32,000 bases of DNA from Pyrodictium delaneyi. GTDB lineage: Archaea; Thermoproteota; Thermoprotei_A; Sulfolobales; Pyrodictiaceae. The stretch is taken from positions 30,001-62,000 of the forward strand of contig NZ_CP013011.1 in assembly GCF_001412615.1 (NCBI RefSeq), given 5' to 3'. Below the pieces are notes generated by a model. That model worked only from the letters and a program-made list of their open reading frames with translations, had not been told where the DNA came from and made no database searches. Made by a program: the position numbers and the translations under genes. Positions 1 to 32,000 of the stretch are shown piece after piece (positions within the stretch are counted from its first letter, which is position 1; each line of letters starts with the position of its first letter).

Positions 1-496
1 CCTTGACAGTGACCGAGGAGAGGTAGATGAACACACCTCGCCCCTGGTCCAGGAAGCGGGGTAGTAGTAGGCTTGTCAGATAGCCTGGTGCTATGAGGTG
101 AAGCTGTGCTGCCTCGAGCCAGTCCTCATATCCAGCCTCATGGAGGTAGCACGGCTCGCAGCCTATGTTTCCCGCGTTGAATACTAATGCGTCAAGCCCT
201 CCGAGTCTACTCCAAGCCTCCTCCACAAGCCTCTCTAGATCCTCACGCCTTCTTAGATCCACGGATATGCCTATAGGTTCTACCCTAGCTGTCTTGCTAA
301 TCTCTTCTGCCGCTCTAGCTACCGATTCACGTCTACGTCCTACAATTGCTACTCTTGCACCCCATTCAGCTAAGCCGCGGGCCACGTAGAACCCTATGCC
401 ACGTGTAGATGCGGTAACGAGCACACGTAAACCGTCCAGTCTGAAGGATGCACTCAAGGAGCCTCTCCCCACTGCCCTCAGCGAGGCATTAGGCAT
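1..496 (-). CDS. Short-chain dehydrogenase/reductase (SDR) family oxidoreductase, N-terminal part; gene runs off the left edge
   Basis: My own minus-strand translation from ATG 496-494 reads MPNASLRAVGRGSLSASFRLDGLRVLVTASTRGIGFYVARGLAEWGARVAIVGRR...LVFNAGNIG...IYLSSVTVK. It has a Rossmann TGxxxGIG-type motif (ASTRGIG) and the NAG motif. It is missing from the ORF track because its stop lies outside the window. Alternative starts are GTG 472 and TTG 457. The ATG overlaps the stop of the upstream Tpt1 gene by 8 nt. Confidence 0.7.
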   Translation of the reverse strand, partial: MPNASLRAVGRGSLSASFRLDGLRVLVTASTRGIGFYVARGLAEWGARVAIVGRRRESVARAAEEISKTARVEPIGISVDLRRREDLERLVEEAWSRLGGLDALVFNAGNIGCEPCYLHEAGYEDWLEAAQLHLIAPGYLTSLLLPRFLDQGRGVFIYLSSVTVK

Positions 497-1187
497 CACT
501 CATGGCAGGGGCTGTTCCACTGCTAACCTTCTCGACGCTCTTTATACACTCCGGAGGCACGTGAGGTGCTAGGTACATTACATGGCTGGCCCGGTACACT
601 GGCACACCCATCTCAGCTAGACAACGCGGGTCAATACGGAGGAGTACTACCCGACTGCCATGCCGCCTAGCAGCCTCTATGGCCTCCTGGGGCCTCGCTG
701 CCAGGTGCACCATTAGCCTTCTCATAGGCTTCAAGCCTTCATGTATTATCGAGTTGAGCCTCTCCATTACCGTGCCATGATAGAGTACTTCGGGTAGCTC
801 GTTTTCGCTGAGTGGCTCGTAGCCCAGCTCTAGCTTCACGCTATGCCCGTATGCTGCTCTTATGCGGCGGTTATCGCTTGAGAGCTGGAAGCGGCCCTTA
901 GGGTCTAGTAGCGCGACAGCTATCACGTGCTGCCGTGTTACCCACTGGTAGAGGTCTCGGCGCCGCCACCTCTCCCTTATAGCACGTGCGAGCTCTTCTA
1001 CCTCAATCCAGCCTCCAGGACCAAGCTCTAACCCAGCCTCGTGAGGTATGTGGCGAAGGATCGCGCTCATAAGCTTGCTCAGTCTTACGCGCTGCTCACC
1101 AGTCATGAACAATGCTGCCGGCTTATCACAGTGCCAGGGCTCCTCAGTAAATGCCCCACAGACCCTGCAGCGGTATATAGGCTTCAA
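489..1187 (-). CDS. kptA: RNA 2'-phosphotransferase (Tpt1/KptA family)
   Basis: 232-aa ORF. The blocks RLSKLMSAILRHIPHEAGLEL..GGW, DPKGRFQL, IRAAYGHS, LYHGT, MVHL and VPPECI match the Tpt1/KptA signature, and I recall the Aeropyrum KptA having the same blocks. The first ~27 aa (CRVCG..WHC) are extra. Alternative start is Met28, ATG at 1106. Confidence 0.85.
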   Translation of the reverse strand: MKPIYRCRVCGAFTEEPWHCDKPAALFMTGEQRVRLSKLMSAILRHIPHEAGLELGPGGWIEVEELARAIRERWRRRDLYQWVTRQHVIAVALLDPKGRFQLSSDNRRIRAAYGHSVKLELGYEPLSENELPEVLYHGTVMERLNSIIHEGLKPMRRLMVHLAARPQEAIEAARRHGSRVVLLRIDPRCLAEMGVPVYRASHVMYLAPHVPPECIKSVEKVSSGTAPAMSDA

Positions 1188-1244
1188 GGCTCCCCGATCT
1201 ACCTAGGTAGTGTCAAAGAACAGAAATGAAGGCTTCAAATAGTC

Positions 1245-2525
1245 TTACACGCTTCCGCATGCACAGCCTATAGCCTCTTCCTCCATGAGGCGCTCAGCCT
1301 GTACTAGTCTAGCTGCCTCACTGGCCCTGGCCACCGCCTCCTCATATGCCGCTGCAACTACCTCTCCTATGACTTTCACTGCATCGTCAGGGTTTATGCG
1401 CTCTGCTCTGGGGAGCGGGTTTGTCCATAGACTCTTGTACATCGACTCTATGGTCTCGCGGTCAACCTCCTCTAGGTTCATCTTGTCTAGTATCTTCTTG
1501 GCCGTATAGAGCTTCTTTGCTACTATCGGGTGGTGTCTCCAGAGGTGCTGACTACGGAACTCTTCCCATGGTATTCCTGTGCCGGTGTAATATCGCTTGT
1601 AGCTGGTCTTGATGGCGTCCTCTATTAGCCCTGGGTCTTCTAGTATGTCTATCTCTTTCTCACTGAACTCGTGGAGCGCCTTATAGGGGCACATCAGGCA
1701 TGCGACACGGGGTAGGCCGTCATAGTAGTCGGGGTGGACGAGGCCTAGCTCGCGTACATTCTTAACGATGTCGAGTATAGTCCATATGTATATCGGTCTT
1801 ATTCTGCCCCCGTCGTATATCCTCGGACGCTGTGGAGACATCCTGTAGAGGCGGTTGAACCGCTTAAACGCCTCAGTCATACGGTCACCATCGGCTGTTA
1901 CGTCGGGCCTCCTAGCCTTCTTTAGCTGCTTTATCGGCCTCAGTTTCATGTAGGTACACCAACGCTTGCCACGGTACGGCAGACCCTCCTCTAGCAGCCT
2001 CTTCTTCATTAGCTCCCGGTCAGCCTCTACGACTTCTATTTCGATACCAAGCTTCTCTGCTGTCCTCACGGAGAAATCGATGTTCCTTGGAGGCTCCAGG
2101 TAGGGCACGTAGCTGTACACAGCGTATACCTTAAGTCCCCTAATCTTCTCCCGGAGCTTAGCCATTATAGCCATAACAGATGTACTGTCCTTGCCACCGC
2201 TGAAGTTTACTACAACAGTTTTTCCTTCAAGCTTCTCGCCGTACTGCCTATAGATCCATTCTACGTACTCGTCTAGGTTCCAGGCAACATAAACAAGAGG
2301 CCAGGGGATATCTTCGACGAGTCGCGCATACTCTATCTTGACATCATCTACTACCAAGAGTCCTTTGTCGATAAACGAGTCTATCTTTATGGCTCTTTCT
2401 GTGTCTATCCATAGATAGCTGCCACGCCTATTACCATCCGGAGCGAAGACTACGCTAAACTCCACTGACGATATTACATACCCTGTTATCTCACCGTTGC
2501 TGCTTAACGCCGGATACCTCTCCAT
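1245..2525 (-). CDS. PAPS-reductase family / PP-loop ATP-pyrophosphatase superfamily protein
   Basis: 426-aa ORF with the PP-loop motif VNFSGGKDST, plus downstream WCTYMKLRP and ACLMCPYK Cys motifs typical of the PAPS_reduct family. The ~100-aa N-terminal domain is not recognised. Confidence 0.7.
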   Translation of the reverse strand: MERYPALSSNGEITGYVISSVEFSVVFAPDGNRRGSYLWIDTERAIKIDSFIDKGLLVVDDVKIEYARLVEDIPWPLVYVAWNLDEYVEWIYRQYGEKLEGKTVVVNFSGGKDSTSVMAIMAKLREKIRGLKVYAVYSYVPYLEPPRNIDFSVRTAEKLGIEIEVVEADRELMKKRLLEEGLPYRGKRWCTYMKLRPIKQLKKARRPDVTADGDRMTEAFKRFNRLYRMSPQRPRIYDGGRIRPIYIWTILDIVKNVRELGLVHPDYYDGLPRVACLMCPYKALHEFSEKEIDILEDPGLIEDAIKTSYKRYYTGTGIPWEEFRSQHLWRHHPIVAKKLYTAKKILDKMNLEEVDRETIESMYKSLWTNPLPRAERINPDDAVKVIGEVVAAAYEEAVARASEAARLVQAERLMEEEAIGCACGSV

Positions 2526-2629
2526 AGAACCCCCGGAATAGAGACTGGCAGCGGAAATGGCCTCTTAAAAACTACGAATGGACGGATCTCGATGGTAGTG
2601 CTCCACGCATCGTTATCCGTTATACAATA

Positions 2630-3646
2630 TTAGAAGGGGTTGTACCCTTCCTTTAGCCACTTGGCCACATCGAGTGCATGGTATGTTAGTATTAGGTCCG
2701 CTCCAGCCCTCTTTATCGCCGTGAGTATCTCTAGGGTTACTAGCTTCTCGTCTATCCACCCTTTCTCAGCAGCAGCCTTTACCATTGAGTACTCGCCGCT
2801 CACATTGTACGCTGCTAGAGGATAGTGGGGGAAGTTCTCCTTGACTAGCCTTATCACGTCGAGATAGGCTAGAGCCGGCTTAACCATCAATATGTCTGCA
2901 CCCTCCTCAATATCTAGTATAACCTCCTTTATCGCCTCCATAGCGTTCCTGGGATCCATCTGGTAGCTTCTCCTGTCTCCAAACCTTGGCGCTGATTCCG
3001 CAGCAGCGCGGAAGGGCCCGTAGAACCCACTAGCATACTTAACAGCGTAGCTCATTATGCCGACTTCTGTGAAGCCCTCCTTGTCCAACTCCTCGCGTAT
3101 AGCCTGGACCATACCATCCATCATGCCAGAGGGTGCTACGAAGTCAGCACCAGCCTCTGCATGTGCCACCGCCATTCGCGCTATTACTTTGAGTGTAGAG
3201 TCATTGTCTATGAGCTTTCTACCACGCTTCTCTACAGGTATGCCACAGTGACCGTGGGTCGTGTATCCACATATGCAAACGTCTGTGAAGATTACTGGCT
3301 CTTCGCCGAACTCGCGGCGTATAGTCTTAACTGCCTTTGGTACAGGGCCCTTAGGGTCATAGGCTGGTGTCCCCATATGATCCTTCTTCTCAGCTGGCGG
3401 TATACCAAATAGTATTATGGCCTTGACTCCTAGCTCTAGGGCCTTGGAAACTATGTCTGTGACCTTCTCCACAGGATAACGGTACTGACCAGGCATCGCG
3501 TCTATGGGCTCGGGCTCGCTTATACCCTCACGGACGAACACCGGGTATATCAGATCGTTTACGGTGAGTGTTGTCTCTGCTACTAGATCCCTTATGCTCT
3601 TCGTCAAGCGCAGCCGGCGGGGACGTAGCTCGGGGAAGAGGGGCAC
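2630..3646 (-). CDS. hemB: Porphobilinogen synthase (delta-aminolevulinic acid dehydratase)
   Basis: 338-aa ORF. It has the Zn-type active-site motif DVCICGYTTHGHCG, the Schiff-base region ILMVKPALAYLDVI, SGEYSM and a TYHA C-terminus, all hallmark HemB blocks. Confidence 0.93.
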   Translation of the reverse strand: MPLFPELRPRRLRLTKSIRDLVAETTLTVNDLIYPVFVREGISEPEPIDAMPGQYRYPVEKVTDIVSKALELGVKAIILFGIPPAEKKDHMGTPAYDPKGPVPKAVKTIRREFGEEPVIFTDVCICGYTTHGHCGIPVEKRGRKLIDNDSTLKVIARMAVAHAEAGADFVAPSGMMDGMVQAIREELDKEGFTEVGIMSYAVKYASGFYGPFRAAAESAPRFGDRRSYQMDPRNAMEAIKEVILDIEEGADILMVKPALAYLDVIRLVKENFPHYPLAAYNVSGEYSMVKAAAEKGWIDEKLVTLEILTAIKRAGADLILTYHALDVAKWLKEGYNPF

Positions 3647-3792
3647 GGCTGAGCACCAGCCCTAGTCCCTGTAGGGATTCACATGTAGTATCCTAGACTA
3701 TGTCCACGGGGATATACGTGCTACCACAGCATTAATTGAGGATAGCCAGCCTAGAGCTGCCGTGAGGCCGCCTAGAGAAGGGTAGGAACCTC

Positions 3793-4392
3793 ATGACAGC
3801 CAAGTTCATAGTTGTCTACCATGAGCCGGGTGACCCTTCGGAGAGCGAGCGCGTACACAAGCTAGTAGAGCAAGTACGTCTACTAGGCGACGTGGACGTG
3901 GAAGCAGTATCGCTGAAGAAGTTCACAGGATGCCGTAACTGTAGGCGTGTATACTTGCTCATGTTTACGCGTGGAGGCCACTGGTTAAGCTTAAAAGAGT
4001 ATGGCGTAGACGCCGTACTAGTGCCGCCCTACGTTACAGCTTCAGCCATAATCGCCGAACTGGATAAGCGCAGACTAGATAGCGTCATGCTCGTCGCCCT
4101 ACGTGCGAAACGGCTCCTGGACGCACAGCACTATGACTTAGAATTGATAAGGAAGCTCGTAGCCGCGAAGGGGCTAGACGCAGAAGTGCGACTACTTGAC
4201 GAGATGAGTACTGCCAAGAAGCCGGAGACTACGAAGCCAGTAGCGCCTCTAGCACTATTATCGGGCAGACTTGTTAGAGCTGCCTGCTCCCTCACAGAGG
4301 GACCATGCCTGGGCCCTCTTCTACACTATGGCTGGTGGCACATACTCTCATGGCTCGTCAGCGACATGTTAGCCCCAGACATAACTACATAA
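3793..4392 (+). CDS. Hypothetical protein, possibly a CbiX-like (class II chelatase) N-terminal domain
   Basis: 199-aa ORF. FIVVYHEPGD and VYLLMFTRGGHW loosely resemble the GHGS and PLF..G.H blocks of small CbiX chelatases. It is divergent from hemB. The similarity is weak and judged by eye only. Confidence 0.55.
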   Translation: MTAKFIVVYHEPGDPSESERVHKLVEQVRLLGDVDVEAVSLKKFTGCRNCRRVYLLMFTRGGHWLSLKEYGVDAVLVPPYVTASAIIAELDKRRLDSVMLVALRAKRLLDAQHYDLELIRKLVAAKGLDAEVRLLDEMSTAKKPETTKPVAPLALLSGRLVRAACSLTEGPCLGPLLHYGWWHILSWLVSDMLAPDITT

Positions 4393-4439
4393 AGCCCCTA
4401 AAAGGGTACAATAGAGTCATGGCGTAGAGGGGCCGAAAA

Positions 4440-4765
4440 GGGCTCCGCGCGGGTAGGGCTGGGGGCTCGCCCTCCCCCGAGCCCCGAAATGGGCGTAATG
4501 CGGGGGCCAGTAACCCGCACGCTGGCCACGGCGGTCCACGGCAGACCCGGCCGACCAATGACCCCCGTCCCGCGGGGCCGGCGGCGGCGGAGCCCCCTCC
4601 GGAGGGAGGGAGGCTACCGCCCTTACCGGGGGAAACAGGCCAGGCCCGGAAGGGAGCAACCTAACCCCGGACGCCCGGCGTTCGCGGGGGTGCGGGGTGA
4701 GGCAACGGCCGGGCCCCCTGCCGCGGCGCCGTCGTGGCTGGCGTGCGGGGGCCGCGCGGGCCCTC
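4440..4765 (+). ncRNA. Signal recognition particle RNA (archaeal 7S/SRP RNA)
   Basis: Very GC-rich ~325-nt block. The universally conserved helix-8 motif CAGGCCAGGCCCGGAAGGGAGCAACC sits at 4635-4662 (compare E. coli 4.5S CAGGUCAGGUCCGGAAGGAAGCAGCC). The 5' end GGGCUCCGCGCGG (4440-4452) pairs with the 3' end CCGCGCGGGCCC (4752-4764) as a terminal helix. Ends are approximate, within about 10 nt. Confidence 0.88.
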
Positions 4766-4861
4766 GGCAAACCTGGGCAAACAACTCACAACGTCAATAT
4801 TCTCGTTCCTGGACGCATATATCACTTAGAAAATAAGAGACAGCCCATTCTCTCCTCTAGA

Positions 4862-4955
4862 AGATGGCCCGGGTATCGCCCGGGCGACTGCGCCGCGTAG
4901 CGGCGCCTGGGGGATGACCCCGGGTATCCGTTCCAGGCCCCGCTGATGGGGCACA
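4862..4955 (+). ncRNA. Candidate small structured RNA of unknown class
   Basis: GC-rich island within AT-rich spacer. It has consecutive perfect hairpins at 4867-4885 (7 bp), 4890-4906 (7 bp), 4910-4921 (GGGG AUGA CCCC) and 4937-4952 (GCCCC GCUGAU GGGGC). CCCGGGTATC is repeated at 4868-4877 and 4919-4928. TATA-like CATATATC (4816-4823) and GAAAATAAG (4829-4837) lie upstream. Strand and ends are uncertain. Confidence 0.3.
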
Positions 4956-4965
4956 CCCTCTACGC

Positions 4966-4985
4966 TCCTAAGACTTCCTAAGACT
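4966..4985. repeat. Perfect tandem duplication of a 10-mer (TCCTAAGACT x2)
   Basis: Read directly: tcctaagact tcctaagact at 4966-4975 and 4976-4985. Confidence 0.9.
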
Positions 4986-5036
4986 CTATATCATCAAAAC
5001 TAGGTAACGTTATCTACTAATAATTCCTACAAGACA

Positions 5037-5531
5037 TTACTCTGTGACAGCAACGTATTCCGGCAACCATGTTAGTAGTTCCTCTATCACTTGGTCTGGG
5101 TCGCTTATCTCCTCGATCTCCTCCTCTTCGCTTGATATTATTCCTTGGAGTGCATGAATTATAGCCGATAATGTCAACGTGTAGGACTCCTTCATGAGTC
5201 TCGAAAGCTTGTCTGCAGCCTCTACTACGCGGCCCCAGGCGTTCTCGGCTTCCAATGCCACACAGAAATCGTCGGGCTCTTCGGTACCAAAGTGGCATAT
5301 TAGGTAAAGATTGTCTGTAATTCTTACGCCTACTATACGTGAGCCTCTATACTCCTCCGAGCCTAGCACTGCGTGACCTAGACCCTTCTCCACTATCTCG
5401 CGTAGCGGCAGCTTCGAGAGGGGTGGACCTTGAATGCTTCCACGCAGCCTTATACCGCGCAGCGTCTCGAGCGCGTTATAGACGTCGTCATACTTGACTG
5501 ATATCTGCATAGACAATGAGTCTCCCCTCAC
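5037..5531 (-). CDS. Hypothetical protein with an acidic C-terminal tail
   Basis: 164-aa ORF with protein-like composition and no recognised motif. The tail reads SSEEEEIEEISDPDQVIEELL. The overlapping 93-aa ORF 5017..5298 is less plausible. Met8 (MQISVKY) is an alternative start. Confidence 0.55.
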   Translation of the reverse strand: MRGDSLSMQISVKYDDVYNALETLRGIRLRGSIQGPPLSKLPLREIVEKGLGHAVLGSEEYRGSRIVGVRITDNLYLICHFGTEEPDDFCVALEAENAWGRVVEAADKLSRLMKESYTLTLSAIIHALQGIISSEEEEIEEISDPDQVIEELLTWLPEYVAVTE

Positions 5532-5603
5532 AGCTTCACCGCTTCTAGCACTCTAGTCTTCACGCTACCGGCATGTGTAGAGTTTAGGATACGAGGATTT
5601 ATA

Positions 5604-6875
5604 CTATAGCTTGACTAGCTTAGCTATGAAGAAGCCTTGTGTCTTGTGTAAGTGCGGTAGTAGGCGCTGGCTCCGGGGTAAGCGGCGTGGTTTCTCGCCT
5701 AGCACCGGCTCCGGCTCCACAATCTCGACGTCACTGTGACGTTCAAGTAGCCTCCTTATAACCCATATAGTTTCACTACGGGTTAGCGTGCAGACGCTAT
5801 ACACTATTGTGCTACCAGGCAGCGCTGCCTCGACAACTGCTGAGACTATACGGAGTTGAAGCCTACGGAAGTAGTGTATATCTCCACGGGTGAGCCAGAG
5901 CTTTACCTCCGGCTCGTATTGAAGCCTGCCTATATCGCTGCAAGGCGGGTCTACAACAGTTACATCAAACCCGCGGAGGTATGGCTGCCGTGCATCCCCG
6001 GCTACGAGGTCAATTATGTGGCCTACTGCCAGTCGGCTTAACGTGCGCCTAGCCTCACGTATACGCTCAGGCTTGACATCACCTGCTACCACGTAGCGCG
6101 CCCCGAGCCACGCCATGTGGCTCGCCTTCACCGCAGCGCCAGCCGTAGGGTCTACTGCCACACTATCCCGGGGCCGTGCAACCCAGGAGACTAGCGCCGA
6201 GGCCTTGTCCTGCAGTATGTAGAGACCCTTCTGGTACTCCTCCGTGCGAGTCGCCTTGGAGTCGCCCGACACTATGCGGGCAATGTCTGGCAAGTCTCTG
6301 TCAGGCTCTATCTCAACCCCTTGGCCTCGGAGCCTCTCACGAAGCCACTCGATGTCTACCTCGGGCTTCACACGTATCCAGCGCGTAGGATCTTGATTCA
6401 GCGACTCTAGCAACCTAGGTAACTCGGGAATTTCTGCTCCGAGCAGCTCCTCTACCATCCAGCGTGGGAAGCTGTATAGTACGCTAAGCTTCTCGACCCC
6501 GCCGAGGCCTCGTACGAACTCCTGCGGCTCGGCGCCCCTCAGCTCGAGTATCTTGTCAGCATCTAACCCGGCCCTAGGAGCCAGCTTTCGCGCCCTTGTA
6601 GGTTTGAGCTTATCGCTCAGCGCCTCGTAGACTAGTATCCTTGCGAGCATCCAGCGCGTCGAGTGGCTAGGAGGCCCGTAGCCTAAACTCTCTAGCACCT
6701 TGTCTAGCAACATATAGTTCCGCGCCACACCTAGCGTCAATACCCTCACTATTGGCTTCATATAGTCCAGCTCCGGGTTCCGCGAGAAGAACCTCGTTGC
6801 TGTATCGCGTAGGGAGGCGCGGTGACGCACAGTCTCTGACAGTATTCGTGCTGCAACCTCTTCTGGCAGAACCAT
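5604..6875 (-). CDS. NOL1/NOP2/Sun-family RNA (cytosine-C5)-methyltransferase (RsmB/Nop2-like)
   Basis: 423-aa ORF. Motif IV is VVDPPCSDIG (catalytic Cys) and motif VI is YSVCTLT (second Cys). It also has the SAM-binding region VDPTAGAAVKASHMA and an N-terminal NusB-like helical region. Confidence 0.85.
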   Translation of the reverse strand: MVLPEEVAARILSETVRHRASLRDTATRFFSRNPELDYMKPIVRVLTLGVARNYMLLDKVLESLGYGPPSHSTRWMLARILVYEALSDKLKPTRARKLAPRAGLDADKILELRGAEPQEFVRGLGGVEKLSVLYSFPRWMVEELLGAEIPELPRLLESLNQDPTRWIRVKPEVDIEWLRERLRGQGVEIEPDRDLPDIARIVSGDSKATRTEEYQKGLYILQDKASALVSWVARPRDSVAVDPTAGAAVKASHMAWLGARYVVAGDVKPERIREARRTLSRLAVGHIIDLVAGDARQPYLRGFDVTVVDPPCSDIGRLQYEPEVKLWLTRGDIHYFRRLQLRIVSAVVEAALPGSTIVYSVCTLTRSETIWVIRRLLERHSDVEIVEPEPVLGEKPRRLPRSQRLLPHLHKTQGFFIAKLVKL

Positions 6876-7038
6876 AGTACCATCCCCTAACCTGCATTAC
6901 CCTTTACACACCACTTGAACCCGTACCTTCGAGAGCCTAGCTAGCAACAAACATAAGCAAGACCCTAACTAGTATACTTAGAGATCGTTTTACGTGGCAG
7001 TGATACCCGGCTATTCAGTGTTCTCCGAAGCGTGGTGA

Positions 7039-7392
7039 GTGATAATGCCTGCCAGACTACAGCAGCCAAGTAGGCGGCTCATCTGGGCCCTCCTAGCAGT
7101 AGTAGGCTATATACTAAGCCCGTTATCATGGTGGAATGACGTATTCGTGAACATACCGATAGCCGTCGCAACTGCATGGCTATTAAACACACTGCTCGGA
7201 GTCGACCAGCTAGTAGGCTTCTACATCGGCTACATGGCGTCCAATATCCTAGGCCTCTATCTACTGGCACTCGGCGTCAGCGGAACGGTAGCAAGAAAGA
7301 TTGACCGCAAGACGCTAGCCAAGATGATGGTTATGGGTGCCCTCTACACGTTAGTTGCCGCGCTCATCCTCGGCAGACTCGGCCTCCTCTAG
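7039..7392 (+). CDS. Small integral membrane protein (hypothetical)
   Basis: 117-aa ORF (GTG 7039, or ATG 7045) with three or four hydrophobic helices and an SPLSWWND motif. Confidence 0.55.
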   Translation: MIMPARLQQPSRRLIWALLAVVGYILSPLSWWNDVFVNIPIAVATAWLLNTLLGVDQLVGFYIGYMASNILGLYLLALGVSGTVARKIDRKTLAKMMVMGALYTLVAALILGRLGLL

Positions 7393-8229
7393 AGCACGCT
7401 CCATAGCTTGATTAGCTACAGGCTGCAGTTCAAGGAGTGGTAGCGCCCTCCGCACCTCACGCAGATAGTCCATGTCAACCATACCCTCAACGTAAACCTC
7501 TCTAGTTCCCGCGTCAAGAACAACGAAACCCATGGGGTCTACTAGCATACTCCGCCCCACGAAATCGGGCCCCGTCATCGAGGCTATAGCCAGGTACACT
7601 GTGTTTTCTGAAGCCCTGGCTTGAGCTAGGAAGCGAAGCTGCTCCTCCTTACCCGAGCCACGGTACCAGGCAGCTGGAACCAAGACCAGCTCAGCGCCCT
7701 GGAGAGCAAGGCTCCTAGCCATCTCAGGGAACCGAAGCTCAAAACACACGATGACACCAACACGGAGCCCTGCTACTTCAACCAGGCTGGGCGGCTTATC
7801 GCCACGGCACAGAACACTGGACTCCCGGTAGCCCAGAGCATCAAAGAGCACATTCTTCCGGTAGACAACCTCTACACCGCCACCCGGCCGCACCATGACT
7901 ACAGAGCTGTACACACAGTCACCACTTCTCTCGAGGAACCCCGAGAAAACATGGACACCGTACTCCACTGCAGCCCACTCAAGGGCTTCGGCGAAGATGC
8001 TCTCCTCGAGGCTCTCCGCCCTCCGGCGCAGCTCCCCCGCCGGGACACCCGCAGGGTAGACATTAGCATACTCGGGAAGCAGAACAACATCCGCCTCAAC
8101 ACGAGCACTGCCAAGCAGCTCCCTAACACGTACACCGCTTTCTCTGGGACTATAGCCCGGCATATACTGGAGAATACCAAGCCTAGCCTGCAACAGAGAC
8201 CACCGAACTATCTCTGCTGACACAACCAC
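7351..8229 (-). CDS. Carbon-nitrogen hydrolase (nitrilase/amidase superfamily)
   Basis: 292-aa ORF. It has the catalytic Cys block GVIVCFELRFPE, an upstream Glu (LLPEY), and the Lys block YRKNVLF, all typical of the CN_hydrolase family. Confidence 0.8.
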   Translation of the reverse strand: MVVSAEIVRWSLLQARLGILQYMPGYSPRESGVRVRELLGSARVEADVVLLPEYANVYPAGVPAGELRRRAESLEESIFAEALEWAAVEYGVHVFSGFLERSGDCVYSSVVMVRPGGGVEVVYRKNVLFDALGYRESSVLCRGDKPPSLVEVAGLRVGVIVCFELRFPEMARSLALQGAELVLVPAAWYRGSGKEEQLRFLAQARASENTVYLAIASMTGPDFVGRSMLVDPMGFVVLDAGTREVYVEGMVDMDYLREVRRALPLLELQPVANQAMERALEEAESAEDERGN

Positions 8230-8357
8230 GGCCAGACACAGGCTAAATGCCTGCCCAGAGCCGTCTCCCTGCGCTACGATTACTAGGGGAGCACAGAGGC
8301 GTCCTGAGATAATACTTCACTGAATGACGGGAACATTAGAGTTACAGACGTAACCCC

Positions 8358-8368
8358 AATATATAAAG
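8358..8368 (+). promoter_or_regulatory. TATA-box-like element upstream of the nucleoside phosphorylase gene
   Basis: AATATATAAAG lies ~50-58 nt upstream of ATG 8417 and matches the archaeal TATA consensus (TTTAWA-like). Confidence 0.4.
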
Positions 8369-8416
8369 AAGGACTACCATTGTAGCCTAGCTGAAGCCCC
8401 CTGGAGGCCTCCAGCA

Positions 8417-9184
8417 TTGATGATAAGCCTGGGGCGTGGAGAACCCGTCATCAAGCCCGAAGAATGGGTAAACGGCTCCAAGTCTCCATGTGACGGGGTT
8501 CTCCTCGCCTTTTGGGGCACACCACTCGACATAGGCAAAGAGATACTAGAAGATGTTGAAGAGGTGGATCTGGGAGGGGTACCTGTTCTCCGGAGCATAA
8601 AGGGCATATATAGGGGCAAGACTATCTGTATTGTACAGCTCTACTTCGGCGCGCCAGCCTCAGCCATGGCGCTAGAACTACTGATAGCTATGGGTGCTAG
8701 AGAGTTCATAGTCTATGGCGCCGCTGGCGCTGTGCATCCGAGCGTAAGGGTGTACGACATAGTAGTGCCAACATGGGGTGTAAGAGAGGAGGGAACAAGC
8801 TACCATTACCTACCCCCATACGTGGTGCCAAGGCCGGGCCAGAGAATAACCAGGATCCTACAACATGAGCTAGGCCGCACAGCCGAACGGCTGAGAGTAA
8901 AGCTACACACGGGCGGCGTATGGTCGACCGACGCAATCTTCCGTGAAACCCGGGACAAGGTCCAGAGGTACAGCTCCATGGGAGTCCTAGCCGTGGACAT
9001 GGAGAGCACCGCACTAATGGCCATAGCCATGTATAGGAGGGTCGAACTAGGCATAGCACTCGTCATAACAGATGAGCTACACGGAAAGGAATGGGGCATA
9101 AAGTGGAACGTACACGGAGACAAGGAGAGGAGAATAGAAAGAGAGGTAGTAATGGCAGCTATAAGAACTCTATCAGAAGCTTAG
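8417..9184 (+). CDS. Nucleoside phosphorylase, PNP/UDP-1 family (purine/uridine/MTA phosphorylase type)
   Basis: 255-aa ORF with the VDMESTALMAIA block (family EMES motif), GAAGAV, and a WSTDAIFRET-like region. Confidence 0.75.
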   Translation: MMISLGRGEPVIKPEEWVNGSKSPCDGVLLAFWGTPLDIGKEILEDVEEVDLGGVPVLRSIKGIYRGKTICIVQLYFGAPASAMALELLIAMGAREFIVYGAAGAVHPSVRVYDIVVPTWGVREEGTSYHYLPPYVVPRPGQRITRILQHELGRTAERLRVKLHTGGVWSTDAIFRETRDKVQRYSSMGVLAVDMESTALMAIAMYRRVELGIALVITDELHGKEWGIKWNVHGDKERRIEREVVMAAIRTLSEA

Positions 9185-9499
9185 GCTTGCTCCACTCCGC
9201 ATTATGCTTGCATTATACTTAGAGGTCAGAGCCACAGCAGCCCCTACCTAACCTATCCAACGCTATCGCTATACCAGATACCGCAGGACCACATACCGCT
9301 ACATTATCAGCCAAGTCCTGCAGGAGATGCAGCGCCAAACCACTGTTTAGGAAAGCCCGCACATGCTGCTGGTCTCGGCGGCTACCACACCAGAGACGAA
9401 GATGGCCTGGAGCGCTTGATAGAGCTGAAGGTGTCTACACCCCGCCGCCTTTAAGGCCCTTAAAGGCTGTGTGGTGGGAACTAACGGTGAGGAAGCTCG

Positions 9500-9826
9500 A
9501 TGGTAGACCTCATACTATGCGACAGACGCGTTACATGGCTTACCAGCGTCGATAGGATAGTCGAAGACCTCTATGAAGGCCTCAAGGCAAGGGACTGTAG
9601 GGTCGAGTGGACTGATGGGACTCTAGTAGCATCTTGTAGGGGCTGCATCCTCCGGGCACGTGTATGGGCCGAGGATGCATCAGAGATGGTGAGAGCGCTA
9701 GGCGCGCTCGCTGAGGAGGCGGTGAAACGTGGCTGGGGTGCTGTCGGATTAGAGGTGAGGATCTCTAGGGGTTGTGACTGGCTCTGCGAGGCCGTGTACA
9801 TACTACTTATGAGAGGAGGAGGCTAG
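9500..9826 (+). CDS. Hypothetical protein
   Basis: 108-aa ORF with no recognised motif. The antisense 76-aa ORF is low-complexity. Confidence 0.4.
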   Translation: MVDLILCDRRVTWLTSVDRIVEDLYEGLKARDCRVEWTDGTLVASCRGCILRARVWAEDASEMVRALGALAEEAVKRGWGAVGLEVRISRGCDWLCEAVYILLMRGGG

Positions 9827-9932
9827 CCATTACTCAAGTTTTGTAGCATACTGCTTCATTATTGCACTAGCCACGCTACGCAAGTTCCTATGAAAAATAA
9901 TAAGCAGAGCACAGCTACTATATGTAAGTACC

Positions 9933-11249
9933 CTACTGTAGGGCTGCATTGACCGCCTCATAGGCATTTATTATACCATAACCATATAGTTCATCGTAGC
10001 CTACGGCTCCGGCATCCACAGCTGTCACATGGAGTATACCTCTGATCGTTGATGTGTCCATATCAGTCTCCGTGCCGGGCGGTAGCAACGGTAGACCATT
10101 TGCTAATCTGGCAGCTTGTATCAGCGCCACTGTTCCTGAGACATGAGGTGTTGCCATACTTGTACCGCTTAGGGTCTCATAAGTGTCGTCGGGATAAGTG
10201 CTGAGAATATCTACGCCAGGAGCAGCCACCTCTGGGTTTCTGTTGCTCCAGTCGGGTACTGTACCGTTCTCGTCCACAGCACCTACAGCTATTACCTCAG
10301 GATAAGCGGCTGGATAGCTTGGAGTGTCGGCGCCCTCATTGCCAGCAGCGGCCACTATTACTATGCCGTAGTCGTAGGCAGCTTTTATTATGTCGTGAAG
10401 CTCTGGCGGCGGGTCAGGGCCGCCTAGACTCATGCTTATTACCTCGGGTGCATCGTCCTCAGGGTCGCCCACTATCACGCCATCACCGTCAGCGTCTATT
10501 ACACCATCAGGACCCTTCACTGCCATGTCTATGGCTATTATCAGGTCGCTCCACTGACCCATACCGCCATTATTGAGAGCTTTTATCATGTATACCTCCA
10601 CACCGGGGGCAACACCCACCACGCCTATGTCGTTGTCAAGAGCTGCTATAGTCCCCGCCACGTGGGTGCCATGACCGTTTATGTCATCGAAGTTCTCTGT
10701 TATCCTACCGTTGAGCACAGATATGCCCCACTTTATGTTGGCCGCTAGGTCCGGGTGATCCCTGTCTACACCAGTATCTATGATGGCCACCTCTATCTCG
10801 CTGTCGCCGTCACCGTTGACGTCTACGAAGCCGTTTATGCCTAGTGGCCACACCTTTTCTGCGTCAATGTAGTCCACACCCCAAGGTAGAGTCTCTGCTG
10901 GCTGGCTCTTCGCAGGACCACGCCCTACAGGAGGAGCATTTACCTTAACTTCCAACGTCTTTACTTCACCATCCATGGATACATGCAGTACACCGGGAAG
11001 CTTCTTCAGCAGGCCAACGGCTTTCCCGGGCACACTTACTATCGCGACTGGTGCTAGGTCTGCTACGTATATCAGCTTGCCACCCAAAGCTTCTACTGCA
11101 CGTGAGTTGAACTGAGCCTTGTCGATCCTTAGAATCAATGTAACTGACGACGATGCAGCATAAGCCGTTGTTAGCGGCATCATAACCGACGTGCTGACTA
11201 ATACTGCTAAGAGCAGTATTGATGCAACAATTCTTGTCTTCAAACTCAC
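9933..11249 (-). CDS. Secreted subtilisin-like serine protease (peptidase S8; pernisine/pyrolysin-like)
   Basis: 438-aa ORF with a GTG start preceded by GGGGGAGG (SD-like). It has an N-terminal signal/TM segment, a propeptide-like region, and the catalytic triad blocks AIIDTGVD (Asp), HGTHVAGT (His) and GTSMATPHVSG (Ser). Confidence 0.93.
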   Translation of the reverse strand: MSLKTRIVASILLLAVLVSTSVMMPLTTAYAASSSVTLILRIDKAQFNSRAVEALGGKLIYVADLAPVAIVSVPGKAVGLLKKLPGVLHVSMDGEVKTLEVKVNAPPVGRGPAKSQPAETLPWGVDYIDAEKVWPLGINGFVDVNGDGDSEIEVAIIDTGVDRDHPDLAANIKWGISVLNGRITENFDDINGHGTHVAGTIAALDNDIGVVGVAPGVEVYMIKALNNGGMGQWSDLIIAIDMAVKGPDGVIDADGDGVIVGDPEDDAPEVISMSLGGPDPPPELHDIIKAAYDYGIVIVAAAGNEGADTPSYPAAYPEVIAVGAVDENGTVPDWSNRNPEVAAPGVDILSTYPDDTYETLSGTSMATPHVSGTVALIQAARLANGLPLLPPGTETDMDTSTIRGILHVTAVDAGAVGYDELYGYGIINAYEAVNAALQ

Positions 11250-11630
11250 GATTCCTCCCCCTATATGGTTTTGCAGAACAGCTCTACTAAGATTCGAGCC
11301 TGCTAGACATTTTTACTTTTTATGTTTACACACTATATAACACGACCACGCCGCAAACCTTATGTTAATTGAGTTATCAATCATGTTGTGGGATTCGAGA
11401 AAGGTGCAAAGACCAAGCCTAAGCCATTCACAACAATTAGAGATGATTATTGCATGCCAGATAATTCGCGGGCTTGGGGACAATGTATATTAGCCGACTG
11501 AACGGCGTGATAGAAGTAACCCTCTGATACCAGTCCTACAGGAAGATTGCCAGAACACAGCACAGTACTGGTAAAATCTTAGAGGAGGCATCAATGGTAT
11601 AGTGGACGATTAGACTATATGATATGTTTG

Positions 11631-11708
<78 letters not shown>

Positions 11709-11806
11709 AGCCATTCCTGGCAGGCTGGAGTGGATCCCCGAGTGTACTATGCCGTTGCCTGGTGGGGTTCTATTACTCCTTTGCTCCCTAGGAGGAGTTA
11801 TCGGTT

Positions 11807-12640
11807 CTAGCTCTTTTCTGCTGCTTTTGCAAGAGCTTCAGCTAGCTCTAGGAGTTTTGCTTCGGGATCTTGTGCCTTCATTACTGCTGATGCTACTAGA
11901 ACGCCATTAGCGCCAAGCTTTAGGGCTGCAGCCGCATCTTCTCCAGTTGTTATGCCTGCCCCTGCTAGTATTGGTACATCCGGGTTCACCATACGCACTA
12001 GCTGTATAGTTGATGTCACGACTTCGGGCTTCGCTTTTGAGACTGATACTCCAGTGCCTATTAGTTCAGGGGGCTCTATGGCTATTATCGTAGGAGATAG
12101 TATTGCTACTGCAGCTGCAGCTGTTGGTGTATCTGCGCAGACAAGCGTCTCGAGGCCTAGCTGAGTAGCACGCCTGACTAGTACGTCTATATCACTCAAC
12201 CTAATGCGATGCTCGCTATGGTTTAACAGGGTACCCTTCGCGCCTGCTTCTTTCAAAGCCTCTAGGGGGAGGTAGCCGGTATAGGCACCAGGCTCTATCG
12301 GATCAGCGTGCTGCGCATAGACCACTACCTTGTCTGTTGATTCGCTTATTCGCGTGATCTCGGTAGCCGGTACGGCTAGTATGAATCGTACTATACCATT
12401 GTATTCCTCTGCGAGCTTCTCGGCTGTAAGTGCTATTGCTAGCCCAGTTTCGCCAAAGGCTGAGGGATAAGCCTTGTAGTTAACAGCTAACACTGGCACA
12501 CCCTTATAGTTCCTCGATGCTTCTCTGCGGGATGTATAGTACGCGTGGAGCGATGAGAGTAGAACTGTACCCATGGCTTGTACGCCCCCATGAGTCTTTT
12601 TAGAGGGCATACCCGCGTCGGGTCTTGGACGCCTAGACAT
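11807..12640 (-). CDS. tpiA: Triosephosphate isomerase (archaeal type)
   Basis: AVNYKAY, LLNHSEHR, IAIEPPELIGTG, SKAKPE and AGAGITTGED match archaeal TIM block for block. The first 22-45 codons of the ORF are probably not translated. Met23 (ATG 12574) is a likelier start. Confidence 0.92.
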   Translation of the reverse strand: MSRRPRPDAGMPSKKTHGGVQAMGTVLLSSLHAYYTSRREASRNYKGVPVLAVNYKAYPSAFGETGLAIALTAEKLAEEYNGIVRFILAVPATEITRISESTDKVVVYAQHADPIEPGAYTGYLPLEALKEAGAKGTLLNHSEHRIRLSDIDVLVRRATQLGLETLVCADTPTAAAAVAILSPTIIAIEPPELIGTGVSVSKAKPEVVTSTIQLVRMVNPDVPILAGAGITTGEDAAAALKLGANGVLVASAVMKAQDPEAKLLELAEALAKAAEKS

Positions 12641-12771
12641 CTTTCCATGGTCTACGAATAAAGCTTCTATTACAGAATATAGCTGTACACGATAAGCGAA
12701 GATACCTTAGGATAAGATCCGGTTGTCTTGTTGTCTCTCTTGTTAGTGAGGTAAAAACGGACAAGGAAGAG

Positions 12772-13929
12772 TTACTCGTAGGTCTCGCCCTGGGTTCTGC
12801 CCTGCCCAGCTTTAGTATAGTCCTTAGCTTCTACGAAGCGGTTCTTGAGCTTCTCTAGCACTTGTGGCATTGTAGTATACTCCATGTCCTCGGGGCTTAG
12901 CCTGTGCGGCATGAATGGGCCATGGCGTCTCATGTAGTCTGCTATCTGCTGTGCTAGACGGCGTGCCTCGTCGAATGCTGGGTCGTCGAAGAGGTCTACG
13001 GGGCCTATGAGTCTGCCCCTGGTCACGTTGAAGCCTAGCGCTACTATTCTGGGCGGGCCGTCGAACCTAGTACACTTGGCGTCACGTAGGCTTACAGGCA
13101 TTAGTGGGCCCCAGTGGCTGCCTCTCATCCAGCCTGCTACGAGGTGTGGAAAGCTGAAGGGTTCTAGTATCTCGCCTACTGCAGGGAATCCGCTCTGCGC
13201 ACGTACAATTGCTACGGGATCGTCCTTGCCCACATAGCGGCCTGCTATCATGTTGAGCTTCTCACTGCTTACCACAGCCGCTATCTCGTCGTCACGCTTC
13301 CTGTATACTCTCTTAATCACATAGCGGCTCGGCGTACCTATGAGCGCTAGTAGATCATACATCTCCTCAGGCGCGTTTAGTATCACGTATTTACCCTCAT
13401 AGAGGTCCAACACTTCAAACTTGAAACCGTCATGCATCTTGGGGTCGATCACGAGACCAGCTGTGTTGAAGGGGTCAGCGAATATCCTGAATATTGGGAA
13501 GTTGAATGCACCAGGCTCTGTCTTGTCAGCCATGAACACTACTATAGGCTCGCTCGGCCTCTCTTCGAACTCCATCTCTGCTACTCCCGGGCCTAGGCCG
13601 CGTACGTTGCCAGAGAATGCATCGCTTAGGAGGTCCTGGCCAGCGGCGTAGAGGCCTAGCTCCTTAGCTACTTCTGCAGCCTTCTTGAATGCGTCCCAGG
13701 CTAGGCCGTGTATGTCAGGATTGTCTACACCCTTGCGATGTGTCATTATTAGCTCTAGGTCGTCACCCACGTGTGTCACATAGTAGTCAATTATCAGGCC
13801 CTTCCTCTTAGCCTCTGCCAGGACGCGGGCGGCAGCAGCCATAGTGTCTGGGTGTACCTTGTGGTGGCCTGCAATGCTACCAATGTCTGCCTTTATCACG
13901 CTGACTGTTACAAGCTTCTCGTTGCTCAT
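12772..13929 (-). CDS. fbp: Bifunctional fructose-1,6-bisphosphate aldolase/phosphatase (class V FBPase)
   Basis: 385-aa ORF with the characteristic N-terminus VSVIKADIGSIAGHH, plus DDLELIMTH, MADKTEPGAFN and GWMRGSHWGPLMP blocks. Confidence 0.95.
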   Translation of the reverse strand: MSNEKLVTVSVIKADIGSIAGHHKVHPDTMAAAARVLAEAKRKGLIIDYYVTHVGDDLELIMTHRKGVDNPDIHGLAWDAFKKAAEVAKELGLYAAGQDLLSDAFSGNVRGLGPGVAEMEFEERPSEPIVVFMADKTEPGAFNFPIFRIFADPFNTAGLVIDPKMHDGFKFEVLDLYEGKYVILNAPEEMYDLLALIGTPSRYVIKRVYRKRDDEIAAVVSSEKLNMIAGRYVGKDDPVAIVRAQSGFPAVGEILEPFSFPHLVAGWMRGSHWGPLMPVSLRDAKCTRFDGPPRIVALGFNVTRGRLIGPVDLFDDPAFDEARRLAQQIADYMRRHGPFMPHRLSPEDMEYTTMPQVLEKLKNRFVEAKDYTKAGQGRTQGETYE

Positions 13930-14757
13930 AACCCTGGCACCAGGTAGCCTATCTTCGGCTCCGGTTGTATAAGCCCCTTTCGTGGCTCAACTACATGCTG
14001 TTATGTCTCATTAACAACACCACTATAGCTATAGACAATAGCTATAAGAGATTTTGCTAGATAAAGAAGATGGGTAAAGAAGAGTAGGGCAATACCCTAG
14101 GCTGAAGTAACCCTAGGCATCTTGTTATCTTTTATAAGAAGTACTTTTGAATATACTAGCGAGTAGATTTGAATGAAGTCTTTTTCTAATGGACAGGCGA
14201 TGAAACATGCATGGTGGGTGAGTCACGATAGCCTGTCAGGCAAAGACCTCTACAGTGTTCTGCAGCAAGGTATTTCATTATACCATATTTCCAGGTTAAG
14301 TGTTAGATTTCAAGCTTATAGTATACATGGAGTTACTGGCTGGTCAGGCGATAGGGACCTGGAGACATAGGTACTACAGGCGATAATCTGCTAACTATGC
14401 ATTGCACTGCACAGGATAGGCATAATAATAGTAACATAGCAGTTTGGCTGTCATGCAATTGTAGCATAATATAGTGTAAAAGTATAGGGATTCGCAGTAT
14501 AATTTCAGCAGATTATATAAATTTCTAAGTGAAGTATTACAAATATTGTTTCTGCGGTCTAGTGTTCAGTATAGCTAGTAACTAGTCTGTTAGAGCGTGT
14601 CTCAATATAGCAATGGTGAGGACGACAACTAGCGGTGGTGTTCATTGATCGGAGTGATTTAGATCTAGAAACGGGTCTTCGTCAGGAAGTTAATGAGGCT
14701 TCTAAGGGTTATAAAGCATGCTTCGATACAGGTATCTGAAGAAGAATTAATATGTGT

Positions 14758-15387
14758 TCATGTGCTTATACGTAGTAGTCCTCCTTGCTCGGCTAGCCTG
14801 ATTGCCTGATCTCTGCTTATGATTGTGATGGCTTGACCTATGGTTGATGCGAGTTCTTGAAGGGCGTATACGAGTAGGGGTAGTTCTCCCCAGATTCTTT
14901 TGCCTATAAGCTTCTGTGTTAAGCGGGAAAGCCGTCTCCCTATGTAGCGTGCCAGTGTTTTCAAGGCGTCCTCAACCCTGTTGACTATGTTTACTGCCTC
15001 TATTCTTGCTAGCCTCTTTGCGCCCCTAGTGTAGCCTCTTGGTGCGTAGAGGATGTACACTATGTCTCCGGAGGTGAAAACCTTTCCTCGCAGCTTGGCT
15101 ACGTGTTGACGGAGACGTCGTATCCTGCGTAGGAGCTGGCTTGGCGAGACAGGACGGCTCTCTTGTGTGCTCGTATAGAGTGCTAGTACTAGGGGGTTAC
15201 TCGCAGGTAGGTGGAGTGTGAGGACTGTTATTGTATAGTCGCTTGTCTGATCTAGCCTGGATACTCCGGCTAGTAGCGGGTTTATTATCCTCCATGCTGC
15301 ATAGTAACGTCTAGCTCCTCTTAGCAGAGGGAGAAGTAGCTCGTTGAGAGTTGCTAGTCGTTGTTGTCGCCGCTGTTGTGGCTGCAT
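14758..15387 (-). CDS. Arg-rich hypothetical protein (orphan)
   Basis: 209-aa ORF, co-directional with and 165 bp downstream of ABCE1. No recognised domain. Confidence 0.5.
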   Translation of the reverse strand: MQPQQRRQQRLATLNELLLPLLRGARRYYAAWRIINPLLAGVSRLDQTSDYTITVLTLHLPASNPLVLALYTSTQESRPVSPSQLLRRIRRLRQHVAKLRGKVFTSGDIVYILYAPRGYTRGAKRLARIEAVNIVNRVEDALKTLARYIGRRLSRLTQKLIGKRIWGELPLLVYALQELASTIGQAITIISRDQAIRLAEQGGLLRIST

Positions 15388-15504
15388 AACCCCTAGCTCC
15401 CATTGGGAGGGGGAGGTGTGGAATGATGGCTTTGTGGATATGAAAGCCTGCTCCTCCTGAAAAGAGATGTGTACCTGGTGGACCTGGTATCAGCATGGTT
15501 GTTT

Positions 15505-15536
15505 CCTGTCAGGGCGCATATCTTATCCTGTCAGGC
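15505..15536. repeat. Two copies of the near-palindrome CCTGTCAGG(C) spaced 22 bp apart
   Basis: CCTGTCAGG at 15505-15513 and CCTGTCAGGC at 15527-15536, between the ABCE1 stop and the orphan gene start. A third copy, CCTGTCAGGC, is at 14232-14241. Confidence 0.6.
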
Positions 15537-15552
15537 TGTACTCCCTATGGGG

Positions 15553-17532
15553 CTATTCTTCTTCCTTCTCCTCCTTCTCGCCAGGCCTCGGTATGTAGTA
15601 GTACTTGCCTAGACGTTTCTGCATACGGTCTAGGAAGCTGTCCTCCTTGTTTATCCGTGGACGGCCGGTCTCAGGGTCCTTCCGTATAGTTATGCCGAGT
15701 TCTCGTAGGAACAGATTCATTCCCTCGGGGAGTGGTAGTGGCTTCGAAGCCTTGCCGTGGCTTCCAGGCGTACCCGTGAACACTAGTATGCGGCTAGCTA
15801 TGTAGTCTTGTACGGCGATGTCGTGTTCTACTATTATGGCTGCAGCGCCGCGTGCCTCTGTTAGCCGGCGGATAGCCTTGGCAACAGACAGCCTCTCCTC
15901 TACGTCAAGGTATGCCGAGGGCTCGTCAAGGAGGTATATATCGGCCTCTCGTGCCAGTGCTACGGCAACAGCCACTTTCTGTAGCTCGCCGCCGCTAAGC
16001 TCGGCTATTCTCCGGTCGAGCAGCCTGTCTACTCGCAGCCTCCTAACAATCTCTACGTTGAGCCAGGAGCCCGGCGAGAGAGTGGAGGGGTTAGCCTCTC
16101 TCAGTAGCTGCTCGACTGTGGCGTCGCCTCCGAGATTTTCAGGATTCACGTACTGTGGCTTGTAGCTTATCCGTAGCTGGCCCTCGGGCTTGTCTATGTT
16201 GCCCTCGGCTGGCTCGAGCTCGCCGGCTAGAGTGCGTACGAATGTGGTCTTGCCTATGCCGTTGGGCCCGACTACGCCGAGCACTTCTCCCTCGTGGAGT
16301 TCGCCGGGCTCTGCTTCTAGGGTGAAGCCGTCTAGGCGTACTACTAGCCGGCTCCAGCCTATGTAGCGGCGGGTCTGCTGTACCTCTTGTTGCTGAGTGA
16401 AGCTGATAGTGTATTTTATGGGCTCGCTTCTTATCCTCATGTTCTCTGCAGGCAAGTAGCCCTTGAGGAAGTGGTTTATCCCTGTCCTGACGCCGTAGGG
16501 TTTTGAGGCTATACCGTAGACTCCCGGCTCACCGTACATCACAACCACGTGGTCAGACAAGTAGTCGAGCATAGCTATATCGTGCTCTACGACAACTACG
16601 TAGCTGCCGCTGGGCACGTAGCGGCGTATAACCCTCGCTACGCGGATGCGCTCACGTATATCCAGGTAGCTACTAGGCTCGTCGAACAGGTAGAGGTTCG
16701 CATCCTTGCTTAGTACAGCTGCTACTAGGAAACGCTGCAGCTCGCCGCCGCTAAGCTGACGTATATCCCGGTCAAGGAGGTGTGACAGGTTAAGCTCCTT
16801 GACTAGCTCCTTCCATATGCCGCGTTCATCCGCCTTCTCGAGGAGTGTGGAGAGCTTACCACGCACGCGCCTCGGAACCATATCCACGTACTGTATCTTG
16901 TGAGCAGCTCTTATCTTGCCCTCGGCTAACATCCTAAAGTAGTTTTGTAGCTCGGTGCCACGGAACTGTCTAACAACCTCGTCCCACTCGGGGGGTTTGT
17001 CCTCAACCCTGCCTAGGTTTGGCCTAAGCTCTCCCGCTAGTATGCGTAGGGCAGTAGACTTACCTGCTCCATTCTTACCTATAACGCCCAGTATCTTACC
17101 CTCGCGGGGTATCGGCAGCCCGTAGAGCTTGAACCCATTCTTCCCATAACGGTGTACAAGCATCTTCTCTAGCTCATCCGGCAGGTTGACAATGCTTATA
17201 GCCTTGAAGGGGCACTTCTTGACGCATATACCGCAGCCTATACATGTCTCTTCATAAATAACAGGCTTCTTTCGAGCATTGTCAATCTCTATAGCAGTTC
17301 CTCCAGTTAGGTTTACGGGGCAGAATGCTATACACTCCTTGTTGCACTTACTGGGCTTACAAAGCTCGTAGTCTATGACGGCGACCCTAGTCACTGGGCA
17401 GCCCCGAGCCTTCGGACAAGCCCAGACGGGCTCATAAGACTCTACTGAGACGCCTGCAGAGAAGCCTATGGTATAGCTCCTCTGGGGCAAAACCGGTATA
17501 AGGACAGAGCGGTGGCAGAGACCAACTACCAT
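15553..17532 (-). CDS. ABCE1 / RNase L inhibitor homologue (ribosome-recycling ATPase with an N-terminal 2x[4Fe-4S] domain)
   Basis: It has the FeS domain CKPSKCNKECIAFCP and CIGCGICVKKCP, plus two ABC cassettes (Walker A GKNGAGKST and GPNGIGKTT; signatures LSGGELQR and LSGGELQK). The first 46 codons of the ORF have no counterpart in ABCE1, so GTG 17394 (VTRVAVIDYELCKP) is the likelier start. Confidence 0.95.
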   Translation of the reverse strand: MVVGLCHRSVLIPVLPQRSYTIGFSAGVSVESYEPVWACPKARGCPVTRVAVIDYELCKPSKCNKECIAFCPVNLTGGTAIEIDNARKKPVIYEETCIGCGICVKKCPFKAISIVNLPDELEKMLVHRYGKNGFKLYGLPIPREGKILGVIGKNGAGKSTALRILAGELRPNLGRVEDKPPEWDEVVRQFRGTELQNYFRMLAEGKIRAAHKIQYVDMVPRRVRGKLSTLLEKADERGIWKELVKELNLSHLLDRDIRQLSGGELQRFLVAAVLSKDANLYLFDEPSSYLDIRERIRVARVIRRYVPSGSYVVVVEHDIAMLDYLSDHVVVMYGEPGVYGIASKPYGVRTGINHFLKGYLPAENMRIRSEPIKYTISFTQQQEVQQTRRYIGWSRLVVRLDGFTLEAEPGELHEGEVLGVVGPNGIGKTTFVRTLAGELEPAEGNIDKPEGQLRISYKPQYVNPENLGGDATVEQLLREANPSTLSPGSWLNVEIVRRLRVDRLLDRRIAELSGGELQKVAVAVALAREADIYLLDEPSAYLDVEERLSVAKAIRRLTEARGAAAIIVEHDIAVQDYIASRILVFTGTPGSHGKASKPLPLPEGMNLFLRELGITIRKDPETGRPRINKEDSFLDRMQKRLGKYYYIPRPGEKEEKEEE

Positions 17533-17652
17533 GGCTAGCTATGGGGAGTGGTGACGGCACAGAGCCGCTCCTCGGTTTAAGAACGTAAGCCTTCCATTCA
17601 AAAAGCCCGGGGAGCTAGGCGGTGAAGAGAGGCAAGGTATGCCGACGCTAGC

Positions 17653-17760
17653 TTACCACTCCTCCTCTTCCCATTCCTCCTCTTCTTCTTCCCACCATTC
17701 TTCTTCCTCTTCTTCTTCCTCCCACCACTCCTCTTCCTCGTCTAGAAGGAGCCACTTCAT
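17653..17760 (-). CDS. Candidate 35-aa micro-protein MKWLLLDEEEEWWEEEEEEEEWWEEEEEEWEEEEW (may instead be a non-coding polypurine tract)
   Basis: My own translation, with ATG at 17760-17758 and TAA at 17655-17653. GGTGG lies 7-11 nt upstream (17767-17771), and AATTAAAG, a TATA-like box, lies ~55 nt upstream (17812-17819). A T5 run follows on the coding strand at 17600-17604. It is too short for the supplied ORF track. Confidence 0.3.
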   Translation of the reverse strand: MKWLLLDEEEEWWEEEEEEEEWWEEEEEEWEEEEW

Positions 17761-17865
17761 CGTGAGCCACCACAGTTAATCGCTTCCACGCTTCAGCTAC
17801 TCCCGGAGCTTCTTTAATTGTTTCCCCATCACTTTTCCAGGCTAGCTATGGGAATCAAAAGAGAG

Positions 17866-18399
17866 CTATAGTGTCTCCGAGAAGCGGTAGATCCGCTCCT
17901 CTATAGGGAATACAGCTAAACGAGTCACCCTGGAGCGGTAATGGCTACATTCGGTATCTACACAGTTCTCTACGGGCTCTAGTCTCTCTGACGGTCTCGG
18001 TACGGCCTCGCCGGCCTTGATGCTGTACGCTAGGGCTATTACTACGTGCTCTCCAGGCCTGGGCGCATACTCCTCAAGGACTTTAGCAATGTTCCTCTGG
18101 CCAGCAAGATACAAGAGTACATCTATGCCGGGGTTCCTAGCTATACCGTACCCCTGGATGCGTGTAGTGTAAACTGCTAGTATGGTTGACGCTATTTCCC
18201 AGGCGCAGTAGCTCTTAGCGAGCCTCGCTGGTATAATGGAGGCAAGTACTCCCCTATCCCAGGCGCTACGTAGCTCTTCCTCGAGGCCGTTACTATACCT
18301 GGTACAGTAAAGTTCGACGGCTACTCTACCTATCCCCGGTAGTAGCTGTACCCATTCTACGCGTGTTGAAGATCTTTTTGATGAATTCAATATCCTCAC
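17866..18399 (-). CDS. cgi121: KEOPS complex subunit Cgi121-like protein
   Basis: IARNPGIDVLLYLAGQRNIAKVLEEY..GEHVVIAL parallels the Cgi121 block (I recall M. jannaschii IAKSFWMEILVRASGQRQIHEAIKIIG..GNVCLIC). The ORF overlaps the upstream gene by 74 nt, so the true start is probably internal, near 18360. Confidence 0.55.
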   Translation of the reverse strand: MRILNSSKRSSTRVEWVQLLPGIGRVAVELYCTRYSNGLEEELRSAWDRGVLASIIPARLAKSYCAWEIASTILAVYTTRIQGYGIARNPGIDVLLYLAGQRNIAKVLEEYAPRPGEHVVIALAYSIKAGEAVPRPSERLEPVENCVDTECSHYRSRVTRLAVFPIEERIYRFSETL

Positions 18400-18958
18400 C
18401 TGTTATTTTCGATACTGTCTCTAGGCTGAGTCCCTTCTTCTTTACGAGTTCCTCAACGGTCTCAGCCTTGTCCCAGGGGAATATTATCCAGGCGTCCGTC
18501 TCTTCAGCGTAGAAGTCCGGCCTATGCATAGACCATGGCTTGAGGTATAGTGCCGCGGTGAATATCTTGCGTGGGCCATAGTGTGTTAGGAAGTTTATGG
18601 CTATATTGAGCGTCTTACCGGTATCAGCTACATCGTCTACAACTAGCACGACCTTGTCCCTAATATCTACTATTAGCGGTTGTGTAACGACAGGCCTCTC
18701 AGCGGTCTCACCGATACCGCGGTAGAACTTGACCTCTAGCGCTCCCATGGCGGGAGTTCCGAGGTAATCGGAGAGGAGCCTAGCAGGTATCCACCCGCCC
18801 CTTAGTACGCCCACGATAACGTCGACCTTTACGCCTTTAGCAGAGATTTCTTCAGCAATCCTGGCACAGCCTTCCTCGACCTCACGCCAGGTGACAGGCT
18901 TAAATTTGACAGGATCGGGGTGAGGCTGGTCAACCATGACTATGGCGGCCCCCGCCAC
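18326..18958 (-). CDS. Purine (hypoxanthine/xanthine-guanine type) phosphoribosyltransferase
   Basis: 210-aa ORF with the PRPP-binding motif VVLVVDDVADTGKTL and VIVGVLRGGWIPARLL. The TATA-like CTTTATACC lies ~35-40 nt upstream on the minus strand. Confidence 0.75.
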   Translation of the reverse strand: MAGAAIVMVDQPHPDPVKFKPVTWREVEEGCARIAEEISAKGVKVDVIVGVLRGGWIPARLLSDYLGTPAMGALEVKFYRGIGETAERPVVTQPLIVDIRDKVVLVVDDVADTGKTLNIAINFLTHYGPRKIFTAALYLKPWSMHRPDFYAEETDAWIIFPWDKAETVEELVKKKGLSLETVSKITGEDIEFIKKIFNTRRMGTATTGDR

Positions 18959-19219
18959 CTCTATGCAGGTGTGGCTGCCTCTCGCCTAGGCGGTATAAAG
19001 CATAGCCGTGTCATGTAGAACTATAGCCAGGCAGAGAATACAATAAATCTCCTATAAGGAGTAGTTCAAGCATGATGTAATGGCGAGAAATCTTCAATCA
19101 GTATCCTGGTTAGCCCTGGAAATCTAAGAAGTAGAAGGTGACGCGATGCAGGAATTCAATACGGGCAAGAGAAGTAAACTCTATTGTTTAGGCATGAAGT
19201 AAAGTGAGTCGCAGGTATA

Positions 19220-19528
19220 TTACTGGCTCTGAGAAGTCTCGGTAGCTTGTTGCGTCTGCTCCTGCTGTGCTTGACCAAAGAGTGCAGCACGTGTCTCCTC
19301 GGCGTGCTGTTGCTCTATAAGATATTGCAGTTGGCCAGTCCTCTTGTAGAGTCTTACTAATCTGGTGACGTAGCCTGCTATCTGGTTCCTAAGCTTCTTC
19401 GAAGGGGTTTCTATGAGCTGTGATACTACACGCTTATTGTGTTCGAAATCCTCTGTGAACAGGTCGGGGTACAGTGTTATGAGTTTGCGTGCTGTACGCT
19501 TGACGATGCCAATCCGCACCTTACCCAT
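19220..19528 (-). CDS. rps17e: 30S ribosomal protein S17e, with a Gln-rich C-terminal extension
   Basis: From Met54 of the 155-aa ORF (ATG 19528) the sequence is [35 protein letters not shown], the S17e signature. The upstream 53 codons are hydrophobic junk and overlap the thermosome start. Confidence 0.88.
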
Positions 19529-19597
19529 TACGCGCCCCCAGCCAGGCCTTGCCTTCCCCGGGGAGATATACCTTATGGAGAGCGAGGAACAGTAAGG

Positions 19598-19605
19598 TTT
19601 ATATA
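19598..19605. promoter_or_regulatory. Palindromic TATA box (TTTATATA) in the divergent S17e / thermosome intergenic region
   Basis: It lies ~65 nt upstream of the thermosome ATG 19669, which has GAGGTG (SD-like) at 19657-19662. A second TATA-like element, GTATATC on the minus strand (19563-19569), lies ~40 nt upstream of the S17e ATG. Confidence 0.45.
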
Positions 19606-19668
19606 GAAGCACTCTGAAGGCAACACACACGGACACAAGGACATAAGGGACGCTTAGAGGTGTAAACC

Positions 19669-21363
19669 ATGGCTGCACGTATCGCAACTGTGGAGCCTAC
19701 TGGCGTACCAGTGCTAATCCTCAAGGAGGGTACCCAGAGGACCTACGGTAAAGAGGCACTACGCGCAAATATAATGATAGTGCGTGCAATCGCAGAGACT
19801 TTGCGCACCACATACGGTCCTAAGGGTATGGACAAGATGCTAGTAGACAGCCTAGGCGACATAACAATAACCAACGACGGTGCGACTATACTCGACAAGA
19901 TGGACGTACAGCACCCAACAGCCAAGCTAGTAGTCCAGATAGCTAAGGGCCAGGACGAGGAGGTAGGCGACGGTACAAAGACTGCAGTGATATTCTCCGG
20001 CGAGCTACTCCGCTTTGCTGAGGAGCTACTCGACAAGAACGTGCATCCAACAATAATCATCAGCGGCTACAAGAAGGCAGCTGAGGAGGCCATAAAGAAG
20101 CTATATGAGCTAGCCGAGCCTATCGACATAGAGAACGAGGAGATCCTCAAGAAGATAGCTAAGACAAGCCTAACAAGCAAAGCAGTGCACGGTGCACGCG
20201 AGTACCTAGCAGAGATAGTCGTAAGGGCAGTCAAGCAGGTAACCGAGAAACGTGGCGACAAGTGGTACATAGACCTCGACAGCATACAAATAATCAAGAA
20301 GCATGGTGGTGGACTCCGTGACACCCAGCTAATCTACGGTATTGTGCTCGACAAGGAGGTTGTACACCCTGGCATGCCCAGGAAGGTTGAGAACGCTTAC
20401 ATTGTACTCCTCGACGCTCCACTAGAGGTCGAGAAGCCGGAGATCGACGCCGAGATAAGGATCAGTGACCCGACATACTTGAAGAAGTTCCTCGAAGAGG
20501 AGGAGCGCATCCTCGAGGAAATGGTTGAGAAGATCTATAGTGTTGCTGTTGAGCGTATGAAGAAGGATGGTCTGGAGCCCGGTAAGGCTGGCATCGTGGT
20601 AATAACCCAGAAGGGCATCGACGAGGTAGCACAGCACTTCCTAGCCAAGAAGGGCATAATGGCAGTAAGAAGAGTAAAGAGGAGCGACATTGAGAAGATA
20701 GCTAAGGCCACTGGTGCCAGAATAGTAAGCAACGTCGAGGACCTAACACCAAACGACCTTGGTTTCGCTAAGCTAGTAGAGGAGAGGAAGGTCGGCGAGG
20801 ACAAGATGGTGTTCATAGAGGGCTGCCCCAACCCCAAGGCAGTAACGATACTCATACGTGCTGGTCTAGAGAGGCTAGTAGACGAAGCTGAGAGAAGTAT
20901 ACAGGACGCGATGCATGCAGTAGCCGACGCCATAAGGGATGGTAAGATAGTCAGTGGTGGTGGCGCTGTAGAGGTAGAGCTAGCCAAGTACCTACGCGAG
21001 CTAGCGCCAAAGGTTGGCGGTAAGGAGCAGCTAGCTATAGAGGCATTCGCACGCGCCCTAGAAGGCCTACCAATGGCACTAGCAGAGAACGCTGGCCTAG
21101 ACCCAGTAGAGATAATGATGAAGCTACGTGCTGCACACTCTAAGCCAGAGGGTAAGTGGTATGGCATTAACGTATTCACCGGTGAAGTTGAGGACATGAT
21201 GAAGCTAGGCGTAATAGAGCCGGTAAGCATTAAGGCCAACGCCATCAAGGCTGGTACAGAGGCAGCAACAATGGTGCTAAGGATAGACGACATAATCGCT
21301 GCTGCACGCCGCGAAGAGAAGGAAGAGGAGAAGAAGGAGGAAGAGGAGAAAGAGGAGGAGTAA
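19669..21363 (+). CDS. ths: Thermosome subunit (group II chaperonin)
   Basis: 564-aa [37 protein letters not shown] and an acidic EEKEEE tail are canonical group II chaperonin blocks. Confidence 0.96.
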
Positions 21364-21387
21364 AACCCCTAGCCTCTAATCCCCAAG

Positions 21388-21392
21388 TTTTT
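21388..21392 (+). terminator. T5 tract, a possible archaeal terminator, after the thermosome gene
   Basis: AAGTTTTTAG lies 25 nt after the stop codon. Archaeal termination commonly uses oligo-T tracts. Confidence 0.3.
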
Positions 21393-21549
21393 AGCCGTAA
21401 TATACACGCATAAACGTCGTATTATCTGTCCTAGTTCTTCTGAGGCGCTTCCGTATTCTCGGCCCCTGGCTGGTTAATGCCCATATAGCGGTCTAGCCTC
21501 CTTTTGACTGCTAAAGTAAAGGTAACTATGCATGTAGTCGTAGACAAGG

Positions 21550-22206
21550 ATGGATACCTCCTCTCAGCAAGGGGCCACATTCGGCTGGGCACAGTCGAAA
21601 CCTATTGGGGGGTCAGTGTTGATAGTTGTTGCTGGCACGCCTGGAACAGGAAAGAGCCTGCTAGGAGTAAACCTCTCCAGGATGCTGAAACGCAAGTTTA
21701 CTACGATATCGTGGATCGTGTTAGAGAAGGGGTTATGGCTACACTATGATGCGGCGCGTCGGAGCTTCGTCATAGACGATAGAGCTATCATAGAGACGCT
21801 CCGAAAATATACAGACTACGTAGTCGAAACACACTGGCTCGAACTCTTCGAGTCTATTGCTGATAGTATTGAGGGTGTGATAGTAACCCGTTGTAACCCA
21901 GTCATACTGCTTGAGAGGCTCGAGAGAAGGGGTTGGCCTGCGCGCAAGATAGCCGAGAATGTGGAAGCAGAGCTGACAGGTGTAATAGCCGGAGAAGCTA
22001 GAGCTTTAGCTGAAAAAGGTATACCAGTAGTCGAGATAGATACGACCCGCGGAAAGCCATCTAGTAACGCAGCTTTGGCTATAGATATGCTTAGGAAAGG
22101 TGAGAGCAACTGTTGTATAGACTGGCTAGCTATCCTAGACGAGAAGAAGCTAGAATTTTTGCTGGAAAGACTCGCTAGACTCTCTAGTGGCGTGAATACG
22201 ACATGA
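21550..22206 (+). CDS. Fap7/AK6-type NTPase (putative adenylate kinase involved in small-subunit rRNA maturation)
   Basis: It has the P-loop VAGTPGTGKS and the block VIVTRCNPVILLERLERRGWPARKIAENVEAEL, typical of Fap7/AK6. The likely true start is GTG 21616 (VLIVVAGTPG). Its stop overlaps the next gene's start (ATGA at 22203-22206). Confidence 0.75.
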   Translation: MDTSSQQGATFGWAQSKPIGGSVLIVVAGTPGTGKSLLGVNLSRMLKRKFTTISWIVLEKGLWLHYDAARRSFVIDDRAIIETLRKYTDYVVETHWLELFESIADSIEGVIVTRCNPVILLERLERRGWPARKIAENVEAELTGVIAGEARALAEKGIPVVEIDTTRGKPSSNAALAIDMLRKGESNCCIDWLAILDEKKLEFLLERLARLSSGVNTT

Positions 22207-22850
22207 GTAAAGAAGTTTCGGAGCTAAGAATAGCTGAGATAAATGTGCGTGAGATCGCACAAGAGTTTAGGAAGTTAATATCTGAGATAGACTCGATACT
22301 CTCCCAGAGAGAAGAGGCTCGGGATAACCTCATCAAGTCTGGTAGGGACATCATAAAAATGTCTGGATGGACTATTAATGCGCTTCACCGCGGACTCATA
22401 GAGGAAGCCAGAGGCTACATCAAGGAAATGGATAAGCTTGTAAGGAGTTTCATAGAGCTTGCCTCGAGTGATAGCTTTCTACGTGAAAGTGGTTTTGTCT
22501 ATAATGTTCTCTCAGAGTACGTAGAAGCAAAGGTATTCTATAGTATAGTAGTTGAGGGCCGTGTACCGAGCCACCACGAGCTAGGAGTACATGAAGTACC
22601 CTATCTACAGGGTATAGGTGATGTCTTAGGGGAGCTTAGGCGTCTCGCACTAGATCTGATGCGCGTAGATAGGCTCAGAGATGCCGAGGTTATACTCGAG
22701 CTGATGGAGGCGTTATACTACGAGATGCGGGCGCTAGAGTATCCTGATGCACTTATACCAGGCGTAAGGCACAAGGTAGACGTTGCTCGACGCTTGATAG
22801 ATGATACCAAGTCACTGCTTCTCAGCATAAAAGCCAGGAAAGGGTGCTAA
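22203..22850 (+). CDS. Translin-family protein
   Basis: 215-aa all-helical ORF. VPYLQGIGDVLGELRRLAL resembles the translin/TRAX motif YLLG.ADLTGEL.R. Confidence 0.6.
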   Translation: MSKEVSELRIAEINVREIAQEFRKLISEIDSILSQREEARDNLIKSGRDIIKMSGWTINALHRGLIEEARGYIKEMDKLVRSFIELASSDSFLRESGFVYNVLSEYVEAKVFYSIVVEGRVPSHHELGVHEVPYLQGIGDVLGELRRLALDLMRVDRLRDAEVILELMEALYYEMRALEYPDALIPGVRHKVDVARRLIDDTKSLLLSIKARKGC

Positions 22851-22856
22851 CCAGAC

Positions 22857-23204
22857 ATGTATGTAAATAGAATGGATCCTGTTGAAGCATTCAAGCTAGT
22901 ATTATGCAGATATCTCATTGACCGGGGTGACATGTTATTCTCGATGGCTAGAGCTACTGGGCAAAAGACGTTAAAGGTGGCACTATATGGGCTCTGGCGG
23001 CGCCACGAGGCAGAGGAAACAGGATACTTACAGTTCATGGACATTGTGGAGGAGCTAGCAGAGTGTAATAGCTGCCTCGAGAAATTGAAGGAAATAGGTG
23101 TTCTCGAATTCGTGGAGATCGATAGAGACCCATACATGGTAGTGGATGTTGACAAACTTCATAGCTTCTTTGAGGAATGCGGCAGGACGGATGCTAGTGT
23201 ATAG
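22857..23204 (+). CDS. Hypothetical protein
   Basis: 115-aa ORF starting 6 nt after the translin gene on the same strand. No recognised motif. Confidence 0.45.
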   Translation: MYVNRMDPVEAFKLVLCRYLIDRGDMLFSMARATGQKTLKVALYGLWRRHEAEETGYLQFMDIVEELAECNSCLEKLKEIGVLEFVEIDRDPYMVVDVDKLHSFFEECGRTDASV

Positions 23205-23279
23205 AGAGGCATCGCGGCTTCAATATCCTGAGAGCTTAGGAATAGGAGGAGGATTGCCGGAGGGGGCTTGCTGTGCTTG

Positions 23280-23367
23280 TGGCGCCGGGGGCGGGATTTG
23301 AACCCGCGCGGGGTGGACCCCCACCGGCTTAGCAGGCCGGCGCCCTACCAGGCTAGGCGACCCCGGC
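23280..23367 (-). tRNA. tRNA-Ser (anticodon GCU), long variable arm, CCA encoded
   Basis: Reverse complement: GCCGGGG..CCGGC CUGCUAA GCCGG UGGGGGUCCACCCCGCG CGGG UUCAAAU CCCG CCCCGGC G CCA. The anticodon loop reads GCU, and the 17-nt variable arm is typical of class II Ser tRNA. Confidence 0.92.
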
Positions 23368-23428
23368 ATCCATTTTATGGGAGACAAGAGGATTTAGGTG
23401 GTTAAATCCTTTTCTCGGTTGGGGTGCC

Positions 23429-24169
23429 GTGAATACTTTGGTGGAGCCTTCGTGGCCTCCACGTATAGTTCTGGAGAAAATTGCACGCCACATAGCTGGA
23501 GAAATTGTGATGAGCGAGCATCCTGGTAGTGTTCTGCGTAAGTGGCGTGAGATATTCGCAGCAAGTCAACTTGATGTTGCTAGACACATGGGTGTGACTC
23601 CTAGCGTTATTAGTGACTACGAGAAAGGACGTAGAACACCAGGCTCCCTCTTCATCAGGAGGTTCGTAGAGGCTCTTCTTGATATTGACAGTGAGCGTGG
23701 CTGGAGTGTTGTCTCCCGTCTTGCTAAAATGTTGCAGTTAAATTATCTTGGTGCTGTGATAGATATGAGAGAGTTTGAGACGGGTGTAACGCTTGAAGAA
23801 ATAATCACGCGTGTGAAGGGCATCCCAATTAATTCTTACCTTCTAGATGAACGTATCTATGGATACACTATTGTGGATAGCCTTAAGGCTATTATGAGTC
23901 TAACGGGTAGCGAGTTCCTACACTTGCTAGGTTCGACTACGCAGCGCGTCGTAGTGTTTACCAGGGTTACTACTGGGAGAAGTCCTATGATAGCTTTGAG
24001 AGTGTCTACTATCAAGCCAGCCGCCATAGTGCTTCATGGTCCTCGCAAGCTTGACTATCTAGCTGTTTGGATGGCTGAGAGTGAAAGAATACCAGTCATA
24101 TTGAGTATGGCTAGAAATATCGAAGAGCTTGTCAAGAACCTTCGGCAGCTTGTTTTCTCTCCTCGATAA
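23429..24169 (+). CDS. XRE-family helix-turn-helix transcriptional regulator with a conserved archaeal C-terminal domain
   Basis: LRKWREIFAASQLDVARHMGVTPSVISDYEKGRR is a classic HTH_3/XRE motif. GTG start at 23429; Met28 is an alternative. Confidence 0.7.
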   Translation: MNTLVEPSWPPRIVLEKIARHIAGEIVMSEHPGSVLRKWREIFAASQLDVARHMGVTPSVISDYEKGRRTPGSLFIRRFVEALLDIDSERGWSVVSRLAKMLQLNYLGAVIDMREFETGVTLEEIITRVKGIPINSYLLDERIYGYTIVDSLKAIMSLTGSEFLHLLGSTTQRVVVFTRVTTGRSPMIALRVSTIKPAAIVLHGPRKLDYLAVWMAESERIPVILSMARNIEELVKNLRQLVFSPR

Positions 24170-24518
24170 GCATTATAGCTGCTGCTATGTCGCCCTCAGC
24201 CTCCTCTAATGCGTGTCTAGCCTCTTCAAGGCTTACACCAGTTTGTTCAGCTACAAGCTTTACATCATCTTCGCTAAATGCGGGTGATGGCTCTTCGGTT
24301 CCAGCTTCTCTTTCCTCAACATACTGTGCTGTTACTTGCATCATTATTGCTCCTCCAGGCATCTTGACTATTAGTACTTGTGGAGCTGTGAGTACAAGTT
24401 CCTTGCCGTCATGTCTGCGTACTATTACCTCTTCAGCATCTATAGTATCGATATCTACATTTTTTAGTCCAAGTCTCTTTAGCTGCCTCTTCAGCTCTCC
24501 GGGGCTGAATCTGAACAT
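24132..24518 (-). CDS. nac: Nascent polypeptide-associated complex protein (archaeal NAC, with a C-terminal UBA domain)
   Basis: 128-aa ORF with the NAC beta-barrel region (EEVIVRRHDGKELVLTAPQVLIVKMPGG) and a UBA-like tail (DVKLVAEQTGVSLEEARHALEEAEGDIAAAIMLI). Confidence 0.85.
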   Translation of the reverse strand: MFRFSPGELKRQLKRLGLKNVDIDTIDAEEVIVRRHDGKELVLTAPQVLIVKMPGGAIMMQVTAQYVEEREAGTEEPSPAFSEDDVKLVAEQTGVSLEEARHALEEAEGDIAAAIMLIEERKQAAEGS

Positions 24519-24719
24519 GCATAAGCACCTCCTACTTAGTTAGTGTTCTCGGTTTGTGGCGCCTCTTGTAAGCCTCCTAGGTTACTGCTACAAGTCATTA
24601 TAGTATATAATGGTTAGTTTGTGTCGCCCGTTTAACGGGGTTGCCACCATTCGTGTGTTGATTAGAAATTGACATCTGCCAGAAATTAAAGGAATTAATA
24701 ATAGGGGTGGGTAATAGAG

Positions 24720-26003
24720 TTGAATAACCCTGTAATAAGGATACTGGGTGGTGGAAAAGAAGTCGGTAGAATGTCTGTACTCGTTAGACGAAGCAAAGAA
24801 GATAAGCATGGTATATTGCTAGACGCGGGTGTAAACTTCGACGATGAGGATAGGCCAGTCTTTGCGGCAACCTATCCACCTAAATATGTTGATGCTATAG
24901 TAATGAGTCATGCACACCTGGATCACATAGGTACAGCACCAATGTACTTTATCTCAGGAAGCCCTAAGGTGTATGCGACACGGCCTACAGCACAGATGGC
25001 CAAGCTAATGCTAGAGGACTTCCTAAAGCTCAATGGCTATTACTCACCATACGAGCATCGTGAGGTAAAGGCTCTACTTGATGCAGTAGAGTACGTCAGA
25101 TACGGTCAGCGTATAGACATAGACGGAGTAGAACTTTCAGTATATTCTGCCGGACATATTCCAGGTAGTACGTTTTCAGTAATAGACATAGATGGAGTCA
25201 AAATAGGGTTTACAGGGGATATAAACACAATAGAGACTAAACTAATGAAACCAGCACACCTTGATTCGATAGGCAAAGTAGATGTACTAATAACTGAAGC
25301 TACCTACGGTTCTAGTCTTCACCCGCCGCGTGCCAGAGCCGAGGAGAGGCTACTCTCCATAATAGAAGAGGTTATTGATCGCAGAGGCACTGTACTCATA
25401 CCAGCGTTTAGCATAGCAAGAGGACAAGAAATAATGATGATTCTCGCAGAACACGATCCCGGCGTACCTGTATATGTAGACGGTATGATTAGAAAAGTTA
25501 CTGAGATATTCCTCGAGAATAGTGAGTATATCAACAACCCAAGCTTGCTACGCAAGGCTTTCAATGAGTTCAATATAGTTAAGGGATGGCGCGACCGTAA
25601 CAGAGCCTGGAAACATCCTAGCATAATAATAGCGTCAGCCGGCATGCTAAAGGGAGGACCCAGCCTATACTACCTCAAGCGTATCGGTGGAAATCCTAAG
25701 AATGCCGTCATACTCGTTAGCTTCCAGGCACCGGGCTCTCATGGTCGCAGAGTTGTAGAGGAGGGACTAATGCCTGGCAGCGAAGAGCCTGTAAGAGCCC
25801 GTGTGGAATGGCTCGACTTTAGCAGTCATGCAGACCGTAAAGGTCTCCTCGAAGTAGTTAAAGCTACCAAACCCAGAGAAGTAGTCATAATACATAGCGA
25901 AGAGGATGTAGCGCAAAAGTATGCAGAATATCTGCAGGAAACCGGGGTACCAGAAAAAGTAGTAATAGGCGAAAATAACTCAGATATACCAATAGAATTA
26001 TGA
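24720..26003 (+). CDS. Beta-CASP metallo-beta-lactamase ribonuclease (aCPSF2 / RNase J-like group, no KH domains)
   Basis: 427-aa ORF with a TTG start. It has the MBL motif MSHAHLDHIG, GHIPGS, FTGD, EATYG and a C-terminal HADR-type motif (SSHADRKGL). Confidence 0.8.
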   Translation: MNNPVIRILGGGKEVGRMSVLVRRSKEDKHGILLDAGVNFDDEDRPVFAATYPPKYVDAIVMSHAHLDHIGTAPMYFISGSPKVYATRPTAQMAKLMLEDFLKLNGYYSPYEHREVKALLDAVEYVRYGQRIDIDGVELSVYSAGHIPGSTFSVIDIDGVKIGFTGDINTIETKLMKPAHLDSIGKVDVLITEATYGSSLHPPRARAEERLLSIIEEVIDRRGTVLIPAFSIARGQEIMMILAEHDPGVPVYVDGMIRKVTEIFLENSEYINNPSLLRKAFNEFNIVKGWRDRNRAWKHPSIIIASAGMLKGGPSLYYLKRIGGNPKNAVILVSFQAPGSHGRRVVEEGLMPGSEEPVRARVEWLDFSSHADRKGLLEVVKATKPREVVIIHSEEDVAQKYAEYLQETGVPEKVVIGENNSDIPIEL

Positions 26004-26141
26004 CAGAGCCAATAATGCTTTCAGCTAAATATCTTATTAAAGCCTTAGAAGCAAAGCAGTACAAACCTTTGTGGCTAATTCTCCAGGATGGAAATTGAGT
26101 TGATACCGTTAGGCAAGGTATTAGGAGGGAGGCCCGGGCGG

Positions 26142-26301
26142 TGGTCCCGCCGCGGGGATTCGAACCCCGGACCGCCCGGTATCTGCCTCCCAGGCCCCCG
26201 ATGCCGACGCGCCCTCATCCAGCCCCCGTCGGGGGTGTCGGGCGCGTGGGGGGCCTGAGCCCCACCTACAGCCGGGCGCTCTGCCGCTGAGCTACGGCGG
26301 G
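26142..26301 (-). tRNA. tRNA-Tyr (anticodon GUA) with an 85-nt intron at the canonical 37/38 position
   Basis: Exon 1 (26301-26266): CCCGCCG UA GCUC AGCGGCA GAGC G CCCGG CUGUAG. Exon 2 (26180-26142): A CCGGG CGGUC CGGGG UUCGAAU CCCCG CGGCGGG A CCA. The C1-G72 pair is the archaeal Tyr identity pair. The intron spans 26265-26181. CUGU (32-35) can pair with intron GCAG, flanked by the 3-nt bulges AG|G and AU|A. Confidence 0.88.
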
Positions 26302-26380
26302 ATCCCCAGTGGACCGCCATGTATACTCCGGCAAGACGAGAAGGCGTTTTAAAAGATTTCTCATATCGTAGCATCTTAGT

Positions 26381-27226
26381 CTAGTATATATGTACACACG
26401 GAGTAAATTTGCTAGCATACTCTCTGTCGGTGGTTATGACGTAGCATTGGTCGATGTTGTAGTCTTTTACTATTCTGACTATAAGATGTGGGGGGAGATC
26501 AATAGGCTCTACTAGTATTAGTATGTCAGGTCTAAACTCTTCTAATGCACTAATAACGCCAATGAGTTTATCGCTAACATATAATCTATCTCCTAGATAT
26601 TTGACAATAACGTGTTTGTTATTCAAAGAATCTGTAAGAATGTTCTTCATATCAACAACTAGCGATATAGTATCTCTATTAATTGTGTCCAGAATTTGAT
26701 TAACAATAGACTGTATATTGTTATGTTTACCAAGTATAGCGCAGCATCTGTCTATATTATGAACTGTACCATCGCTATTACATACTGTTGCCTTTATACT
26801 GCTTGTATACATATTTATTATTCTAACGATATCTTCATATGATAAAGAAGATGCCTCAATATATAGTCGGGCCCTTGGAGGTATACCTTCTATGACATAG
26901 GTTACACGTTTAGAAGAAAACGAAAGCCTGCGTAGTATATGCTCAAGATTCCTTGTATCATTTGTCAAGACAGTTTTAGGTACTATACGCGAAGATCTTA
27001 ACTCTATGCAGAGAATATCACGTCTTTTCCAAAAATGGTAAACTAGTATAGCGATAAGGATTGTGAGTGCGTAAGGGAGTAGTAGAGAGTCAGCGTGTAT
27101 GTTTATGGTGGGCAGTATCTTATGTAAGGAGAGGCCTAGCCCGTTTGCTAGCAGTAAGATACTTGCAACTAAAAGAAGTATGGCTGGTCTTGGCATATTA
27201 TGAAGCTTCCCTAGTATTTCGCGCAA
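26381..27226 (-). CDS. AT-rich hypothetical membrane-anchored protein (two N-terminal TM helices)
   Basis: 281-aa ORF rich in Asn, Ile and Lys. It has two hydrophobic segments (AILLLVASILLLANGLGL and LLLPYALTILIAILVYHF), then a ~200-aa soluble part with no Walker or other motif I recognise. Confidence 0.55.
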   Translation of the reverse strand: MREILGKLHNMPRPAILLLVASILLLANGLGLSLHKILPTINIHADSLLLPYALTILIAILVYHFWKRRDILCIELRSSRIVPKTVLTNDTRNLEHILRRLSFSSKRVTYVIEGIPPRARLYIEASSLSYEDIVRIINMYTSSIKATVCNSDGTVHNIDRCCAILGKHNNIQSIVNQILDTINRDTISLVVDMKNILTDSLNNKHVIVKYLGDRLYVSDKLIGVISALEEFRPDILILVEPIDLPPHLIVRIVKDYNIDQCYVITTDREYASKFTPCVHIY

Positions 27227-27337
27227 TGATTAGTGCAGCATAAGGCTGGCAGAGGCAAGCGAAGCTTTTTTCTTCAAAAGCCTTCTGCTAAACTACAGAG
27301 GCGAAGGATAAGACATGAAATAAAGCTAAACTATATT

Positions 27338-27724
27338 TCAGAGTTTCGAGATTTTTATATAGATTTTCTCAATTGGATTAATATCAAGTTTTTCCTTAGA
27401 CCTTATAATGAATAGCAAACCGCCTATAGACACTAGAACAGCAAATTTGCCGTCTTCTTCCTTCATTGATACAACAGTGCCGTAGCCGACGAAGTCTTCA
27501 CCCTCCTTATACTCGGGTATATCCTTTGATATGGTTACCTCAACTTCAGTTCCGGGCTCGTATATCACTAGGTCTTTATGGAGGTCCATCTCTACCTCAT
27601 AGTCGCCGTCAAAGCTCTTTATTTTTGCTAGGAACATCTTTGGTATAAGTTCTGGCTCTAACGACTCAACTTTACCTTTAAATTCTACTATGATATCTGC
27701 CAACTCTGTATTACACCCTAGCAT
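27338..27724 (-). CDS. rpo8: DNA-directed RNA polymerase subunit Rpo8 (RpoG), crenarchaeal
   Basis: DFVGYGTVVSMKEEDGKFAVLVSIGGLLFIIRSKEKL parallels, from memory, Sulfolobus Rpo8 DFCGHGYIVT...ITIISLFGLLVKIISNKE. The size (128 aa) fits. Confidence 0.6.
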   Translation of the reverse strand: MLGCNTELADIIVEFKGKVESLEPELIPKMFLAKIKSFDGDYEVEMDLHKDLVIYEPGTEVEVTISKDIPEYKEGEDFVGYGTVVSMKEEDGKFAVLVSIGGLLFIIRSKEKLDINPIEKIYIKISKL

Positions 27725-27794
27725 AGCCTCTACACTTACGGAGATAAAACTCTACACTCTATGTTCTCGGTCTTGCCTATAACCTGGATAGCCG

Positions 27795-27804
27795 TATTTA
27801 AAAA
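27795..27804 (+). promoter_or_regulatory. TATA-box-like element upstream of the SmAP3-tgtA pair
   Basis: TATTTAAAAA lies ~40 nt upstream of GTG 27843. Confidence 0.4.
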
Positions 27805-27842
27805 TCCCATTACCTGTACTGAAGTGATACGGTGCAGAAGTA

Positions 27843-28301
27843 GTGGCTTCCGTAATGGCTCCTTCTGCAGCTAGACGGCTACTTGCCGAGCTAAACAACC
27901 TAGTAGGGAAACGTATCGAGGTAGTACTCGTTGATGGACGTAAATATTCTGGGACGCTTCTAGGCTTTGATCATCCGGAGATGAATATAGTGCTTGGCAA
28001 TGTTGAAATAGGTGAGGAAAGGATACCAAGAATATTCATAATGGGGCGGGTAATAGCTGAGATAAGAGCGTATGAGACGACACTCTTCGATCCACGTGAG
28101 TTTGCAAACTATGTGGCAAAGAAGCTTGGTTTACGTCCCGACGCTATAAAGGTATTCCAAGACGCGGGTGTAGTAGTCATATACAATAGTATCCGCGTAA
28201 CCGCGAATGGCGTAGAGGGTGCAGGACCACTCGTAGCAAAAGTAAGCTACGTGCTCAAAGAGTATCTTGAAGCTAAGAGGAGGGGAGAACAGCCCCATTG
28301 A
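27843..28301 (+). CDS. Sm-like archaeal protein with a C-terminal extension (SmAP3 type)
   Basis: 152-aa ORF. The N-terminal Sm fold is LNNLVGKRIEVVLVDGRKYSGTLLGFDHPEMNIVLGNVE...IFIMGRVI, followed by a ~70-aa extra domain as in crenarchaeal SmAP3. Starts at GTG 27843 or ATG 27855. Confidence 0.75.
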   Translation: MASVMAPSAARRLLAELNNLVGKRIEVVLVDGRKYSGTLLGFDHPEMNIVLGNVEIGEERIPRIFIMGRVIAEIRAYETTLFDPREFANYVAKKLGLRPDAIKVFQDAGVVVIYNSIRVTANGVEGAGPLVAKVSYVLKEYLEAKRRGEQPH

Positions 28302-29866
28302 ATAGGATAGGAGTTTTTGAAATAAAGGATAAAGATCTAGCTGGGAGAATAGGTAAGCTCTACACACCCCATGGTATACTAGAGACTCCAGCACTACTAC
28401 CTGTTATAGACATAGTACGCCAGGAAGTCTCTATCAAGGAAATAGAGTCTCTAGGCTTCAATGCAGTAATTACTAACGCCTATCTGCTATGGAAACGCAT
28501 GAGAAGTAGAGCTGTAGAACAAGGAGTACACGGCATACTAGGATTCAATGGAATAATAATGACGGACTCCGGTGCATACCAGATACTACAATACGGCAGG
28601 GTGAGTATAACACCTGGCGATGTTATCGACTTCCAGAAAAAGATAGGTAGTGATATAGCTGTAATTCTAGACATACCTACCGGAAATACTAAAGATCCCG
28701 AACAGGCGCGATACAGCGTTGAAGAGACGCTGAGACGTGCACGCGAAGCCCTTAGCTATATAGATGATAACAGAATATGGACACTCCCCGTGCAAGGAGG
28801 CCCCTTCCTTGATCTCCTTGAGAAAAGTGCTAGAGAATCGGCACAGATGTCTCGCTACAGACTTTATGCATTGGGAAGCCCTACAGTACTTCTAGAAAGA
28901 TATGATTACGCAACCCTAGTAGAAATGATATACACTGTACGCCTCCATCTGCCTAGAAGCAGGCCACTCCATCTCTTCGGAGCAGGGCATCCAATGATAA
29001 TACCATTTGCAGTAGCACTCGGGGTGGATATGTTCGATTCGGCATCTTACATACTGTACGCGCGAGACAACAGGTATATGACTCTAAGCAGAACATACCG
29101 GCTCGACGAGCTAGAATATTTCCCTTGCAGCTGTCCAGTATGCACTAGGTACACGCCACAAGACCTCCGAGAAATGCCAAAGCAAGAGCGTACCCGGCTC
29201 ATAGCGCTGCACAACCTCTATGTACTCCGGACAGCTATAAACGAGGTAAAGACAGCTATACGTGAGGGGAGGCTGTGGGAGCTATTAGAGGAGAGAAGCA
29301 AGGCGCATCCATCACTGGCTAGAGCTTTTAGCCGGTTCCGCCGCTACAGCAAGACGCTAGCGAGGTTGACACCCAGGGTAAAAGGCTCAACAGCGAAAGG
29401 CATCTTCCTATATGGCGGTGAGAGTGTGTTTCACCCAAAACTAGTCATTCATCACGAGCGGTTATTAAGCTACTATAGACCTAGAAAAAGTAAAGCAATA
29501 TTAATACCTGTACACCCATTAGAAAAACCATTTACAACTTCAAGGCTCTACCGTATGGCAATAGAGGAGTATGGAGCTGATGCACATATAGTAGGGTATA
29601 GCATATACATAGGTGTTATACCAGAGGAGCTCGCCGAAACATATCCATTATCACAATACGAATTAAATGATACGCCATATATAGAAGTAATAGAGCAAAC
29701 AGCACATCGCATATATGAATATATACAAAAGAACAGTGGCGTCTATAGAAGTATAGTAATAATGAAATGCGGCAAGCTGCAGTGGAGCGCTAAAGTAGTG
29801 GAAAGATTGGTAGACATGCTAAAAGGAGAAGGTATCGTAGTAGAAATTAAGGAGCATGAATGTTAG
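28298..29866 (+). CDS. tgtA: Archaeosine tRNA-guanine transglycosylase (ArcTGT), a form without a PUA domain
   Basis: FEIKDKDLAGRIGKLYTPHGILETPALLPV, IMTDSGAYQ (catalytic Asp), HLFGAGHP, and the Zn site CSCPVCTRY..H. The TTG start overlaps the SmAP3 stop (TTGA), with AGGAGG 10 nt upstream. At 522 aa it is shorter than PUA-containing ArcTGT (~580+ aa). Confidence 0.85.
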   Translation: MNRIGVFEIKDKDLAGRIGKLYTPHGILETPALLPVIDIVRQEVSIKEIESLGFNAVITNAYLLWKRMRSRAVEQGVHGILGFNGIIMTDSGAYQILQYGRVSITPGDVIDFQKKIGSDIAVILDIPTGNTKDPEQARYSVEETLRRAREALSYIDDNRIWTLPVQGGPFLDLLEKSARESAQMSRYRLYALGSPTVLLERYDYATLVEMIYTVRLHLPRSRPLHLFGAGHPMIIPFAVALGVDMFDSASYILYARDNRYMTLSRTYRLDELEYFPCSCPVCTRYTPQDLREMPKQERTRLIALHNLYVLRTAINEVKTAIREGRLWELLEERSKAHPSLARAFSRFRRYSKTLARLTPRVKGSTAKGIFLYGGESVFHPKLVIHHERLLSYYRPRKSKAILIPVHPLEKPFTTSRLYRMAIEEYGADAHIVGYSIYIGVIPEELAETYPLSQYELNDTPYIEVIEQTAHRIYEYIQKNSGVYRSIVIMKCGKLQWSAKVVERLVDMLKGEGIVVEIKEHEC

Positions 29867-29873
29867 GATCAGC

Positions 29874-30656
29874 CTACATGTATGCTCGCTCGCTGCTCGG
29901 CGGTGTCAACATATCACGCTGTTGCTGTTCCATCATTGTGATCATCTCCTCTATTTTCCTTGCTTGTTCTAGTAACTCGTCTATACTGAACTTCAAGCCG
30001 TACAACTCGTTTATCTTCTCTATAGCCGCTGCGGCAGCTCTCGGGTCCGGGCGGGCAGCCTCGGTATAGGGTAACACTGCAAGTGCTGGATAACCTCTCA
30101 CCTCTGCATGGAAGAGAAGCAACGCTAAGGGACCAACAACGTAAAGACCTTTATCCATGCGTGGCTCCTCCAGGCTACGTGTATAGGCTGATGTAGCTAC
30201 CCAGCGAAGTTTTTCATCACCTTGCTTAAACCGTGAATCAAATCCTCCTATGAGCACGGCTTCCTTAACACCTATAGTAGCTAGGAAATCAACTATAGCC
30301 TCAGCAAATCGGCTACGCTCTTGTACTACAGGTATATCGTGGTTAACTAGTAGCGCTATACGTTTTCCATTATTGTTACAACTATATAGGGTGAAGGGGC
30401 CTACAACGCCATTCGAGCTAGGTGTAACAGCTTCCGGCATGTACTTCGTTATAATATAGCCAGCCTCCTTGCATTCAGCGGTATCAGCTAGATGTAGTGT
30501 TGCAATATACCCGACGGCACCGTACCCCTTAAACCCTGTTATGAAGAGGTCTGCATTCTCAAGCTCACTGGAATAGGCTATTCTGATTGTTTTAAACTTG
30601 TGTATGTTAAACCGGCTCACTATCTCACACCTCTGGTGAATCATGCTACTCGGCAA
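29874..30656 (-). CDS. PAC2-family proteasome assembly chaperone/activator (PbaB-like) with a C-terminal HbYX motif
   Basis: FITGFKGYGAVGYIATLHL parallels, from memory, PbaB FIEGLPGIGLVGKLAAEHL. It has a coiled-coil tail and ends in ...ERAYM (hydrophobic-Tyr-X), like the PbaB DRGYL ending. Starts at TTG 30656 or ATG 30644. Confidence 0.65.
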   Translation of the reverse strand: MPSSMIHQRCEIVSRFNIHKFKTIRIAYSSELENADLFITGFKGYGAVGYIATLHLADTAECKEAGYIITKYMPEAVTPSSNGVVGPFTLYSCNNNGKRIALLVNHDIPVVQERSRFAEAIVDFLATIGVKEAVLIGGFDSRFKQGDEKLRWVATSAYTRSLEEPRMDKGLYVVGPLALLLFHAEVRGYPALAVLPYTEAARPDPRAAAAAIEKINELYGLKFSIDELLEQARKIEEMITMMEQQQRDMLTPPSSERAYM

Positions 30657-30658
30657 AC

Positions 30659-31120
30659 TTACGTATACGTATAGCCTCCCCCCCAGCAGCCTTCTTCGAG
30701 GACCTCCGTGGGGGCGAGGCGGAGCCTACCAACACCAATCAAAATACCGTCCTCGTTTAGTACTATAACTTCGTCTCCTGCTAGGAGATTAGTATCTATA
30801 CGCTTAATCATAGTGCATGGTATGCTCTTACGTAGACTCTCGATGCCCGGAACCGATATCCATGCGCGAAGCCGTGGCTCTGGCAGACGGAGAAGTCTAC
30901 GAGCACCATTTATAGATAGCGAGAACAAGTAGTCATGTGCACGAATTACTGCTAGTAAGCCCTCCTTGCCGTATACCTCGCGGATTCTCCGAGTACCCGG
31001 AGAAATGCCAACAACCACATCATCGGGTATAAGCAGGTCACCAGCTGGATAGCCAAACTGGTAGTCAGCAATGCCCTTGAGCCTATCTATTTCCTCCTGG
31101 GTAGCTGGCCTCACTATCAT
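30659..31120 (-). CDS. PUA-domain RNA-binding protein (pre-PUA plus PUA; possibly the detached ArcTGT C-terminal module)
   Basis: 153-aa ORF. The PUA-like C-terminal half is ...IDTNLLAGDEVIVLNEDGILIGVGRLRLAP. It ends 2 nt before the PbaB-like gene on the same strand. Confidence 0.6.
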   Translation of the reverse strand: MIVRPATQEEIDRLKGIADYQFGYPAGDLLIPDDVVVGISPGTRRIREVYGKEGLLAVIRAHDYLFSLSINGARRLLRLPEPRLRAWISVPGIESLRKSIPCTMIKRIDTNLLAGDEVIVLNEDGILIGVGRLRLAPTEVLEEGCWGGGYTYT

Positions 31121-31209
31121 CCCTGGATAACCTCCACCTTCTCACATACCTAAAGCCATGGAGAAGCATGTCATCTATGATCCCAGGTATGGGTTTTAAG
31201 AAGTAAGGC

Positions 31210-31334
31210 ATGGTGGGCCCGCCGGGATTTGAACCCGGGACCACGGGGTCCCGAGTCGGGCACATCCCCGCCCTCATACGGTTTTCGGGCGGGGATATGT
31301 GTACCCCGCATCCTACCAAGCTAGACGACGGGCC
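31210..31334 (-). tRNA. tRNA-Pro (anticodon CGG) with a 48-nt intron at a non-canonical position on the 5' side of the anticodon loop
   Basis: Reverse complement: GGGCCCG UC GUCU AGCUUGGUA GGAU G CGGGG [48-nt intron] (C/U)UCGGGA CCCCG UGGUC CCGGG UUCAAAU CCCGG CGGGCCC A CCA. The intron is about 31302-31255 in the 31/32 model, or 31301-31254 in the 32/33 model. A bulge-helix-bulge can be drawn: helix CGGG/CCCG flanked by the 3-nt bulges GUA and ACU. Confidence 0.85.
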
Positions 31335-31495
31335 CACCCAGCGCCTCCTAGCCCCATCTCGGCTCTTGAAACTTTGTGTGCAGTATTATTTGCGTTTCTG
31401 GGGTTGGCTATAATATCCAGAAATGTTCTCGAAGCAAGAGTAGTCGTAGTGGCTAGCTACCGTCTCTTGATAGACCTTTTGTTCAGTGAATTTTT

Positions 31496-31891
31496 ATGAG
31501 AGTAAGGAGGTTATCTCGAATAGGAGTAAGTGATATGCCGGCGAATGCAACGGATATAGGGTCTGTACTTGGCTTAGTTGAACTAATTCAGACAAATCCT
31601 CAACTGGCTGTGGCTATAATACTGCAACTTCTCCTAGGATTTGCTGCCGGCTACTATATGGCTAAGGTAGCGAAATACGTGCTAGCACTGGTTGGTGTAT
31701 TTGTTCTAGGTTCACTTATAGGTGTCTGGGGCGCCTCAGGGAGCGTTCAGGATGCGGTAGCGAGGCTACAGAACTTAGCCGAATTTAAGGATACGGCAAT
31801 AAGCATAATGAAACTATTCAGCTTCTTAATGGTGGGCCCAACAGCTGTGGGCTTCATTGTGGGAATAATTGTGGGTCTAACGCGTAAATAA
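31496..31891 (+). CDS. Small integral membrane protein (hypothetical)
   Basis: 131-aa ORF with three or four hydrophobic helices (AVAIILQLLLGFAAGYY, LALVGVFVLGSLIGVWG, LMVGPTAVGFIVGIIVGL). Met14 is an alternative start. Confidence 0.5.
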   Translation: MRVRRLSRIGVSDMPANATDIGSVLGLVELIQTNPQLAVAIILQLLLGFAAGYYMAKVAKYVLALVGVFVLGSLIGVWGASGSVQDAVARLQNLAEFKDTAISIMKLFSFLMVGPTAVGFIVGIIVGLTRK

Positions 31892-32000
31892 ATAGTGTTA
31901 GATCCCTCTATACGTGGTTTTCTTCCAAATGAATGTTTTTGTCGAGCGGAGTCATGATTGTCGAGTCTTAAGTGTCCTGGAAGCAACTTAATCATTCCGA

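Follow-up and report, generated by a model that had tools for sequence, protein, structure and literature searches.

Does the short run of glutamate and tryptophan codons lying 5' of the ABCE1 gene of Pyrodictium delaneyi encode a protein and, if so, what could such a protein do? ABCE1 is an essential ribosome-recycling ATPase which counts among the most conserved proteins of archaea and eukaryotes, and we know of no archaeal partner, maturation factor or regulator that is specific to it. The DNA analysed here, referred to as the window, is a stretch of 32 kb from strain Hulk of this species, which has been isolated and sequenced as a strain, and in whose public annotation no gene is called in the gap concerned.

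A conserved micro-protein gene at 17653-17760

The reverse complement of positions 17653..17760 (minus strand) reads ATG…TAA, that is, 35 codons plus TAA, and translates into MKWLLLDEEEEWWEEEEEEEEWWEEEEEEWEEEEW, a product of 4.88 kDa and net charge -22 which comprises 22 Glu, 1 Asp and 7 Trp and contains no Gly. The preliminary description of this reading, with start and stop codons bracketing the tract, was exact on re-check, and the signals which it had listed 5' of the ORF could be located by motif match. A Shine-Dalgarno (SD)-like GGTGG is found at 17767..17771 (minus strand), 7-11 nt 5' of the ATG, while the TATA-like box, given at about 55 nt, corresponds to AATTAAAG at 17812-17819, 52-59 nt from the ATG, and forms part of a BRE/TATA-like element, GGGGAAAC-AATTAAAG (17812..17827, minus strand, 52-67 nt 5' of the ATG), which is a putative promoter. 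The T5 run placed about 50 nt 3' of the stop codon is also present (17600..17604, minus strand, 49-53 nt 3' of the stop) and may serve as an archaeal terminator of the micro-ORF, but it falls inside an antisense, convergent box C/D sRNA gene.

Further members were recovered by means of DNA patterns and a composition scan, giving 27 distinct versions, about 20 from Desulfurococcales and 7 from Bathyarchaeia/Hecatellales. The micro-ORF is kept in all 17 Pyrodictiaceae/Desulfurococcales genome loci, in 7 further distinct metagenome loci and in 7 Bathyarchaeia/Hecatellales loci. The products measure 28-50 aa, with start, frame and stop retained in every version, and the ORF lengths of 99-120 nt vary by whole codons only. 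In their common architecture, a short hydrophobic N-cap is followed by Glu stretches of 3-10 residues, interrupted by Trp or, occasionally, by Phe, and then by a final …Glu-Glu-Trp-COO⁻, the C-terminus being EEW in 27/27 versions, with Glu at both the antepenultimate and the penultimate position in each, and the net charge ranging from -19 to -27. Within each lineage the aromatic residues are constant in number and order; the spacer lengths, and hence the helical register, drift. Asp is nearly never tolerated in the Desulfurococcales core.

Pairwise differences in the E/W columns are distributed over the three codon positions as 148:203:1677, most of them being in Glu third positions, and the 398 Glu codons consist of 209 GAG and 189 GAA, an exchange which is saturated. 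Within the Glu/Trp core of the 27 versions, AAG, AGA, GGA and GGG are absent, GAR being the sole type of purine codon, and Trp is either invariant or replaced by Phe, a replacement which in loci L010-L013 (TGG to TTC/TTT) takes two nucleotide changes. The stop codon itself varies (TAA, TAG, TGA), yet it always stands immediately 3' of the last TGG. As for the flanking signals, SD-like matches to GGAGGTGATCC are enriched: 22/24 loci have one of 4 nt or longer, where the background frequency is 0.38, and 12/24 have one of 5 nt or longer, against a background of 0.096, while GGAGG stands at -14..-8 in 6/6 Bathyarchaeia loci. Moreover, an A/T box 5' of the ORF (…AAAG(A/G)GTTTAAGAA…, GGTTAAGAAGG, GGTTAAAA) is prominent even in GC-rich loci, the Bathyarchaeia having a conserved AAAnTTTAAGTAGTAG as TATA-like box, and a T4-5 run follows the stop codon in 23/24 loci, mostly within 12-57 nt.

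On these comparative grounds, 17653-17760(-) has been shown to be a genuine gene that codes for a protein, lacks annotation and is subject to strong purifying selection, and it is the founding example of this micro-protein family. The early caution that ORF integrity alone would be weak evidence was well placed: chance is excluded by the comparison, in which start, frame and stop are kept, Trp is fixed or changed to Phe and indels come as whole codons only, and not by the open frame itself. The suggestion that the ORF is a small gene in its own right, with signals of its own, is likewise borne out, the coding signature being kept across two distant archaeal lineages. The family was absent from the Sulfolobales-like and Thermoproteales loci examined, and the micro-protein therefore does not appear to be a universal requirement of archaeal ABCE1.

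The Glu/Trp ORF found no match in the protein, domain and structure libraries searched, which agrees with the initial statement that no family of this composition had been described. In fact, a word-indexed protein search with the 40-aa stop-to-stop reading gave no candidate, an exhaustive phmmer run against 1.84 billion representatives gave 0 matches, the exact peptide was not found in the protein collection, neither the Pfam (E≤1; DSS1 included) nor the NCBIfam profiles matched, and the PDB yielded a chance match alone (E=4.5). A protein search with a Bathyarchaeia 45-mer returned only itself, an unnamed singleton. The composition correction of HMMER probably blinds the search to a family made of Glu and Trp. 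Rfam contained nothing relevant to the micro-ORF at the gathering threshold and at E≤10, and viral contigs gave 0 matches. A literature search found the EEWWEE motif in no relevant context, and no description of an archaeal ABCE1 leader or partner of the Glu/Trp type.

Several other interpretations of the locus were tried and set aside. A 13-nt direct repeat, GGCTAGCTATGGG, brackets the micro-ORF at 17533 and 17840, and was rejected as a target-site duplication or insertion signature, since the closest relative (L001) lacks the repeat and yet carries the ORF; one of the two copies is part of the sRNA and corresponds to its 5' stem and the region of the C box. A C-terminal extension or frameshift of Cgi121 was discarded as well, since the long stop-to-stop reading exists only in L004 and L072 and a promoter-like box and an SD intervene. 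With regard to a RiPP or cofactor precursor derived from Trp and Glu, no radical-SAM or other maturase gene was present in any neighbourhood. AF2 models the micro-protein as one helix with a pLDDT of 89, which, as a single-sequence prediction for poly-Glu, carries little weight, and a fixed amphipathic helix was dismissed as a conserved feature, given that the Trp register shifts by 100-200° between members.

The ABCE1 neighbourhood and a convergent sRNA gene

The preliminary description had situated the ORF between Cgi121 and ABCE1. Its conserved downstream partner is indeed ABCE1/RLI (15553..17394, minus strand; NF009945, 897 bits), a protein of 613 aa which starts at the GTG at 17394, in agreement with the public annotation, and not at the ATG at 17532. 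The upstream assignment stands by synteny: the ORF at 17866..18399 (minus strand), the upstream neighbour in Desulfurococcales, is by itself weakly similar to the KEOPS subunit Cgi121 (NF011465, E=1.2e-4, under the cutoff) and gave no match in a Pfam search, but by tblastn, with E-values as low as 1e-21, it proves homologous to the ORFs that occupy the syntenic upstream position in related loci, and it aligns weakly (E=0.005) with that of L081, which is a PF08617 CGI-121 protein (E=5e-9).

ABCE1 lies downstream, on the same strand as the micro-ORF, at all but one of the loci whose downstream DNA could be read, the exception being L075, a short contig with a Na+/H+ exchanger in its place. In all Pyrodictiaceae loci the micro-ORF is 5' of ABCE1 and on the same strand, and the distant loci L079 and L081, whose ABCE1 proteins are 53-59% identical, keep this order. 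In the Bathyarchaeia, the micro-ORF is situated 57-120 nt 5' of ABCE1 (57-72 nt in four loci), the two genes form an isolated pair bracketed by opposite-strand genes, and ABCE1 starts at an SD-led TTG. In the Desulfurococcales, 250-590 nt with a convergent sRNA gene separate both genes, a whole Zn-ribbon gene is inserted between them in L073, and inspection of the sequence points to TATA-like boxes between the sRNA and ABCE1. The upstream neighbour differs in identity and strand between the lineages, although in both of them it belongs to the t6A pathway (co-directional Cgi121 in Desulfurococcales, divergent Sua5/TsaC in Bathyarchaeia), while the order and orientation of micro-ORF and ABCE1 are constant. 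Since ABCE1 follows on the same strand across lineages in which the ABCE1 proteins are merely 51-55% identical, bar one short contig, we strongly infer from gene order that the function of the micro-protein is tied to ABCE1. An alignment of ABCE1 proteins according to the presence or absence of the ORF gave few discriminating columns, in groups that are phylogenetically confounded, with no coherent basic patch and no convincing pattern of co-varying residues. In the neighbourhoods seen, no Fe-S assembly gene was near the micro-ORF.

The gene that separates the micro-ORF from ABCE1 in Desulfurococcales is a previously unnoticed box C/D sRNA gene, recognized by its box anatomy in 20 loci and situated in the window at 17534..17652 on the plus strand. 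It comprises a 5' stem (17534-17539), a degenerate C box, AUGGGGA (17541-17547), a 12-nt D' guide, GUGGUGACGGCA (17548-17559), a D' box (17560-17563), a C' box (17622-17628), a D guide (17629-17641), a D box, CCGA (17642-17645), and a 3' stem (17647-17652) which abuts the stop codon of the micro-ORF. The boxes are canonical (AUGAUGA…CUGA) in L073, L079 and L081 and follow RUGANGA…CUGA or CCGA in the other loci; the terminal stems covary (CCGGC/GCCGG, GGCGGC/GCCGCC, GGCGTG/CACGCC, GCTAGC/GCTAGC), as do position 5 of the C box and position 2 of the D box, and the fold closes via the terminal stem (z=-2.05). The D' guide is the same in all but two loci, L010 and L012, which differ by one base, and is predicted to direct 2'-O-methylation of the G that pairs with the guide nucleotide five places 5' of D' in a target 5'-UGCCGUCACCAC-3'. 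A search for guide targets within the 32-kb window gave no match, nor did the sRNA fall into any Rfam family at the gathering threshold and at E≤10. This conserved stretch between ORF and ABCE1 had been overlooked in the preliminary description.

Possible modes of action

The interpretation preferred here, which is held with about even confidence, is that the micro-protein works in trans as a hyper-acidic docking peptide, anchored by its Trp residues and connected with ABCE1. The product would be a flexible polyanion, whose Glu runs would contact a basic surface while the Trp side chains, the free C-terminal Trp carboxylate foremost, would serve as anchors. In its most concrete version, this peptide would be an ABCE1-dedicated adaptor for the maturation of the twin [4Fe-4S] domain, a functional analogue of the eukaryotic Lto1; in another version, also in trans, it would mimic the stalk tail or rRNA and thereby tune the engagement of ABCE1 with the ribosome. 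Action in trans is suggested because the peptide is equally strict where the coupling in cis is broken, that is, with an sRNA gene in between, with the insertion in L073 and in L075, and a specific pocket, rather than bulk charge, is suggested because EEW-COO⁻ is invariant and the number and order of Trp are kept. N-terminal hyper-acidic sequences abort translation in bacteria and eukaryotes, so that efficient synthesis of such a micro-protein is not self-evident.

The chief alternative, possible if rather doubtful, is that the micro-ORF is a cis-acting leader, in which the act of translating Glu and Trp codons, and not the free peptide, would set the level of ABCE1. Either the N-terminal poly-acidic chain would destabilize or stall the ribosome (intrinsic ribosome destabilization, IRD), tuned by Trp/Phe and by the bulky N-cap, or termination at the invariant Trp-stop would leave un-recycled ribosomes; ribosome occupancy or re-initiation would then provide feedback on the capacity for splitting and recycling. 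The position of the ORF, always 5' of ABCE1 and never 3', is consistent with such a role, as is the arrangement in Bathyarchaeia, where it lies in the presumed 5' leader of ABCE1 and the spacers of 57-72 nt (four loci) are too short for a promoter plus an SD leader. The risk of IRD peaks for acidic runs just past the N-terminus and is opposed by bulky residues near the tunnel entrance, and twin-ABC ATPases and recycling factors have been implicated in the handling of acidic sequences. A T-run 3' of the ORF in nearly all loci, and a C/U-rich spacer for which base-pairing to the G/A-rich ORF is predicted in 6/6 Bathyarchaeia loci, would also fit a leader. Nevertheless, in Desulfurococcales the distance of 250-590 nt accommodates a convergent sRNA gene that has boxes of its own, with TATA-like boxes between it and ABCE1, and the peptide is as strict where a whole gene intervenes (L073) or ABCE1 is not downstream (L075). 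Furthermore, RNA structure compared with shuffles is not clearly more stable (z of +0.39 for the window transcript and between -0.7 and -1.7 for 5/6 Bathyarchaeia loci), eukaryotic IRD is thought not to recruit ABCE1, and IRD is known from bacteria and eukaryotes, not from archaea.

It is unlikely that the micro-protein, although real, has a partner other than ABCE1, being either a t6A/KEOPS partner or a general polyanion that mimics nucleic acids or buffers cations, polyamines or basic proteins, and that the adjacency to ABCE1 is gene order inherited in a translation-related neighbourhood. The t6A-pathway genes beside the ORF in both lineages, the retention of the ORF without ABCE1 in L075 and the lack of any ABCE1 feature tracking its presence would agree with this explanation, and charges of -19 to -27 on variable spacers would suit non-specific electrostatic binding. 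However, the succession of micro-ORF and ABCE1 is the only relation which both lineages share in order as well as in orientation, the invariant EEW-COO⁻ and the preserved number and order of Trp point to a specific pocket, and the near-exclusion of Asp from the Desulfurococcales core is not demanded by bulk electrostatics.

By far the least probable reading, which the comparison effectively excludes, is that the locus is no gene at all and represents, as two of the hypotheses first put forward had it, either a purine-rich RNA that is non-coding and carries SD-like motifs or a DNA tract of polypurine·polypyrimidine type, with structural or insulating effects, that is open in one frame by chance: purine tracts are indeed open in several frames, this one has the strongest purine/pyrimidine skew of any 90-nt stretch in the window (9% purine on the plus strand, the 0.1-percentile of the window being 17%), and it is uncalled by gene callers and without homologue in protein databases, but purine-to-purine change is restricted to the third position of GAR, and the other two frames would change an amino acid at each GAA/GAG switch. 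The RNA version is further contradicted by the under-use of GAG, the codon that makes GGAGG (45% against 81% in the genome, p=2e-4), GAG-only runs being avoided in the micro-ORF of GAG-rich genomes, and by the lack of excess RNA structure noted above; the DNA version conflicts with the codon-position pattern, with the two-step, aromatic-conserving replacements of Trp by Phe and with the conserved start and stop.

Significance and comparison with known systems

The Glu/Trp family is compositionally extreme, deeply conserved and missed by the standard annotation and homology tools, and its genetic link to ABCE1 spans lineages as far apart as Pyrodictiaceae and Bathyarchaeia, a conserved pairing which points to a partner or regulator of ABCE1. 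Either of the two leading mechanisms, if true, would be new for archaea. A trans-acting partner would open a route to the maturation or control of archaeal ABCE1, with a possible evolutionary link to the Lto1/C-terminal-Trp Fe-S code, while a leader ORF would make ABCE1 the first example of a recycling factor under the control of an acidic nascent chain that is 'hard to translate'. Moreover, the case indicates that low-complexity micro-ORFs which are open in several frames can be validated through codon-position-specific variation.

Among the systems that resemble the locus, the IRD leaders of the MgtL type are short and upstream as well, with an acidic run a few residues past the initiator Met. 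In MgtL, which functions in bacteria through a leader that involves Rho and alternative RNA structures, the nascent acidic chain causes translation to abort and regulates the gene downstream. The micro-ORF, by contrast, showed no alternative structure of significance, its coupling to ABCE1 is often broken, and conservation across classes extends over the whole micro-protein down to its last residue. A second likeness is offered by DSS1/Sem1, a eukaryotic, acidic, disordered protein of about 70-90 aa which is anchored by Trp and works as a 'glue' and as a mimic of ssDNA. Small size and a hyper-acidic composition are common to the two, as are a few conserved Trp anchors between acidic stretches and, probably in the case of the micro-protein, disorder, but DSS1 mixes D/E with many other residues and follows no C-terminal Trp rule, and we know of no archaeal counterpart of it and of no link to ABCE1.

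A third system, the archaeal ribosomal stalk protein aP1, belongs to the translation apparatus, on which an acidic/aromatic peptide had originally been proposed to act. Its tail binds aEF1A, aEF2, aIF5B and ABCE1, docking on the NBD1 cavity of the latter mainly hydrophobically, through L103, L106 and F107 of a helix with an LxxLF-G end. Like the micro-protein, it is flexible, acidic and predicted to be helix-prone, with a hydrophobic or aromatic end; unlike it, the aP1 tail is tethered to the ribosome, whereas the micro-protein is a free peptide with far more charge, which ends in EEEW and has no C-terminal Leu/Phe pattern. Thus, the original proposal fits the conserved linkage to ABCE1, but the stalk-tail motif on which it drew is not present.

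A further parallel is found in eukaryotic Fe-S protein assembly, where Rli1/ABCE1 uniquely requires the Yae1-Lto1 adaptor, being the one CIA client known to need an adaptor of its own. The C-terminal W of Lto1 (F in some organisms) binds the CIA targeting complex and belongs to the TCR signal, [LIM]-[DES]-[WF]-COO⁻, of which only the last two positions are conserved and in which the terminal aromatic residue and the free carboxylate dominate binding, the antepenultimate position being hydrophobic in 59% of TCRs. Like Lto1 and the TCR, the micro-protein closes with an acidic residue and then a Trp, always the last residue, whose carboxylate is free (27/27 versions); like them, it accepts Phe for Trp, though itself at internal positions only, and its signal terminates a tail whose length varies (3-45 residues for the TCR). 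With Lto1 in particular it shares a dedicated relation to ABCE1, which in the case of the micro-protein is seen only as genomic adjacency. The differences are nonetheless considerable: there is no sequence homology between Lto1 (about 150 aa) and the 35-aa micro-protein, the deca-GX3 motif by which Lto1 binds Yae1/Rli1 is missing, the antepenultimate residue is Glu instead of L/I/M, the TCR receptor (the Cia1-Cia2 interface) is eukaryotic, and the TCR has been reported absent in the archaeal homologues of CIA clients. Although we give little credence to so specific a reading, the family might represent an archaeal, ABCE1-dedicated Fe-S maturation adaptor acting through a C-terminal acidic-Trp-carboxylate signal, that is, a minimal, free-standing counterpart or forerunner of Lto1 and the TCR, in which case the C-terminal Trp grammar by which ABCE1 receives its [4Fe-4S] clusters would be older than eukaryotes.

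Coding character and extent of the micro-ORF family

On the minus strand at 17653-17760, ATG AAG TGG CTC CTT CTA GAC is followed only by GAR and TGG codons as far as TAA, with MKWLLLDEEEEWWEEEEEEEEWWEEEEEEWEEEEW as the product. An SD-like GGTGG (17767-17771, minus strand) and AATTAAAG (17812-17819, minus strand) lie upstream, and a T5 run lies downstream (17600-17604, minus strand); this reading and these positions, taken from the preliminary description, were reproduced by re-reading the sequence. The strand skew of the window, compared over 90-nt stretches, peaks at this tract. The other long purine runs are due to the Glu/Lys-rich C-terminal ends of ABCE1 (…PGEKEEKEEE, 15553-15600) and a thermosome subunit (21313-21360), the acidic ABCE1 extension being found in most Pyrodictiaceae and neither in Bathyarchaeia nor in lineages without the micro-ORF. 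Public annotation places no gene in the 470-bp gap between ABCE1 and the 174-aa gene upstream. Both neighbours had been named beforehand: ABCE1 is certain from its match to NF009945 (897 bits), whereas the upstream ORF (17866-18399, minus strand) is identified as Cgi121 from its synteny and a weak resemblance, with no match passing threshold. The longest ABCE1 ORF, of 659 aa, runs from ATG at 17532 (17395-17532, minus strand, being the extra part), but the conserved N-terminus V/M-x-R-V-A-V-I-D together with the public call of 613 aa confirms GTG at 17394 as the true start; non-ATG starts (GTG/TTG) are frequent in ABCE1 across the loci. Directly 3' of it, an Arg-rich ORF of 209 aa (14758-15387, minus strand), present in public annotation, has no Pfam/NCBIfam match.

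Since purine tracts leave more than one frame open, the ORF by itself is no proof and comparison is needed. Scanning one genome per species with the ABCE1 query gave 16 Pyrodictiaceae/Desulfurococcales loci (ABCE1 71-91% identical), all 16 with the micro-ORF on the ABCE1 strand. In the codon alignment, its length varies from 99 to 120 nt by whole Glu codons only, and pairwise differences within the E/W columns are distributed 148:203:1677 over codon positions 1:2:3. The 398 Glu codons (209 GAG and 189 GAA) switch freely between species, while AAG, AGA, GGA and GGG, all of which would keep the purine tract, are missing from the core. Trp codons are invariant or replaced by TTC/TTT (Phe), the latter in L010-L013, and the stop codon may be TAA, TAG or TGA, in every case right after the last TGG. 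Judged from these third-position changes, whole-codon indels and stop placement, the peptide in the GAR frame is under purifying selection; the comparison proposed in the preliminary description, whether orthologous spacers keep the frame with indels in multiples of three, thus came out in favour of a kept frame. Putative expression signals agree with the micro-ORF being a gene: it is preceded by an SD-like match 5 nt or longer at 12/24 loci (background 9.6%), at 23/24 there is a T4-5 run after the stop, and an A/T-rich BRE/TATA-like box upstream is conspicuous even in GC-rich genomes. GAG makes up 45% of its Glu codons versus 81% in neighbouring genes (p=2e-4), and family-wide the choice tracks genomic bias (r=0.79) with a shift to GAA in GAG-rich genomes; therefore, extended stretches of GAG alone, which would resemble SD elements and be prone to slippage, are avoided and not selected.

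A degenerate DNA pattern for WW-E7-10-WW-E6 matched 13 metagenome contigs, 7 of them new lineages, and no viral contig; two of the new lineages, L079 and L081, carry an ABCE1 53-59% identical to that of the window, 160-180 nt downstream of the micro-ORF. A composition scan of all collected loci added members from Bathyarchaeia and Hecatellales (L021-L024, L026 and L039, with a degenerate copy in L037), in which Trp residues stand singly between E3-6 spacers and the end is again …EEEW-stop, e.g. MPADLLKAEEEDFDEEDWSEEEEEWGEEEEWVEEEEW; the same scan found none in Sulfolobales-like and Thermoproteales loci. In two Thermoproteus loci without an E/W micro-ORF (L030, L033), the preceding gene, some 50-70 nt before ABCE1, has a strongly acidic C-terminal tail (…EELEELRKQLLENLQEGEEVED*), which may be a coincidence or a functional substitute. 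In total, the family comprises 27 distinct members, 28-50 aa long and with a net charge of -19 to -27, and 27/27 end in EEW. The peptide found no match in a word-index search of the protein collection, nor in an exhaustive phmmer search against 1.84 billion representatives, the sole member present as a called protein being an unnamed singleton. The family was likewise without a match in Pfam, NCBIfam or PDB, and no relevant paper was found in the literature search, in line with the earlier remark that no described family of such composition is known. Neither a family or domain nor a leader peptide or partner of ABCE1 resembling it is known to us, and at the family level it differs from known types in composition, distribution and linkage, its function and expression being putative.

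Linkage to ABCE1 and a convergent box C/D sRNA

As read from the loci compared, the one relation kept everywhere is that the micro-ORF precedes ABCE1 on the same strand; the exception is L075, where a Na+/H+ exchanger gene lies downstream. In Bathyarchaeia the two run co-directionally as an isolated pair, with 57-72 nt separating them in four loci, between opposite-strand genes (Sua5/TsaC upstream, NurA-HerA downstream). The micro-ORF has a TATA box, which is conserved, and GGAGG ahead of it, ABCE1 starts at an SD-led TTG, and they are probably on one transcript. In Hecatellales the spacing is 82-120 nt. In Desulfurococcales it is 250-590 nt and holds a conserved box C/D sRNA element, and in this order ABCE1 may have a promoter to itself, judging by TATA-like boxes that separate it from the sRNA. 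An entire gene for an RPB9/TFS-like Zn-ribbon protein (91 aa, acidic C-terminal tail, PF02150 E=1e-11) is inserted between the micro-ORF and sRNA/ABCE1 in L073 (oriented 685-960). The genes upstream differ (Cgi121, DUF2204, acetyl-CoA synthetase-like). A t6A-pathway gene flanks the pair in both lineages, co-directional Cgi121 (KEOPS) in Desulfurococcales and divergent Sua5/TsaC in Bathyarchaeia (L086/L087/L088), and in L077/L081 a Urm1/SAMP-like protein with a GG end precedes Cgi121.

In the window this element, left unrecognised in the preliminary description, reads on the opposite strand as an unannotated box C/D sRNA gene (17534-17652, plus strand), convergent on the micro-ORF, as indicated by box anatomy, stem covariation and fold; its 3' stem adjoins the micro-ORF stop codon, and the T5 run, correctly placed before, sits inside its internal loop. 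The order of parts is 5' stem, C box, 12-nt D' guide, D' box, C' box, second guide, D box and 3' stem. The C box is AUGAUGA in L073/L079/L081 and RUGANGA elsewhere, the D box is CUGA or CCGA, and the D' guide GUGGUGACGGCA is kept across Desulfurococcales save two loci, with one base different in L010/L012. Covariation involves the terminal stems as well as C-box position 5 with D-box position 2, and the predicted fold shuts through the terminal stem. In P. delaneyi the boxes are degenerate (C box AUGGGGA, D box CCGA) and in the predicted fold an internal hairpin hides the guide. No Rfam family matched, and the window contains no copy of the predicted target 5'-UGCCGUCACCAC-3'. The micro-ORF lies between the two exact copies of a 13-nt direct repeat, GGCTAGCTATGGG (17533-17545 and 17840-17852), one copy forming the sRNA 5' stem and C-box start and the other just downstream of the Cgi121 stop; a second repeat nearby, 12/13 identical, brackets it likewise (17561-17573 and 17889-17901). 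Local duplication may be the origin of the exact repeat, which is not a conserved feature, since it is missing in the closest relative, L001. Other RNA genes of the window are an SRP RNA (4446-4758, plus strand) and tRNA genes at 11634-11708, 23283-23367 and 26145-26301 (all minus strand), the last probably with an intron, given its span of 157 nt.

Possible roles of the peptide

A functional tie of the micro-ORF to ABCE1 is strongly indicated, as lineages with ABCE1 proteins about 50% identical keep the order and orientation. The gene, invisible to annotation, is shown to be coding and deeply conserved, and its partner would be a protein that ranks among the best conserved of archaea and eukaryotes; two concrete, testable mechanisms are on offer. 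The favoured reading, its chances put at about even, is that its product acts in trans, because the peptide is equally strictly conserved where cis coupling is broken by an sRNA gene, an inserted gene or a different downstream gene. Aromatic residues are constant in number and order within each lineage, with a C-terminal Trp in all members, and Asp is nearly never accepted in the Desulfurococcales core. A fixed amphipathic helix is disfavoured, despite the helix of the AF2 single-sequence model (pLDDT 89), since changes in Glu spacer length make the Trp helical register drift by 100-200° between members. The Trp residues would rather be flexible anchors on acidic Glu spacers. Docking through an acidic run that closes with an aromatic residue and its free carboxylate is a classic arrangement, and the peptide may be built for it.

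A cis-acting leader, in which translation of the micro-ORF regulates ABCE1, is the main rival, a possible though doubtful reading, and is compatible with the peptide acting in trans. In its attractive version, un-recycled ribosomes at the Trp-stop would re-initiate at ABCE1, giving feedback on recycling capacity. The Bathyarchaeia layout fits, and the composition is what the literature on intrinsic ribosome destabilization (IRD) marks as risky: acidic runs directly after the N-terminus abort translation, an effect counteracted by bulky residues close to the tunnel entrance. The periodic Trp/Phe and bulky N-cap would in this way be explained without a docking role. Nevertheless, micro-ORF and ABCE1 are uncoupled in Desulfurococcales, the RNA structures predicted are weak, the prevailing view of eukaryotic IRD is that ABCE1 is not recruited, and IRD is not known from archaea. 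A generic polyanion or KEOPS-related role is improbable, as order and strand are conserved for the ABCE1 relation only and the EEW end is specific. The non-coding readings raised at first, an SD-like RNA or a structural DNA tract, are scarcely credible, being excluded by the codon-position data, with GAG-only runs avoided and transcript secondary structure not above shuffles (z=+0.39).

Comparison with Lto1 and the ribosomal stalk

A trans-acting peptide invites comparison with two known systems. The stalk-tail analogy of the preliminary description is one version: aP1 does bind ABCE1 NBD1, through a hydrophobic helix with L103, L106 and F107, but this docking motif is missing in the family. 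The other is the eukaryotic CIA pathway, where Rli1/ABCE1 is the client requiring a dedicated adaptor, Yae1-Lto1, and Lto1 docks to the Fe-S delivery complex by means of its C-terminal Trp, a conserved residue for which some species have Phe. The TCR signal, [LIM]-[DES]-[WF]-COO⁻, is conserved in its last two positions only, and binding is dominated by the terminal aromatic and carboxylate, pinned by arginines in a Cia2 pocket. The micro-ORF peptides agree with these last two positions in 27/27 members, whereas they depart from the antepenultimate one and have no deca-GX3 motif, and the TCR is reported as absent in archaeal homologues of CIA clients. For these reasons a role as an adaptor for ABCE1 Fe-S maturation, which we consider a long shot, would be an analogy and a lead, and not membership.
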